Source: Clostridiales bacterium (lineage in GTDB: Bacteria > Bacillota > Clostridia > Christensenellales > SZUA-584). From it: DNA of 64,000 nt. The translations under genes were made by a program, and so were the position numbers. Shown one piece after another: positions 1 through 64,000 of the stretch (position 1 is the stretch's first letter; each line of letters begins with the position of its first letter). The stretch lies in contig JAJUJH010000003.1 of NCBI GenBank assembly GCA_029265435.1, positions 935-64,934 on the forward strand. The letters are read 5' to 3'. The notes below the pieces were generated by a model, which was not told where the DNA came from, searched no databases, and saw nothing but the letters and a program-made list of their open reading frames with translations.

Positions 1-2
1 AC

Positions 3-80
3 GGTTTTCATGCACAGCTCATCACGGCTGCTCTTTCATCTGACTGGGTAACATTGGGAGACTGCCGAAAAAATTTGTAA
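3..80 (+). CDS. 3' end of an unidentified gene (partial, runs off the left edge)
   Basis: Frame is open from the window edge to TAA 78-80 (...GFHAQLITAALSSDWVTLGDCRKNL*). A strong intrinsic terminator follows directly. Too short to identify. Confidence 0.3.
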   Translation, partial: GFHAQLITAALSSDWVTLGDCRKNL

Positions 81-122
81 ACCTCCGTTGTCATATAGAA
101 TAAAACAACGGAGGTTTTTTTG
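80..122 (+). terminator. Rho-independent terminator
   Basis: Perfect 12-bp stem AACCTCCGTTGT / ACAACGGAGGTT followed by a T-run. Confidence 0.8.
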
Positions 123-124
123 GA

Positions 125-280
125 ATGGTAAAAAGGGAAAAGAGCTTGATGAGACAGCTCATTGAGGAACGAGGCATCAAAGATATTGCTGGTGTTCAGG
201 CGTTGGTGAAAGAACTCACCGCAAGGTTTATACAAGAAGCGCTTTCTTGCATTTATAAAAGCAAGTTGCGCGGTAGTTAA
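125..280 (+). pseudogene. IS256-family transposase N-terminal remnant (51 codons)
   Basis: MVKREKSLMRQLIEERGIKDIAGVQALVKELTARFIQEALSC... resembles the conserved N-terminus of IS256/mutator-type transposases. It stops after 51 codons and no DDE domain follows. Confidence 0.45.
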
Positions 281-399
281 TCTCAATAAGGTATAAGCCG
301 CATCCTGCCATAACGTCTGATTGTAAATGTATTGACTTTAATTTTGCTCATTTCAATACCCTCCTCTTATTTGATGTTTTATAGAAGGTGCCGAAATAA

Positions 400-440
400 A
401 CAATAAATCCGAACCCTTCCCCGATAAGGAAAAGGTTCGG
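400..440 (-). terminator. Terminator of the original (displaced) tRNA-Pro 3' end
   Basis: Stem CCGAACC / GGTTCGG lies just downstream (minus sense) of the tRNA 3' remnant and is followed by a T-rich tract on the minus strand. Confidence 0.55.
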
Positions 441-452
441 ATGATTATGGCT

Positions 453-499
453 TGGTCTGGGTGAGAGGATTCGAACCTCCGGCCTCTTGAACCCCATTC
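453..499. repeat. attL: displaced 3' 47 nt of tRNA-Pro, direct repeat of 37095-37141
   Basis: 47-nt match to the 3' part of the intact tRNA at 37095-37171, with 2 mismatches (467, 477). Sequence diverges on both sides. Confidence 0.9.
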
Positions 500-580
500 T
501 CGTAAAGGTGGTAGGCATGCGCAAGAACAGGCTTTAAAAGCCGCTTTCCTCCAGCGCATTATCCGCAAATTCCGAGACCG

Positions 581-599
581 TTGGCACATTTTTGGCACA
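581..599 (+). repeat. Paired TTGGCACA repeats (candidate arm-type integrase sites, left arm)
   Basis: TTGGCACA at 581-588 and 592-599, 11-bp register. The same motif pair recurs near attR (37026-37045). Confidence 0.5.
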
Positions 600-607
600 C
601 AAAAAAA

Positions 608-1732
608 TCAGTGATCGATCGTTTTGCCCGTAAGAAGCGCATCGATGCTATTTACCGCGGCGACGATCGACGGGCTCTGCGGGTGGATGTATGATATTGT
701 GGCTGCCTGTGTGCTCTGACCGCTTAGCGACTGTATAACAGCGAAGTCGGTATGGACGTCGTCGAGGTGGCTGATATACGTGTGCCGGCAACAGTGCGGC
801 GTGAGGGCTCGCACTGTCTTGACTTGTGCGACTGCGGATTTATAAAACTTTCTGTATGTGCTCGGGTGTATCGGCATATCGACATTCTTTCCGGTAATAA
901 CGTAGCCGCTTGCATGGTCACGCAAATATTTTGCAGCACTGCGGCATGATGGCGGCACTATAACATCTCGCTCTCTGTTTTCAGCCTTTACGTCGCCTAT
1001 GTACATTTGCCCTCCTGCTTTAATCTTTACAGCGCGGCGGATGCTTATTTGGCTGCCATCCGGAGCGATATCAAAAGACGACAGGCCAAGCAGCTCCTGC
1101 GTGCTGATGCCTGTGCCGAGCATGAGACGTATACTATGACCGATGCGTGTTTTGGGCAGCCCAGTCATCAGCGCAACAACCTCTTCAGCCGTGAATGCAT
1201 CCTTCTTCCCGGTTTTCTTGTTGCCTAAGCGCCTGTAGTTGGTGCGGTCTGCCAACGGCACAGGGTTTTTATCTATAAGCTTATTCGATTCGGCTTTACG
1301 AAGAATTTGATTGAGCATTGCTCTAAGTTTACCGCACATCGACGGGCTGTAATGCGCGGCCTTAAACTCGAGGAAGTCCTCGATGTCTTCCGCACATATG
1401 GAGGAAACCTTCCGATGCCTAAAATAATTCTTTATATGCTCGAGAGTATATTTATAACCGGCAGCTGTGCTCTCTTCTACTTTTTTTGAGTATTTATCAA
1501 ACCAGCGCTGCGCCCAATCCGCCATTGAGATATCCGGATCAACTGACATGAACGCGCCGCGGCGGTCCCACTCCTTATATTTATCCAGTGCGGCCTCCTG
1601 CGTTTTGGCGGCAAACTGCTTGCGCCTTATGTTGCCGTTATCGTCAGGAACGGATATGCGATAAATATAGAGATCGCGTTTTGAGTCATAATACATATTA
1701 CCTGTGCCGTTGGCGCCGCGGCGTTTTGCCAT
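608..1732 (-). CDS. int: Tyrosine-type site-specific integrase
   Basis: C-terminal HCCRHTYISH...Y catalytic signature and a phage-integrase SAM-like N-domain. ATG 1732 is preceded by GAGGGG; the track ORF extends to TTG 1747. Confidence 0.9.
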   Translation of the reverse strand: MAKRRGANGTGNMYYDSKRDLYIYRISVPDDNGNIRRKQFAAKTQEAALDKYKEWDRRGAFMSVDPDISMADWAQRWFDKYSKKVEESTAAGYKYTLEHIKNYFRHRKVSSICAEDIEDFLEFKAAHYSPSMCGKLRAMLNQILRKAESNKLIDKNPVPLADRTNYRRLGNKKTGKKDAFTAEEVVALMTGLPKTRIGHSIRLMLGTGISTQELLGLSSFDIAPDGSQISIRRAVKIKAGGQMYIGDVKAENRERDVIVPPSCRSAAKYLRDHASGYVITGKNVDMPIHPSTYRKFYKSAVAQVKTVRALTPHCCRHTYISHLDDVHTDFAVIQSLSGQSTQAATISYIHPQSPSIVAAVNSIDALLTGKTIDH

Positions 1733-1808
1733 GGTAGATCCCCTCAATTCAAAATTACTCGCTATTGGGTTTGTGCGCTAGATTGTTGCATAAACGCTGG
1801 TGTAATAA

Positions 1809-2582
1809 TTAAATAACAAGCCATGTGCTCTCGGGCTTTGCAAGCAATCTAGCATTATTATAAGCCATTTTAAGCGAAAGACATGTATGCCCTATATATC
1901 TATCTTGCACTCGGGATAACGTAAGAGCCAAATCTGGGACTGTGGGATTAAGCAAAGCTAATGGTAATAATAACTGAATTTTTCCTTTATAATATTGAGG
2001 GACCGCAACTTTAAAATTCGTTTGAACACGCTTTTTGGCAATGCATATGGCACCTTCAAATAGCATATTGAGATTCTGAGCATTACGTATAGATGAAGGT
2101 AACCGGTCTTTATTCTTAGCGTCGCTTAAAATGTGTGTAACATTGCAAGAAATCTCTTTTGAGACGTCAAGTATCACATCGTCCACTGACTTAAAATAAA
2201 CAGCCCTCTTCGGTAATATAGGTAAGCGCGTTAAATTTGCAGAAGTGTAAAATCCTTTAAACACCCATGGTTTTGAAGCGGAAGGTGTTGTATTTGGAGA
2301 AAAAAGGCCGTATATTTCTTCATAATTCTTTGTAAATAAACCAGTATTGAAACATATAGTTTTATCATCGATATAAATAATATTATTTTTTTCATTTGTA
2401 TCTGCTTTCTGGTAATCTGCGTACAGCTTCATAAATGTATGGTTGATGTAATTTTTAAGAACGATATTCTTTTCACCCCAATTTTCCGGATCTGCGAAAG
2501 TGGTAAGGTAATTAATAAATCCATCCCAATCCGGAACAACGGCAAAGTTATAGAAGTTTTCTGAAAGTTTGAAATTAGGCAT
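1809..2582 (-). CDS. DUF3825-like protein (function unknown), prophage moron
   Basis: Motifs FAVVPDWD, FNTGLFTKNYEEIYGLF, PWVFKGF, AKKRVQTNFKVAVPQYY, LLLPL and MAYNNARLL...WL match my recollection of the DUF3825 family. Visibly AT-rich compared with the rest of the prophage. Confidence 0.6.
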   Translation of the reverse strand: MPNFKLSENFYNFAVVPDWDGFINYLTTFADPENWGEKNIVLKNYINHTFMKLYADYQKADTNEKNNIIYIDDKTICFNTGLFTKNYEEIYGLFSPNTTPSASKPWVFKGFYTSANLTRLPILPKRAVYFKSVDDVILDVSKEISCNVTHILSDAKNKDRLPSSIRNAQNLNMLFEGAICIAKKRVQTNFKVAVPQYYKGKIQLLLPLALLNPTVPDLALTLSRVQDRYIGHTCLSLKMAYNNARLLAKPESTWLVI

Positions 2583-2647
2583 AATCTTTTATTCCTTTCG
2601 CGTAAAGAAATTTTTATATCTTTTTTAAAAAATATCGTATAAAAAAC

Positions 2648-2676
2648 TTGACATTTTCATATAACTAGAATAAGAT
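2648..2676 (+). promoter_or_regulatory. Near-consensus sigma-A promoter with no downstream CDS
   Basis: TTGACA (2648-2653), 17-nt spacer, TAAGAT (2671-2676). It points away from the DUF3825 gene. Confidence 0.5.
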
Positions 2677-2682
2677 ACTTTA

Positions 2683-2768
2683 TACAGAGCAGCTTTTGCT
2701 GTTCTCTAACTCAAGTTTTTTAGACGTTAATTTTTGGCAGGCACTATTTAGGTGCCTGTTTTATTTCC
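2683..2768 (+). ncRNA. Candidate ~85-nt small RNA (promoter-to-terminator unit)
   Basis: Runs from the predicted start after the -10 to the terminator CAGGCAC/GTGCCTG plus TTTTATTT (2738-2766). Internal hairpin AGAGCAGC/GCTGTTCT. No ATG with an RBS. Confidence 0.3.
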
Positions 2769-2773
2769 TTCAA

Positions 2774-2793
2774 AATCCCAAGCGCTTGGGATT
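2774..2793 (-). terminator. Terminator hairpin of the 2-TM moron gene
   Basis: Perfect 20-nt palindrome AATCCCAAGC|GCTTGGGATT overlaps the stop codon and is followed by TTTT on the minus strand. Confidence 0.6.
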
Positions 2794-3481
2794 ATGCGAT
2801 TTGCTTTTGGATAACAGCTAGGGTTGCACAGACCTCTTTTGCGTAATTAAAAGCTTCTGTATAATAAGCCCGATTTTTATCGACCCCGGGCGGCACAATA
2901 AGGTCTTGCACGATGCTAGGATTTGCTATATCGTTTATGGATATGCGCAGCTGCATTTTGGCGCATAGGTTCATATTCTTTTTCATAGTGGACCCGACAA
3001 TAGCTCCTGTTGCGCCAAAAAGTAATCCGCCGGCGACGGCGTTTGCAGTACTGCTGCTTGTGACCGTTTGCCCGTCCTCAATAAGCTCGTAAGAGACGAG
3101 ATCGGAAAATCCGAACGTACGGTTTTCATTTTGAGATGTAAAGTTTATCAGTTTATTATCAGTATCAACAGCAAAGTGAATCTTATTGAAGTGAATTGTC
3201 TTTGATGATTTGAAGCCTTCTTTCGAAATGAGTAGCTCATATCGAGAAATTTCTTTTTGTTTTTCGGCCATTTCGTCTTCTCGCTTTTTTATCTCTTTGG
3301 CTTTACCGTACATATTTACGAGAGTGATTGGCGTTACGATTGCATCGACAATTATAATCAGCACCGCAAGTAATATAAGCCCTGCGCTAAACGATCGTAC
3401 AGACATTAGTATTAAAATAATCGATACTATTAAAAGCAAAACACCGATGCAAAGCGTTATCCAGAAAGACTTCTTTAACAT
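2792..3481 (-). CDS. Membrane protein: two N-terminal TM helices, coiled segment, C-terminal domain with glycine-zipper stretch
   Basis: 229 aa. Hydrophobic stretches WITLCIGVLLLIVSIILILM and LILLAVLIIIVDAIV, plus GGLLFGATGAIVG. AT-rich. No family recognised. Confidence 0.6.
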   Translation of the reverse strand: MLKKSFWITLCIGVLLLIVSIILILMSVRSFSAGLILLAVLIIIVDAIVTPITLVNMYGKAKEIKKREDEMAEKQKEISRYELLISKEGFKSSKTIHFNKIHFAVDTDNKLINFTSQNENRTFGFSDLVSYELIEDGQTVTSSSTANAVAGGLLFGATGAIVGSTMKKNMNLCAKMQLRISINDIANPSIVQDLIVPPGVDKNRAYYTEAFNYAKEVCATLAVIQKQIA

Positions 3482-3542
3482 GGCAATACCCCTTTTATAT
3501 TATTTTCCGGCAATGCTTTATTTTAAACGCTGCCTAGAATCC

Positions 3543-3986
3543 TTAATCTTTCTCTAAAAAGAACCGTTCAAAATCAGATATGCGCGCTTTGTAATATGCG
3601 AAAACCCACGACAAAAACTCTTCCGTTACGCCTAAATACTCCGCACATTCGAAGCGATTTCTCACTCCGGCCGCTTTGGCTTTGTATAATCGCTCTAACG
3701 GCACAACGAGCTCAATAGCATAGGCGATGGCTCTTGCTTCCTGCCTTGTCATTTCGGATGGATTCATTGTGCGCGCATCGCCCCACGAAGTGATCATGTG
3801 GCCGTATTCTTCGGCCAATGTACAGAGACGGCGCGGGGCGTCCATGCTTGGCCGCAGATAGATTACTTTCTCGTTATTGTAATCACAGTATAAGCCATCC
3901 AGACAATTCGGTAAACGATTATGTTCTTTAATGCGCGCGCCTTCGTCGGTGATGCGCTGCTCAAGAGCTTCATCCGCTGTAAGCAT
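3543..3986 (-). CDS. ImmA/IrrE-like metallopeptidase-domain protein (putative anti-repressor protease) with degenerate zinc motif
   Basis: Sits directly downstream of the XRE repressor, as in ImmR-ImmA pairs. TLAEEYGHM occupies the place of the family HExxH motif. Confidence 0.6.
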   Translation of the reverse strand: MLTADEALEQRITDEGARIKEHNRLPNCLDGLYCDYNNEKVIYLRPSMDAPRRLCTLAEEYGHMITSWGDARTMNPSEMTRQEARAIAYAIELVVPLERLYKAKAAGVRNRFECAEYLGVTEEFLSWVFAYYKARISDFERFFLEKD

Positions 3987-4083
3987 AATTGCGCTCCAAG
4001 ATGTCGAAAGTCTGTTTGTATTTTAGCCCAAGATGTGGTAAATTACAAGTCGCTATATATTGTACAACGCGAGGTATTGTATA

Positions 4084-4404
4084 CTATTTTTTTTCGCGTT
4101 TACTGATCACATACTTGATAAAGTTATCTATTTCCTCGCGCTCTTCATCCGTAAAATCACCTGGAGTACCTTTATGAAACGCGACGATATCAATCTCTCT
4201 CTTATCGGTACGACCAAGCAGGAAATCTGAAGATACATTAAAAAAATCAGCTATACGTGAAATTGTATCAGGATCCGGCGTTGCCTTGTCTGTTTCCCAT
4301 TTTGCTACAGCTTGTTGACTCACAGAAAGATTACGAGCAAGCTCGTTCTGCGAAATCTTATATTCTGCCCTTAATTTCTTTAATATTTTACTAAACATCA
4401 TCAA
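4084..4404 (-). CDS. XRE-family HTH repressor (CI/ImmR-like)
   Basis: ISQNELARNLSVSQQAVAKWETDKATP is a classic HTH_3 signature. Divergent from the cro-like gene across an operator-rich region. Confidence 0.85.
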   Translation of the reverse strand: MMMFSKILKKLRAEYKISQNELARNLSVSQQAVAKWETDKATPDPDTISRIADFFNVSSDFLLGRTDKREIDIVAFHKGTPGDFTDEEREEIDNFIKYVISKREKK

Positions 4405-4425
4405 GCAACCATCCTATTCGAATAA

Positions 4426-4442
4426 TACAACTACTCGTTGTA
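4426..4442. promoter_or_regulatory. Operator-like palindrome TACAAC-N5-GTTGTA
   Basis: Perfect inverted repeat in the repressor/cro intergenic region. GTTGTA/TACAAC half-sites recur at 4461-4466, 4481-4486 and 4496-4503. Confidence 0.55.
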
Positions 4443-4461
4443 TTTGTATAAATAAAAAAAG

Positions 4462-4504
4462 TTGTATAAAAAGTATTGACAACAACCTATTGTAGTTATA
4501 CAAT
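4462..4504 (+). promoter_or_regulatory. Early rightward promoter bracketed by inverted repeat TTGTATAA / TTATACAA
   Basis: TTGACA 4476-4481, 17-nt spacer, TACAAT 4499-4504. The inverted-repeat arms at 4462-4469 and 4496-4503 flank or overlap the promoter. Confidence 0.7.
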
Positions 4505-4538
4505 GTCGCTAAAGATTACAACCAAAGGTGGTTAATTG

Positions 4539-4736
4539 ATGGGTGTTAACAACTGGCTCAAAAAATACAGAGGAGAACGCTCTCAAGCAGATGTAGCCGA
4601 ACGTTGTGGGATATCACAACAGGCGCTGTCGGCAATTGAGCTGGGTAAGAAACGGCCTTCTGTCAAATTAGCCAAGCTTTTAGCGGCCGAGCTCGGGTTC
4701 GATTGGACCCGATTTTATACCGAACTCCCAAAGTAA
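4539..4736 (+). CDS. Cro-like XRE-family HTH protein
   Basis: SQADVAERCGISQQALSAIELGKKRPS HTH. RBS AAAGGTGG lies upstream of ATG 4539. Confidence 0.8.
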   Translation: MGVNNWLKKYRGERSQADVAERCGISQQALSAIELGKKRPSVKLAKLLAAELGFDWTRFYTELPK

Positions 4737-4839
4737 CCACCTCCTTGCATCATGAGTTTAGCAAAACAAAGAGCATGATACCACGAATTGTTAATTCGTG
4801 AAATTACTAATAAACAGTACATTTACGGGGTGAAAAATA

Positions 4840-5277
4840 ATGAAGCCGAACACGGGCCAAATTTATCAGTCAGTAAGAAAAGCGGCGGGGTACTCACAAG
4901 AACGCTGGGCTGAACTGCTCAACACGTCTACCAAGAGCATTCAAAACTATGAGGCTGGCATTACACTGCCGGCAGACGACATCGTATTTCGAATGATCGA
5001 CCTGACCGGCGCAACGCACCTGGCATATACGCATTTTCGTCGAGTTCATGAGCTGTTTTCTGATTATCTTCCCGTCGTCGAAGAAAAAGGGTTAGCGGCG
5101 GCGGCAATCAGCATGATGAAAGAATTGGCCGACATTATGAAAGTCGAGAAAGACATAATCGAAATCGCATGCGACGGTAAAGTGAGCGACGATGAGCGCG
5201 AAAAGGCGAATGCGATCATAAAAGAGGCCCGTGAACTGATTGCGGCGCTGACGATGCTCGTCTGTTCGTTGTCTTAG
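4840..5277 (+). CDS. HTH (XRE-like) domain protein with helical C-terminal domain
   Basis: YSQERWAELLNTSTKSIQNYEAG HTH. The C-terminus carries a DGKVSDDEREKA motif. Confidence 0.65.
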   Translation: MKPNTGQIYQSVRKAAGYSQERWAELLNTSTKSIQNYEAGITLPADDIVFRMIDLTGATHLAYTHFRRVHELFSDYLPVVEEKGLAAAAISMMKELADIMKVEKDIIEIACDGKVSDDEREKANAIIKEARELIAALTMLVCSLS

Positions 5278-5295
5278 TTGCGGAAGGAGACTGCC

Positions 5296-5634
5296 ATGTC
5301 AAACGTATATCAGATGGACAAACAAACAACAAGCGCAATAATCAAGCGAGCTGCAGATCAGCAAGAATCGCTGACGGCTCAAGCCATGCGAAAAATGGCT
5401 GAATCTTTAAGGTTGCAGGCCGAAGTTGTTGATGCACTCGCATTGGCAATAGTTGGCGGCAGTGATTCAGATATGCTGCGCTCGATTGATGTGCAGCGCG
5501 TACTCAATTGCGGGCCGAGTAAGGCATGCGCGATCATACGTACGTTCGGCACCGGCGGCGGAAAGATGGGCCGCATCACGCGCGGCCGGCTTATGGAGCT
5601 TCAGCGCGAAGGCCGATTGAGCGGTATAAAGTAA
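5296..5634 (+). CDS. Hypothetical early protein
   Basis: ORF with RBS GGAAGGAG before ATG 5296; the track ORF starts at TTG 5278. Confidence 0.5.
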   Translation: MSNVYQMDKQTTSAIIKRAADQQESLTAQAMRKMAESLRLQAEVVDALALAIVGGSDSDMLRSIDVQRVLNCGPSKACAIIRTFGTGGGKMGRITRGRLMELQREGRLSGIK

Positions 5635-5646
5635 AGGAGCGACGAG

Positions 5647-5772
5647 ATGATCAGCATTACGGCAGACGGCAAGATAGACGATGCAGAGCGTCAGCGGTTT
5701 GATGCCATCATGAAAGAATTTGAAGATGTAGTAAGAGCCTATTACGCTCTCAAATACGCGAGGAAGCTATGA
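5647..5772 (+). CDS. Small hypothetical protein (41 aa)
   Basis: MISITADGKIDDAERQRFDAIMKEFEDVVRAYYALKYARKL. Not in the ORF track because it is under 60 aa. Its stop overlaps the next start. Echoes the C-terminus of the 4840-5277 product. Confidence 0.4.
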   Translation: MISITADGKIDDAERQRFDAIMKEFEDVVRAYYALKYARKL

Positions 5773-5975
5773 ACAGTGAACGGGAAAAATCCGTTGAAAC
5801 AATGACGGTGCAGGAAGTCGCCGCACTGCTGGGGACGGCGCCAATGAAAGTCAAGTCAGCTATCCTCAACGGAACCATGCCCATTGGTATGGTGGCCAGA
5901 GATGAACATAGCACACACGACCGAACAATCATCATCAAAACACGCTGGGAAAAGTGGATAGCCGGTGAGATTTGA
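5769..5975 (+). CDS. Small HTH DNA-binding protein (excisionase/MerR-like)
   Basis: MTVQEVAALLGTAPMKVKSAI resembles the excisionase-type HTH_17 N-terminus. Confidence 0.45.
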   Translation: MNSEREKSVETMTVQEVAALLGTAPMKVKSAILNGTMPIGMVARDEHSTHDRTIIIKTRWEKWIAGEI

Positions 5976-6036
5976 TTCCGCATGAAAAGCTGCATCAAAT
6001 TTTCCCGCCAAATGAGCGAAGCAAGGAGGTCACTTA

Positions 6037-6255
6037 ATGCCGCAGTATAGAATATGCCCCGACTGCGGGGCGCATCTTGATCCGTGTGAGGCTTGTGACT
6101 GCCAAATGGACGAGCCAAAAAGCTGCGCAACCTGTGAAGGGAGCAACGATCCGGCGAACTGCCCGGTTTTTTGCGGGGACAACAGCCTGACTTACTCAGG
6201 TTGGACACCGAAAAAGGAGGCGGCATATGTCAGCATCAGCTGTAAAGGTCAATAG
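6037..6255 (+). CDS. Cys-rich small protein
   Basis: RBS AAGGAGG. CPDCG...CEACDC...CATC...C..FC pattern. Confidence 0.5.
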   Translation: MPQYRICPDCGAHLDPCEACDCQMDEPKSCATCEGSNDPANCPVFCGDNSLTYSGWTPKKEAAYVSISCKGQ

Positions 6256-6640
6256 CAAGCTCATTGGCGGGGAATTCGAACAATCATTTTATGTGGCGTC
6301 GGTGATGGCCGGCTATTACGTCCAGCAACTGCCCGCGACGGTCGGATACGACTTTATACTTGGCATCGAAGGGCGGGAACTCCCTATCGAACTGAAGTGC
6401 ACCCTGAACGGCACACTGAGGCTCAAACACTTTACGCCGATTGAAATACGAGTGGCCGAAGCACGATACGAAAAAGGCCTGCCGTATTATGTGGCCTACC
6501 CGCTGTTAAGCGGCTTCGGCATAACGACATGGGCACGGCTGCGAAGCAAGCTGCTGGCGCGCGAAACAGTGATATTGAACCAAAGCACAGCGGTTATGTG
6601 GCTGCCGGACGAGAAATTTCTGAGAAAGACTGAATCGTGA
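6227..6640 (+). CDS. Hypothetical protein, possible PD-(D/E)xK-fold nuclease
   Basis: RBS AAGGAGG. GYDFILG...ELPIELKC resembles a D...E.K motif. Weak call. Confidence 0.45.
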   Translation: MSASAVKVNSKLIGGEFEQSFYVASVMAGYYVQQLPATVGYDFILGIEGRELPIELKCTLNGTLRLKHFTPIEIRVAEARYEKGLPYYVAYPLLSGFGITTWARLRSKLLARETVILNQSTAVMWLPDEKFLRKTES

Positions 6641-6660
6641 GAAAGGAGGAAAGCGAGAGC

Positions 6661-6891
6661 ATGTGCGGAAGCGACACGTTGTTTGAAGTGCTTGCGGATC
6701 TGTCGAAACGCAAGCAGCAGGCGTACAGCGCAGGAGAAGCAGGACTGCAAAAGGTGCAGGAGATCGAAGACATAGAACGGCATTTAAAGCGGATGCTTGT
6801 GCCAATGGCGCCCATCGAGACGTTAATACCGACGGCAAACGTAGAAGCGAACAGCGACCCGCTGGACGGGATATTGCAAGGGAGGGAATGA
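6661..6891 (+). CDS. Hypothetical protein
   Basis: ATG 6661 lies 10 nt after AGGAGG; the track ORF begins at GTG 6637. Confidence 0.45.
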   Translation: MCGSDTLFEVLADLSKRKQQAYSAGEAGLQKVQEIEDIERHLKRMLVPMAPIETLIPTANVEANSDPLDGILQGRE

Positions 6892-6893
6892 GA

Positions 6894-7268
6894 ATGCCTG
6901 GGAGAGTCAAAAACTGGTGGGAGCGACGCAAAGCGCACTCCAAAGAAAAAATGGCCGCGTACGTTGAAACAGAACGCCGCGAGAACGTCGCCGCGGCGAG
7001 CCGGTATCTTGACGAATCGGCGACGCCGCTTGAAGCGCTGGAACTCGCAAGGCGCGTGATCACACGGGCGTCAACAGCAGCCGGCGGCGTGAAATGCAGC
7101 AAGGCGTGGTGCGAGCGGGCGTGCTCAGCGCTGATGGTGCTTGAATCTGAGATAGAAGGAGGCAGAGCGCGTGAAACGACTGCTCACCGTGTTGCTGTGG
7201 CCGGTGCTTCTCGTCGTCAGGAGCTGTCAGTGTATCCGGTTCGAAAGAGCGCTAAAACGGGCGAATAA
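6894..7268 (+). CDS. Hypothetical protein
   Basis: ATG 6894 after GGGAGGGA. The 3' third overlaps another RBS-preceded ORF, so the true end is uncertain. Confidence 0.4.
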   Translation: MPGRVKNWWERRKAHSKEKMAAYVETERRENVAAASRYLDESATPLEALELARRVITRASTAAGGVKCSKAWCERACSALMVLESEIEGGRARETTAHRVAVAGASRRQELSVYPVRKSAKTGE

Positions 7269-7323
7269 GCGCCGTACGGCGCACAGAAGACGCCGGTACA
7301 GGGTCAATGGCATCTACATATGA
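7171..7323 (+). CDS. Small putative membrane protein (50 aa, GTG start)
   Basis: AGGAGG lies 8 nt before GTG 7171. VKRLLTVLLWPVLLVV is hydrophobic and is followed by a basic tail. Confidence 0.3.
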   Translation: MKRLLTVLLWPVLLVVRSCQCIRFERALKRANKRRTAHRRRRYRVNGIYI

Positions 7324-7395
7324 GGCCGGTATCGCAATGCCCGTAATACCAAGAGAGGACTGTTTCGACCACGAAATTTAAGAGGGAGGAAAACC

Positions 7396-7566
7396 ATGCC
7401 GATCAAAATCAACTTTGCCTTTAAGGCAGAAACGAAAACTTGCCACCGTTTTGAAACCGGTGAGCGTCCGGATCAGATGACCATCTACCTGAAAAAGAAG
7501 ATCGTCGAAGAGGCCGGGATAAACCCCAAGAAAGGGATCACTATCACAGTGGAGGAGAGGTCATGA
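7396..7566 (+). CDS. Small hypothetical protein (56 aa)
   Basis: RBS GAGGGAGG. MPIKINFAFKAETKTCHRFETGERPDQMTIYLKKK... Its stop overlaps the next ATG. Confidence 0.5.
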   Translation: MPIKINFAFKAETKTCHRFETGERPDQMTIYLKKKIVEEAGINPKKGITITVEERS

Positions 7567-7958
7567 GCAACATCACGATTACCATTGAGGCTCCGGAACT
7601 TGCGGCGGCCATCAATAGCCTGGCTGACGCACTCCGGGGGGTACCTGCCGCAGCGGTGTACTCATCGCAGACGCCGGAGGCTCCAGTCGTCGGAGCTGCT
7701 CAGTATACGCCCGTAGCACCGGCGCCACCCGCGTCAGCAGCACCTGCGGTGCCGGGAACACCGACAGCACCCACGGTCGCCCCGACCTATACGTTGGAGC
7801 AGCTGGCCAGCGCGGCCACGCCGCTTATCGACGCCGGGCGCACGGCAGAGTTGAGCAGCCTGCTGGCCAGCTTCGGCGTTCAGGCTCTGACTCAACTGCC
7901 CAAAGAGCAGTATGGCGTATTTGCCACGGCGCTGCGCGGCATGGGAGCGAAGATATGA
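7563..7958 (+). CDS. Hypothetical protein with Ala/Pro-rich linker
   Basis: Translationally coupled upstream of the DUF2800 gene. Confidence 0.55.
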   Translation: MSNITITIEAPELAAAINSLADALRGVPAAAVYSSQTPEAPVVGAAQYTPVAPAPPASAAPAVPGTPTAPTVAPTYTLEQLASAATPLIDAGRTAELSSLLASFGVQALTQLPKEQYGVFATALRGMGAKI

Positions 7959-9106
7959 GCGCCCATGCCAAACTCTCGGCCAGCAAGGCAGAACGCTGGT
8001 TGAACTGCACGCCGTCGGCTTGCCTTGAGGAGCAGATCCCCGAGACCACCAGTGATTACGCCGAAGAGGGGCGGCTGGCTCACTCTATCGGCGAGCTCAA
8101 GCTGCGCAAGTATTTCACGCCGATGGGCCCGAAGAAATACGCCGGCGAGCTGAAAAAGTTGCAAAGCAACCCGCTGTATAACCCGGAGATGCTGGAGCAC
8201 ACTGACGCCTATCTGGAGTTCGTGCAGGCCAAGGCGCATTCGTTCAGCAGCCCGCCATACCTCGCCATAGAGCGCCGCCTCGACTATTCGCACGTTGCGC
8301 CGGAGGGCTTCGGTACAGGCGACTGCCTTATAATCGGAGGCTCGATGCTGTATGTGATCGACTTCAAGTACGGCAAAGGCGTGCCGGTGGAGGCAGAGCA
8401 AAACCCGCAGATGATGCTCTATGCTCTGGGAGCGCTCAAGGAGTACGCGATGCTGTACGCCATTGACACGGTACGCCTGTGCATCGTGCAGCCGCGGCTC
8501 GGCGAACCCAGCGAATGGGAAATCAGGGTCGCGGATCTGCTGGCGTGGGCGGAGAGCATCAAGCCTCGGGCGCAGATGGCGTATGAAGGCAAGGGCGAGT
8601 TCTGCGCAGGCGAATGGTGCCGGTTCTGCCGGGCAAAAGCCAGGTGCCGGGCGCGCACCAAAACGATGACGGCGCTGGAGGCGTTCGGCGGGATGAAGCC
8701 CCCGCTGATCAGCAACGACGAGGTCGGCGATATACTGCGCCGCGCCCAGATGCTCAAAGCATGGGTGACCGACATCGAAGAGTATGCCCTGTCGGCACTG
8801 CTGCAGGGCGAGACGATACCGGGCTGGAAGGCCGTTGAAGGCAGAAGCAACCGTCAATTTGTCGATACCGACGAAGCGTTCAAGGTGCTGATAGGAGCAG
8901 GATTTGACGAAGCGCTATTGTATGAACGCAAACCGATCGCACTGACAGCCGTTGAAAAATTAACCGGTAAAACCAAATTCGCCGAGATACTTGCACCGTA
9001 TGTCATTAAACCACCCGGCAAACCGACACTTGCACCCGAAACCGACAAACGTGAAGCCGTAACACTCAACCCGACAGCCAAAGAAGCATTCAGCAAAGCG
9101 TCCTAA
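7955..9106 (+). CDS. DUF2800-type PD-(D/E)xK (Cas4-like) nuclease
   Basis: N-terminal KLSASKAERWLNCTPS, a D...DFKYGKG core and a C-terminal Cys cluster CAGEWCRFCRAKARC. Confidence 0.8.
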   Translation: MSAHAKLSASKAERWLNCTPSACLEEQIPETTSDYAEEGRLAHSIGELKLRKYFTPMGPKKYAGELKKLQSNPLYNPEMLEHTDAYLEFVQAKAHSFSSPPYLAIERRLDYSHVAPEGFGTGDCLIIGGSMLYVIDFKYGKGVPVEAEQNPQMMLYALGALKEYAMLYAIDTVRLCIVQPRLGEPSEWEIRVADLLAWAESIKPRAQMAYEGKGEFCAGEWCRFCRAKARCRARTKTMTALEAFGGMKPPLISNDEVGDILRRAQMLKAWVTDIEEYALSALLQGETIPGWKAVEGRSNRQFVDTDEAFKVLIGAGFDEALLYERKPIALTAVEKLTGKTKFAEILAPYVIKPPGKPTLAPETDKREAVTLNPTAKEAFSKAS

Positions 9107-9131
9107 AAATAAAGAAAAGAGGTAAATTAAA

Positions 9132-9893
9132 ATGGCAAATGTTAAACCGACCGCAGTCACTACCGGAGAAGTGAGAATCAGCTATGAGCACCTGTTGAAG
9201 CCGCACGCCAACAGCACACAGCCCAATGCGGAGCCCAAGTACAGTGTGACGCTATTGATCCCAAAAAGCGACATCGCGACAAAACAGAGCATCGATGCGG
9301 CCATCCAGGCGGCCATCCAAGAAGGGATGACAACGAAATGGGGAGGTGTTAAACCCCCGCAGATCCCGATCCCCATCCATGATGGCGACGGCGTCAGACA
9401 GAACGGCGAGCCGTTCGGGGCCGAGTGCAAGGGGCATTGGGTGATGACGGCATCCAGCAAGAACCGGCCGGAAATCGTTGATATCAACGTGCAGCCGATA
9501 ATTAGCGCTACTGAAATCTACAGCGGTATGTATGCCCGGGTGCGCGTCAATTTCTTTGCGTACTTGAATGCGGGTAAGAAAGGCATAGGCTGCGGACTCG
9601 GTCCCGTCCAAAAGACGCGGGACGGTGAGCCGCTGGCCGGCGACGTGAGCGCGGAGGAGGCGTTTGGCGGCTTTGCGCCGCCGCAGACAGCCCCGGGATA
9701 CTCTCAGCCTATGTATCCGCAGCAGCCGACTCCGCCGTGGCACACACTCGCTTATCCGGCAACGCCTGCAACTCCGGCATATCCGCAGCAGCCGCCCGCG
9801 CCGTTTCCAGGAGCCGCTCCGGCGAATCCAATGATCAACCCGCTCACGGGGCAGCCATACGCGCAAGCGGCCGGCAGCGTCCTGGGTATCTAA
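9132..9893 (+). CDS. DUF2815-type ssDNA-binding-like protein
   Basis: VRISYEHLLKPHA...PKYSVTLLIPK N-terminus and a Pro/Gln-rich tail. Follows DUF2800, the canonical neighbour. Confidence 0.75.
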   Translation: MANVKPTAVTTGEVRISYEHLLKPHANSTQPNAEPKYSVTLLIPKSDIATKQSIDAAIQAAIQEGMTTKWGGVKPPQIPIPIHDGDGVRQNGEPFGAECKGHWVMTASSKNRPEIVDINVQPIISATEIYSGMYARVRVNFFAYLNAGKKGIGCGLGPVQKTRDGEPLAGDVSAEEAFGGFAPPQTAPGYSQPMYPQQPTPPWHTLAYPATPATPAYPQQPPAPFPGAAPANPMINPLTGQPYAQAAGSVLGI

Positions 9894-9917
9894 TTCCGCT
9901 TATAGCAGGGGTGCGAA

Positions 9918-11906
9918 ATGGTCGATCTCTTTATCGACATTGAAACATACAGCAGCATAGAACTCAAGAAGTCGGGCCTGTATCGCTATGTACAGGCCCC
10001 CGACTTCGAGATATTGTTGTTCGCGTACAGCTTCAACGGCGCGCCGGTACAGTTCGTCGATCTCGCCCAGGGCGAACAGCTGCCGCTGGAAGTTGTCTCT
10101 GCGATGAATAACCCGAATGTGCTCAAACATGCCTACAACGCCTCATTTGAATGGTACTGCCTGTCCAAGTATTTCGGTTACATGCTGCCATTGGACCAGT
10201 GGCGCTGCACGATGCTGCACGGCCTGTATTGCGGCTATACGGCAGGCCTGGAGGCCACCGGTGAGGCGCTGGGGCTGCCGCAGGATAAGCGGAAGCTGTC
10301 CACAGGCGCGGCGCTCATTCGCACATTCTGCGTACCATGCAAACCAACAAAGAGCAACGGCCACCGTACCCGGACACTACCGCATCACGAGCCGGAGAAG
10401 TGGGACCTGTTCAAGGAATACTGTACGCAGGACGTCCGAACGGAGATAGAGATCGAGCGGCGGCTGTCGGCGTTTCCGGTGCCCGAGAACGAGCAGAAGC
10501 TTTGGGAGTTGGATCAGGTGATCAACGCCCGCGGCGTCCGCGTAGATCGGGATCTGATCGACAGTGCACTGGCTCTGGACGAGACGATCACACACGAACT
10601 GACGGCGGAGGCGATCCGGCTCTCCGGGCTGGACAATCCCAAGAGCGTGCAGCAGCTGACACGCTGGCTCCAAGAACATATGGGTGAGGAGATCGCCGAC
10701 CTGCGCAAGGACACGGTTAAGGCGCTGCTCAAGAGCGATTTGGAGAGCGACGAAGCTCGGCGCATGCTGGAGGTCCGCCAGGAGCTGTCCAAAACGAGCA
10801 CCAAGAAATATGCCGCCATGTCCGAGGCGGTATGCGATGACGGGCGGGTGCGCGGCCTGCTGCAATTCTACGGCGCCAATAGGACAGGGCGCTGGGCGGG
10901 CCGGCTGGTGCAGGTGCAAAATCTCCCGCGCAATTATCTCGAGACTCTAGGACACGCACGAGAGTGCGTCCTTAGGCGCGAGCTCCAAGCCTTAAAGCTG
11001 ATATATAGCAATGTGCCGGACACACTCTCACAACTCATACGGACAGCGTTTGTACCGTCGGAAGGGCGTACGTTTATCGTAGCGGACTTCTCAGCCATCG
11101 AGGCGCGGGTTATCGCGTGGCTGGCCGGCGAGGAGTGGCGCAACGAAGTTTTCAGGACACACGGCAGGATATACGAAGCCTCAGCGTCCGCAATGTTCGG
11201 TGTACCTATTGAATTGATCAAAAAGGGTAATCCAGAGTATGCATTGCGGCAGAAAGGCAAGATTGCAGAGCTCGCGCTGGGTTATCAGGGCGGCGTAGGC
11301 GCTTTGATCACGATGGGCGCGCTTAATATGGGCCTGACCGTAGACGAACTACCTGAAATCGTCCAACGATGGCGTCAAGCCAATAAGCGCATAGTGGATC
11401 TGTGGTATGCCGTTGAGAATACCGCGCTATATACCGTACGCACCTGTCAGCCATCAGGTGTCAACGGGCTGCTGTTCGCCCGGGAGGGCGACTATCAAAA
11501 CAGCCAGGACTTCCTCACGATCACGCTGCCGTCAGGGCGTAAGCTGTATTACGTCAAACCGTTCCTCGCGCCGAATCAGTGGGGCAACGACAGCCTGCAT
11601 TACTACGGCATGGACCAGACCAGCAAGAAGTGGACCGAGCTCGATACCTACGGCGGCAAGCTGGTGGAGAACTGCGTGCAGGCTATCGCCCGGGACTGCC
11701 TGGCCGTGGCGATGCAGCGGCTATCGGCTGCTGGGTATGAGATTGTGATGCACATACACGACGAGGTCGTGCTTGACGTGGAAGCTGCGGATCCCGATTG
11801 GCACTTGCAAAATATCTGCCGCATTATGGGTGAGCCGATACCGTGGGCGCCCGGCCTGTTGCTGAGGGCGGATGGGTTTGTGACGGATTACTACAAGAAG
11901 GAGTGA
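9918..11906 (+). CDS. Family-A DNA polymerase with 3'-5' exonuclease domain
   Basis: DIETYS (Exo I) at the N-terminus. RQKGKIAELALGYQGG and HIHDEVV match Pol A motifs. Confidence 0.9.
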   Translation: MVDLFIDIETYSSIELKKSGLYRYVQAPDFEILLFAYSFNGAPVQFVDLAQGEQLPLEVVSAMNNPNVLKHAYNASFEWYCLSKYFGYMLPLDQWRCTMLHGLYCGYTAGLEATGEALGLPQDKRKLSTGAALIRTFCVPCKPTKSNGHRTRTLPHHEPEKWDLFKEYCTQDVRTEIEIERRLSAFPVPENEQKLWELDQVINARGVRVDRDLIDSALALDETITHELTAEAIRLSGLDNPKSVQQLTRWLQEHMGEEIADLRKDTVKALLKSDLESDEARRMLEVRQELSKTSTKKYAAMSEAVCDDGRVRGLLQFYGANRTGRWAGRLVQVQNLPRNYLETLGHARECVLRRELQALKLIYSNVPDTLSQLIRTAFVPSEGRTFIVADFSAIEARVIAWLAGEEWRNEVFRTHGRIYEASASAMFGVPIELIKKGNPEYALRQKGKIAELALGYQGGVGALITMGALNMGLTVDELPEIVQRWRQANKRIVDLWYAVENTALYTVRTCQPSGVNGLLFAREGDYQNSQDFLTITLPSGRKLYYVKPFLAPNQWGNDSLHYYGMDQTSKKWTELDTYGGKLVENCVQAIARDCLAVAMQRLSAAGYEIVMHIHDEVVLDVEAADPDWHLQNICRIMGEPIPWAPGLLLRADGFVTDYYKKE

Positions 11907-11911
11907 GGGGC

Positions 11912-12388
11912 ATGAAACCTATACTGGACGCATGTTGCGGTTCGCGAATGTTCTGGTTTGATAAATACAATCCAAACGTAGAATTTTGCGATAATCGCGT
12001 TGTGCCGTATCACGAGTATTATCCGCGTCGATATATTGAAATCAAACCTGATACAGTATGCGACTTCACGGCGCTGCCGTTCCCAGATAAGGCCTTCAAA
12101 TTGGTTGTTTTTGACCCTCCACACTTAACATCGGTGGGACAAAAGTCCTGGGTAAGGCTTAAATATGGACGTCTTGAAGAAAACTGGCCAGCCATGATAC
12201 ATGACGGATTCTGGGAGTGTATGAGGGTTCTCGATGATTACGGGACTTTGATTTTCAAATGGTCGGAAATACAGATAACTTTACGAGATGTACTAAAAGC
12301 GATCGGAGCAGAACCATTGTTTGGACATCGGAGCGGCAAAAACATGAACACGCATTGGTTGGCATTTATGAAATTCCGGGAGAAATAA
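11912..12388 (+). CDS. Small SAM-dependent DNA methyltransferase-like protein (orphan)
   Basis: LDACCGSRMFWF (motif I-like) and VVFDPPH (DPPH/DPPY-type motif IV). ATG 11912 after AAGGAG. No restriction partner nearby. Confidence 0.6.
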   Translation: MKPILDACCGSRMFWFDKYNPNVEFCDNRVVPYHEYYPRRYIEIKPDTVCDFTALPFPDKAFKLVVFDPPHLTSVGQKSWVRLKYGRLEENWPAMIHDGFWECMRVLDDYGTLIFKWSEIQITLRDVLKAIGAEPLFGHRSGKNMNTHWLAFMKFREK

Positions 12389-14787
12389 TGATGGCATACG
12401 ACAGACAAATAACCATTTCCGTAGGTAACAGCCGCAAAGCAACAAAATGGCCTGCGTCTACGCTATGGTGGTCGGAGCTGGTGGGACGCCTTCGGACGCC
12501 AATCAGGGGCGCCGAGACATTAGAGCAGTATCTCGCGATGCCCAAGAGCCGACAAGACGAACTCAAGGATGTGGGCGGATTCGTGGCCGGCGCACTCAAC
12601 GGTAACAGGCGCAAGGCCAGCGCTGTGGTGAGCCGCGACATACTGACGCTGGACATGGACAGCATTCCCGCGGGCGGCACAACAGACGTACTGCGCCGTC
12701 TGGAGGGCCTGGGCTGCGGATACTGTGTATATTCCACGCGCAAGCACCACGAGGCGGCTCCGCGGCTGCGTGTGCTGATACCGCTGTACCGGAGCTGCAC
12801 AGCGGACGAATATGAACCGGTTGCGCGCATGATGGCACAGCTGATCGGCATCAATATGTGCGACCCGTCCACGTTCGAAGCGTCTCGCCTGATGTACTGG
12901 CCGTCCTGCTGCGCCGACAGCCAATACGTCTACTACGCTGCAGACAAGCCCATGCTGGACGTGGACGGCGTGCTGGCGCGTTATACCAATTGGCACAACG
13001 TCGCCGAATGGCCGCAGGTCCCAGGCTCGGAGCAGCAGTATGTGAAGCTAGCGCAGAAGCAGGGCGACCCGCTGGAGAAGTCGGGCATCGTCGGCGCGTT
13101 CTGCAAGGTGTATGACATATACACCGCTATGGAAACTTGGCTGCCGGGCATCTACGAGCCGACAGATATCCCCGGCCGGTATACCTACACCGGCGGCAGC
13201 ACGACGGGCGGCGCAATTGTCTACGACGACGGCCGGTTCCTCTACAGCCACCACGCCACGGATCCGTGCAGTGGGCGCTTGGTCAATGCGTTTGACCTTG
13301 TGCGGCTGCATAAATTCGGCGACAAGGACGATGAAGCTGCACCCGGCACGCCCACCAACCGCTTACCGTCGTATACGGCCATGTGTCAGGCGGCTGTAGA
13401 GGACTCCCGCGTCAGCACGTTGCTCAATACGGAGCGGTATGAAAAGGCCACCGAGGCGTTCGGCGACATACCCGAGGCGGACGCGCAGAACGTCGAGGAT
13501 CTGATGGCAATGCTCCAGAAAAGCTACGCCACCGGCCTGCCGGCTAAGACAACTGACAACGTGCTGCTGATACTCGAGTATGACCCGTTGCTCAAAGGCA
13601 AGCTGGCATTCGATGAATTCGCCAACCGAGGGCTGGCGCTGGGCGCGCTGCCGTGGGACGGCCGCAACATCCGCCGGCAGTGGACGGACACCGACGATGC
13701 TGGGCTGAGGCATTATATCGAAAAGGTGTACTGGATCACCGGCAAGGAACGAATCATCGACGCCACACAGCTCTGCGCGTTCAAGCATCGCATCAACGAC
13801 GTGCAGGAATATCTCACGTCGCTAAAATGGGACGGCGTCAAACGGCTGGACACGCTGCTGATCGACTACCTCGGCGCCATGGACAACATATACACCCGCG
13901 CGGTGATCCGTAAGAGCCTCGCCGCGGCCGTAGCGCGCGCCATGGAGCCTGGCACCAAGTACGACTATATGCCTATACTTACGGGCCCGCAGGGCATCGG
14001 CAAGAGCACTCTGCTGCGCCTGCTCGGGCGGCGCTGGTACTCGGACAGCCTGGCTACCTTCGAGGGCAAGGAGGCCGCCGAGATGGTGCAGGGTTATTGG
14101 GTGCTGGAGCTGGGTGAGCTCAACGGCCTGTCACGCTCAGAGATCAACGCTGTCAAGCAGTTCCTGTCGCGCAACGAGGACATATACCGGGAGCCGTACG
14201 GACGGCGTACCAATCTGTTCCCGAGGCGCTGCGTGTTCTTCGGCACCACTAATGACGCTGAGTTCCTGCGTGACCGTACGGGCAATCGCCGGTTCTGGCC
14301 GGTGGATGTGGGGCTTCAGGACCCGACAAAGAGCGTATTTAAGCAGCTGGCCGACGAGGTTGACCAGATATGGGCGGAGGCCTTCATCGTATGGCAGATG
14401 GGCGAGCAGCTGTATTTGACCGGCAAGGCGGAGCAGATATCCATTACGGAGCAGGAGACACACAAGGAAAGCAATGCTAAGGAGGGCGTCATCAGAGAAT
14501 TTCTCGAAAAGCCTATTCCCGTGGATTGGGAAACCAGAGATATCGGCGCCCGGCGGCTGTACTGGTCAAGCGGCTTCTCGCAGCAGAACGTTCAAACGGC
14601 GGAACGTACGCGCACATGCGCGGCGGAAATATGGTGTGAGTGTTTTGGCGGCGATCTTAAATTTATGAAACGGTCCGACAGCGTGGAAATCAACAGCATT
14701 CTGGCCAGCCTTAGCGGCTGGAGGAAGCACAGCAGCACGCAGCGTTTTGGCCCATACGGGACGCAGAAAGGATTCGAAAAGCTGTAA
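12388..14787 (+). CDS. Primase-polymerase / VirE-family (P-loop) replicative helicase-primase
   Basis: ILTGPQGIGKSTLLRLLG Walker A, VFFGTTN and GNRRFWPV (VirE domain), with a primase-like N-terminus. TAATG overlap with the methyltransferase stop. Confidence 0.85.
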   Translation: MMAYDRQITISVGNSRKATKWPASTLWWSELVGRLRTPIRGAETLEQYLAMPKSRQDELKDVGGFVAGALNGNRRKASAVVSRDILTLDMDSIPAGGTTDVLRRLEGLGCGYCVYSTRKHHEAAPRLRVLIPLYRSCTADEYEPVARMMAQLIGINMCDPSTFEASRLMYWPSCCADSQYVYYAADKPMLDVDGVLARYTNWHNVAEWPQVPGSEQQYVKLAQKQGDPLEKSGIVGAFCKVYDIYTAMETWLPGIYEPTDIPGRYTYTGGSTTGGAIVYDDGRFLYSHHATDPCSGRLVNAFDLVRLHKFGDKDDEAAPGTPTNRLPSYTAMCQAAVEDSRVSTLLNTERYEKATEAFGDIPEADAQNVEDLMAMLQKSYATGLPAKTTDNVLLILEYDPLLKGKLAFDEFANRGLALGALPWDGRNIRRQWTDTDDAGLRHYIEKVYWITGKERIIDATQLCAFKHRINDVQEYLTSLKWDGVKRLDTLLIDYLGAMDNIYTRAVIRKSLAAAVARAMEPGTKYDYMPILTGPQGIGKSTLLRLLGRRWYSDSLATFEGKEAAEMVQGYWVLELGELNGLSRSEINAVKQFLSRNEDIYREPYGRRTNLFPRRCVFFGTTNDAEFLRDRTGNRRFWPVDVGLQDPTKSVFKQLADEVDQIWAEAFIVWQMGEQLYLTGKAEQISITEQETHKESNAKEGVIREFLEKPIPVDWETRDIGARRLYWSSGFSQQNVQTAERTRTCAAEIWCECFGGDLKFMKRSDSVEINSILASLSGWRKHSSTQRFGPYGTQKGFEKL

Positions 14788-15047
14788 ACCAACTTTGTAA
14801 ACCTTGTAAACCAACTCGGAAGAAAGTTTACAAGCCATGTAAACCTTGTAAACCAAAAATGACTGAAAGTTTACATGTAAAGTTTACGTGAAAAACCGCA
14901 TGAATATTGGATAAAACCCTATTTGTAAACCTTGTAAACCAACTTTTACATAGGAGCAAAAAATAGAGAAATAGAGAGTATATAATACACCTAACACGCC
15001 TAAACGCGTTATACGCGCACGCGCGCGAGAAAGTTTACAAGTTTACA
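14783..15047. repeat. Iteron field / putative phage replication origin
   Basis: TGTAAACC at 14783, 14796, 14805, 14838, 14847, 14924 and 14933. Inverted GTTTAC(A) at 14826, 14869, 14882, 15033 and 15041. AT-rich block 14950-14990. CG-alternating tract 15013-15028. Non-coding. Confidence 0.6.
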
Positions 15048-15072
15048 AAGCAATTTGAGGGAGGATTGAGCC

Positions 15073-15357
15073 GTGAGGGAATCGGTAATCGAAAGCTATC
15101 TGAGGGACGAAGTGAAGAAGGCCGGTGGCCGGGCGTACAAGTTTATCTCGCCGGGCAACAACGGTGTGCCGGATAGACTGGTGTGCCTGCCGGGCGGATG
15201 CGTGGCATTCGTGGAGACTAAAGCACCAGGTCGCAAGTCCACGGAGCTGCAGAAAGTGCAGCAGCGGCGTTTGCGGGAGCTGGGATTCCGGGTGTATGCC
15301 GAAGTCGACAGCAGGGAAAAAGTGGACGTCATCATTGGGGAGATGTTGCAAAGATGA
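15073..15357 (+). CDS. VRR-NUC domain nuclease
   Basis: GVPDRL...AFVETKAPG...LQ..Q is a PD..E.K-type VRR-NUC signature. GTG start after GGGAGG. Confidence 0.75.
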   Translation: MRESVIESYLRDEVKKAGGRAYKFISPGNNGVPDRLVCLPGGCVAFVETKAPGRKSTELQKVQQRRLRELGFRVYAEVDSREKVDVIIGEMLQR

Positions 15358-15818
15358 AAATGCTTTTAAAGTGTGATTGGTGCGGTGCACCCATGGAGAG
15401 ATATCCAAGCAAAATCAAAGCCAGAAATTTTTGCAGCCGTGAATGCTTCGGTAAATTCAGCAGCAAAACTACTAACCCAGAAGGCTACGGGTATAGGAGT
15501 TTTGAGAAGAACTCAAAACGGATGGCTGAAATGAACCGTCAACTTAATCCCGGAAGAATGACGCCAGCAACCCGGAGCAAACTGCGCAAAGCCCGTTTTG
15601 GTACTGGCGAAGGAAAATCGTATGTAAAACAATACGGCCGCCACGAACACCGGGTAGTTGCCGAACGGATACTAGGTCGGTCACTTAAGCCGGGTGAAGT
15701 CGTCCATCACATTGACGGTAATAAGAGAAACAACAGCCCGGAGAACTTAATGATTTTTGAGAACCAGGCGCAACATGCTACGTGGCATCAGATGCACAAA
15801 GGAGGTGATGCCGTATGA
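15354..15818 (+). CDS. Free-standing HNH endonuclease
   Basis: VVHHIDGNKRNNSPENL...H HNH core plus an N-terminal CDWCG...C..C zinc module. 4-nt overlaps with both neighbours. Confidence 0.85.
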   Translation: MKMLLKCDWCGAPMERYPSKIKARNFCSRECFGKFSSKTTNPEGYGYRSFEKNSKRMAEMNRQLNPGRMTPATRSKLRKARFGTGEGKSYVKQYGRHEHRVVAERILGRSLKPGEVVHHIDGNKRNNSPENLMIFENQAQHATWHQMHKGGDAV

Positions 15819-17209
15819 TGTTCGAGCCGCATGTTTACCAGCGATATTGCATAGAGCGAATGATATCTGATCCTGCTTTAGGCCTTTTCCTGGACATGGG
15901 CTTGGGTTGACCAGGCAAAACGGTGATCACGCTGACAGCCGTCAACGACTTGCGGTATAACCGGTTCGCTGTGAGCAAGACACTGATTATCGCGCCAAAA
16001 AAAGTTGCTGAGGGCACATGGTCAAAAGAGGCGGCGAAGTGGGATCACCTGAAGCATCTGCGTATATCTCTGGTGCTGGGCAGCGCCGCGAAGCGGATTC
16101 GAGCGGTCAACACGCTGGCCGATGTGTATGTGATTAACCGGGAGAACGTGTGCTGGCTGGTGGAGTATTTCCGCAACGCCTGGCCATTTGACGTGGTGGT
16201 GGTGGATGAGTCTACCAGCTTCAAATCGCATCAGGCGAAGCGATTCAAGGCGCTGACGTGGGTTCGGGGCTTCATGTCGCGGATCTATATTCTCACTGGC
16301 ACGCCGGCGCCGAACGGGTTGATCGACCTGTGGGCGCAGCTGTACCTGCTGGATCAGGGGCAGAGGCTGGGTAAGAATATCACCGGTTTTCGCGAGCGGT
16401 ATTTTAGCCCGGATCAGCGGAACGCGCAGCAGGTCTTCAGCTATCTGCCGAAGCCGGGCGCAGAGGAGGCCATCCAGCAGCTGATCGGCGATATCTGCAT
16501 CAGCATGAAGGCCGAAGATTACATATCGCTACCGGACATCACTGTAAACGACATACCCGTGGTGCTGGACCCCGCGGCGCGCAAGCAGTATGAGCGGCTG
16601 GAAACGGAGATGCTGCTGCAGGTGGACGAGAGCACCATCGACGCGGGCTCGGCGGCTGTGCTGTCCAGCAAGCTGCTTCAGCTGTGCAACGGCGCGGTGT
16701 ACGACGACGAGGGAGGCGTGGTGGAGATCCACAAGTGCAAGATCGAGGCGTTTATGGAATTGATCGAGCAGCTGAACGGGCAGCCGGCGCTGGTGTTTTA
16801 TAACTTCAAACACGATTTGATAAGGCTTGAAACGACGTTGGCCAGGACCGGCCTGCGTGTCCGGAGACTGAACGGCCCGACGGAGGAAGCGGCATGGAAC
16901 AACCGCGAGATTGACATATTGCTGGCGCATCCGGCGTCGTGTGCGTACGGTCTTAACCTGCAGGACGGTGGCAATCACGTGATATGGTTCGGGCTTAACT
17001 GGAGCCTGGAGCTGTACCAGCAGGCCAACAAGCGGCTGCACAGGCAGGGGCAGGCACAGAAGGTTATCGTGCACCACCTGGTGGTGGAGGGCGGGCGTGA
17101 CGAGGACGTAGTGGCAGCGCTGGCGGACAAGAGCGCGACACAGGACAGATTGATCCAATCACTCAAGGCGAGAATTGAGAAAGTGAAAGAGGCATCAACG
17201 CCAGCGTGA
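15815..17209 (+). CDS. SNF2-family helicase, interrupted by an in-frame TGA (15908-15910) within motif I
   Basis: ATG 15815 gives ...LFLDMGLG*PGKTVITLTA... The same frame continues to 17209, with VVVDESTSFKS (motif II) and a helicase C-domain. The track only shows 15923-17209. Confidence 0.75.
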
Positions 17210-17264
17210 TGGGCGGTCTTGTGAGCGTTTTGAGGATTATAAAGCGTGAGGAAGGAGCAAAACG

Positions 17265-17657
17265 ATGACACAAAGTGAATTGATGGAGCTAATGCGCGTA
17301 GCGCTGCGTGAGTGCAAAGAAATAAGTGCCTGGGAAAAAAGCGATGATTGGTACGCCAAGGACGGCGTGAACTGGAAAGAAGTATGCATGCTGAAAGATA
17401 AGACGATCGCCCTATACGACAAGCGCTGGCAAGAGATCCGCAGCGTGATTGACCTTATCGCCGAAGAACTGAATATCATTAACAAAGGCTTTTATTTGTA
17501 TGCACCAAATGCTGATGATAGGCATCCGATATTGGACGCGATACGCGATCTTATATCAAGGAGCGGAGATAAAACAGAATTGAAAAAACGGATTAGCCAG
17601 TTGGAAAGCGAAAATGCAGTGCTACGATCACTTGTCGGAAAAGGAGCAGAGCGATGA
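17265..17657 (+). CDS. Hypothetical protein
   Basis: 130-aa ORF with RBS GGAAGGAG. No recognisable motif. Confidence 0.5.
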   Translation: MTQSELMELMRVALRECKEISAWEKSDDWYAKDGVNWKEVCMLKDKTIALYDKRWQEIRSVIDLIAEELNIINKGFYLYAPNADDRHPILDAIRDLISRSGDKTELKKRISQLESENAVLRSLVGKGAER

Positions 17658-17893
17658 ACGCTAAACAAATTTTGGATGGAATTGAACAATTAGAAAAGCA
17701 CACCACAGAGCAAGTACAGAACTGGGCGGCAATCAGGCAAAGACAAAACAATAGCAAGGAACAGGACATGGTTGCTACTGCGGTATGGGAAGTGTATAGA
17801 GATATGGCAATTAGGATTGCAGATTTGGGAGAACTGGCTGAAAAAATTACAAACATGCAAGAGAGCGTGGAGAATCATGAATCGGAAATTTAG
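17654..17893 (+). CDS. Hypothetical protein
   Basis: Coupled ATGA overlap with the upstream ORF. Confidence 0.5.
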   Translation: MNAKQILDGIEQLEKHTTEQVQNWAAIRQRQNNSKEQDMVATAVWEVYRDMAIRIADLGELAEKITNMQESVENHESEI

Positions 17894-18077
17894 GTTGTTG
17901 CGTGACGATATTGGCTGTTGCATATGCGAGGATTGCAAAGAGTACAGCACCGTCTCCAAGATATGCCGTCTTGGAAAGAAATGCGCGGATGAGCCGGATA
18001 GCTGTACCGAGTTTAAATGCGCCTATGGGGTGATAGGCGACGCAAGAATGACGGAGGAATATGAAAATGACGTTTGA
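17877..18077 (+). CDS. Cys-rich small protein
   Basis: ATG 17877 after GGAGA. CCICEDC...C....C.....C...C pattern. The track ORF starts earlier at 17772 inside the previous gene. Confidence 0.45.
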   Translation: MNRKFRLLRDDIGCCICEDCKEYSTVSKICRLGKKCADEPDSCTEFKCAYGVIGDARMTEEYENDV

Positions 18078-18453
18078 ACAAGCTATTGAGCAATTAAAGG
18101 ATTTGCGCAGAGACAGGGAATCGTTCCTAAAGAGCAGTCATGACGAGGTGTGGCAGGACGATATCGACGCGCTTGATGTGGCGATTCGTACGCTGGATAC
18201 AGCGTTAAAAAGCCAATATATCTCTCTTCCGTGCGCTGTTGGCGACAAAGTATGGCACATCAGCGACGGTGACATACACTATGGCGTTGCCGAATGGTTT
18301 GACATGGATAAGGACAAGCAATGGTGCGTTACCGTTATAAACCCGCCGAAGGAGTTTAACTTTATACGCTTCGAAGACTTCGGCAGCACCGCATTTCTCA
18401 CCCGCGAAGAAGCGGAGGCAAAAATTAAAGGAGAAAGCAGAAATGAGCATTGA
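18061..18453 (+). CDS. Hypothetical protein
   Basis: 130-aa ORF. ATG 18067 has better spacing from GGAGGA. Confidence 0.5.
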   Translation: MKMTFEQAIEQLKDLRRDRESFLKSSHDEVWQDDIDALDVAIRTLDTALKSQYISLPCAVGDKVWHISDGDIHYGVAEWFDMDKDKQWCVTVINPPKEFNFIRFEDFGSTAFLTREEAEAKIKGESRNEH

Positions 18454-18649
18454 ATGTAAAGCCGAATATGGCGGCATGTATGGCAATATGGTGTTTGTTC
18501 CGGTATGCGATGTCTGCGGCGCCGAATTGCCAGTCGAATACGATTTCATGGATGCGGTAAGGGCGACGGAAGAGGCTGGATGGAAAAGCCGGATAGTGGA
18601 TAACGAATGGAGAGACATATGCGTCGATTGCCAGGAGGATGAAAGATGA
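18443..18649 (+). CDS. Small zinc-ribbon-like protein
   Basis: CDVCG ... CVDC pairs. Confidence 0.45.
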   Translation: MSIECKAEYGGMYGNMVFVPVCDVCGAELPVEYDFMDAVRATEEAGWKSRIVDNEWRDICVDCQEDER

Positions 18650-18987
18650 GTAACGTTAGAAACGCGCAAATTACCGGCACGTTTTTGGGGCGCGATGGTC
18701 ACGGCATCATGACATTATACTTGACGCTAAGCTTTGACGGCTTCGGCTGTTCGTACGGTGGTTATTCGCTTGACGGGTACGATAAGGTCACGAAAAAACG
18801 TGTCTGTTCACACCTTGGAATGCAATCCGTCTGTGAAATACTCGATACCGTCGGCGTGGATAATTGGGAAGGACTCAGAGGCCAATATGTTCGCGTCGAG
18901 TTTTCCTGCGGGGCGGTGACGCGAATCGGGCATTTGATAAAGGACAGGTGGTTCTCTCTTAAAGAGTTTTTCTCTCAGGAGGCGTAG
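18646..18987 (+). CDS. Hypothetical protein
   Basis: 113-aa ORF coupled to its neighbours. Confidence 0.5.
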   Translation: MSNVRNAQITGTFLGRDGHGIMTLYLTLSFDGFGCSYGGYSLDGYDKVTKKRVCSHLGMQSVCEILDTVGVDNWEGLRGQYVRVEFSCGAVTRIGHLIKDRWFSLKEFFSQEA

Positions 18988-18988
18988 G

Positions 18989-19294
18989 ATGAAAAAGAGA
19001 AAACCGGTTCGAGTCCGTAACAAGGTCAACATGCTCGCACGGTCAAGAAAAATTTTGCTTGTATCCGATATTGAGGGATATGGATCCAAAGATAAAACGC
19101 TGACGGGTTTTGCCGCGCTGTTTAATCTTGACGCGGAGTGGCTTGCCGGGCAGGTCGAACAGATGAAGCAATCCGGCGAATGGGAGGATATCCTTGAAAC
19201 CGTCCGTGCTCACCGGAGCGAGCTGCCGGCAGATTACCGTGCACAGAGATATGAGCAGATGTTGAAATTTAAAAAAGTTGAAGGGGGTGTATAA
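18989..19294 (+). CDS. Hypothetical protein
   Basis: 101-aa ORF with RBS AGGAGG upstream. Confidence 0.5.
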   Translation: MKKRKPVRVRNKVNMLARSRKILLVSDIEGYGSKDKTLTGFAALFNLDAEWLAGQVEQMKQSGEWEDILETVRAHRSELPADYRAQRYEQMLKFKKVEGGV

Positions 19295-19296
19295 TC

Positions 19297-19500
19297 TTGA
19301 CCGCGAAAGAAGAGCTGAAGGAAATAAGGAAAATTGATAATCTGATCAGCCAGATGATTGAAACGGCGTCGAAACTAAGATCCAATGTTGAAAGCATTAC
19401 TCCGCAATTATGGAAAGACAAGGTCCGGACGGTACCTGCGGGGGGGGGATTTATCTTAGAAAAAAATGAGGTATCAGGGGAATGCGGAAAAACCATGTGA
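19297..19500 (+). CDS. Hypothetical coiled-coil protein (TTG start) containing a G9 tract
   Basis: MTAKEELKEIRKIDNLISQMIETASKLRS... G9 at 19440-19448 encodes the GGG in ...VPAGGGF... Confidence 0.4.
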   Translation: MTAKEELKEIRKIDNLISQMIETASKLRSNVESITPQLWKDKVRTVPAGGGFILEKNEVSGECGKTM

Positions 19501-19931
19501 GGGATTATGCAACAGATGCGTTTCGGTTTTATGCTGCAAACGGCCCGAGCGAAGCGTATATCGAGAAAATAAAGAACGAGGCCATAGAGGCCCAACATAG
19601 AGCTGAAGGACGCAGCGGCATCTCCAACCCAACAGAGGCGGCGGTGCGGCGGGGACAGGAAGCGATCGACGCGGCGGCGGCGGAGATAAATGATCTCATC
19701 GCCGTTGAACAGACCATTACATTAATCGAATCAATGAAGTCAGGCAACGACATAATGAAAGCACTGCGAATGATATATATGGCGGAACCGGAAAAGGATC
19801 TGGAAAAGGGAGAGATCACGGAAAGAGTCCATCATGCAGAGATATTTATTCCGGCTAGCGAGCGCAGTATTTACGGGTGGCTGTCGATGGCGCGCAGCAT
19901 TTTCGCAAAAGCCAGAGGGCTGAGATTATAA
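19482..19931 (+). CDS. Putative late-gene transcriptional regulator (sigma region-4-like HTH)
   Basis: The C-terminal ERSIYGWLSMARSIFAKARGL resembles a sigma-70 region 4/RinA-ArpU-type HTH. Sits just upstream of the packaging genes. Confidence 0.4.
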   Translation: MRKNHVRDYATDAFRFYAANGPSEAYIEKIKNEAIEAQHRAEGRSGISNPTEAAVRRGQEAIDAAAAEINDLIAVEQTITLIESMKSGNDIMKALRMIYMAEPEKDLEKGEITERVHHAEIFIPASERSIYGWLSMARSIFAKARGLRL

Positions 19932-19954
19932 TTATTTTCTCAAAAGTTTGCAGT

Positions 19955-19980
19955 AGTAGGTTCAAAGTAGGTGTTATACT
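19955..19980 (+). promoter_or_regulatory. Candidate activator-dependent late promoter
   Basis: Extended -10 TGtTATACT (19972-19980) with no -35 hexamer. AGTAGGT direct repeats at 19955 and 19966 (11-bp register). Confidence 0.4.
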
Positions 19981-20027
19981 ATATATAGTTCCGAGTAGTG
20001 GGTGAGGGACACGAGAGGGACACAAGA

Positions 20028-20050
20028 GCATCGCACGGCGGTGCTTTTTT
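20028..20050 (+). terminator. Promoter-proximal hairpin plus T6
   Basis: GCATCGC/GCGGTGC 7-bp stem (one G:U), 3-nt loop, TTTTTT. Lies between the candidate late promoter and the first late RBS. Confidence 0.4.
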
Positions 20051-20066
20051 GTTTAGGAGAGAAGCC

Positions 20067-20246
20067 ATGAATAATAAGAATCGCAAAGCGCTTATGAAGT
20101 TATTAACAGAAGAACAAGTTGAATTTGTGCGGCGGAACAGCAAGTGCTATCGATGCTGCTGGGGCAGATGGTGCGGCGGTTTAAAATATACATGCTTGCG
20201 GGCGGGTTGCGCGAAAGAACCCGCACGAGGTGGAACACTCAGTTAG
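20067..20246 (+). CDS. Small Cys-rich protein
   Basis: ATG 20067 after AGGAGA. CYRCCWGRWCGG...C....C. Confidence 0.4.
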   Translation: MNNKNRKALMKLLTEEQVEFVRRNSKCYRCCWGRWCGGLKYTCLRAGCAKEPARGGTLS

Positions 20247-20283
20247 ACCTGACTGTTATTTATTTGGGCGGGGAGATACGTGA

Positions 20284-20520
20284 ATGCCAGACAACAAACA
20301 TTATCAGCGCGGTAAGCATCGGCGTTGGCGAGAAAAGGTATTGCGGAGAGATAAATACGTATGTACGGAATGTCTGAGGTTTGGGCGCAAGACACCGGCG
20401 ACACACGCACATCATATCAAACCCGTAGAGACACATCCAGAACTGGCATATGATCTCGACAACGGACGCTCGCTCTGTGGCGCGTGCCACAACAAGCTTG
20501 AGCCAAGATCAAAACCGTGA
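20284..20520 (+). CDS. HNH endonuclease (terminase-associated type)
   Basis: C..C...HAHHIKP...N...LC..CHN. Positioned immediately before terS, as in HNH-dependent cos phages. Confidence 0.85.
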   Translation: MPDNKHYQRGKHRRWREKVLRRDKYVCTECLRFGRKTPATHAHHIKPVETHPELAYDLDNGRSLCGACHNKLEPRSKP

Positions 20521-20625
20521 ACACCCCCCCGGTCTGAAGAATTTTTCGTGGGGAGAATTCAACCGGAGAGGGGCACCTTTTCCCTCTCCAGCGAGATTTC
20601 AAAAAAAATATGAGGAGGCGAGAAC

Positions 20626-20979
20626 ATGCCGAAAAAGCGGCCGTTACGCTTGGTCGTGCGAGATGACATGATCTCGCTCGGCGTATACAAGCCAGAGTTT
20701 GACCCGATTATAAGGATATATTGCCAGCTGCGCGAACAGTACGACGAGCTGACGCGACGATTTGAAGAGTCGGATTACGACTTTGCAGAGGAGACGCAGA
20801 CAGGTACCAAAAAAGCGCCCATAGTGACTACGCTCGAATCGCTGCGAAAGGATATACTGGCGTATGCTGCTCAGCTCGGGCTGACCGTACAGGGCCTGCA
20901 GAAAATTAATCCTGCCGAGCTAAAGCCGAAGAAGAAAAAGACCGGGCTTGAGGCCGCGCTGGATAAGTTGGAAAAATGA
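20626..20979 (+). CDS. terS: Terminase small subunit (P27 family)
   Basis: Size, position and the Y...YCQLREQYDEL... / LRKDILAYAAQLGLT pattern typical of P27-family terS. Confidence 0.75.
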   Translation: MPKKRPLRLVVRDDMISLGVYKPEFDPIIRIYCQLREQYDELTRRFEESDYDFAEETQTGTKKAPIVTTLESLRKDILAYAAQLGLTVQGLQKINPAELKPKKKKTGLEAALDKLEK

Positions 20980-22772
20980 AAGGCAAATACGCCGAAGAAG
21001 TGCTGGCCTATGCGCAGGGCGTTGTTGACGGATCCATCGTAGCGGAGCATTACAGGATACAAGCGTGCAAGCGGTTTCTGAAGGATATCGAATCGGGCAA
21101 ATGGGACATCAGGACAAAGGATGCTGATTTTGTAATCGGCATTATCGAACAGACGTTCAAACATCGGCAGGGCGAACGCATAGACGGAACGCCGCTGAGA
21201 GGAAAACCGCTGAAGCTCGAGCCGTGGCAAAAGTTCTGCATATACGGCATACTGATTTTTTTTAAAAAGGGCACGAATGAACGCCGCATCAAAGAGGCGT
21301 TCATTTTTATTCCGCGGAAAAACGGCAAGACGCTGTTTGTTGCGGCGCTGGCTTGGGCGCTTGCGATTCTGCAGCGCACCAGCGCGTCAAAGGTCTATGT
21401 TGTCGCCTACGTGCTCAAGCAGGCGATGGAGACGTACGACAGTTGGCAGTACAATCTGACCTCAGTGCTGTACGACAGTAAACAGGCCGCCCAAGCTGAC
21501 GGATGGCGGATCCTCGATAACAACATGCAGCACAGCATCTCGCACGACAGTATAGATGGCGGAGCGATACATCTTGAGGCACTGGCCGGCAACCCTGAAG
21601 CGCAGGATTCGTTTAACGCGAACATTGTTATTGCGGACGAGCTTGAGGTTTATAAGTCGCCGGAGCAGTATAACAAGCTCAAGGACGCGACGAAGGCGTA
21701 CACAAACAAATTGGTCATCGGCATAACGACGGCGGGGGATAACATCACGGGTTTCTGCTACCAGCGGTTGAAATACTGCATGAAAGTGATGGACGGTCTC
21801 ACGGAGGACGACCAGTATTTTATCTTCATCTGTAAAGCGCCGGAGGATGAGAAGGGCAATGTGGATTTTCTGGACGAGAAAGTTCACCAGATGGCAAATC
21901 CGTCCTATGGCGTGACGATACGGCCGGCCGACATCATGAACGATGCACAGCAAGCGCTTAACGACCCGCAGCAGCGGAAGAACTTCCTGACGCGCAGCCT
22001 GAACGTGTTTACCTCATCGATGAAAGCGTACTTTGACCTTAAGGAGTTCCAGCGGTCAGATGCGGCTTGCGCAAAAACGTTGAGTATGCCCGAAAAGCCA
22101 GATAACCCGCGCGACCGCAAGAAATGGCTTGCCGCAGCGCTCAAGTATCTGTCCGGACTAAAGATAAACTGGTACGGCGGTGCGGACCTGTCGAAAATGC
22201 ACGACCTCACGGCCGGCGCTCTTTATGGATCGTACAAGGATATTGACATCATCGTGTCGCATTGCTGGTTCCCGATTGTGGCGGCTACGGCAAAAGCGAA
22301 CGAGGACGGCATACCGCTGTTTGGCTGGCAGGATGACGGTTGGCTTACGATGAGCAACAACCCGACAGTGAACCATGCCGAAGTGGTGCAGTGGTTTAAA
22401 AATATGCGGGCGATGGGTTTCAAGATACGGCAGGTTGGCCACGACCGCAAGTTCTGCCGCGAGTATTATATCGGCATGAAAAATGCCGGATTTTCTGTTG
22501 TAGACCAGCCGCAGTATTTTTACAAAAAGTCAGAGGGTTTCCGGCGCATCGAGCAAAAAGCGAAGGACGGCAAGTTATACTACATCGGGTCGGAAGCGTT
22601 TGAATATTGCGTAGCGAATATCCGGGCGATCGAGAAAACCGACGACATGGTACAGTACGAGAAGGTGGAGTCGGAGCACCGCATCGATGTTTTTGACGCG
22701 GCGGTATTTGCGTGCGTCCGGATGCTGGAGAGCCTTGAAAGGTCAGAAAAAGCGAAAGGATGGCTTGAATGA
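20976..22772 (+). CDS. terL: Terminase large subunit
   Basis: 598 aa. Walker A-like IPRKNGKT, ADELEV (Walker B) and a C-terminal nuclease domain. Confidence 0.9.
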   Translation: MKGKYAEEVLAYAQGVVDGSIVAEHYRIQACKRFLKDIESGKWDIRTKDADFVIGIIEQTFKHRQGERIDGTPLRGKPLKLEPWQKFCIYGILIFFKKGTNERRIKEAFIFIPRKNGKTLFVAALAWALAILQRTSASKVYVVAYVLKQAMETYDSWQYNLTSVLYDSKQAAQADGWRILDNNMQHSISHDSIDGGAIHLEALAGNPEAQDSFNANIVIADELEVYKSPEQYNKLKDATKAYTNKLVIGITTAGDNITGFCYQRLKYCMKVMDGLTEDDQYFIFICKAPEDEKGNVDFLDEKVHQMANPSYGVTIRPADIMNDAQQALNDPQQRKNFLTRSLNVFTSSMKAYFDLKEFQRSDAACAKTLSMPEKPDNPRDRKKWLAAALKYLSGLKINWYGGADLSKMHDLTAGALYGSYKDIDIIVSHCWFPIVAATAKANEDGIPLFGWQDDGWLTMSNNPTVNHAEVVQWFKNMRAMGFKIRQVGHDRKFCREYYIGMKNAGFSVVDQPQYFYKKSEGFRRIEQKAKDGKLYYIGSEAFEYCVANIRAIEKTDDMVQYEKVESEHRIDVFDAAVFACVRMLESLERSEKAKGWLE

Positions 22773-23971
22773 AGAAAAAGCGTAAAAGCAAAAACACATC
22801 GTCACGGTCGCCGACAGTACGGTCAACCGAGGCCGTATCTTGGCTGTGCTCACCTAGTGCATGGAACATCATGATTGGCGACGGATATATGCCGCTCTCG
22901 CAGTGCCCGGAGGTGCGGATGTGCGTCAATGTCTATGCGGAACTTATCAGCAGCATGACGTTACACTTGATGCAGAATACCGCCGCCGGCGACGTGCGAG
23001 TGCGTAACGAACTGGCCAAAAAGCTGGACATAAGTCCGCACCCACTGATGACCCGAAAGACTTGGATGTATAATATCGTCTGGACAATGATGCTCGCGGG
23101 AGAAGGCAACCAGGTGACGTATCCGGTTTACACGCCCGATGGTTTTCTGGACAGGCTTGAGCCGCTTAAACCGTCAAGGGTAGCTTTCCAAGAGACGACA
23201 GACGGGTACATTATCCGTTATGGTGACAAGTCATTTCGCCCGGATGAAGTGCTGCATTTTGTTATTAATCCGGATCCCGAGCGACCGTGGATTGGCACGG
23301 GATTCAAGGCGGTTTTGCGGGATGTGGTCAAGGGGCTGCGACAGGCTGGAGTTACAAAGCAAAAGCTTATGGAGAGCCCGGCGCCGTCGATCATCATTAA
23401 GGTGGATGGCTTGACAGAAGAGTTCGCTAGTGCGGAAGGGCGAAAGAAACTGCGAGCCACATACTTGGACAGCAGTGAGAATGGAGAGCCGTGGTTCATA
23501 CCGGCTGAAGCGTTTGATGTGACAACAGTTAAGCCGCTGACGCTCAACGATCTGGCTATAAAATCAAACATGGAGATTGACAAGAGGACGGTTGCCGGAA
23601 TATTCGGGATACCGCCCTTTTTGGTTGGCGTCGGTGAGTTTAACACAGACGAGTATAACAACTTTGTGTCGTCATGCATCATGCCGAAAGCACAAGCAAT
23701 TCAGCAGGAATTGACGCGGAAACTTCTCATATCACCAGATTGGTACTGGCGTTTTAATCCGCGCAGTTTGTACAGCTACGCTCTATCAGACGTCATAGCA
23801 GCCGGTCAGGCTATGGTTGAACGTGCCGCTATGACGCGTAACGAGTGGCGCGACTGGGTGGGAATGGGGCCGCGTGAGGACATGGAAGACGTTATCGTGC
23901 TCGAAAATTACTTGCCTGTTGATAGGCTGGGGGATCAGAAAAAGCTGACAGGAGGTGAAACAGATGGATAG
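22769..23971 (+). CDS. Portal protein (HK97 family)
   Basis: 400 aa directly after terL. GIPPFLVG... motif typical of HK97-type portals. Confidence 0.85.
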   Translation: MKKKRKSKNTSSRSPTVRSTEAVSWLCSPSAWNIMIGDGYMPLSQCPEVRMCVNVYAELISSMTLHLMQNTAAGDVRVRNELAKKLDISPHPLMTRKTWMYNIVWTMMLAGEGNQVTYPVYTPDGFLDRLEPLKPSRVAFQETTDGYIIRYGDKSFRPDEVLHFVINPDPERPWIGTGFKAVLRDVVKGLRQAGVTKQKLMESPAPSIIIKVDGLTEEFASAEGRKKLRATYLDSSENGEPWFIPAEAFDVTTVKPLTLNDLAIKSNMEIDKRTVAGIFGIPPFLVGVGEFNTDEYNNFVSSCIMPKAQAIQQELTRKLLISPDWYWRFNPRSLYSYALSDVIAAGQAMVERAAMTRNEWRDWVGMGPREDMEDVIVLENYLPVDRLGDQKKLTGGETDG

Positions 23972-24539
23972 GACGGCCAGACAAATGCGATGCGCGCCAA
24001 CACAGTTCCGCGCGGCGGAAACGGAAGGCGCCAAATATATTGAAGGATATTTTGCCGTGTTTGGCGGTGTGTACGAGCTGTGGCCGGGCGCGACTGAGAG
24101 CGTTGATCCGCACGCGTTTGACGACACGCTGAGCGATGACATCCGGGCTCTCACGAATCATGATACGACGTTGGTTCTTGGGCGCACAAAGGCCGGAACG
24201 CTGGAGCTCAGGGTAGATAATCGCGGATTATGGGGACGCGCCAAAGTAAACCAGGCAGACGCGGACGCGATGAATCTTTATGCCAGGATCGAGCGTGGCG
24301 ACGTAGACCAGTGCTCTTTCGGGTTTGACATTCTGGATGAAGAAACAGAATGGCACGAAGACGGAACAGTCCACTGGACGATCAAGAGAGTTAAGCTCTA
24401 CGAGGTGTCGGTTGTAACGTTCCCGGCATACGAGGACACGTCCGTAAACGCCCGCAAAAAGGACTATGAGCAGTTGAGACAGCGCCAGAATAAGGCGTGG
24501 AAAGAAAAAATGAAGGAGAGGATGAAACAGTGGCACTAA
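23955..24539 (+). CDS. Prohead maturation protease (HK97/S78 family)
   Basis: IEGYFAVFG, LTNHD, LGR and EVSVVTFPAY motifs. Lies between portal and capsid. Confidence 0.85.
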   Translation: MKQMDRTARQMRCAPTQFRAAETEGAKYIEGYFAVFGGVYELWPGATESVDPHAFDDTLSDDIRALTNHDTTLVLGRTKAGTLELRVDNRGLWGRAKVNQADADAMNLYARIERGDVDQCSFGFDILDEETEWHEDGTVHWTIKRVKLYEVSVVTFPAYEDTSVNARKKDYEQLRQRQNKAWKEKMKERMKQWH

Positions 24540-26221
24540 GGCAGTTGCTTATTACAAAGCGGATTTCTGCGCTGACCGCCCAGCTCGACGAGCTTAAGGC
24601 GAAAGACGCCGGATTCGAGGAGCGAAGCAAAGCGCTGAAAACACGCGAAGCGGAGTTGGAGGCGGCGGTGAGTGAACTTGCCGATGACGCACCGGAAGAT
24701 GACCGCACAGCGATCGACGAGATGGCGGACGAGTATGAAGCCGACAAAGCTGCACTCGAATCCGAGCAGAGCGAACATGAGGTCAGCAAACAGAGGCTGG
24801 CGGACGAAATTCAGAGGCTGACCGACGAACTGGAGGAACTGAACAAAAAAGCGGCTGAACCGCCAAAGGCGGCAGAAGGAAGGAAAGGTGTAAATGATCA
24901 AATGGAAACAAGAATGAAATTTTTCGGGGGCATTTCAACGGAACAGCGGAGCGCCATTTTTGCGCGAGACGACGTGAGACAGTTCGTTCAGCGTGTGCGC
25001 GAATTTGTCGGCGAAAAACGGTCAGTGACAGGAGCGAACCTGCTGATACCTGATGTGATGCTCGGGTTGCTGCGGGACAACGTGGCAGAGCAATCAAGGC
25101 TGATTAGCAGGGTCAACCTTAAGCCGGTCAAGGGGACGGCACGGCAGAACATTACCGGCACCATACCTGAAGCGGTATGGACGGAGATGATCGGATCTCT
25201 GAATGAACTTGAGATTGGCTTTAATCAGGTTGAGGTGGACGGGTTTAAGGTCGGCGGATATGTGGCTGTATCAAATGCAATTTTGCAGGATAACGACATT
25301 AACCTTGTGGGCGAGGTTATGACCCAGATTGCAAAAGCAATCGCTAAGGCGATTGATAAAGCCATCATTTATGGCACGGGTGTAAAACAGCCTTTGGGTA
25401 TTGTCACGCGTCTTGCACAGACCAGCGCTCCGTCTGATTATCCGGCCAACGCTCCGGCATGGGTGGATCTGCATACTACAAACATCAGCAAGGTTAACAC
25501 CACGGGTGCTGCTCTTATCGGGAGCATTGTGTCGGCATTCGGCGCGTGCAAAAATGATTTCTCGGACGGCCGGAAATTTTTCGCGATGAACAGCGCGACC
25601 TACTCATATCTCGTGACGACACTGCTGAACTTTAATGCTGCAGGCGCCATCGTAACGGGTATGAACGCGCAAATGCCTATCCTCGGCGGCGATATCGTTA
25701 TTCTGGACTTTATGCCTGATTACGATATTGTCGGCGGTTACGGCGATTTGTATCTGCTTGCGGAACGCGAGGGCGTCACACTCGAATCCTCCGAGCATGT
25801 ACTGTTTGTGCAAGACGGTACAGTGTTTAAGGGTGTAGCGCGGTATGACGGGCTGCCGGTTATCGCAAAAGGATTTTTCCTTATCAACATCAAGAATACC
25901 GATGCGGCGACTTCGGCGACGTTTGCGCCTGACTATGCGAACACCGAGCTTGGCGTCCTCGGCGTGACGGCGGCGGCCGGCTCGGCATCAGGTGATACCG
26001 TATTGACGGTAACGGGCAAAGAGGCGTCCGGTACAACGCTTGCATATAAGATCGGCGATTACACGCTGAAATGTGGCCAGACGGTTACGAACTATGCCAC
26101 GCTCGTGTCTGGTACAACGCAGATTACGGCAGCGGCCGGAAAGATGATTACCGTTGTTGAGCTCAACAGCGACGGCAGAGTTATCAAGATCGGTAAAGCG
26201 GCGTCTATACCAAAAGCGTGA
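24497..26221 (+). CDS. Major capsid protein (HK97 fold) with long coiled-coil N-terminal domain and C-terminal Ig-like extension
   Basis: Central HK97-type core. E/A/K-rich first ~130 aa. The alternative start GTG 24530 has better spacing from AAGGAGAGG. Confidence 0.85.
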   Translation: MERKNEGEDETVALRQLLITKRISALTAQLDELKAKDAGFEERSKALKTREAELEAAVSELADDAPEDDRTAIDEMADEYEADKAALESEQSEHEVSKQRLADEIQRLTDELEELNKKAAEPPKAAEGRKGVNDQMETRMKFFGGISTEQRSAIFARDDVRQFVQRVREFVGEKRSVTGANLLIPDVMLGLLRDNVAEQSRLISRVNLKPVKGTARQNITGTIPEAVWTEMIGSLNELEIGFNQVEVDGFKVGGYVAVSNAILQDNDINLVGEVMTQIAKAIAKAIDKAIIYGTGVKQPLGIVTRLAQTSAPSDYPANAPAWVDLHTTNISKVNTTGAALIGSIVSAFGACKNDFSDGRKFFAMNSATYSYLVTTLLNFNAAGAIVTGMNAQMPILGGDIVILDFMPDYDIVGGYGDLYLLAEREGVTLESSEHVLFVQDGTVFKGVARYDGLPVIAKGFFLINIKNTDAATSATFAPDYANTELGVLGVTAAAGSASGDTVLTVTGKEASGTTLAYKIGDYTLKCGQTVTNYATLVSGTTQITAAAGKMITVVELNSDGRVIKIGKAASIPKA

Positions 26222-26234
26222 TAGGGGGTAGGTT

Positions 26235-26519
26235 ATGGCATATATGGAGGCGACGGTGCTGGGTATCGTCAAGGCGAGGCTCAACCGCCTCGCCTCCGAT
26301 ACCTCGCTTGACAATTATCTCAAACAGCGTATAGCGGCGGCAGACAAAGAACTTGAGCGGACAGGCATATCATTGACGGCAGACGATACAGACGATGCTG
26401 TTTTTTTAGCAGATTATGTCGCGTGGAAACACAATAACCGCGATCAGCAAACCATGCCGGAATGGCTTCGCCTTGCACGTCGTGAGCGCTGGTTAAAGGG
26501 GCGGTCTGATGATACTTGA
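26235..26519 (+). CDS. Head-tail connector (gp6-like DNA-packaging protein)
   Basis: Size, position and the D....YL......A...LE...GI.L pattern. Confidence 0.6.
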   Translation: MAYMEATVLGIVKARLNRLASDTSLDNYLKQRIAAADKELERTGISLTADDTDDAVFLADYVAWKHNNRDQQTMPEWLRLARRERWLKGRSDDT

Positions 26520-26868
26520 TAAAGGATACTGCTCGATATACGCGACAACGAACATTGCTGAGGCTGGCAATATGCCAGCGGAAGGGTTGACGTTGAAGCA
26601 TCAATCATGGTATGGCGAGCTGGATTTTAGCACCACTCCGTATCAGGGAGAGATGCAAGAGGATGTGGAGATATCTGCACGTGTCCGTATCGTCCAAAAC
26701 CGCAGCGTGAGCAACCACGATGTTGCTATCCTGTCGAGCGTCTTGCCGCCGCCGGACGACGCGATACAGTACCGTATTGTCCGGGCGTTTCACGGAGTGG
26801 ACGACGAGAACGGCCAGGCTATAACGGACTTGTCGCTGGAGAAGGTGGTGCAGCAGTATGTCCTATGA
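26509..26868 (+). CDS. Head closure / head-tail adaptor protein
   Basis: Assigned from position in the connector block and its 119-aa size. Confidence 0.5.
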   Translation: MILDKGYCSIYATTNIAEAGNMPAEGLTLKHQSWYGELDFSTTPYQGEMQEDVEISARVRIVQNRSVSNHDVAILSSVLPPPDDAIQYRIVRAFHGVDDENGQAITDLSLEKVVQQYVL

Positions 26869-27175
26869 TCCGCTGGAGAATTTTAAGGCGCTGTTGGTGC
26901 AGGTTGACCCGAAGGCCACGCACTACAAGTCCATGCAGCAGGAAAATTATACGGTATGGGCCGAGTACGGAACAATTGCGTTGCGCGGAAACGACACAAC
27001 AAGCGAGCGGGTATACAAGGTTCAAGTTGACCGATTCACCAAGGCGGAAAACGATTCGGTTGCGGCCGCTATCACTGCAATGCTGGACGAGCAGTGCGTC
27101 GGGTATGAGTATCTCGTAGACTACGAGCAGGATACCGGCTACATCCATCATATTTGGGACTGCAAGGTGGACTGA
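26858..27175 (+). CDS. Structural-module hypothetical protein
   Basis: 105-aa ORF translationally coupled within the connector block. Confidence 0.5.
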   Translation: MSYDPLENFKALLVQVDPKATHYKSMQQENYTVWAEYGTIALRGNDTTSERVYKVQVDRFTKAENDSVAAAITAMLDEQCVGYEYLVDYEQDTGYIHHIWDCKVD

Positions 27176-27176
27176 T

Positions 27177-27587
27177 ATGGCGCGGTTTGACACGTCAGGT
27201 ATAGACGACATTGTTGAGGAGATGCGGCGCATGGGCGAGCTGACGGGCGAAACGGCTGATGCTATGCTTTTGGCAGGAGCGGAGGAAGTCAAAAAAGCAT
27301 GGCAGACGTCCGCGGAGATACACGGGTTACGCGATACAGGCGCAATGATCGAATCAATCGGTTATTCGCGCACGCCAAAAACCATAGACGGTATTAGGCA
27401 GATCGATATTTATCCGCAAGGTAAGGACCGCAAAGGCATACGCAACGCAGAAAAAGCTTTCCTCAATCACTATGGAACATCACGTATTACGGCTACACAT
27501 TGGGTTGACGATGCTGATGAAATGTCGGCAGAACCCGTACAAAACGCAATGGAACGGGAATTTGAAAAATTAATCGGAAAGGAATGA
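27177..27587 (+). CDS. HK97 gp10-family tail-completion protein
   Basis: N-terminal FD..G.D.....M.......A..L..GAE..KKAW... pattern of the gp10 family. Confidence 0.65.
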   Translation: MARFDTSGIDDIVEEMRRMGELTGETADAMLLAGAEEVKKAWQTSAEIHGLRDTGAMIESIGYSRTPKTIDGIRQIDIYPQGKDRKGIRNAEKAFLNHYGTSRITATHWVDDADEMSAEPVQNAMEREFEKLIGKE

Positions 27588-27594
27588 TAAGAAC

Positions 27595-28377
27595 ATGGCA
27601 ATGGTAGGGCTGAAACGTCCTGTGTTTGCACCTATAGCGTCTGAAACGGCTGGATTAGTACCCACATACAAACCCGGGCTTATTGTGGGGGAAGCCATTG
27701 AAGCGAATGTGTCAATTGAGCTAAATGATAACCCGCTTTATGCAGATGATGCTGTGGCAGAAAGCGACAAAGGCTTCAAAAGCGGCACAATCAAAATGGG
27801 TGTTGATGACATCAGCAAAGAGGTTCATGTCGCGTGGTTTGGCGCGAAAACGCAGACGGTGAACGGTGTTGAAGAAGTTATAGACGGCGCATCACTGGTC
27901 GCGCCGATCGGCGGCTTCGGCTACTATCGGGTACGTCGCAAAAATGGTGTCAGAACGATCCGCGCATATTGGTACTACAAGACGCAATGGGGCGTGCCGT
28001 CTGAGGAGGCAAAAACAAAAGGCGAGCAAATCGAATGGCAGACACCGTCCGTCGAGGGCAATATTATGGTGTTGGACGATGAAAAATCGTCGTGGCGCAA
28101 ATGGGCGGATTTCTCAACAGAGGCTGCAGCAATCGAGTGGCTGTATGAGCTTGCCAATATCGGCGAGCCTGCCAGCAAGACTGCGCTCAACGCCGCAATA
28201 ACATCCGCGCAGGCGCTCGATCCGGAAGATTATACGTCTGTGAGCTGGGTTGATGTGGCAAACGCTCTCACAAACGCAATAGCGGTAGCAGCTATGGATT
28301 CACCGTCGCAAACGCGAGTGGATAATGCGACGTCGCAATTGACAACGGCGGTTGGGCTGCTTGTAGAACGCGAATGA
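27595..28377 (+). CDS. Major tail protein (phi13 family-like)
   Basis: MAMVGLKRPVFAPI...LYADDAVAE...G.IKMGVDD pattern. Positioned before the chaperone and tape measure genes. Confidence 0.75.
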   Translation: MAMVGLKRPVFAPIASETAGLVPTYKPGLIVGEAIEANVSIELNDNPLYADDAVAESDKGFKSGTIKMGVDDISKEVHVAWFGAKTQTVNGVEEVIDGASLVAPIGGFGYYRVRRKNGVRTIRAYWYYKTQWGVPSEEAKTKGEQIEWQTPSVEGNIMVLDDEKSSWRKWADFSTEAAAIEWLYELANIGEPASKTALNAAITSAQALDPEDYTSVSWVDVANALTNAIAVAAMDSPSQTRVDNATSQLTTAVGLLVERE

Positions 28378-28823
28378 AAAACATGAATAAGGAGGTAGGG
28401 GCGGACAACCGCCCCTATTTGCGTATGAGAGATAAAACGAGGGAGATATGGATAGGCGGAAAAAAATATACGGCCATTTTTACAGCCGACGCCCTTGCGG
28501 AAGTTATGGATGAATACGGCGGCTTAACCGCTATGTATGCCGAAATGGGCAAAAACAACAAGGCTGCAACCAAAATAGCGACATGGCTGATAGCGCTTGT
28601 CATAAATCAGGGTGTTGACTATGACAGGCACTATTTCGGCAAAGACGGGACATATATCACGGAGGCTGATGTGCGCTTCATGCCGCCGCGCGAGTTTATG
28701 GATGCACAGCGAGCAACGTTTGGAGCTATAAATGATGCATTTGCGGCAGATCTAAACGACGCCGAAGAAGAGGACGAGGTGCTCGCAGAAATAAAAAAGC
28801 CAAAGGCGGCGGCGAAAAAATAA
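28374..28823 (+). CDS. Tail assembly chaperone (short form)
   Basis: Positioned between the major tail and tape measure genes. Acidic C-terminus. Confidence 0.7.
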   Translation: MKNMNKEVGADNRPYLRMRDKTREIWIGGKKYTAIFTADALAEVMDEYGGLTAMYAEMGKNNKAATKIATWLIALVINQGVDYDRHYFGKDGTYITEADVRFMPPREFMDAQRATFGAINDAFAADLNDAEEEDEVLAEIKKPKAAAKK

Positions 28824-28990
28824 CGCCGTCGCGTCTTATATCACTGGCTTTAATTGCTGGAATTACCGAGAAAGATGCATGGCTGATGACGCCAGGCAAG
28901 ATCGTTACGCTTTATTGTTGGCGGCAGAAATATGATATGACGCTCCACGGTTTTGTGGAAAAGAAACCGAAAGACGGTGACTGGGAATGA
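28374..28990 (+). CDS. Tail assembly chaperone, -1 frameshift extended form
   Basis: A6 tract 28815-28820 lies directly before TAA. The -1 frame reads ...KKITPSRLISLALIAGITEKDAWLMTPGKIVTLYCWRQKYDMTLHGFVEKKPKDGDWE* and ends at the tape measure start. Confidence 0.6.
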
Positions 28991-31386
28991 AACGTGAAAT
29001 TATCACAACGCTGGCGCTGGACGGCGAGAAAGAATTTAAAAAAGGTCTTGAAGACGCCCAGCGCCAGATGCGGGTATTGGCATCTGAAAGCAAGTCCGTT
29101 ACGTCGGCGTTTGGAAATAATCAAGGTTCGCTTGAAGCCTTAACCGCAAAAAATAAACTTTTTACAAAGCAAGTCGAACAGCAAAAAGAAGTGGTGCAAG
29201 CTCTCGAAAAAGCGGTGCGAGACAGCGCACAGATGTACGGCGAAGCTGACAAAAAAACAGATGAATGGCGTATCAAGCTGAACAATGCTCAAGCAACGCT
29301 TAATAAACTGCACAACGAGCTCGAGGATAACGAAAAACAGATCAAAGATGCTACTGATGCAATGCAAGACATGGCAAAAGCAGAAGATGCTGCGGCAGAT
29401 AAAGCCAAAGGCATGGGCAAAGATCTGAAAGACGTTAATAAGCAAACGGGCGGATTTAAGGACCAGATAAAAGAGTTTGCGTCATCATCTATCGGGCAAA
29501 TGGCATCGTTAGCGGGAGCTGTTGCTATAGCGAAAGAAGCGTTTCAGGCGCTATGGAACATTATTGACGATGCCACAAACGCTGCTGATGAAATACTCAC
29601 ATTGTCGGAAAAAACGGGGATCGCCGTCGATACGCTTCAAGGTATGCAATATGCCGCACGATTCGTGGACGTCGAGCTTGATACCATGATGGGCGGCCTG
29701 TCAAAAACGGTTAAAGCGATCAAAGAAGCAAATACATCCGGCAAAGACTATATAGATATCACCGATAACATCACAGTATCAACAAAAGACCAAAACGGAC
29801 AGCTGCGTGACAGCCAGGACATCTATTATGACGTTATTGACGCGATCGGCGGTATTGCAAACGAGACCGAGCGCGAAATAGCGGCGCAAAAGATATTCGG
29901 CAAGTCATATCAAGATGTTATGCCCTTAATAAAGGCAGGATCGAGCGCAATAAAAAAGTACAGCGAGGACGCAAAAGACGCAGGTATCACGATTGATACC
30001 GTTACCGTTAAGGCCCTGGGAAAGCTAGATGACACGCTGGAAAAGGTGTCGGCCACCGCAGAAGCGCAAGGCGCAAAAATGGCGGCGGCTTTGGCTCCTG
30101 TTGCCGATACGCTTAGTATAGCATTATCAGAAATCAAATCCGCCGCTGTTGATGCGTTTACTGGGACAGATCGAGCAATCAATGGACTTATGCTTTGGGG
30201 AGGACTGTCTCGCGATGCCGCCGAAGCACAAGTGCAAAAAGCACAACAACTGGCGAATCTTGCGTATGTGATCGGAACATCCGTGGATGAAGCAAAGACG
30301 AAGGTGGATGAGCTTAACCAATACCTCATCACCCAGGGCGTGAGCGCGAATGAAGCGTATGGGCAGGCGCTCAATTATGTTGCGGACGGCATGGACGCGG
30401 TAGGTATTGCCCAGCAACAGATGCAAGAGGCGCAAGCGCAGTGGGACGAACAGGTGAACGCCGCGCTTGATAGTTACATCGCCAAGCGCGCCGAATATGA
30501 AGCTGCGGTATCAAAAACGCAAGAAGCATATCTGCAAGATATGGGCGGTTTGTTTGAAAAATTCGATGCGTCCCTGGCCGGCAGCAAACGAGAGCTTGAT
30601 AAATTATCTCAATCATTGCTCGATAACCTAAAATCACAGGTCGATGGTATACAGGGCTGGTCTGATGCAATGACGCAGCTGGCCAAACGCGGTATAAGCG
30701 ACGGACTGCTTAAAGAGCTGCGCGATATGGGCCCTGACGCCTATGCAAAAATACAAGCTCTCAATAACATGACCGATGCACAATTGGCGCAGTATGAATC
30801 GCTATATAAGAAGCGCAGTGAGGCGGCGCGGGATGCGGCAAAGACAGCGCTCGAACCAATGGCGCAAGATGTTGCCAATGCGCTTAAAGCCGCCGAGGAC
30901 GTTATAGCCAGCAAAAATGACGCAATGAAAACCCTCGGCAAAAATCTAGCCAAGGGCATAGGTGATGGCATAGACGCTGAAACATGGTATATCGAACAGT
31001 CGGCAAGGGACGCGGTTAATGCGGCTGTGGCCGCAGCAAAAAAGGCCGGCATCATACACTCTCCATCAAAACTCACTCGGGATGAAGTGGGTAAGAATCT
31101 CGGTAAAGGTGTAGGGTACGGGTTTATTGACGCGTTAAATGCGCTGACGCCCGATATCGAACGACAGCTTGAACAGACGGTCAATAATCTATCCAGTATA
31201 CCGGTAAGCAAGTCAAACGTCATAAGGATGAGCGATTACAGACCGTCAATCACGGTCAAGATCGAAGGTCCGATAGAAATTTACAACGATGACAGCTATG
31301 AGACGGTTGCCGAGAAGCTTGGCAGAGCAATTCAGAGCGCGGCGGTCGCAAACGGAGGGTATAATGGCTTGGCTACGATTTCGTGA
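28987..31386 (+). CDS. Tape measure protein
   Basis: 799 aa, helical, Ala/Gln/Lys-rich. Follows the chaperone pair. Confidence 0.9.
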   Translation: MKREIITTLALDGEKEFKKGLEDAQRQMRVLASESKSVTSAFGNNQGSLEALTAKNKLFTKQVEQQKEVVQALEKAVRDSAQMYGEADKKTDEWRIKLNNAQATLNKLHNELEDNEKQIKDATDAMQDMAKAEDAAADKAKGMGKDLKDVNKQTGGFKDQIKEFASSSIGQMASLAGAVAIAKEAFQALWNIIDDATNAADEILTLSEKTGIAVDTLQGMQYAARFVDVELDTMMGGLSKTVKAIKEANTSGKDYIDITDNITVSTKDQNGQLRDSQDIYYDVIDAIGGIANETEREIAAQKIFGKSYQDVMPLIKAGSSAIKKYSEDAKDAGITIDTVTVKALGKLDDTLEKVSATAEAQGAKMAAALAPVADTLSIALSEIKSAAVDAFTGTDRAINGLMLWGGLSRDAAEAQVQKAQQLANLAYVIGTSVDEAKTKVDELNQYLITQGVSANEAYGQALNYVADGMDAVGIAQQQMQEAQAQWDEQVNAALDSYIAKRAEYEAAVSKTQEAYLQDMGGLFEKFDASLAGSKRELDKLSQSLLDNLKSQVDGIQGWSDAMTQLAKRGISDGLLKELRDMGPDAYAKIQALNNMTDAQLAQYESLYKKRSEAARDAAKTALEPMAQDVANALKAAEDVIASKNDAMKTLGKNLAKGIGDGIDAETWYIEQSARDAVNAAVAAAKKAGIIHSPSKLTRDEVGKNLGKGVGYGFIDALNALTPDIERQLEQTVNNLSSIPVSKSNVIRMSDYRPSITVKIEGPIEIYNDDSYETVAEKLGRAIQSAAVANGGYNGLATIS

Positions 31387-32047
31387 TATTTATAGCGATG
31401 ACATGGGGGTGATTGTTGAATCGCTCCCCCCTGTGTCTGCGCCAAAACTTGTATATGAGACTATAACAGTACCCGGACGCGACGGGGATATGCTCCTGAC
31501 CGATGATGCATACGCTCCCATATCATATACCGTGACGCTGGGGGTTAAAGACTTTACGCGCCACGACGATATATCAGCGTGGTTGTTTGGCATAGGCGAT
31601 CTTGTACTATCATCAGACCCGAGCCGTAAGTACCGTGCGCGCATCGTGGAAGGATTGTCCTACGAGAAGGTGTCTCGGCGTTTCAGTCGCTTTAATGCCG
31701 TATTTACTTTACAGCCGTTTAAATATGAGGCAGAACCGATAACGCTTGTGCTTAATACTTCGGGTACAGTTTTTAATCCTGGCACACGCTGGAGCGAGCC
31801 AATCATCAAGGTGTTTGGCGCGGGTACGTTTACTATCGGAGGGTATAGCATGACAGTATCGGCAACGGCCGGCGAAGATAGCGTCACCATAAACAGCGAA
31901 ATACAGGAATGCTATTACGATCTATCAACGCCGCGAAACAATAAAGTTTCAGGCAATTTTCCGCGGCTGATGCCCGGCGAAGTAGCCGTTAATATAGGTA
32001 CGGGGATAAGCAAAGTAGAGCTGACCCCGCAATGGAGATGGTATTGA
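31364..32047 (+). CDS. Distal tail protein (Dit, siphovirus tail component)
   Basis: MAWLRFRDIYSDDMGVIVESLP...PGRDG pattern. ATG 31364 after GGAGGG; the track ORF starts earlier inside the tape measure gene. Confidence 0.75.
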   Translation: MAWLRFRDIYSDDMGVIVESLPPVSAPKLVYETITVPGRDGDMLLTDDAYAPISYTVTLGVKDFTRHDDISAWLFGIGDLVLSSDPSRKYRARIVEGLSYEKVSRRFSRFNAVFTLQPFKYEAEPITLVLNTSGTVFNPGTRWSEPIIKVFGAGTFTIGGYSMTVSATAGEDSVTINSEIQECYYDLSTPRNNKVSGNFPRLMPGEVAVNIGTGISKVELTPQWRWY

Positions 32048-33777
32048 TGATATACGCATATGATCCAACGGAAACAGGCGTACCTACGCATATGGGACGC
32101 GGCGCATTGGCGCCATCGGCGTGTTATGTAACCGAGGATATAAATGGGGCGTTTGAATTAACGATGGAACATCCGATAGACGCTTCTGGCAAATGGGGCA
32201 AGATAACGGAGACATGTCTTATCAAAGCGCCCACACATCGCGGCAACCAAATGTTTAGGGTATGCACAAAAAGCGTAAATTCGCAGACAAGGCGATTGAC
32301 AATTACGGCGAGGCATAAATTTTACGACCTTGAGCGCAATATGCTTTTAGATGTGCGCCCGACAGTGAAAAACGGACAGGATGCCGGCAATATTATACTC
32401 GCAGGATGTGCGGGGGCACATCCTTTTACGTTTTCATCTGACATTACAGATATCTCGAGTGCATATTATATCCGGCAAAATCCGGTGGCGGCGCTTATTG
32501 GAAACATTGATCAGTCGTTCATCAACCGCTGGGGTGGCGAGATACTACGCGACAACAATAGCATCGCTATCAACATGCGTATAGGCGCGGATAACGGAGT
32601 GCGGATTGCATACGGCAAGCAGCTGTCCGGTCTAAACCTCACGGTCGATATGACGAGCGTCTATACAAGAGTTATTCCCACGGCGCTTAACGCTTCGGGA
32701 GCGGTGATGTTGACTGATGCGATCTATTACGATAGTCCGTTGATTAACAACTATCCATACCCCATGTATGGCACTTTTGATACGGGGATACATGTAGGGC
32801 AGGCGGTCGATGAGGTTGTTGCATATCCAGACGAGGCGAGTGCAAAAACAGCGATGGCATCAATGGCGCAAGCTATGTTTGCTAATGGGTGCGATGTACC
32901 GACGGCGACATTGACGGTCGACTTTGCCAGATGGCAGGATACGGAAGAATATAAGCAGTATGCCGGACTATATACCGTGGGCCTTGGCGATGACGTGATC
33001 GTTTATCACAAAGACCTGGGTGTCGACGTCAAAATGCGTGTTGTGCAAATAAAGTGGGATTGCCTGAAAAACCGTGCAGCACAGCTCGTGCTCGGTACAA
33101 AATCGACGAGCATAACAAAAAGCGTGGTATCGATGGGAATTGATGTGTCTGCGCTAAAAACAAATGCAGCGGCGGTAATATCTCAGGGCGAGAGATATAA
33201 TGGCGTCACCATAACAAACAAAGACGGTTTTGTGACACAGGCCACTATTAATGGTAAAACGATAACAGTCAAGCAAAACAGCTATGACGGGCTTGCTATT
33301 TATGACGGCGCAACATACAAAGGCGGTGTGGCCGTTGTAAATGGAGAAGTTGTGATGGTATCTAACACCTTGACAAACGATGTTAATGGTGACTGTTATG
33401 CTCGCGTGGGGAATTTTGTAGATGGCGCAATAACATATAAAGGAGTAGAAATATTTCTCAAGTCGCTTTCTACAACAACACCGGTAGCGCGTATTTATGT
33501 ATCCTCAACATCGGGCGGCCGCTTGCTTATCAAGACTAAAGGCGGTGCATCCATAAGAATGGACGATAACTTCCCTTTGTCTGTGCGTGATGCTAGTGGC
33601 ATGGAACGAATATGTTTAGCATCAAATATGTTGCAAGTTTACGATGCTGTCGGCGAAATGAGACTTAGCGTGACGGCATCAGATGTTACCATGTTCACGC
33701 CAAGCGGAGAACATGGTATTGGCGTTGACGATTCCGGCCCGTATTATATTAAAAATTCTGAGGTGACTTATTTGTAA
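32047..33777 (+). CDS. Tail-associated (Tal) protein / prophage tail endopeptidase-type minor structural protein
   Basis: MIYAYDP...NGAFELTMEHPID...ITARHKFYDL N-terminal signature. ATGA overlap with dit. Confidence 0.75.
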   Translation: MIYAYDPTETGVPTHMGRGALAPSACYVTEDINGAFELTMEHPIDASGKWGKITETCLIKAPTHRGNQMFRVCTKSVNSQTRRLTITARHKFYDLERNMLLDVRPTVKNGQDAGNIILAGCAGAHPFTFSSDITDISSAYYIRQNPVAALIGNIDQSFINRWGGEILRDNNSIAINMRIGADNGVRIAYGKQLSGLNLTVDMTSVYTRVIPTALNASGAVMLTDAIYYDSPLINNYPYPMYGTFDTGIHVGQAVDEVVAYPDEASAKTAMASMAQAMFANGCDVPTATLTVDFARWQDTEEYKQYAGLYTVGLGDDVIVYHKDLGVDVKMRVVQIKWDCLKNRAAQLVLGTKSTSITKSVVSMGIDVSALKTNAAAVISQGERYNGVTITNKDGFVTQATINGKTITVKQNSYDGLAIYDGATYKGGVAVVNGEVVMVSNTLTNDVNGDCYARVGNFVDGAITYKGVEIFLKSLSTTTPVARIYVSSTSGGRLLIKTKGGASIRMDDNFPLSVRDASGMERICLASNMLQVYDAVGEMRLSVTASDVTMFTPSGEHGIGVDDSGPYYIKNSEVTYL

Positions 33778-33787
33778 GGAGGAGTAT

Positions 33788-34072
33788 ATGGCGCTTAAAA
33801 AACAAGTACTAACAAAATACGGAGTACTAGCGGAGTATCATAGAATTATCGAGATGCGTATTGATTGGTTTAGGCAAACAGCAACAATTATAATTGGTGT
33901 CTTTTTAAACGAAGCTGCTCGCCGCGAAGGTGCCAGCCCGTTAGAACGGCATCTATATAATACTGACGAATTTCCATTTAACCTCAAAACTGATACGCGC
34001 TTATCCGCTTATTTATTTCTTAAATCGTTGTCTGAATATACGGATGCCGAAGATATATTGGAAGGTGATTAA
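33788..34072 (+). CDS. Hypothetical tail-module protein
   Basis: 94-aa ORF with RBS AAGGAGGAG. Confidence 0.5.
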   Translation: MALKKQVLTKYGVLAEYHRIIEMRIDWFRQTATIIIGVFLNEAARREGASPLERHLYNTDEFPFNLKTDTRLSAYLFLKSLSEYTDAEDILEGD

Positions 34073-34074
34073 AC

Positions 34075-34944
34075 GTGATCAACAAATCATTGACATTAGA
34101 CTTTTGGGAAAAGCATATTAGACAAATTGAAGTCAATCAACACGAGAAAGACGGGCGTACATTTGCAATACAATGTACCACAGGAAGTTTGCCGATAAAC
34201 TTGTCGGGCGCGGCAGTGACTTTTTATGCACAAAAACCGGACGGCGAAGTGCTTTATAACGCCTGCACGATCACGGACGCCGCAACGGGGCGCATTACAT
34301 ACACAATGACGGAGCAGACGTGCGCCGTCGCCGGAACGCTGAAATGCTGGATTGAAATAATAAAGGCGGGCGCGACATTACGAAGCTTCGAGTTTGCAGT
34401 TTTGGTTAGGGCGGCGTTGGATGAATCCGAGGCAATCGAAAGCACATCAGAGTTTACAGCCTTAGAAACGGCGCTGGCAGATGTGGGAAACGTAAAAGCA
34501 AGCATTACCACGCTGGGGAATCAACTTAATGAATTTTTTAACAACATGAAAATATGGATATCTCCAAGCCCCGTTTCCCCGGCAATCTTTCTCGGTGGCG
34601 TGTGGACGCGCATAAAAGATAGGTTTTTGTTGGCGGCAGGTGACACATACGCGGCAGGAAGCACAGGCGGCGCGGCAACGGTAACGCTGACAGCTAACCA
34701 AAGTGGTGTTGCACCGCATAAGCACAAGGTAACCGACGAAAGCGGTACCAAAGGACTGGCCGCCGGCATAGATAATGTTGGCGGAACTGACGGCGACCAT
34801 TGGTGTTTCTGGGACAAAAACGTGGACGGCACAAACCGTGCCGCAGTGTTTTACGCATGGACAAATAGCGCGCAAAACGCCCTTGAACCACATAACAACA
34901 TGCCACCGTACGAGGCGGTTTATATTTGGAAAAGGACGGCGTAA
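34075..34944 (+). CDS. Receptor-binding/baseplate protein (BppU-like N-domain plus tail-collar-like C-terminus)
   Basis: N-terminal DFWEKHIRQIEVNQHEKDGRTF...LSGAAVTFYAQKPDGE... C-terminal GGAATVTLTANQSG.APHKH and EPHNNMPPYEAVYIW. GTG start. Confidence 0.65.
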   Translation: MINKSLTLDFWEKHIRQIEVNQHEKDGRTFAIQCTTGSLPINLSGAAVTFYAQKPDGEVLYNACTITDAATGRITYTMTEQTCAVAGTLKCWIEIIKAGATLRSFEFAVLVRAALDESEAIESTSEFTALETALADVGNVKASITTLGNQLNEFFNNMKIWISPSPVSPAIFLGGVWTRIKDRFLLAAGDTYAAGSTGGAATVTLTANQSGVAPHKHKVTDESGTKGLAAGIDNVGGTDGDHWCFWDKNVDGTNRAAVFYAWTNSAQNALEPHNNMPPYEAVYIWKRTA

Positions 34945-34947
34945 GAT

Positions 34948-35355
34948 ATGTATTATGTAATAACGGTAAAAGACGGTATCATCACAGGGCAGCACGAATC
35001 ATTGCAACCAATTACAAAAGAAACATTCATCAATACTGTTTATGAAGGGCATGAAATAATCAATGTGCAAGAAAATGTTAATGTGCAGTATGGCATATCT
35101 GTTGCTTCATATACTTCTGATTGGAAACTGAAACCTCTTTCACAACGAGTAGAAGAAGGGCTCGTGGAAGTACCCGAAGGTAAGATAGTGGATGGCGAAG
35201 AGTTTCGCGAGATGACAACAGATGAAAAATTGGCAGCAGGTATTGACGTTATCATCACGCCGGAAATAGACTCGACATCCGAAATCTCATTACTCAAATC
35301 ACAATTGGCGGCAATACTCGATCGGATAAACGAAATTGAAAAAAAAGAAAAGTGA
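34948..35355 (+). CDS. Hypothetical protein
   Basis: 135-aa ORF at the end of the tail module, followed by a terminator. Confidence 0.5.
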   Translation: MYYVITVKDGIITGQHESLQPITKETFINTVYEGHEIINVQENVNVQYGISVASYTSDWKLKPLSQRVEEGLVEVPEGKIVDGEEFREMTTDEKLAAGIDVIITPEIDSTSEISLLKSQLAAILDRINEIEKKEK

Positions 35356-35387
35356 GGCATGAGTATCACAATGAACAAAAACATAGG

Positions 35388-35418
35388 GCAAAAAGCGCTC
35401 TCGGCAAGGAGGGCGTTT
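35388..35418 (+). terminator. Intrinsic terminator between tail and lysis modules
   Basis: AGCGCTCTC / GAGGGCGTT stem (two G:U pairs), 6-nt loop, T7. Confidence 0.6.
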
Positions 35419-35422
35419 TTTT

Positions 35423-35761
35423 ATGTATGACATTTTGATCGGAATTGCAATCGGGGTTGGAGTAGCGGCCGTTGTCGGCGCTGCCCGTTCCATCATCAAG
35501 AGGTTTTCCCTTAAGACACTGACGGCGCAGGAGGTGGACGCGTTGAAAGCGCGAGTTGCAGAGCTTGAGGAATTGCATAAGGAGGAATGTGCAAACGCGG
35601 AGATTATGAGGGAACTCAGCGAAAAGGTAGACCGCATCAACGAGGCCGTACCTTGTCTTATGAAAGCTGTATTCGGTTTACTGATTAAGGCGCAGAGCGG
35701 TCACGTCAATGGCGAAATCGCCGATGCGCTAAAAGATGTGAAAAAGTATCTATTCGGGTAA
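35423..35761 (+). CDS. Membrane-anchored coiled-coil protein (lysis-cassette associated)
   Basis: N-terminal TM helix ILIGIAIGVGVAAVVGAA. Lies upstream of the holin. Confidence 0.5.
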   Translation: MYDILIGIAIGVGVAAVVGAARSIIKRFSLKTLTAQEVDALKARVAELEELHKEECANAEIMRELSEKVDRINEAVPCLMKAVFGLLIKAQSGHVNGEIADALKDVKKYLFG

Positions 35762-35781
35762 CACCCGTAGAAAAAAAGGAG

Positions 35782-36093
35782 ATGAATGTTATGGATTGGC
35801 TGATAAGCAACGGTGAGGTTGTACAGATTATCGCGATTGCGGTTATCTGCGGTTTTGTGGGGTTCGGCGTCAAACAGGCCGCCGCCGGCAACGAGAAGGT
35901 TGTACGGCTTATACCGGTGATCGTCGGATCGCTTGGCGGCATCCTAGGGCTGCTGTATAAGCTCGTATCGCCTGAGTATGCGGATATGGATGTCTTTATG
36001 GCGATCGCGTCAGGTATTGTATCGGGCCTCGGCGCAACCGGCGCCCACCAGGTCATTAAGCAGACAAAGGACGACAATGAGGAGGGTAAATAA
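35782..36093 (+). CDS. Holin
   Basis: 103 aa, 2-3 TM helices, charged C-terminus KQTKDDNEEGK. Immediately precedes the endolysin. Confidence 0.7.
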   Translation: MNVMDWLISNGEVVQIIAIAVICGFVGFGVKQAAAGNEKVVRLIPVIVGSLGGILGLLYKLVSPEYADMDVFMAIASGIVSGLGATGAHQVIKQTKDDNEEGK

Positions 36094-36884
36094 TGGGTTT
36101 TTACTTAACGAATAAGCAGCTTGCCGACGAATGTCTCAAGATGGCGGGTCACGGGTCGCCGGTCGAGCTTGTCAGAAAAGGAATCACGTATTACCGCGAC
36201 CGGTGGGGATACGTCCTCGGCGGCCAGGGTGAGACGTACACAAAGGAGCTCGCTGAAAAGTGGGCGGCTACACGGCACCGCGGTACAGACAGGGACTATT
36301 ATGTCAACGAATGCGCGCAATGGTACACACCGCCGCGCCGCGTGGTTGATTGCTCCGGTATGATCGTCCAGGCGTTCAGGACGTATTATCCGGGTTATCC
36401 CGACCGGACGGCAAACGGATTCGCGTCTCAGTTTGTGGGCGGCGGCAGGATGGACACGCTTCCCGAGATTGCGGGCGTCGCGGTGCACAAAGACGGGCAT
36501 ATCGGCATATACATTGGCGGCGGGCTCGTTGTCGAGAGCCGCGGGCGCAACTATGGCGTCGTGATATCCGAGCTAAAGACGCAAAAATGGACAAAGTGGG
36601 GATGCATTGCGGAAGTGCAGTACATACCGGTGGAAAAGCCGGACGCGATACCTGTGTTTAGACGCAACCTGAAATATAAAATGAAAGGCGACGATGTCGC
36701 GGCGGTGCAGGCGAAGCTCGTCGCATTCGGTTTCGACATCGGGAAATACGGCCCGAAAAAAGACGGAGTCGATGGCGTGTTCGGGAAGCTCACCGATACC
36801 GCTGTACGCAAGTTTCAGGCGCAGAAAGCGCTTAAGGTTGACGGCATTGTCGGCGTAAAAACATGGGCGGCGCTTATGGGTTAA
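36093..36884 (+). CDS. Endolysin: NlpC/P60-type peptidase plus PG_binding_1 domain
   Basis: DCSGMIVQAF (Cys nucleophile) ... HIGIYIGG. C-terminal GDDVAAVQAKLVAFGF...VDGVFG..T..AV..FQ....L.VDGIVG..TW. Confidence 0.85.
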   Translation: MGFYLTNKQLADECLKMAGHGSPVELVRKGITYYRDRWGYVLGGQGETYTKELAEKWAATRHRGTDRDYYVNECAQWYTPPRRVVDCSGMIVQAFRTYYPGYPDRTANGFASQFVGGGRMDTLPEIAGVAVHKDGHIGIYIGGGLVVESRGRNYGVVISELKTQKWTKWGCIAEVQYIPVEKPDAIPVFRRNLKYKMKGDDVAAVQAKLVAFGFDIGKYGPKKDGVDGVFGKLTDTAVRKFQAQKALKVDGIVGVKTWAALMG

Positions 36885-36934
36885 TGGAGTCAGATTACGA
36901 ATCTGGGTTAGATTTCTCCCGACACATCCAAAAA

Positions 36935-36975
36935 AGAGCCTCGGCATCTAAGTGGTGTCGGGGCTCTTTTTATTT
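36935..36975 (+). terminator. Strong intrinsic terminator ending the prophage late operon
   Basis: ~12-bp stem AGAGCCTCGGCA / TGTCGGGGCTCT followed by TTTTTATTT. Confidence 0.8.
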
Positions 36976-37025
36976 CATTCAAAAACATCTCTCTGTAAAC
37001 GCTTTTCTTGACCTGTTGGCACACA

Positions 37026-37045
37026 AAAGGCACACGGTGAAAATA
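37026..37045 (+). repeat. Paired (TT)GGCACAC repeats (candidate arm-type integrase sites, right arm)
   Basis: TTGGCACAC 37026-37034 and GGCACAC 37039-37045, 11-bp register. Same motif and orientation as 581-599. Confidence 0.5.
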
Positions 37046-37094
37046 ATAATAAAAAAGAAAACCCCGGATTATCAGTATTTATCGAGGTTTTCTC

Positions 37095-37141
37095 TGGTCT
37101 GGGTGAGAAGATTCGAACTTCCGGCCTCTTGAACCCCATTC
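37095..37141. repeat. attR: 47-bp core repeat forming the 3' part of the functional tRNA-Pro
   Basis: Direct repeat of 453-499. Confidence 0.9.
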
Positions 37142-37171
37142 AAGCGCGCTACCAAGCTGCGCCACACCCAG
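37095..37171 (-). tRNA. tRNA-Pro (anticodon GGG), CCA encoded
   Basis: Hand-folded cloverleaf. Acceptor CTGGGTG/CACCCAG, D-arm GCGC/GCGC, anticodon arm CTTGA-AUGGGGU-TCAAG with G37, T-arm GGAAG-TTCGAAT-CTTCT, discriminator A plus CCA. Confidence 0.9.
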
Positions 37172-37240
37172 ACGACGCATTATATTCTAGCAATCAAAGC
37201 CACACCTGTCAATCAAAATATGCGATTCCGGCTAGACAAG

Positions 37241-37891
37241 CTATGTCTTGTCATCCGCGCCGCTAAGCTTGTTATTGAGCCAATTTTGGTCGATCAGCAA
37301 AAACGCATCTCCTTCCTGACGGCGGCGCAGGAATGCAAAGTCTTCAAGCGTTTTATCATAAATATCGCGCGGAACGCTGAAAGAGAAGTCGTCTTTTTCC
37401 AAAAACACATCGAAATTGAGCTCGCCTTCGCTGCCAATGCTTTCAAACAGGATGTTGTACACATCTTCCGCCCATGTGTTTTTATGAACGGTTGCGTATA
37501 TGGCTTTCATGGCCTCGATCACGCGGTCGTCCAAGCCGGATTCCAGTATCCGGATTTTTTCGGTAAAGTCCACAAACCCTGAGGCAACGCGAAGTACGCT
37601 GTTCGCCGTATCGTAATCGTCGTCCGTTTTCAGCAGCGTGGGAACGGGCAGAGTATCTTCGTTGTACCCGGGTATGAGATAGACCATAAATTTATGCATA
37701 TCATCATTGTATAAAAATACATCGTCAATAAAAAAACGTTTGCCGCAGCCGGGGCAGACCCATTCGAAATACGACCCGTTCAGTATTTCATCTTTGAGGT
37801 CCGGCCGTTTATTTACGCAGACGCGTTTTTCCATGCTATGCTGACCGGACGTCTGGCATTCCGGACATTCAAATGTTTTTGTATGGCTCAT
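37241..37891 (-). CDS. CpXC domain protein
   Basis: CPEC...(VCPGCG) paired CpXC motifs at the N-terminus. 216 aa. Confidence 0.65.
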   Translation of the reverse strand: MSHTKTFECPECQTSGQHSMEKRVCVNKRPDLKDEILNGSYFEWVCPGCGKRFFIDDVFLYNDDMHKFMVYLIPGYNEDTLPVPTLLKTDDDYDTANSVLRVASGFVDFTEKIRILESGLDDRVIEAMKAIYATVHKNTWAEDVYNILFESIGSEGELNFDVFLEKDDFSFSVPRDIYDKTLEDFAFLRRRQEGDAFLLIDQNWLNNKLSGADDKT

Positions 37892-38365
37892 GACATTTCC
37901 CTTCTGTGAAATCGATTATCAGCATACCCGCCGAGCCGCCTTGTGTCAATGGTTTGCTCCGCATTGGCGACATTTTCGGCATGCCCATACTTGAAGTAAA
38001 GCTGACCGGCAAGTTCAGCACGGGAACATTGCATCTCTCCGTTTCAATGATATCAAAAGAGTGCCATGCGGATGTGAGCCGAAAATGATATCCTGCGGCC
38101 TTCGCGATATGCGCGGCGATATTCTTTTGTGTTTTGTCGGGCACATGTGCATGCTCTTTGCCCCAAAGATTGCATCGGAAATATCCGTTTACGTGTATGG
38201 CGCGGGGGACGAATCCGGCACGGCTGTTTGAACGGGCGCGGCGGAAGGCATCGGCTCGGGAGAAGCCGGCTGCGCATAACTTTCAATACCGGAACGTCTG
38301 AATGCTTACAGCCAGCCGTAAACGCAACAACCAAACTCAAACAGCACCAAAAATCTTTTTTTCAT
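37869..38365 (-). pseudogene. Decayed lipoprotein gene (at least 3 frameshifts)
   Basis: Signal peptide MMKKRFLVLFEF / LVVAFTAGC lipobox, linker SGIESYAQPASPEPMPSAAPVQT and a C-terminal ~90 aa lie in three different frames of the minus strand. Confidence 0.5.
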
Positions 38366-38510
38366 CATGCCCTCCAGCGATATGACATATAATACCAATT
38401 CCCTTCCGGACAGCGGCTGAAACAATAACGTGCAGATTCACAGATTTTTCATTTTGTCGTGTCTTTTTGTCTGCTATAATAAAGATTATACCAATTCTCA
38501 GGAGGCGGCC

Positions 38511-40523
38511 ATGACCAAAAAAAGATGGACCATACTGATTGTCGTATTGCTGTGCGTGTCGATGCTGTCGGGCTGTAAGTTCGGCTGGCATTTTGATTGG
38601 CCTTTTCAATCGGGCGCGACGGACGAAGCGAGCGCTCTGCCCACTTTGCCGGTTGATGAACAAAGCAGTCTCATACCGCTTGACGTGCTTATGGGGTACG
38701 ATGAATTTTCCGCCCCTCAAATTTCGTCGGACGGCAGCAAGATACTTTACAGGCACACCGCCGATTATGATGACAGCTTCATGATACTCGACTGGCAGAC
38801 GGGCGAGGATTCCGCCGTCAACTGGCCCGACGTATACGGTGTGCCGTATGTGCAATGGGCGCCTGACGGGGAAACGGTGCTGTTCTTTGTGGACGATATG
38901 GGCGATGAAAATTACGGCCTATATACCGCCAATATCAATTCCGGAAAAACGGCGACGCTGCTTGCCGGCGGCGATAACAATTGTTACTATGTGTCGGATA
39001 ATCCGGCGGACAAAGATGAAATTTATCTTTGCATTTTCAATAACGATACGAATTTGTTCGATCTGTATCTGATGAACTACAAAACGGGTGAGAAAAGCCT
39101 AGTGCTCAAAAACCCGGGAGATATCACCGGCTACATTTTCGACCATAAGGGTAATCTGCGGATCGTCACGCGTACGGACGAAAATGCGGGCGAGCATGTG
39201 TGGCTGAAGAAAGATACGCAGAATACGTCGGCGGAATTCAATGAGCGCGGCTGGAGGCAGATCATGCAGTGGGATTACGAAGACGCCGAGACGAGCAGCA
39301 TTCTCGGATTCATGCAGGACGACACGCGCGTGCAGTATCTTGATACGTCTGTCAGCAATACCGCGACGCTGGCCACATATAATGTGGATACGGGCGAAAT
39401 CGAGCGGATCTATAACGATCCCGATTACGATGTAGCTTCTTCATGGACGGATCTCGAGCTCGACAAAATCACGGCCGTATGCGTTCAGCGCGATTATCTG
39501 GAATGGGAGGTGCTCGACAGCAGCTTTCAGGACGATTACGACGTGCTGAGCAAGATAGGCAGCGGCATATTCAGCGTGATCGGATCGAGCAAGGACGATC
39601 GGTATTGGATTGTGGCGTATGAGTCGGATACCAGGCAGACGGACTATTATGTGTATGATATGGCGGCCAAAGAAGCCAAGAAGCTGTATAACGCGCGCCC
39701 CGTTCTTGAGGACTATGCGTTCTCGCCGATGGAGCCGTTCAGCTTTACCTCGGGCGACGGTCTTAAAATTGAAGGGTATGTGACATTTCCGCTGAACTCC
39801 GACAAAACGAACCTGCCGACCGTCGTTTTGGTGCACGGCGGACCGTGGTCTCGCGATGTGTGGGGATATAACGAAGAGGTGCAGCTTCTCGCCAATCGCG
39901 GATACTGTGTGCTTCAGGTCAATTACCGCGGCTCTACGGGTTACGGCAAGGCATTTAGGAACGCGGGGGACAAGGAATGGGGCGGCCTCATGCATCAGGA
40001 TATACTTGACGCGGTTAATTACGCGGTAGAACAGGGGTGGACGGATAAAGACCGCGTGGGCATATACGGCGCGTCATACGGCGGTTACGAAGCGCTGATC
40101 GGAGCCGCTTTCTCGTCCGACGTTTTCAAATGCGCGGTGGACGCGTTCGGCCCGTCGAGCCTGCTGACCTTTGTGGATTCCATCCCCGCAATGTGGTCCG
40201 TTGAATATCAGGATCTTATCCGCGCGCTCGGCGATCCGGATACCGAACAGGATTTCATGAAATCGCGCTCGCCGCTCTATTACGCGGATCAGGTTAAAAT
40301 TCCCATGCTGATCGCTCAGGGCGGCAACGATGTGCGCGTGCCCCAAAAGGAATCCGACCAAATGGTCGAGGCGCTTAAAGATGCGGGCGTTGACGTGCAG
40401 TATCTGCTGTTTCCCAACTGCGGGCACGGCTTCAACTCGAAGGAAGATATGACGACGTTTTATTCCGCGATGGAAAAATTCTTTGCGGAAAATCTCGGCG
40501 GGAAAGCCGGCGGCACGGATTAA
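38511..40523 (+). CDS. S9-family serine peptidase (prolyl oligopeptidase/dipeptidyl-peptidase-like) lipoprotein
   Basis: Lipobox MLSGC, beta-propeller-like N-terminal half, GASYGGY nucleophile elbow, ...GGNDVRV...H. ATG 38511 after GGAGG. Confidence 0.85.
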   Translation: MTKKRWTILIVVLLCVSMLSGCKFGWHFDWPFQSGATDEASALPTLPVDEQSSLIPLDVLMGYDEFSAPQISSDGSKILYRHTADYDDSFMILDWQTGEDSAVNWPDVYGVPYVQWAPDGETVLFFVDDMGDENYGLYTANINSGKTATLLAGGDNNCYYVSDNPADKDEIYLCIFNNDTNLFDLYLMNYKTGEKSLVLKNPGDITGYIFDHKGNLRIVTRTDENAGEHVWLKKDTQNTSAEFNERGWRQIMQWDYEDAETSSILGFMQDDTRVQYLDTSVSNTATLATYNVDTGEIERIYNDPDYDVASSWTDLELDKITAVCVQRDYLEWEVLDSSFQDDYDVLSKIGSGIFSVIGSSKDDRYWIVAYESDTRQTDYYVYDMAAKEAKKLYNARPVLEDYAFSPMEPFSFTSGDGLKIEGYVTFPLNSDKTNLPTVVLVHGGPWSRDVWGYNEEVQLLANRGYCVLQVNYRGSTGYGKAFRNAGDKEWGGLMHQDILDAVNYAVEQGWTDKDRVGIYGASYGGYEALIGAAFSSDVFKCAVDAFGPSSLLTFVDSIPAMWSVEYQDLIRALGDPDTEQDFMKSRSPLYYADQVKIPMLIAQGGNDVRVPQKESDQMVEALKDAGVDVQYLLFPNCGHGFNSKEDMTTFYSAMEKFFAENLGGKAGGTD

Positions 40524-40658
40524 CGGCTCAAAAATGACAGGCCGAGCCGGCTTTGCCGAATTTTCGTTTCGGTGCGGCTGACTGAGACGAATGCTGAGCG
40601 GGACGGTTTGCTGAGAACGCGCGAGCCGAAGAAGAGCTTCGGATAACGAATCGGCTTG

Positions 40659-40940
40659 CTATCGCGTCTCTCGATCGTCCCGCTCGCTTTGCATCTGCTC
40701 GTATACAAAACGATAAAGCGCAAAAAGCTCGGCCGCCGCGGGGTCGTCCACATTGATGTCGGGATGGTAGCGGTTCAGTATGCCTCCCCAGCCGACCGCC
40801 GCAATTTCTTCACGCATTAAGCGGTAACGCTCAAAGCATCCCAGCTGCGTGTTGACTTCGGTCAGCATATCCCGGATATGTTCAAGATCGCTCAGTATGG
40901 ATTCGAGCGGGTCTTCATCGCGCCTTGCTCCGTGGTTCAT
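40659..40940 (-). CDS. Small J-domain (DnaJ-like) protein
   Basis: YHPDIN (HPD motif) within a helical ~60-aa region. Confidence 0.55.
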   Translation of the reverse strand: MNHGARRDEDPLESILSDLEHIRDMLTEVNTQLGCFERYRLMREEIAAVGWGGILNRYHPDINVDDPAAAELFALYRFVYEQMQSERDDRETR

Positions 40941-41180
40941 GGCAAGCCTCCAAAAGCGTTTTTCAAAGCTTGTTGACTATTATGCGGGAGAAGGGCCTTT
41001 TCATACGTGTTACGGAAAAATCGACAAACAAACGCATACGGAAACGGGGTTTGAAAAAAGTGTGAATAATATGCGTATATAAGGTGAAAAACGATATTTT
41101 AACTTGCGAATAATAAAGGATATGATGTAATATATTTGTATTGGTATACATATATTTAAATTCAGGGAGGGATGCGATCT

Positions 41181-41894
41181 ATGTCTCCGTATAAAAGCTT
41201 CATTGCCGCTTCAAAAAACTATTTTGTGAGCAACGCGTTTCTGAAATTTCTGCTTTCCGCATCAATATTTATTTTCGCGGCAGGCGGGCTTTTGTATCTG
41301 CTGGGCCTCTTTATCGGGGCTGTCTACGAAGCGTTTGTATGCCTCGGCAGCATTTTGATTTGGGCCGGCTTGCTCCTCTCGATCATCAAGGAAGATGTGA
41401 TGACAATACTGATCACAAGCGGAACGATAGCGCTTGGCAGCCTGGTCGCATGGATCGTGAAGCTGGCCGGGGCCGGAGCGTACTACGGTATCGGCGGGGG
41501 CTACTTTGCATTCACGCCGTTCTTCTTTTTCCTGATATTTTCCGCTATAGCGATCGTTGTGCCGATTAAGGCTGAAAAGTTCAAACAGATGCGCGCGGCG
41601 GCCGCCGCCGCAAGGCCGCAAGGCATACCCTGCCAAAGATGCGGCGGAATTGTGCCGTTTGGTTCGGCTTTCTGTCCGGCGTGCGGAGCGCCTGCGCCGC
41701 AGTACGCACCGCCCCAATACGCGCCGCAGTATGCCGCGCCTCAATATGCGCCGCCGCAGCCTCCTCCGCAGTATTCGGCGCCCGCCGAACCCGTTCAAGA
41801 GGCGGCGCCTGCGGCAAAGAAGTGTGTGAATTGCGGAGCCGATCTTCCCGCCGATGCCGTGTTCTGCGGCAAGTGCGGTTCCAAACAGCCATAA
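41181..41894 (+). CDS. Polytopic membrane protein with two C-terminal zinc-ribbons and PQYA repeats
   Basis: 4-5 TM helices. CQRCG..(13)..CPACG and CVNCG..(9)..CGKCG. APQYAPPQYAPQYAAPQYAPPQPPPQYSAP linker. The track start is 41172. Confidence 0.7.
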   Translation: MSPYKSFIAASKNYFVSNAFLKFLLSASIFIFAAGGLLYLLGLFIGAVYEAFVCLGSILIWAGLLLSIIKEDVMTILITSGTIALGSLVAWIVKLAGAGAYYGIGGGYFAFTPFFFFLIFSAIAIVVPIKAEKFKQMRAAAAAARPQGIPCQRCGGIVPFGSAFCPACGAPAPQYAPPQYAPQYAAPQYAPPQPPPQYSAPAEPVQEAAPAAKKCVNCGADLPADAVFCGKCGSKQP

Positions 41895-41954
41895 ATGAGA
41901 CAAGAAAGGCATCTTCCTTGACTGGGAGATGCCTTTTTCGCGCGCCGTGGCGTT

Positions 41955-43202
41955 TTATGCTTTTCGCGCGGCTTCAAGCATCATCGAAAGCGCATGAAGC
42001 GCGGCGATGCTGCGAATCGAATTCCGTTCGTTTTTATGCCCGCGCGATAGCATGAGCTTTTTGACATCACTGTGAGCGGGGCTGCTGACGGCTATGTAAA
42101 CAAGCCCGACGGGCTTCTCGTCGCTCCCGCCGTCCGGCCCCGCTATGCCGGTGACGCCGACGCCGATATCGGCGCCCGTCAGCGCACGCACGCCCTGCGC
42201 CATCTGACGCGCCGTTTCTGCGGAAACCGCGCCGTCACGATTCAGCGTGTCTTCCCCGACCCCGAGCAGCTTGGTTTTGAGCGCGTTTGCATATGTGCAG
42301 ACGCCGCCGGCAAAAACGGCGGATGCGCCGGGAATGTCTGTAATCGCGGCGGACACAAGGCCGCCGGTGCAGCTTTCGGCTGTGGCGCATACAAGGCCCT
42401 TTTGCTTTAGCGCCGTCACAAGCGCGTTTTGCATGCTGCCGATATCCACGCCGTAAACGACGCTCCCGAGTTTTTGCTTGATCTGCTCAACCACGGGGTC
42501 TATCAGCGCGAGCGCTTCCGCTTCACTGTCCGCTTTGGCGCTGACGCGCACCTGTACCTCGCCCTGCTTGGCGTACGGCGCGACGGTCGGGTTTGCGGAC
42601 GTGGTCATCAACTCACGCAGCGTATCCTCCACGGACGATTCGCCCATGCCGAATATGAAAAGGGTTTTTGAACGGATGATGCCGCCCGTTTTCTGCTGAA
42701 GATACGGCGATATGCGCTCAATAAACATGGGACGCATTTCGGAAGGCGGACCCGGCATCATGATGACTGTTTTGCCTCCGTTTTCCACCGCGACGCCGGG
42801 CGCGAGGCCGTAATCGTTGAAAAAGACGATGCTGCCCGAAGGGACAAGAGCCTGAAGCATGTTGTTCGGTGTCATCGGCCAGTTTCTTCTTTGAAAAAGC
42901 GCTTCTATCTTTTTGACGCTCGGCTCATGCAGCTCCATATCGAGACCGAAATAATCCGCCACCGTTTTTTTGGTCAGGTCGTCGTAGGTGGGGCCAAGAC
43001 CGCCTGTCGTCAGCACGATGTCCGCACGTGACAGCGCGAGCGCGAGGCTCTCCTTCAGCCGCTCCGCGTTGTCCCCCACAACCGATTGATGGTACATGCT
43101 GATGCCGAGCGCCGCAAGCTCTTTCGAGAGAAAGGCGGCGTTGGTGTTGACGATATCGCCGAGCAGCAGCTCCGTACCGACGCATATGATTTCCGCTACC
43201 AT
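41955..43202 (-). CDS. cinA: Competence/damage-inducible protein CinA (MoCF-binding domain plus NMN amidohydrolase domain)
   Basis: MVAEIICVGTELLLGDIVNTNA N-terminus and C-terminal ATAESCTGG...AGPDGG motifs. Confidence 0.9.
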   Translation of the reverse strand: MVAEIICVGTELLLGDIVNTNAAFLSKELAALGISMYHQSVVGDNAERLKESLALALSRADIVLTTGGLGPTYDDLTKKTVADYFGLDMELHEPSVKKIEALFQRRNWPMTPNNMLQALVPSGSIVFFNDYGLAPGVAVENGGKTVIMMPGPPSEMRPMFIERISPYLQQKTGGIIRSKTLFIFGMGESSVEDTLRELMTTSANPTVAPYAKQGEVQVRVSAKADSEAEALALIDPVVEQIKQKLGSVVYGVDIGSMQNALVTALKQKGLVCATAESCTGGLVSAAITDIPGASAVFAGGVCTYANALKTKLLGVGEDTLNRDGAVSAETARQMAQGVRALTGADIGVGVTGIAGPDGGSDEKPVGLVYIAVSSPAHSDVKKLMLSRGHKNERNSIRSIAALHALSMMLEAARKA

Positions 43203-43424
43203 GAATGTCATCTCCGTTGCTTGATTTGTCCTCCATTATATCACAGCGGTCAATATGAGAAACAGGCGGTGAGTAGTTGGTTTTCGTGCGGCCGATGCAA
43301 CACGGGCTTGATCCGGTAAAGACCCATCCCCCAAAGCGAAGGATCGGCAGGCAGAACCCGGATCGGATATGGTTTTATTTGACTGTCTGTGTTATTCTAT
43401 AGCAAACCGAACGTCGGAGGATTT

Positions 43425-44735
43425 ATGAAGAAAAGATTGCTCGCGCCCCTGCTTTTGATCACAGCCGTCATTTTGTCAGCCTGCGCTTCTTTAAAACCCG
43501 TTTCTGCACAGGCGCAGGCCGCGCCGGCGCCCGAACCGACCGAAAGCATCATGGCCGTGCCCGTCACGCCGGACGATTTTCCGTTTTCATATTTCCCAAA
43601 GCTCGGCGTATCCGGCGCGATTCCCCAAAAGGCGTATCATATCGGCGTTGTGAGCGAAAAGACGTCGCCGTATGCGCCGAATTTGGCCGCGTTTGAGGAG
43701 CTCGGTAAAAAATACGAGGAATCGTTCCGCATGACGGTCACGATCGAGCGGCCTGACGATGCGGCGCAGTCCGTACGGCGGATGATCGCAGACGGCATCG
43801 AGCTTTTGATATACGCGCCGGGGGAGGACGAAAACCAGATCGGCGCGATATGCGAAGACAGCGGCGTTCCGTATATCACGATCGGACGGCGAACCGAAGC
43901 CCGGCCGGGTGAAGGCCGCTATGTGCTCAGTATCGAGCCGGATCTGTTTTACAGCGGCATACTCGCGGGACAGCACATTGCGGACACGATGAAGGCGCGG
44001 TACGGCGAGCCTTTCGGCAACATTGCCGAGATCACGGGCGTTGTGAGCGACGAGGCGTCGATACTGAGGTCGGGCGGATTAAGGCACGCGCTTGCGCCTT
44101 ACGACAGAATCAATGTGGTATGCAGCGTGGCGGGAAGCGATGATGCGGACACGATATACAAAGCGGCGGAGAACATTTTCAAGGCGTACCGGGAGGGTGA
44201 GCTTGACGGCATTGTGGTGCCGGACGACGGCGCGGCGCTGACGGTGCTTCAGGCGGCGCTTGATTATGACAGAAACGATGTGGCGGGGAGCATATGGAGT
44301 ACAGGCGCCACGACGGAGGGGCTGACGGGCGTGTATTACGGACAGTTTGCGCAGACGGTCGAAACATGGTCGCAGACGGGATTGGCCGCGATGGAATACG
44401 CGGTGCGCTATCTGAACGGAGAGACCGGATTTCCGCCGGCGGTTACGGCGCTGATGCGTTCGTTTACTGCCGAAACACAGGAAAAGAAGGACGGCATAAA
44501 AGAGCTGATTGCGGCGCTGAAAGAATGCAATGCCCAAAGCTGCCTTGAAAGCGAGGGCGCTTACGCGGCCTATCTTCCGGATACCAGCCGTTTCAATTAT
44601 CCGCAGCGGTATGACCTTTATACCGATCCGGCGGCGTATTTGAGCGCATATGCACCGTATACCACCGAAAAGGCGATATACATGCAAAAGCAAAGCGCGC
44701 AGGCGGCGGAGGCTTCGCAGACGCCGGCGCAATAA
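43425..44735 (+). CDS. Lipoprotein with periplasmic-binding-protein (sugar-binding/LacI-type)-like domain
   Basis: Lipobox ILSAC. Alternating beta-alpha pattern (HIGVVSE..., ELLIYAP..., GIVVPDD...). Family call is tentative. Confidence 0.5.
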   Translation: MKKRLLAPLLLITAVILSACASLKPVSAQAQAAPAPEPTESIMAVPVTPDDFPFSYFPKLGVSGAIPQKAYHIGVVSEKTSPYAPNLAAFEELGKKYEESFRMTVTIERPDDAAQSVRRMIADGIELLIYAPGEDENQIGAICEDSGVPYITIGRRTEARPGEGRYVLSIEPDLFYSGILAGQHIADTMKARYGEPFGNIAEITGVVSDEASILRSGGLRHALAPYDRINVVCSVAGSDDADTIYKAAENIFKAYREGELDGIVVPDDGAALTVLQAALDYDRNDVAGSIWSTGATTEGLTGVYYGQFAQTVETWSQTGLAAMEYAVRYLNGETGFPPAVTALMRSFTAETQEKKDGIKELIAALKECNAQSCLESEGAYAAYLPDTSRFNYPQRYDLYTDPAAYLSAYAPYTTEKAIYMQKQSAQAAEASQTPAQ

Positions 44736-44791
44736 CCTGACCGGTTTAAAAGATCGGATACGGACAGAATTGTGTGTGAGAGGCACGGACG

Positions 44792-46618
44792 ATGAAAAGA
44801 AGCAAGTATTATTTGAGAACGCGGAGGAGCAAAAGGCGAGCGAAGAGACGTGTGGCGCTGGTCGTCTGTCTTATCTTGGCCGCGGCGGGCACCGGCGCGT
44901 ATTTTCTGTTTATGGCGCTTACGGATACGGCGGACAATGTGAAACCGGCGGATAAGACTGCGGTATTAACGCCGGCGCCCGTCCAAGAAGCGACGCCGGA
45001 GCCCATGACGACGCTTGCGGACGATTTGGCGCCGCATCCGGTACAAGGAACGAATCCGTCGGATATTGGCTTGACGGCGGGAGTCATGGACGACGGAACG
45101 GAGACCGCATCTTATCGGCGCGCCGAGCCGATATCGTTCGGTGCGGGTTCCGAATACACCGCGCTTGAAGGCGTCATCACCTTCCGGGGCAACAATTACC
45201 GAAACGAGCCGAGCTGGGGTTCGGCGGAAATCAGCGACGAGGCTTTGAAGCTGCTCATCACAAAACAGACGGGCGCAACGGGAAATTGGGGCGGCATGGG
45301 CTGGACGGGACAGCCGCTGATCGTTAAATGGCCCGACGATGTGCGCGCCCAAATGAAAACGCTGGGCGAAAAGTTCCGAGCCAAAGAGGGTTTTGTAGAG
45401 GTCATATACGCTTCGTTAAGCGGAGACGTATATTTTATGGACCTTGAAACGGGAGAAAAGACGCGCTATCCGCTTCATGTGGGGGGGCCTGTCAAGGGAA
45501 CGCCGAGCCTTGATCCGAGAGGGTATCCGATACTCTATGTGGGACAGGGCCTTCAGGCGAACGGAAGCGATAAATCGAGCAAAAATATATATTTCAGGGC
45601 GTACAGTCTGATTACGGGCGAAAAGCTGATGGAGGTGGGCGCCGCAGAAAAAGACCCGTATGCATACGGGAACTCGCAGGCTTACAACGCCAGCCCGCTC
45701 ATTGACGCAAAGACGGATACGCTGATCTATCCGGGTGAAAACGGGATCGTATACGTGTGCGATCTGAACACGCGGTACAACGCACAGACGGGTGAGCTGA
45801 CGATGGATATGAAACCGAAGAAGGTGAAATACCGCTATACGTCGCCGCGAAACGAAACGGCGGACGCGGCAGGAGGCGGACGCTGGGGCATTGAGGATTC
45901 CCCCGCCGCATGGCGCAATTACATTTTCTTTACGGACAACGCCGGCATTTTGCAGTGCGTGGACTTAAACACGATGACGCCTGTGTATGCGGCGGACGTA
46001 ACGGACGACAGCGATGTATCCATGGTGCTGGAGGAAGCGCCCGCCGATCAGACGATATACCTTTATACGGGCTGCGAATACGATAAGCTTGTACGGCCGG
46101 ATACAAGCCAGACCGGCCCCGGTTTTACGGGAACCGCATACGCGCGCAAGATTGACGGGTTGACGGGGGAGGTTGTATGGGAAGTTCCTTATACCGTCCG
46201 GTCGTCAAACGATGCGGACGGCGGCATACTCGCCTCGCCGGTGCTGGGTAAAGACGGTACGGTGATGGAAGGGCTTGTGATTTACAGCGTCACGATGGAG
46301 GTAAAAGGCGATGCCGTCACAAGCCGCCTGGTTGCGCTCAGCAAGGAGGACGGCAGCGAGGTGTGGTCTTACGATATGGAGGACGGCGGCTGGTCGCCGA
46401 GCTCTCCCGTGCCGGTATATACGGCGGACGGCAAAGGGTATATCGTCCAATGCGACTGCACGGGCGACGTGGCGCTGATCGACGGAGAAACGGGTAAAGA
46501 GGTGCAAAAGCTGAATGTGGGCGAGGGCGAGAAGTTTGAGGCAACGCCCGCCGTTTACGGCAACACCATTGTGGTGGCGTCGCGGAACAAGCACATCTTT
46601 TTTATCACGATCAGTTAA
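44792..46618 (+). CDS. Membrane-anchored PQQ-like beta-propeller repeat protein (paralog 1)
   Basis: Basic N-terminus plus TM helix, Pro/Thr linker, repeated beta-propeller-like blades. Strongly similar to the 46804-48648 product. Confidence 0.7.
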   Translation: MKRSKYYLRTRRSKRRAKRRVALVVCLILAAAGTGAYFLFMALTDTADNVKPADKTAVLTPAPVQEATPEPMTTLADDLAPHPVQGTNPSDIGLTAGVMDDGTETASYRRAEPISFGAGSEYTALEGVITFRGNNYRNEPSWGSAEISDEALKLLITKQTGATGNWGGMGWTGQPLIVKWPDDVRAQMKTLGEKFRAKEGFVEVIYASLSGDVYFMDLETGEKTRYPLHVGGPVKGTPSLDPRGYPILYVGQGLQANGSDKSSKNIYFRAYSLITGEKLMEVGAAEKDPYAYGNSQAYNASPLIDAKTDTLIYPGENGIVYVCDLNTRYNAQTGELTMDMKPKKVKYRYTSPRNETADAAGGGRWGIEDSPAAWRNYIFFTDNAGILQCVDLNTMTPVYAADVTDDSDVSMVLEEAPADQTIYLYTGCEYDKLVRPDTSQTGPGFTGTAYARKIDGLTGEVVWEVPYTVRSSNDADGGILASPVLGKDGTVMEGLVIYSVTMEVKGDAVTSRLVALSKEDGSEVWSYDMEDGGWSPSSPVPVYTADGKGYIVQCDCTGDVALIDGETGKEVQKLNVGEGEKFEATPAVYGNTIVVASRNKHIFFITIS

Positions 46619-46803
46619 AACAACAGGAGACAGCGGTCGAAAACAAGCCTTACAATGTGCAGAGCCTTATCAAAAAAACGGCCGTTCATCAACTTTTCAA
46701 GTTTAACGGATTGAAGACATGAAGATTCGTTGTTCTTTTTATGTCTTTTGTACTATAATCAAAAAACAGCGGTAACGGTGCAAAAAAAAGAAAGGACAAG
46801 GGT

Positions 46804-48648
46804 ATGGCTAGGAAGTATTACGCAAGACGGCGCAGAAGAAGGACGAGCCCGCGGTTTTTCGTGATCCTCGGAATTCTTGCCGCTGCGTTTGCGGCAGGCA
46901 TATATTTGTTGGTGACGGGGCTGAACAATCAGGAAGGCAATCCGCAGCACCCGAATGCGACGGTGGCGATGGAATCTCCAAGCATGACGGTTACGCTGCC
47001 GCCGGCGGAGTCCGCCGTGCCGGAGCCGACGCCCACGACGGAGCCGACAATAGCGGCGGGGCTTGTGCCGGCCAAAACGGAAAATACCGATCCGGCGAAG
47101 TTCGGGTTCACAACGAAAATATACGTGGACGGAACGGAAACGGCCGCATACAGCCGCGAAGTCTCCGTCGCGTTTCCGGCAGGCGCGGAATATACGGCGC
47201 TTGAGGGCATCACCACATACCGCGGCAACAATTACCGCGACCAACCGAGCTGGGGCACGGCGGCTGTCACAAACGGCAAGCTGACGAAGCTTGATATCAG
47301 CAAGACCACAAGCGCAATCGGTAAATGGAGCGGCTCGGCCTGCACGGGACAGCCGCTGATCGTGACATGGCCGGATGACGTTCGAGAAAGCATGACGTCT
47401 CTTTACGATGAATTCCGGCATAAGGCAGGTTTCACGGAAGTCATCATTGCGTCAGCGGACGGCAATATCTATTTTATGGAGCTTTCGACGGGCACGAAAA
47501 CGCGCAATCCCATCGGCATCGGCGCACCGACCAAAGGCACGCCAAGCATTGACCCGCGCGGTTATCCGATCATCTATGTGGGGCAGGGGCTTAATCCGGC
47601 GGGCAGTACCACGGACTCCAACGATATGTATTTCAGGGCGTTCAGCCTGATAGACGGAAAGGAGCTTTATAAGTTCGGGGCGCATCAGAAAGACCCTGTG
47701 GCATACAACAACTGGCAGGCATACGATTCGAGCCCGCTCATCGACGCGGCGACGGATACGCTGATAGAGCCCTGCGAAAACGGCGTGCTGTATACGGTCA
47801 AGCTCAATACGGCTTACGACCCGGCGGCGGGAACGCTTACGATGAACCCGGGTCCCATGGTCAAGTGCACGTATCAATCAACGCGCAACCAATCGACGGG
47901 CATATACGGCATGGAAAACTCGGCGGCGGCGTGGCGCAACTATCTGTTTTTTACGGACAATATCGGTATGCTCCAGTGCGTGGACTTGAACACGATGCAG
48001 CTTGTTTACGCGAACGATCTTGGAAACGACAGCGACGTTTCGATGGTGCTCGAGGAGGATACCGATAAGCAGGATTTTTACCTGTATACCGGCTGCGAAT
48101 ATAACGATACCGTAGTCAACGCGAAAGACACAACGGGCAAATGCTATGCGCGCAAGATCGACGGACTGACGGGCGAGATTATATGGTCGGCGGAATTCAG
48201 CGTTTATACCGCAATCGGCGGAAGCGAGGACGGCGGCATTATTGCCTCACCGATACTCGGCAAACCGGGTTCGTCGATAGACGGACTTGTGATTTATACG
48301 GTTTCCAACGCGGTAACGGCCGACGGCAATCAAACCGCGCTGCTTGTCGCGCTCGATAAAAATACGGGAAGCGTCGTGTGGCAGACCGACCTTCAAAACA
48401 GCGGCTGGACGCCGTCTTCGCCGGTGCCTGTGTATACGGCGGACGGGCAGTGCTATATCGTGCAGTGCCTTTATCGGGGAGATATCAAGCTGATTAAGGC
48501 AGACGCAGCGGAGGGAACGGTATCGGATACGGTGAGCCTCGGGACAAAGGATGAGCCAAACAGCTTTGAAGCGACGCCCGCGGTATTCGGCAATACCATT
48601 GTGGTGGGCTCGAGAAGCGGTCACTTCTTTTATCTGACGATTAGTTAA
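46804..48648 (+). CDS. Membrane-anchored PQQ-like beta-propeller repeat protein (paralog 2)
   Basis: Shares YRGNNYR, TGQPLIV.WPDDVR, KGTPS.DPRGYPI.YVGQGL, AAWRNY.FFTDN.G.LQCVDLNTM, YARKIDGLTGE and SSPVPVYTADG with paralog 1. Confidence 0.7.
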   Translation: MARKYYARRRRRRTSPRFFVILGILAAAFAAGIYLLVTGLNNQEGNPQHPNATVAMESPSMTVTLPPAESAVPEPTPTTEPTIAAGLVPAKTENTDPAKFGFTTKIYVDGTETAAYSREVSVAFPAGAEYTALEGITTYRGNNYRDQPSWGTAAVTNGKLTKLDISKTTSAIGKWSGSACTGQPLIVTWPDDVRESMTSLYDEFRHKAGFTEVIIASADGNIYFMELSTGTKTRNPIGIGAPTKGTPSIDPRGYPIIYVGQGLNPAGSTTDSNDMYFRAFSLIDGKELYKFGAHQKDPVAYNNWQAYDSSPLIDAATDTLIEPCENGVLYTVKLNTAYDPAAGTLTMNPGPMVKCTYQSTRNQSTGIYGMENSAAAWRNYLFFTDNIGMLQCVDLNTMQLVYANDLGNDSDVSMVLEEDTDKQDFYLYTGCEYNDTVVNAKDTTGKCYARKIDGLTGEIIWSAEFSVYTAIGGSEDGGIIASPILGKPGSSIDGLVIYTVSNAVTADGNQTALLVALDKNTGSVVWQTDLQNSGWTPSSPVPVYTADGQCYIVQCLYRGDIKLIKADAAEGTVSDTVSLGTKDEPNSFEATPAVFGNTIVVGSRSGHFFYLTIS

Positions 48649-48892
48649 ACGGATGCAGCAAAGCCCTCGCCACAATACGGGGGCTTCAGCTTATCCGAAA
48701 ACTTCGGTTTTCCGACATCTCGAAACAACGCAAAACCGAAAGGTGTGAGCTGCGCGGGCCAAGCCCGTCTTGTCCACAAATGATATTTTTATCTTTATGG
48801 CTACTAAGATGAAGCACGAATGAAGAGTCCAAAAAAACGGTCAGTATAGGATGTTTAACGCTGCCATAGTAATGAAAAAGTGAGAAAGAGCA

Positions 48893-49132
48893 ATGGCAGC
48901 GAAAAAATATCGGTTTTGCAGATATATAAAACCACAGTATGTAAAAATGCAGGTTGCAGCCAATCTGAATGGAAAAACAATCGCTAAATTTGCAAAGAAC
49001 CGCATTCGTCAAGGTTCTATTGTGCATATGGATGCTTACCGCAGTTGCCGAAAGCCTTTAGCCGAAAAGCATCTGCTTAAGGTCTTTAATCCTGATTCAG
49101 AGATTACAAACATAGAAAGAAAAACATGGTAA
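48893..49132 (+). pseudogene. IS1595/ISXO2-like transposase fragment
   Basis: ...KTIAKFAKNRIRQGSIVHMDAYRSCRKPL... resembles the DDE_Tnp_IS1595 core (..GS.I.TD.W..Y..L). Only ~79 aa. AT-rich context. Confidence 0.35.
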
Positions 49133-49788
49133 TATCTAGATTCAAGAAAATGAGAACCAATTTAATATTCCTGCTATGTTTAATAGCAATTTTGATGATA
49201 CCGCTCAACGGCTGTAATTTAAACAATAAGGAAAAAGAAATGTCCTTATTAACGACGGATGATTTCGTCAATTTTTCATTATCAGCTCCGGAAGGCTCGG
49301 GTGGAGTTCGTACATTAAAGATAAATTACATGTCACAAGGCGAGACGAAGTCTGATACGATGGATGCTATAAGCAGTGTAGACATTGAAGGTTATGACGA
49401 TGAAAAGAAAGAACAATCTTTTACCGTTTCTGATTATAATCATGACGGAATCATAGACTTTATTGTTTATCGTGAGTTCTGGTTTCCTGACCTTGATATG
49501 GCGCATCCTGATGTTCCCAAATGGCCAACAATATACGAATATGATTTAGAGAAAGGATTTGTAATTGCATCCTCGGATTTCAGAAGTTATTACGAAGAAT
49601 ACGTTAAATCTGTAAACGTACAGTTGACTTCAAATAAGGAACCCATAGACGATATCGCGGGGTTGGCTTTAAAAAGGCTCAAGTTTGCTGCCGAAAAAGT
49701 AGCCGATGGAAGCTTCGTTCCGAAAAGTCCTTACAACGGTCAATATTATGAGGATGTTTACGAATTAGTCAAAGAAATTACAAAATAA
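49126..49788 (+). CDS. Hypothetical lipoprotein (AT-rich islet)
   Basis: Signal LIFLLCLIAILMIPLNGC lipobox. DYNHDGIIDFIVY is an FG-GAP/VCBS-like motif. The start may be ATG 49150. Confidence 0.55.
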   Translation: MVISRFKKMRTNLIFLLCLIAILMIPLNGCNLNNKEKEMSLLTTDDFVNFSLSAPEGSGGVRTLKINYMSQGETKSDTMDAISSVDIEGYDDEKKEQSFTVSDYNHDGIIDFIVYREFWFPDLDMAHPDVPKWPTIYEYDLEKGFVIASSDFRSYYEEYVKSVNVQLTSNKEPIDDIAGLALKRLKFAAEKVADGSFVPKSPYNGQYYEDVYELVKEITK

Positions 49789-50033
49789 TCAAAACAGCTA
49801 TACTTCACCTAATGGCCATGTTTATCTTTATTGACAGTTTGAAGCCCTCGGCGGATCCGGGGCTTGTGAGGGGTTTTGAATAATCTTTTGCCGACCGGTA
49901 TGCAAGCACACGCTGTTTGATAAACGATCCTTGCATATCTGACGGCGGCGTGATATTGAAGCGCCGCCTTTCAGTGAGGCAAGGGATAAGCCTGTAATGG
50001 CATCTCCCTTGCCAAAAAACCGATTCGAGAGCT

Positions 50034-51440
50034 TTATTCCCCGCCGGAATGCGGCCTGCTTAAATAATCGAACATCGCTTTGGCGGCCGTTTTGCCCGCG
50101 CCCATGGCGAGTATCACCGTGGCCGCGCCGGAAACGGCATCGCCGCCCGCATATACGCCTTCGATGGATGTGGCGCCGGTTTCTTCATCCACGATAATGC
50201 CGCCCCACTTTTGCGTCGCGAGCCCCGGCGTGGCGTCCCTCAGCAGCGGGTTGGGGCTTTGGCCGATGGCCACCACCACCGCATCCAGCTCGATTTCGTA
50301 TTCGCTGCCCGGAACGGGAACGGGACGGCGGCGTCCGGAAGCGTCCGGCTCGCCGAGCTCCATCTTCTGCAGCTTCATGCCGCGCACATAGCCGTCGTCC
50401 GTGCCGAGTATTTCGGTCGGGTTGACGAGAAACTGAAAGATGATGCCCTCTTCCTTGGCGTGGTGGATTTCTTCGTTTCTTGCGGGCATTTCTGCTTCGC
50501 CGCGCCGATAAACAATGTAAACCTCGTCCGCACCAAGACGCTTTGCGCAGCGCGCGGCGTCCATCGCGACGTTGCCGCCGCCCACAACGGCAAGCCTTTT
50601 ATGCCGTACGACGGGCGTGTCGTATTCGGGGAATTTGTACCCTTTCATCAGATTGATGCGCGTTAAAAACTCGTTGGCTGAATAAACGCCGTTCAAATTC
50701 TCCCCGGGGATGTTCATGAAGCTTGGCAGCCCCGCACCGGTACCGATGAATATCGCCTCAAATCCCATGTCTTTGAGCTCGTCGATGGTCAGCACGCGGC
50801 CCATTACCATGTTGGTTTCGATTTTGACGCCCATGCGCTTGAGCGCGTCGATTTCCTTTTGCACGAGCGCTTTGGGCAGACGGAATTCGGGAATGCCGTA
50901 GACGAGCACGCCGCCGGGTGTATGAAACGCTTCAAAAACCGTCACATCCACGCCCATTTTGGCAAGGTCGGCCGCGCAGGTAAGTCCGGCTGGCCCGGAA
51001 CCGATAACGGCGGCTTTTTTGCCCGTGGCAGGCCGGCATTCGACAGGCGGTGTTTCGTGTGTAATGGCATAATCCGCGGCGAAACGCTCAAGCCGTCCGA
51101 TGCCGACGGGCTCGCCTTTGATGCCGCGCACACAGCGCTGCTCACACTGCGTCTCCTGCGGGCACACGCGGCCGCATATGGCGGGCAGGCCGTTTGTTTC
51201 GCGGATTTTATTGTAGGCGTCAATGAATCTGCCTTCGGCGATCAGGGCGATAAAATCCGGGATCTTGACGTTGACGGGACAGCCTTCCACGCACGGCTTG
51301 TTTTTGCATTGAAGACAGCGCTCCGCTTCGCTGCGCGCCATCTGTTCCGTGTATCCGAGCGCAACCTCGCCAAAATTCGAGGCGCGAATCTTTGGGTCCT
51401 GTTCGGGCATTGCCGTTTTTTTCGGATTCATGTTGCGCAT
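50034..51440 (-). CDS. nfnB: GltD-like NADPH-dependent oxidoreductase, large subunit of NfnAB-type ferredoxin:NADP+ oxidoreductase
   Basis: CLQCKNKPCVEGCPV... Fe-S motifs and two Rossmann GxGxxG motifs (VIGSGPAG, VVGGGNVA). Coupled to the upstream PyrK-like subunit. Confidence 0.8.
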   Translation of the reverse strand: MRNMNPKKTAMPEQDPKIRASNFGEVALGYTEQMARSEAERCLQCKNKPCVEGCPVNVKIPDFIALIAEGRFIDAYNKIRETNGLPAICGRVCPQETQCEQRCVRGIKGEPVGIGRLERFAADYAITHETPPVECRPATGKKAAVIGSGPAGLTCAADLAKMGVDVTVFEAFHTPGGVLVYGIPEFRLPKALVQKEIDALKRMGVKIETNMVMGRVLTIDELKDMGFEAIFIGTGAGLPSFMNIPGENLNGVYSANEFLTRINLMKGYKFPEYDTPVVRHKRLAVVGGGNVAMDAARCAKRLGADEVYIVYRRGEAEMPARNEEIHHAKEEGIIFQFLVNPTEILGTDDGYVRGMKLQKMELGEPDASGRRRPVPVPGSEYEIELDAVVVAIGQSPNPLLRDATPGLATQKWGGIIVDEETGATSIEGVYAGGDAVSGAATVILAMGAGKTAAKAMFDYLSRPHSGGE

Positions 51441-52270
51441 TATTCCACCCCCTTGAACAGGTTGCAGGATTCTTCCTGCTGCTTTTTATACATGTTCTGA
51501 CGGCGCATGGCTTCGTCGAAATCCACCTCGTGGCCGTCGAAATCAGGCCCGTCAACGCAGGCAAACTTCGTTTTGCCTCCTACGGTTACGCGGCATCCTC
51601 CGCACATGCCCGTGCCGTCAATCATGATCGGATTCATGCTGATGATGGTTTTGATGCCGTATTCTTTGGTGAGCTTCGAAACGAATTTCATCATAATCAG
51701 CGGACCGATGGCGACGACAAGATCAAACTTTTCTCCCGCTTCAATCTCGGCCTTGAGCGCGTCGGTCACGAACCCTTTATGACCGTTGCTGCCGTCGTCC
51801 GTCATCACGATCTGCTTGTCCGAAACCGCGCCGATCTCTTTTTCAAGCAGTATCAGATCTTTCGTGCGGAAACCCGTGATGCTGGTGACGCGAACGCCCA
51901 TCTCATGGAGCTTTTTGGCCTGCGGATAAGCGATGGCCGTACCGAGGCCGCCGCCGATGACAGCCGCTTTTTTAATGCCGGGGTCAAAATGAGACGGCTT
52001 TCCGAGCGGTCCGACAAAATCGAGCAGGGAATCGCCTTCGTGAAGCGTTCCGAGATGAAGCGTTGTTTTGCCGACTTCCTGGAAAATGATCGTGACGGTT
52101 CCCGTTTCCGCGTCATAATCCGCGATGGTGAGAGGAATACGCTCGCCCTGTTCGTTGATTCTCAGTATGATAAACTGGCCGGGCTGTGCCTTTTTTGCCA
52201 CAAGAGGCGCATCTATGACCATGAGCTTGACCTGTTCGCTCAGCGTCTCTTTTTTAAGAATCTTATACAC
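51440..52270 (-). CDS. nfnA: Sulfide/dihydroorotate-dehydrogenase-like FAD/NAD-binding subunit (NfnA/SudB-like)
   Basis: PGQFIILR, RIPLTIADY and GGGLGTA motifs, plus a C-terminal GMCGGCRV...C.DGP [2Fe-2S] motif. Confidence 0.8.
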   Translation of the reverse strand: MYKILKKETLSEQVKLMVIDAPLVAKKAQPGQFIILRINEQGERIPLTIADYDAETGTVTIIFQEVGKTTLHLGTLHEGDSLLDFVGPLGKPSHFDPGIKKAAVIGGGLGTAIAYPQAKKLHEMGVRVTSITGFRTKDLILLEKEIGAVSDKQIVMTDDGSNGHKGFVTDALKAEIEAGEKFDLVVAIGPLIMMKFVSKLTKEYGIKTIISMNPIMIDGTGMCGGCRVTVGGKTKFACVDGPDFDGHEVDFDEAMRRQNMYKKQQEESCNLFKGVE

Positions 52271-52574
52271 GGTGATTTCCTTTCATAATCATTGTTGGAT
52301 TTCATTATATCATCATATCAAGAGAAAGGTAAAGAACCAACAATATGCGGTTATACTCCAACTGTTGCAACGGATTCGGACAACCAGACGAAAAAAGAGA
52401 TAATCATACACGAGCCCCCCCCTTAATCGTTCGATTCCCGTGTCCATCCGAAAATGGTGCCAATATGCTTTGCAGAATGCCAAATATTCAAATCAATGCT
52501 GAGTTACTTGATTATGCCGAGACATGAAATTCGCGGTGCCGGCGTTTGCGTCAAATCACCGACTGTTTTTGATA

Positions 52575-52603
52575 TTGATACACAATAAAGAAACTGTTAT
52601 ACT
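52575..52603 (+). promoter_or_regulatory. Candidate murA promoter
   Basis: TTGATA, 17-nt spacer, TATACT with upstream TG (TGtTATACT). Confidence 0.5.
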
Positions 52604-52657
52604 CATCAGTGTCATTCAATAACGGTGGAAGGATGCGCATGTTTGCGCTTTGATGAG

Positions 52658-53950
52658 ATGAAAGAAAAGCTTGTGATAAGAGGCGGAATACCGCTTCGCG
52701 GAACGGTTAGCGTCAGCGGCGCAAAAAACGCGGCTGTGGCGATACTTCCGGCCACCATTCTCTGCGAAGGCAAGTTTGAAATCGACAACCTTCCGAATAT
52801 CGACGACGTCCGCCTGCTGGATTATCTTTTGCGGTGGATGGGCGCGTCCACAACGCTCGACAATACAAAGATGACCATCGATACGAGCGGCATTCAAAAG
52901 CATGTGATCGATAACGACGCCGTGAAGATGATGCGTGCGTCTTATTATTTTATGGGGGCGCTGCTCGGACGCTTCGGCAAAGCGGAGGTGTCTTTGCCGG
53001 GCGGCTGCGCCATCGGATTAAGGCCGATAGACCAGCACATCAAGGGCATGGAGGCGCTGGGGGCCACCGTCAAGACAGAATACGGCATGCTGAAAGCGAG
53101 CGCGCCGAACGGGCTTAAAGGTACGGATATTTATCTTGACGTGGTGTCGGTCGGCGCGACGATCAACGTGATGCTTGCCGCTGTGACGGCAAAGGGCAAA
53201 ACGACGATTGTCAATGCGGCAAAAGAGCCGCATGTGGTGGACGTGGCCAACTTTTTAAACTGCATGGGCGCCAAGGTCAAGGGCGCGGGGACGGATATCG
53301 TGCGCATTACGGGCGTCGATAAGCTGCACGGATGTTCATATTCGATTATTCCCGACCAGATTGAGACGGGCACGCTGATGATCGCGGCGGCTGCGACGCG
53401 CGGAGACCTGACGATCACAAACGTGATACCGACGCATATGGAGGCGCTCACGGCCAAGCTGATTGAAATGGGCGTAACGGTGGAGGAAGGCGACGATACG
53501 ATCCGCGTCAAATGCACGCGGCGTCCCAAACACGTCAATATCAAAACGCTGCCGTATCCGGGCTTTCCGACGGACCTTCAGCAGCCCGCAACGGTGCTTT
53601 TGAGCACTGCGGAAGGCGCAAGCATCATTGTGGAGAGCATATTCGAATCGCGGTTTAAGCATATCAACGAAATTAGGCGCATGGGCGCCAACGTCTCGAT
53701 TGACGGGCGCGTGTGCGTGGTGGAGGGCGTCGAAAGGCTGACGGGCGCGCCTGTGCGCGCAACGGATCTGCGTGCCGGCGCGGCGCTGATTGTGGCGGGG
53801 CTGATGGCCGACGGCGAGACGGAAATTACCGGTGTCCAGTATATCGACCGAGGGTATGACCATATTGAAGGCAAGCTCAAAACGGTGGGCGCGGACATCC
53901 GCCGCGAGAAGACGACTGCGGTGGACGATTTCAATTACGGATTTGACTGA
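52658..53950 (+). CDS. murA: UDP-N-acetylglucosamine 1-carboxyvinyltransferase
   Basis: [32 protein letters not shown]...; [13 protein letters not shown] (active-site Cys loop); GFPTDLQ. Confidence 0.92.
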
Positions 53951-54150
53951 TCCGCCCGTTTGGCGCGGCGTGTTTTTGGCAAAAATGACAAAAAACATGT
54001 TTGAGCCGTAAATAACGGGTTATCAATAGGGCGAGAGGTCTTTGAAAGCAAAAAAACGGGCGAAACGGCAGAGGCTTTAGCCTGTCGTTCCGCCAATAGT
54101 AGGGGTATTGGGGACAAGTTTGGGGTTACAACCGCTTTTGGCGATGTAAA

Positions 54151-55002
54151 CTATTTTGACAGATCGATCGTGATGGAGACTTTATCCTTGCTTTCCAGCG
54201 CGCTGTAGCTGACCTTTACGCCTGTTTTTTTGATGCGCGACAGCGCTTTTTTTATTGTGTTGATGTATATGCGGTAATCCCGCATGATACACACCACATG
54301 CTGGCCGCTTGTTTCCGGCGCGGGCGCTTCGCCATACAGCTTGGAGAGCATTTTTTCCACGATCTCCTCAGTCATTTTTACGGAATAGTTCTTTTGGGCG
54401 ATATCCTTTATCAAACGGATCTGAGCGTCTTCGTTGTGCAGGCGCAGCAGCGCGCGCGCATGGCGCTCGGTGAGCTTGTAGGTGGTAATCATCTCCTTGA
54501 CGGCGGGGGGCAGCTTCAAAATGCGCATTTTGTTTGCGACGGTGCTCTGGTTTTTTCCGAGACGCCGGGCAAGCTCTTCCTGCGTGAGCCCGTGTTCCTT
54601 CATCAGCGCGAGATACGCCTCCGCTTCCTCAAAAAAGTGAAGGTCTTCGCGCTGGAGGTTTTCGATCAGCGCGATCATGGCGCTGTCCTCGTCCACAGCG
54701 GGCTGAACGAACGCTTTGATGTGCGTAAACCCGGCTTTGCAGACCGCGCGCCAGCGGCGCTCTCCTGCGATGATCTCATAATAATTATGGTTGAGTTTGC
54801 GAACGGTAATAGGCTGAAGCAGACCGTACTGCTTGATGGAATGAGCCAGCTCGTTTAGGCTTTCCTCGGTAAATATCCGCCTCGGCTGATAGGGATTTGG
54901 GCGAACGTAATCGACCGGGATAATCTCAAGCGTGTTATCCTGGCTTTTATCCATACTGAACTTATGTGCCGTTTCAGTACCCGGCTTTTGAAATCGCAGC
55001 AA
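54151..55002 (-). CDS. ParB/Spo0J/Noc-family protein
   Basis: PNPYQPRR...GLLQPITVR...IIAGERRWRA ParB-box and an HTH (TQEELARRLGKNQSTVANKMR). TTG start 10 nt after AAAGGAG. Confidence 0.85.
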   Translation of the reverse strand: MLRFQKPGTETAHKFSMDKSQDNTLEIIPVDYVRPNPYQPRRIFTEESLNELAHSIKQYGLLQPITVRKLNHNYYEIIAGERRWRAVCKAGFTHIKAFVQPAVDEDSAMIALIENLQREDLHFFEEAEAYLALMKEHGLTQEELARRLGKNQSTVANKMRILKLPPAVKEMITTYKLTERHARALLRLHNEDAQIRLIKDIAQKNYSVKMTEEIVEKMLSKLYGEAPAPETSGQHVVCIMRDYRIYINTIKKALSRIKKTGVKVSYSALESKDKVSITIDLSK

Positions 55003-55198
55003 TATTAAAACACTCCTTTACATTGCGCATCAGCGCCAAAATAAAAACACGATCATATCCCGTTTGTGTATATTTCGGGCTTGACTGATTGCAGAATTCT
55101 ACATAAAAGGGGATAGTCCTTGCGAGGTTACAATACTTCCTAGAATGCGACAAAAGTAGTGAAAAACAAAACGGCTTTATGCGGTTTTTGTCGAATGC

Positions 55199-55666
55199 TC
55201 ATTTGTGATAGGTACGGCCTTCCGCGATCATGAAACCGCGGTAAATCTGCTCCAGAAGCACAATGCGGAAAAGCTGATGAGGCAATGTGAGGTCGGAAAA
55301 TGAGATGACATGGCCGGCGCTTTTTTTGACCGCGTCCGACAATCCGTATGAGCCGCCGATCAAAAATGTGACATCGCCCGCATCAAAAAGCGTTTTTACA
55401 AGCGCCGAAAAATGGTAAGAATCGTACTTTTCTCCGTCGGGAGACAGCGCGATGACAGCGCCTTTCGCGGCGCTTAGAAGCGCTTCGCCCTCCTGCCGGA
55501 CCGCCTTTTGAATCAGCGCTTCGGAGCCGCCCAAAGCCGGCGCTTCGTTTTTTTCGACGACGGACACGCGGCAGAAGGCGGACAGGCGCTTTAAGTACTC
55601 GGCCTGGGCGTCCTTCCAGTACGTTTCTTTGAGTTTCCCGATACAGGCAACAGTGAGCGTTGGCAT
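55199..55666 (-). CDS. rlmH: 23S rRNA (pseudouridine1915-N3)-methyltransferase RlmH
   Basis: 155 aa, MPTLTVACIGKLKE...FLIGGSYGLS...SFSDLTLPHQLFRIVLLEQIYR. The track ORF over-extends upstream to 56224. Confidence 0.9.
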   Translation of the reverse strand: MPTLTVACIGKLKETYWKDAQAEYLKRLSAFCRVSVVEKNEAPALGGSEALIQKAVRQEGEALLSAAKGAVIALSPDGEKYDSYHFSALVKTLFDAGDVTFLIGGSYGLSDAVKKSAGHVISFSDLTLPHQLFRIVLLEQIYRGFMIAEGRTYHK

Positions 55667-55680
55667 GGCTTTCTCCGCAT

Positions 55681-56475
55681 TTATTTGATATGAAATATGC
55701 CTGTGACGCGGTCGCGGAAAGCGAGACCGAGGCTTATGTCGTGCCCCGGGGTGAGCCCCTGCGCAATCAGCGCGTCGGTGACGGTGCGGAAGGCGAGCTG
55801 CTCGGAGTTGTTTTCCTTGCTCAAATGCCCCAGCAGGATCGACGAAACGCCCGCGCAGGCAAGGCGTACCGCGGCGTCGGCGGCGTCGTCGTTGCTCAGG
55901 TGCCCGCGGCGCGATTTGATACGCTCCTTGAGCGCGCGCGGATAGCGCCCTGTTTGCAGCATATTGACGTCGTGGTTGGATTCGAGCAGCACAAGATCGC
56001 AGGATTGCAGCTTCATCTCGACGGATTTTGGAAAGAAGCCGAGGTCGGTTGCGACGGCGATTTTTCGCGCGCCGCACGAAACGCAGTATCCGACAGGGTC
56101 TGCCGCGTCGTGCGGTATATCGAACGGCTCTATCAGAAGATCGTCGATATAGAATCCCGTCTTGCCGATAACGCGGGCAAGCCGGCTTTGCACGCAGCCC
56201 AGCTTGTCGCCGCAGGCCTCCCATGTGGGCGCCGTCGCGTATACGGGGATATGATGCTTGCGTGACAGTATCCCTGCGCCTTGAATGTGGTCGGTATGCT
56301 CATGTGTGATGAGTATGCCCTTTACGGCGCGCACGTCGTGACCGACGCTTTGCAGCGCTTCCTCGATGCGGCGTCCCGATACGCCCGCATCAATAAGTAT
56401 GTGCGTTTGGCCGGAGCTCAGCAATATCGCGTTGCCGGATGAACCGGAAAAAAGCGGGATGAGTGAAAATGCCAT
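55681..56475 (-). CDS. MBL-fold metallo-hydrolase (YycJ/WalJ-like)
   Basis: SGSSGN...LIDAG...ITHEHTDHIQG...HLS motifs. Confidence 0.85.
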   Translation of the reverse strand: MAFSLIPLFSGSSGNAILLSSGQTHILIDAGVSGRRIEEALQSVGHDVRAVKGILITHEHTDHIQGAGILSRKHHIPVYATAPTWEACGDKLGCVQSRLARVIGKTGFYIDDLLIEPFDIPHDAADPVGYCVSCGARKIAVATDLGFFPKSVEMKLQSCDLVLLESNHDVNMLQTGRYPRALKERIKSRRGHLSNDDAADAAVRLACAGVSSILLGHLSKENNSEQLAFRTVTDALIAQGLTPGHDISLGLAFRDRVTGIFHIK

Positions 56476-56612
56476 AGTCTATCCTTTCCTGCAAAGCATT
56501 ATATCACATGCGGGCCGTTCAATCATAGTGGAAACTTGCGCTGCCAAACGGCGAAGCGGTTGCGGTTTTGCGCCGCCGTATGGTATTCTCAATGCAGGAT
56601 CGGAGGACGGTG

Positions 56613-57128
56613 ATGAAAAGATCGTGCGTGCAGGTGTATACGGGTGATGGAAAAGGCAAAACAACGGCGGCCATGGGGCTTGCAATGCGGGCGGCGGGGC
56701 AGGGCCTTTCCGTGAAGGTGGTGCAGTTTATGAAGGGCCGCGATACGGGAGAGATCGCATCGCTGCAAAAGCTCGGCATCGAGCTGGTGCGCGCGTCGCA
56801 AAGCACCAAATTCTTCGCCATGATGAGCGACGACGAAAAAGCCGTGCTGCGAAGCGGAGCGGCGGCGGTTTTGGCGCGTATAGATGCATGGCTTAATCAT
56901 ATTGACGTGCTGATACTCGACGAAGCGCTGGGTGCGCTGGCCTGCGGCGTGCTTGGGCTTGACGAGCTGCTGCACATTATGGACAGCCGCGGCTCCACCG
57001 AGGTGGTGCTGACGGGACGGAACGCGCCGGATGCGGTGACCGCCAAGGCTGATCTTGTGACGGAGATGCGCGAGGTCAAGCATTATATGCACAGCGGCGT
57101 CGGTGCAAGAAAGGGCATTGAATACTGA
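56613..57128 (+). CDS. cobO: Cob(I)yrinic acid a,c-diamide adenosyltransferase
   Basis: VQVYTGDGKGKTTAAMGLAMRAAGQG...VQFMKG...DE. ATG 56613 after GGAGGA. Confidence 0.85.
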   Translation: MKRSCVQVYTGDGKGKTTAAMGLAMRAAGQGLSVKVVQFMKGRDTGEIASLQKLGIELVRASQSTKFFAMMSDDEKAVLRSGAAAVLARIDAWLNHIDVLILDEALGALACGVLGLDELLHIMDSRGSTEVVLTGRNAPDAVTAKADLVTEMREVKHYMHSGVGARKGIEY

Positions 57129-57718
57129 TGGACGGGAATATGGGTACGGCCCGCATGACGCCGGGCGGCCGCGTGGTGATGGTGACGGGCGGTGCGCGCA
57201 GCGGCAAAAGCGCTTACGCCGAGGCGATTGTCAAAGCGTCGGGCCGAAAGGCGGGATACATTGCGACGGCGGCGGTGACGGACGCAGACATGGCGGACAG
57301 GATCGCGCGGCATAGAGCGTCGCGTCCCGCTGAGTGGGAGACGTTTGAATGCGGAGGCGGTCTGAAGCGGCTGACCGCAGACGAGCGGTTTCGGCAATGC
57401 GGCGCGCTGCTGCTCGACTGTTTGACGACGCTGACGGCAAACCATATGATGAAAAGCGGCCTTAATTTTGATACATGCGGATTGGACGCGGTCGAATTGC
57501 TCGAGCGCGAGATCACGGCGGACGTGGACGACCTGATTGACGCGGCGGCGGGAAAGCTGCTGGTGCTTGTGACCAACGAGGAGGGGCAGGGCGTGGAGCC
57601 CGCATACCGCATGGGCAGTCTGTTCAGGGATATGGCGGGGCGGCTCAATATGCATACGGCGGCGCGCGCCGACGAGGTTTATTTCATGGTGACGGGGCTG
57701 CCGATGAGGCTCAAATAA
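57128..57718 (+). CDS. cobU: Adenosylcobinamide kinase / adenosylcobinamide-phosphate guanylyltransferase
   Basis: VTGGARSGKSAYAE P-loop, ...H...R......E.. and LVTNE.G.G. Overlaps the cobO stop. Confidence 0.85.
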   Translation: MDGNMGTARMTPGGRVVMVTGGARSGKSAYAEAIVKASGRKAGYIATAAVTDADMADRIARHRASRPAEWETFECGGGLKRLTADERFRQCGALLLDCLTTLTANHMMKSGLNFDTCGLDAVELLEREITADVDDLIDAAAGKLLVLVTNEEGQGVEPAYRMGSLFRDMAGRLNMHTAARADEVYFMVTGLPMRLK

Positions 57719-57719
57719 T

Positions 57720-58469
57720 ATGAGAAGCTTTAAGCTCATGCTTGCGTTTTTTACGCGGATACCCGTACGGGTGCGGGGAGAATACGGCGAAGCGGAGTAC
57801 CGAAAAGGAATCAAATATCTGCCGCTTATCGGCGTGATGCTCGGCATCCTGATGGGCGCGGCGATGCTGTTGTCCCGATGGGCCGGCGTGTACGTTTCAG
57901 CGTTTTTGGCGCTTGCGGCCTATCTTGGATTGAGCGGCGGGCTGCATGTGGACGGTATGGCGGATACGGCGGACGGATTCGCCGCCCAAAGGGACAGGGA
58001 AGGCACGCTGGCCGTGATGAAAGACAGCCGCATCGGCACGTTCGGCGTGCTTGCAATCTGTCTGTATGCGGCGGGCATGGTGGTCTGTTTGGCGCAGGCG
58101 GGTTTCACCGCGGCGGCGCTCTGCCCTCTGTCCGGGCGGACGGCGGCGCTGCTTTGCGCGCGCATCAACAAAAGCGCGACAAACGGCATGGGGCGGTGGT
58201 TTGTGGACGGAGTGAAAACGGCCCACATCGTTTTCTCGGCGGCATTGTTTATGGCGGCTGCGGCGTCGTTTCTTTTGCTGTGCCGCTGGCCGTATATCGC
58301 GGCGCTGACGGCGGCGTTTGCAGCGGCGCAGGGTGCGGCGGCGTTTGCGGTGCACCGCATGGCGCGCAGACTGGACGGGGTGACGGGAGACATCATCGGC
58401 TTTTCGATTGAATTCGCTCAGCTTGTCTTTTTGGTTCTGGCTTCGTTAGCGATCAATATATGTCAGTAG
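57720..58469 (+). CDS. cobS: Adenosylcobinamide-GDP ribazoletransferase (cobalamin synthase)
   Basis: LAFFTRIPV N-terminus, GGLHVDGMADTADG motif, polytopic membrane protein. Confidence 0.85.
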   Translation: MRSFKLMLAFFTRIPVRVRGEYGEAEYRKGIKYLPLIGVMLGILMGAAMLLSRWAGVYVSAFLALAAYLGLSGGLHVDGMADTADGFAAQRDREGTLAVMKDSRIGTFGVLAICLYAAGMVVCLAQAGFTAAALCPLSGRTAALLCARINKSATNGMGRWFVDGVKTAHIVFSAALFMAAAASFLLLCRWPYIAALTAAFAAAQGAAAFAVHRMARRLDGVTGDIIGFSIEFAQLVFLVLASLAINICQ

Positions 58470-58605
58470 ATATGATTTAGGCAAAACCAATAAGATAACC
58501 GATGAGCGCGCTGTCAGACAGGATGCGACAAAAAACGGACTTTGACAAAAGGCGCGGGCGCTATATAATAAGAATTAACAGACGGAATCGAAAGAGGGGC
58601 AGATT

Positions 58606-59013
58606 ATGGGAAGTTCAATCAACGATATTCTTATGGAGGATTTTCAGAATGTCGTCAGCGAGCTGCTGATGCGCAACAGAAGCATCCTTGATATATTGAC
58701 GAAAATTCAAACCAGCTCGGGCCGTGTGAACCGCAGCGTCGTCAAAGCGGTCACGCATTGCGGATGCATCGAGATTGACGGGAAAAAGCAGGTGTTTCCC
58801 GGCGAAGTCAGCATGAAGCACCTGAGCGGGCTCATGTCTACCCAGCTTAAAGGCGAGCTTTGTCCCGAATGCCGCCAGACGATTGAAAAGGAAATCGGCG
58901 CCGCCCTGTTCTATATCGCCGCATTATGCAATACGCTTGGAATCAGCCTGTACGACGTTGTGCTGAGCGAAAAAGAGACGCTCGGAACGCTTGGCAGCTA
59001 CAGCTTGAGATAG
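58606..59013 (+). CDS. Hypothetical protein with MazG-like helical segment
   Basis: EKEIGAALFYIAALCNTLGISLYDV resembles the MazG/NTP-PPase EEIGD.LFY...LA..LGI helix. Otherwise unassigned. Confidence 0.45.
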   Translation: MGSSINDILMEDFQNVVSELLMRNRSILDILTKIQTSSGRVNRSVVKAVTHCGCIEIDGKKQVFPGEVSMKHLSGLMSTQLKGELCPECRQTIEKEIGAALFYIAALCNTLGISLYDVVLSEKETLGTLGSYSLR

Positions 59014-59033
59014 AAAAAACGACTCCGGTTTAT

Positions 59034-59068
59034 AAGCGGCTGCTTATAAGCGCCGCTTTTGTTTATTA
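59034..59068 (+). terminator. Intrinsic terminator
   Basis: AAGCGGC / GCCGCTT stem followed by TTTGTTTATT. Confidence 0.6.
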
Positions 59069-59101
59069 TCAAGTTTTCAAATTTGAGAAAGGCAGAACAG
59101 A

Positions 59102-60340
59102 ATGAAGAAACCGTTTATCACCAAAAGACAAGCGGAGGAGATCAAAAAAAAGTATCCCACACCGTTTTATCTGTATGACGAAAAAGGCATACGCGAAAAT
59201 GCGCGCCGGCTTCAGAAGGCGTTTTCATGGAACAAGGGCTTTAAGGAATACTTTGCCGTAAAGGCGACGCCGAACCCGTCAATATTGAAGATATTGAAGG
59301 AGGAAGGCTGCGGTGTGGACTGCTCGTCGCTCACCGAGCTGATGATGGCGCAACGATGCGGATTCATGGGCGATGAGATCATGTTTTCCTCGAACGTGAC
59401 GCCTGAAGAGGATTACCGGCTGGCGGGCAGCCTCAAAGCGGTCATCAACCTCGACGACATCACTCACATCGATTATTTGAACTCGCTGATCGGCATCCCT
59501 GAGCTGATCGGCTGCCGGTTCAACCCGGGCGGCCATTTTGAGCTCGAAAACCAGATCATGGACAATCCCGGAGAAGCCAAATACGGCTTTACGCGCGCAC
59601 AGCTTTCACAAGGCTTCAAAAGGCTTCAAGCGCTCGGTGCGAAGCGTTTCGGCCTGCACGCGTTTCTCGCGTCGAACACCAACACGAACGCCTATTATCC
59701 GAAGCTTGCGAGGCTGCTTTTTGAGACGGCGGCAGAGCTTCACGAAGAGACGGGCGCGCCCATCGCGTATGTGAACCTGTCGGGCGGCATCGGCATACCA
59801 TACAGGCCGGGCGAAAAACCCAACGACATTGCGTTCATCGGCGAAGCGGTGCGCGAGGTGTTTGAGGAAATCATGGTGCCCGCCGGCCTTGGCGGCGCGG
59901 CGATTTATACGGAGCTGGGACGGTTCATGCTGGCTCCCTACGGCGCTCTTGTGACCACGGCCATCCACAAAAAGGAGATCCATAAGAACTACATCGGCGT
60001 GGACGCGTGCGCCGCTAATTTGATGCGCCCCGCCATGTACGGCGCATATCACCATATTACGGTGCTCGGCAAGGAAGATGCGCCGCTTGACCATCAGTAT
60101 GACGTGACGGGCGGGCTTTGCGAGAACAACGACAAATTTGCGATAGACAGGATGCTGCCAAAGATCGAAACCGGCGATATCCTTTTCATTCACGATGCGG
60201 GTGCTCACGGCTTTGCAATGGGCTACAATTACAACGGCAAACTGAGAAGCGCGGAGCTGCTGCTCAGGGAAAACGGCGAGGTGCAGATGATCCGCCGCGC
60301 GGAAACGCCGGACGATTATTTCGCAACATTGGAATTCTAG
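59102..60340 (+). CDS. PLP-dependent group IV decarboxylase (diaminopimelate decarboxylase-like)
   Basis: PTPFYLYDE...YFAVKATPN (PLP Lys)...GCGVDCSS...HDAGAHG. Substrate is not certain from sequence alone. Confidence 0.75.
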   Translation: MKKPFITKRQAEEIKKKYPTPFYLYDEKGIRENARRLQKAFSWNKGFKEYFAVKATPNPSILKILKEEGCGVDCSSLTELMMAQRCGFMGDEIMFSSNVTPEEDYRLAGSLKAVINLDDITHIDYLNSLIGIPELIGCRFNPGGHFELENQIMDNPGEAKYGFTRAQLSQGFKRLQALGAKRFGLHAFLASNTNTNAYYPKLARLLFETAAELHEETGAPIAYVNLSGGIGIPYRPGEKPNDIAFIGEAVREVFEEIMVPAGLGGAAIYTELGRFMLAPYGALVTTAIHKKEIHKNYIGVDACAANLMRPAMYGAYHHITVLGKEDAPLDHQYDVTGGLCENNDKFAIDRMLPKIETGDILFIHDAGAHGFAMGYNYNGKLRSAELLLRENGEVQMIRRAETPDDYFATLEF

Positions 60341-60472
60341 CGCGTTGTTCGGAGGTTCCGGCGTATGGGAACTTCCCCGAAAACCAAAGAAAGCATATAA
60401 GCCATCAAACCGGATGTCTTCGAGACTTTGTAAACAGTTTATGAAAAGATTTCCGCTTTGTTGTTTTTCTTG

Positions 60473-60501
60473 TTGACAAGCAAAATTGGGTATTGTAATA
60501 T
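60473..60501 (+). promoter_or_regulatory. Candidate rpoB promoter
   Basis: TTGACA (60473-60478), 17-nt spacer, TAATAT (60496-60501). Confidence 0.55.
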
Positions 60502-60688
60502 GTTATATTGCATTAGCGTGCTCATAATAGGGGGAAGTCTTTTTATTTGCCGGCGCTGGCAAGACGGTTTTTTCGTTTCCGCGAAAAAGCCGTATAATCT
60601 TGTCTCACTTCGGGAATAATCAGCGAGTGCCTTCATCTTGAAAATGTCATAATGTTAGTTTGCATAACAGGAGAGTGGATACGAATTT

Positions 60689-64000
<3,312 letters not shown>

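Follow-up and report, generated by a model that had tools for sequence, protein, structure and literature searches.

Programmed bypassing in phages has so far meant gene 60 of bacteriophage T4 and its recently found homologues. The T4 gene 60 bypass reportedly occurs together with a MobA homing-endonuclease cassette, as described by Bonocora and co-workers in 2011. A survey of gene 60 places the take-off site at an invariant Gly46 or Asp45, with an A-site codon that is a stop or a hungry sense codon, and a landing codon that is either identical to the take-off codon or wobble-matched to it (Manning & Atkins, bioRxiv 10.1101/2022.08.31.505936). According to the same survey, the gene 60 insert blocks nicking by MobA, and in some lineages the endonuclease has been lost or replaced while the bypass was kept (10.1101/2022.08.31.505936). 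According to this 2022 preprint, bypassing of this kind had yet to be described for any other phage (bioRxiv 10.1101/2022.08.31.505936).

Our literature searches returned no description of bypassing in SNF2 or other helicase genes, nor of short-gap bypass cassettes. Short hops over stop codons are known from Escherichia coli, where they have been seen in synthetic or mutant constructs and are inefficient, taking place at a low level.

Here we describe an insert of nine nucleotides within the P-loop codons of an SNF2 helicase gene carried by a prophage. The window, that is the whole stretch of 64,000 nucleotides that was analysed, comes from a Clostridiales bacterium. Judging from comparison with related loci, ribosome hopping probably restores the helicase protein across this insert. 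The locus would then follow the same logic as the MobA/gene 60 cassette, and what appears new is the target gene, the shorter gaps, the missing gene 60 signals and the wide spread among Bacillota phages. Such a class of SNF2 genes would constitute a second, independent system of programmed bypassing in phages.

The interrupted helicase gene and its relatives

The SNF2 frame, which like all features described here lies on the forward strand, starts at the ATG at 15815 and translates as MMFEPHVYQRYCIERMISDPALGLFLDMGLG up to an in-frame TGA at 15908-15910. This first coding segment (15815-15907) comprises 31 codons and closes with GAC ATG GGC TTG GGT, of which the last, GGT at 15905-15907, encodes the second Gly of GLG and is the proposed take-off codon. 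From 15905 to 15922 the DNA reads GGT-TGA-CCA-GGC-AAA-ACG in the SNF2 frame, inside the P-loop codons. More specifically, the insert TGA-CCA-GGC at 15908-15916, which the DNA reading and the insert variants of relatives suggest is left untranslated, is composed of the TGA (the A-site codon at the proposed take-off), a CCA at 15911-15913 and the proposed landing codon GGC at 15914-15916. It is followed by AAA ACG (Lys-Thr) at 15917-15922, the codons at which decoding would resume. The second coding segment (15917-17209) contains the helicase motifs and ends in a stop codon at 17207-17209, and a Pfam search placed SNF2-related and Helicase_C domains on the part 3' of the insert. The in-frame TGA, the ATG at 15815 and the frame open to 17209 are present exactly as an earlier note on this DNA had described them.

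Removal of 15908-15916 restores DMGLGKTVITL, as the earlier note had pointed out, and results in a protein of 461 aa. The closest full-length relatives found by protein search (P0002-P0010, 459-461 aa, at most 85% identical) carry the same DMGLGKTVITL uninterrupted. Downstream of the TGA, the first start codon is the GTG at 15923; the TTG that overlaps the stop is out of frame in the window. TGA is the commonest stop codon in the prophage, where it terminates 17 of 31 open reading frames (ORFs). On this ground we rejected a genome-wide reassignment of TGA, which had already been considered unlikely.

Four sets of related loci were gathered: 80 on viral contigs, collected with the SNF2 protein; 80 collected with an alignment of the HNH protein encoded upstream; 80 more in species-representative genomes; and those of three deposited phages. 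The comparison with homologues that had been suggested for this insert shows that the window is one case among many: a short insert within the M-G-L-G-K codons is found in 79 of 242 related helicase loci, while 156 are intact and 7 are cut by a contig end. The 79 interrupted loci represent 38 distinct insert types. Two of them, L002 and L001, had been called as 431-aa proteins starting from the P-loop, and their DNA contains the same kind of insert, GGT TGA CC GGC AAA in L002 (tgacc-GGC, 8 nt) and GGT TGA CGA GC AAG in L001 (tgacg-AGC, 8 nt). Among the variants nearest to the insert of the window, which are those of L002, L001, L395 and L141, that of L141 is 9 nt long (tagccc-GGC) and lies at a different site. 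At the same codon as in the window, L395 reads GGT TGA CCG GGC AAG (tgaccg-GGC, 9 nt); its helicase is only 27% identical to that of the window and is encoded without an adjacent HNH gene.

Inserts are also present in three deposited phage genomes that are plaque-isolated or complete, namely Bacillus phage Carmen17 (GGT tgacgta GGC, 10 nt), Paenibacillus phage Pd_22F (GGT ta GGT) and Ruminococcus phage NatCom_29429 (GGT t GAC). The GenBank records of all three annotate a truncated helicase only. More generally, current annotation presents such helicases as truncated or split genes, which would lead to their being counted as pseudogenes or as markers of a 'defective prophage'. Carmen17 and Pd_22F are culturable, which makes the system directly testable.

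In pattern scans of metagenomes and viral contigs, the tgacca variant in its exact form came up nowhere outside the window, and the corresponding protein cluster has one member on one contig. Scanning metagenomes with GGTTGACCN{0,1}GGCAARAC returned at least 120 chance matches, and among the matches listed none was located in an SNF2 gene; the same pattern matched viral contigs 71 times, with L395 as the sole relevant case. Near-identity DNA searches with 15700-17300 against phage and E. coli collections gave no match. A variant confined to a single contig is what an error of sequencing or assembly, or a recent mutation private to this genome, would leave behind. We consider such an origin extremely unlikely, the earlier suspicion of an assembly artefact included, given that the insert class recurs in dozens of independent metagenome assemblies and metagenome-assembled genomes (MAGs) as well as in the three deposited phage genomes, and that a near-identical insert of 9 nt is found in L395.

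Layout of the inserts and conventional recoding

For each insert type, the take-off codon was defined as the last codon common with the intact protein, and the landing codon as the one just before the intact sequence resumes. The inserts occupy three positions, after the first Gly in 15 types, after the Leu in one and after the second Gly in 22, the window included. Across the 38 types, the resulting hop distances are 4, 5, 6, 7, 8, 9, 10, 11, 15 or 17 nt, and division by 3 leaves a remainder of 0 for 9 types, of 1 for 13 and of 2 for 16.

The A-site codon, by comparison, is nearly constant, being a stop in 34 of 38 types (TGA in 21, TAG in 10 and TAA in 3); the four exceptions have CCA (twice), CTA and TGG. 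Against an expectation of 3/64, a stop right after take-off in 34 of 38 types corresponds to a binomial p of ~4e-41, a value that overstates independence, given the common ancestry of the types. For take-off, 30 types use GGT, 7 use GGC and 1 uses CTT, and none has GGA or GGG; at the two Gly positions of 134 distinct intact genes, GGA or GGG accounts for 59% and 47% of cases. The types land on GGC (19 types), GGT (6), AGC (6), GGA (3), AGT (2), CTT (1) and GAC (1). The sole type at the Leu site (L133/L139) has CTT both for take-off and for landing.

Landing and take-off codons have their first two bases in common in 29 of 38 types (p ~1e-27 against 1/16, which again overstates independence since the types are related). 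The nine types that land on AGY or GAC would pair with the Gly anticodon at two of three positions only; these are either hops of 4-5 nt, in which the landing codon overlaps the stop, or two longer variants. The combination of GGT with GGC is found in 18 types, and in the window both codons are read by tRNA-Gly with the anticodon GCC. Provided that the landing codon is not read a second time, (D)MGLGK[TS] is exactly restored in every type. The bypass-like succession of GGT, adjacent TGA and GGC that had been noticed in the window is thus conserved as GGY-stop-(0-6 nt)-GGY, with length and frame varying. Chance alone does not give this layout, considering the 34 adjacent stops and the 29 two-base codon matches among 38 types. 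Several inserts (L044, L115) are perfect tandem duplications of TTAGG, and for these the matching codons might simply reflect the way in which the insert arose.

Because the insert of the window is in frame, reading through the UGA would yield GLG-W-P-G-KT. Extended to the whole class, such conventional recoding would depend on insert length, with readthrough of the in-frame inserts and +1 or -1 frameshifting at the others, and would add 1-5 extra residues to the P-loop. A UGA with C as the next base terminates weakly, and in some Bacillota UGA is prone to readthrough; in some types, TTG GGT TGA would furthermore permit a -1 slip onto GGG. Nevertheless, we find this explanation unlikely. Three mechanisms would be needed for one conserved layout in which all frames occur, and close relatives sometimes differ in frame (9 nt in the window versus 8 nt in L002 and 10 nt in L110/L136). 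The Gly-like codon before the Lys would be left unexplained, re-pairing would be poor at most slip sites (for example GGU to GUU), and extra residues in motif I of an SF2 ATPase would be expected to be disruptive.

Several individual mechanisms were likewise considered and rejected. Readthrough or selenocysteine insertion fits the window alone and is rejected for the class, in which 29 of 38 types are out of frame and all three stops are used. Programmed +1 or -1 frameshifting is rejected because one and the same site shows all three frame relations. The size of the insert, the use of all three stops and the variability in frame led us to reject selenocysteine, an intein, an intron and a phase-variable deletion; an intein or a group I intron would need at least ~130 codons or 200 nt, against the 9 nt of the window.

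The RNA of the window can form a local hairpin, GCUUGG-GUUGA-CCAGGC at 15900-15916, with a stem of 6 bp that is part of the minimum free energy (MFE) structure of 15875-15945. The take-off codon extends over the top of the stem and the loop of this hairpin, the loop also contains the stop, and the landing codon is part of the 3' arm. Compared to shuffled sequences, the folding of 15875-15945 (71 nt) is not more stable (z=-0.65) and makes no case for a conserved RNA structure. The hairpin is specific to the variant of the window, and most of the other insert types have nothing equivalent. Across the family, no stimulator of the gene 60 kind (a take-off stem-loop, a nascent-peptide signal or an internal Shine-Dalgarno (SD) sequence) is evident.

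Constraint on the interrupted genes and the predicted hop

The ORF after the landing codon spans 414-445 codons in 76 of the 77 loci that reach a stop, compared with 415-448 in intact genes. A second lesion, an extra premature stop, is found in L122 alone. For 35 phylogenetically disjoint pairs of interrupted genes, dN/dS was 0.21 over the ~30 codons that precede the insert and 0.22 over the remainder of the gene, figures that are approximate because dS is near saturation; the same two parts gave 0.14 and 0.15, also approximate, in intact genes. Close pairs with one common insert type (L299/L018, L046/L044, L133/L139, L135/L131, L125/L120, L103/L105 and L119/L118) have a pN/pS of 0.04-0.10. 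Because the two members of such a pair share one insert type, they diverged after the insert had been acquired. In the pair L299/L018, the segment upstream of the insert shows 5 synonymous and 0 non-synonymous changes. Both the N-terminal Q-motif (P-H-x-Y-Q) encoded 5' of the insert and the Lys-Thr codons after the landing codon are kept throughout.

On the basis of these comparisons, interrupted helicase genes appear to retain function. We rejected the view that they are pseudogenes, given the 76 of 77 full-length ORFs, the dN/dS of 0.21-0.22 and a second lesion in L122 alone. An insert confined to one decayed copy, a possibility raised for the window, is refuted by its presence in 79 of 242 loci and by the intact, constrained ORFs.

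The insert could instead be a scar of immunity or repair that protects the phage from the HNH endonuclease encoded upstream, with a helicase that is knocked out, or made without its P-loop from the GTG at 15923, and a phage that tolerates this. Linkage with the HNH gene (see below) would then account for the insert without any recoding, some inserts are indeed simple duplications, L122 contains its extra premature stop, and truncated helicases are what is annotated in Carmen17, Pd_22F and NatCom_29429. The constraint on the genes argues against such a scar and makes it an unlikely explanation: downstream ORFs are full length in all loci reaching a stop but one, and the pN/pS of 0.04-0.10 refers to the time after acquisition of the insert. 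Moreover, the 30 upstream codons and the Lys-Thr codons are conserved in every type, which would be pointless if the two parts were not joined, and a knock-out needs neither a stop right after the Gly, as in 34 of 38 types, nor a Gly-like landing codon.

Both parts could also be translated separately, as a 31-aa peptide and a C-terminal protein re-initiated at the TTG of TTGA, which would then assemble non-covalently. A TTG is located at or near the stop in the resume frame in L001, L002 and eight other types, and gene callers used that TTG (P0062, P0065). However, a start codon for separate translation of the GKT codons in the open resume frame is absent from 18 of 38 types, the window included, and a Walker A loop divided three residues before its lysine would be implausible. 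A split gene is thus very improbable. The earlier idea of re-initiation fares no better where the GKT codons have to be kept, as no suitable start is available in the window or in 18 of the 38 types overall.

We favor peptidyl-tRNA hopping, as it is the sole process that would explain frame independence, the adjacent stop, take-off at GGY or CTT, landing on a cognate or near-cognate codon and selection on both flanks. The bypass reading put forward earlier for this locus gains support from the comparison, through inserts at the same codons in relatives, intact genes and purifying selection. We therefore hold it likely that 15908-15916 is the coding gap of a homing-endonuclease cassette, and that this gap is bypassed by hopping of the peptidyl-tRNA. 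In the proposed sequence of events, peptidyl-tRNA-Gly (anticodon GCC) would be positioned on GGU with the slowly decoded UGA in the A site, and would unpair. The mRNA would then slide by 9 nt, after which the tRNA would re-pair with GGC, a move that would be favored, since a G:U wobble on GGU would give way to complete Watson-Crick pairing on GGC. Decoding would restart at AAA ACG and produce ...DMGLGKTVITL... as a single chain, for which the predicted junction is ...FLDMGLGK/TVITLTAVNDLR. The predominance of GGT to GGC hops (18 types) likewise suggests wobble release followed by Watson-Crick capture. If true, a hop would require little beyond a take-off codon held by a wobble pair, a stop right next to it and a cognate landing codon close by. 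With at least 38 natural variants of gap, stop and landing codon, the class represents a ready-made mutational series for the study of peptidyl-tRNA unpairing and re-pairing.

The predicted hop resembles the short hops in E. coli constructs, in which the peptidyl-tRNA re-pairs on a nearby cognate codon independently of frame. The 6-nt types (GGT TGA GGC) have identical geometry to these constructs and the window is close to it, with 12 nt for one Gly. Those constructs are, however, synthetic or mutant and of low efficiency, whereas the SNF2 layout occurs in nature, where it is conserved, under selection and associated with a mobile element. In mitochondria of Magnusiomyces capitatus, short non-coding inserts in essential genes ('byp') are similarly tolerated by bypassing, with matched or nearly matched take-off and landing codons, a non-decodable A-site codon and the behavior of mobile DNA. 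The 'byp' inserts differ in being 27-55 nt long and GC-cluster-like, in lacking a homing endonuclease and in occupying many sites per genome. Inteins and group I introns in the P-loops of phage ATPases are also comparable, since there too a homing endonuclease targets the most conserved codons and the protein is restored. These elements measure hundreds of bases and rely on protein or RNA splicing, for either of which 4-17 nt are too short.

Linkage with an HNH endonuclease and comparison with MobA/gene 60

Directly upstream of the SNF2 gene lies a gene for an HNH endonuclease of 154 aa (15354-15818), which was absent from the earlier note and is the likely reason why the insert exists. Its product combines an N-terminal Cys4 motif with an HNH_3 domain (PF13392, E=1.5e-12), and its catalytic and Cys residues are invariant in an alignment of the family (alignment A1); we regard it as a putative free-standing homing endonuclease. 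The HNH stop codon overlaps the SNF2 ATG (ATGA), and the gene sits between SNF2 and a VRR-NUC-like nuclease gene (15073-15357), which marks the left border of the HNH cassette. The latter was recognized by the motif GxPD...ExK in its translation and had no Pfam match at 1e-5. In intact relatives, the VRR-NUC-like gene abuts SNF2 directly in 117 of 129 cases.

In the two samples anchored on SNF2, an HNH gene is located upstream of 6 of 13 interrupted genes versus 0 of 129 intact ones (Fisher p=1.7e-7); for one of the six, L051, the HNH belongs to a different family. In the sample anchored on HNH, 79 of the 80 HNH genes are directly followed by SNF2, which is interrupted in 61 of these 79. In most of the 18 intact genes of this sample, the motif around the P-loop is different (xCGLGK or LGMGK, for example).

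In five genome pairs, identity reaches 99-100% over a tract from about -600 to 0/+100, compared to 85-95% in the flanks. The HNH gene, the initial ~90 nt of SNF2 and the insert all fall within this tract. For six such pairs, the N-terminal codons contain 1 synonymous difference where ~35 would be expected from the remainder of the gene (hand calculation). The loci L084 and L054 are near-identical apart from the HNH gene, which is missing in L054, and both have the insert. Taken together, the identity tracts, the HNH association and this last pair show that the endonuclease gene, the 5' end of SNF2 and the insert are transferred as a single unit, from which the endonuclease can subsequently disappear with the insert staying behind. 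The insert is almost certainly a selected feature that is linked to the endonuclease.

What travels with the free-standing HNH gene placed between the VRR-NUC-like and SNF2 genes is therefore a short insert in the invariant P-loop codons DMGLGKT, together with the beginning of the helicase gene. By analogy with T4 MobA and gene 60, the insert would disrupt conserved DNA that the HNH endonuclease probably recognizes in insert-free phages, leaving the genome of the carrier uncut, and the helicase would still be made through the ribosome hop.

The parallels with T4 concern both the mobile element and the codons. In both cases, a strongly conserved coding region carries an insert with an HNH-type homing-endonuclease gene shortly before it, the endonuclease travels with the insert, and the insert stays where the HNH gene is lost (L054) or belongs to another family (L051). 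Take-off at an invariant Gly, an adjacent stop (rarely a sense codon) and a matched or wobble-matched landing codon are common to gene 60 and the SNF2 inserts. The differences are nonetheless considerable. The gap measures 50 nt in gene 60 and 4-17 nt in the SNF2 inserts, the target is a topoisomerase in T4 and the P-loop of an SNF2 helicase here, and the SNF2 class is without a conserved take-off stem-loop, an internal SD or an evident nascent-peptide signal. Unlike T4 MobA, the HNH gene described here is intergenic and leaves the ORF unsplit, and its family is known from the Pfam HNH_3 assignment only. The SNF2 class furthermore comprises three take-off positions and at least 38 variants in Bacillota phages and prophages, and its bypass is predicted from sequence. 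Homology with gene 60 itself was rejected, with gaps of 4-17 nt against ~50 nt and a 6-bp hairpin in the window that is not common to the other types.

On balance, we lean towards the view that Bacillota phages harbor a large and so far unrecognized family of natural hops of 4-17 nt, spread by HNH cassettes that target the helicase P-loop. Such a family would add weight to the notion that a homing endonuclease, when paired with a recoding signal, can colonize an invariant coding motif without resorting to an intron or intein. If true, bypassing would be a common and evolvable answer to the problem of endonuclease self-immunity, beyond T4.

Direct repeats that could serve as att sites of the prophage were sought in 3000-38500, and none was convincing. 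The surrounding prophage looks complete, with genes for a DUF2800 nuclease, an Enc34-type ssDNA-binding protein, a family A polymerase, a VapE-like primase/helicase, a terminase, a portal and a capsid protein. The closest genome match is a Bacillota MAG, which is 82% identical.

Inserts that depart from the stop-after-take-off rule

Not all of the related helicase genes carry a stop directly 3' of the take-off codon, the last codon before the insert. Two loci from viral contigs, L083 and L113, are misfits to this rule: they contain long insert variants of 15 and 17 nt in the P-loop region, in which GGC is followed by CCA and additional sense codons, the stop comes only later, and the landing codon is GGT or GGA. 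These two loci may use another pause signal.

A shorter, 4-nt variant (GGT T GGC AAA) is found in L118, L119, L122 and L123. Here the A-site codon is TGG (Trp) rather than a stop. Despite this sense codon, pN/pS among members carrying the variant is 0.07-0.10. L122 has an additional lesion, a premature stop at codon 303.

Endonuclease neighbours and phage annotation

The slot upstream of the interrupted SNF2 gene can be occupied by another HNH family than the one found in the window. More specifically, the endonuclease gene of locus L051 (1165-1728, 187 aa) has an HNH, I-HmuI/NUMOD-like sequence, and the helicase interruption at this locus reads GGT t AGC. This use of an endonuclease from another family resembles endonuclease replacement in gene 60 cassettes.

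An insert is also found next to no HNH gene. L395 (IMGVR_UViG_3300031760_000234, around 2363, reverse strand) encodes a helicase with only 27% identity to the SNF2 helicase of the window. Its insert is 9 nt long and in frame (GGT TGA CCG GGC AAG), a near-copy of the window insert at the same P-loop codon, and a DNA-binding-like ORF lies upstream of the helicase instead of an HNH gene.

Three deposited phage genomes, Bacillus phage Carmen17 (L364, MG784342), Paenibacillus phage Pd_22F (L363, MZ092003) and Ruminococcus phage NatCom_29429 (L365, PV036441), have GenBank helicase annotations that either start 3' of the P-loop or are split into 30-aa and 410-aa ORFs. The 5' segment of the helicase and the insert are left without annotation in these records.

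Other features of the window

In the gap separating the VapE-like gene from the VRR-NUC-like gene, a ~31-nt unit that includes TTGTAAACCTTGTAAACCAAC occurs three times as a direct repeat (14786-14944), at spacings of 42 and 86 nt. These repeats may serve the replication module as iterons or as operator sites.

The major capsid ORF (24497-26221) has a C-terminal match to PF18316, the S-layer SbsC C-terminal domain (E=2e-6). This ORF is an unusual, decoration-like fusion.

The tRNA-Pro(GGG) gene (37095-37171, - strand) is likely the prophage integration site. A direct-repeat search of 3000-38500 returned no convincing att repeat. The last + strand phage-like ORFs end just short of the tRNA gene. 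Left of the prophage-like block, the segment 2001-4000 has a G+C content of 0.39, compared to 0.45-0.59 in the rest of the window, and carries - strand genes.
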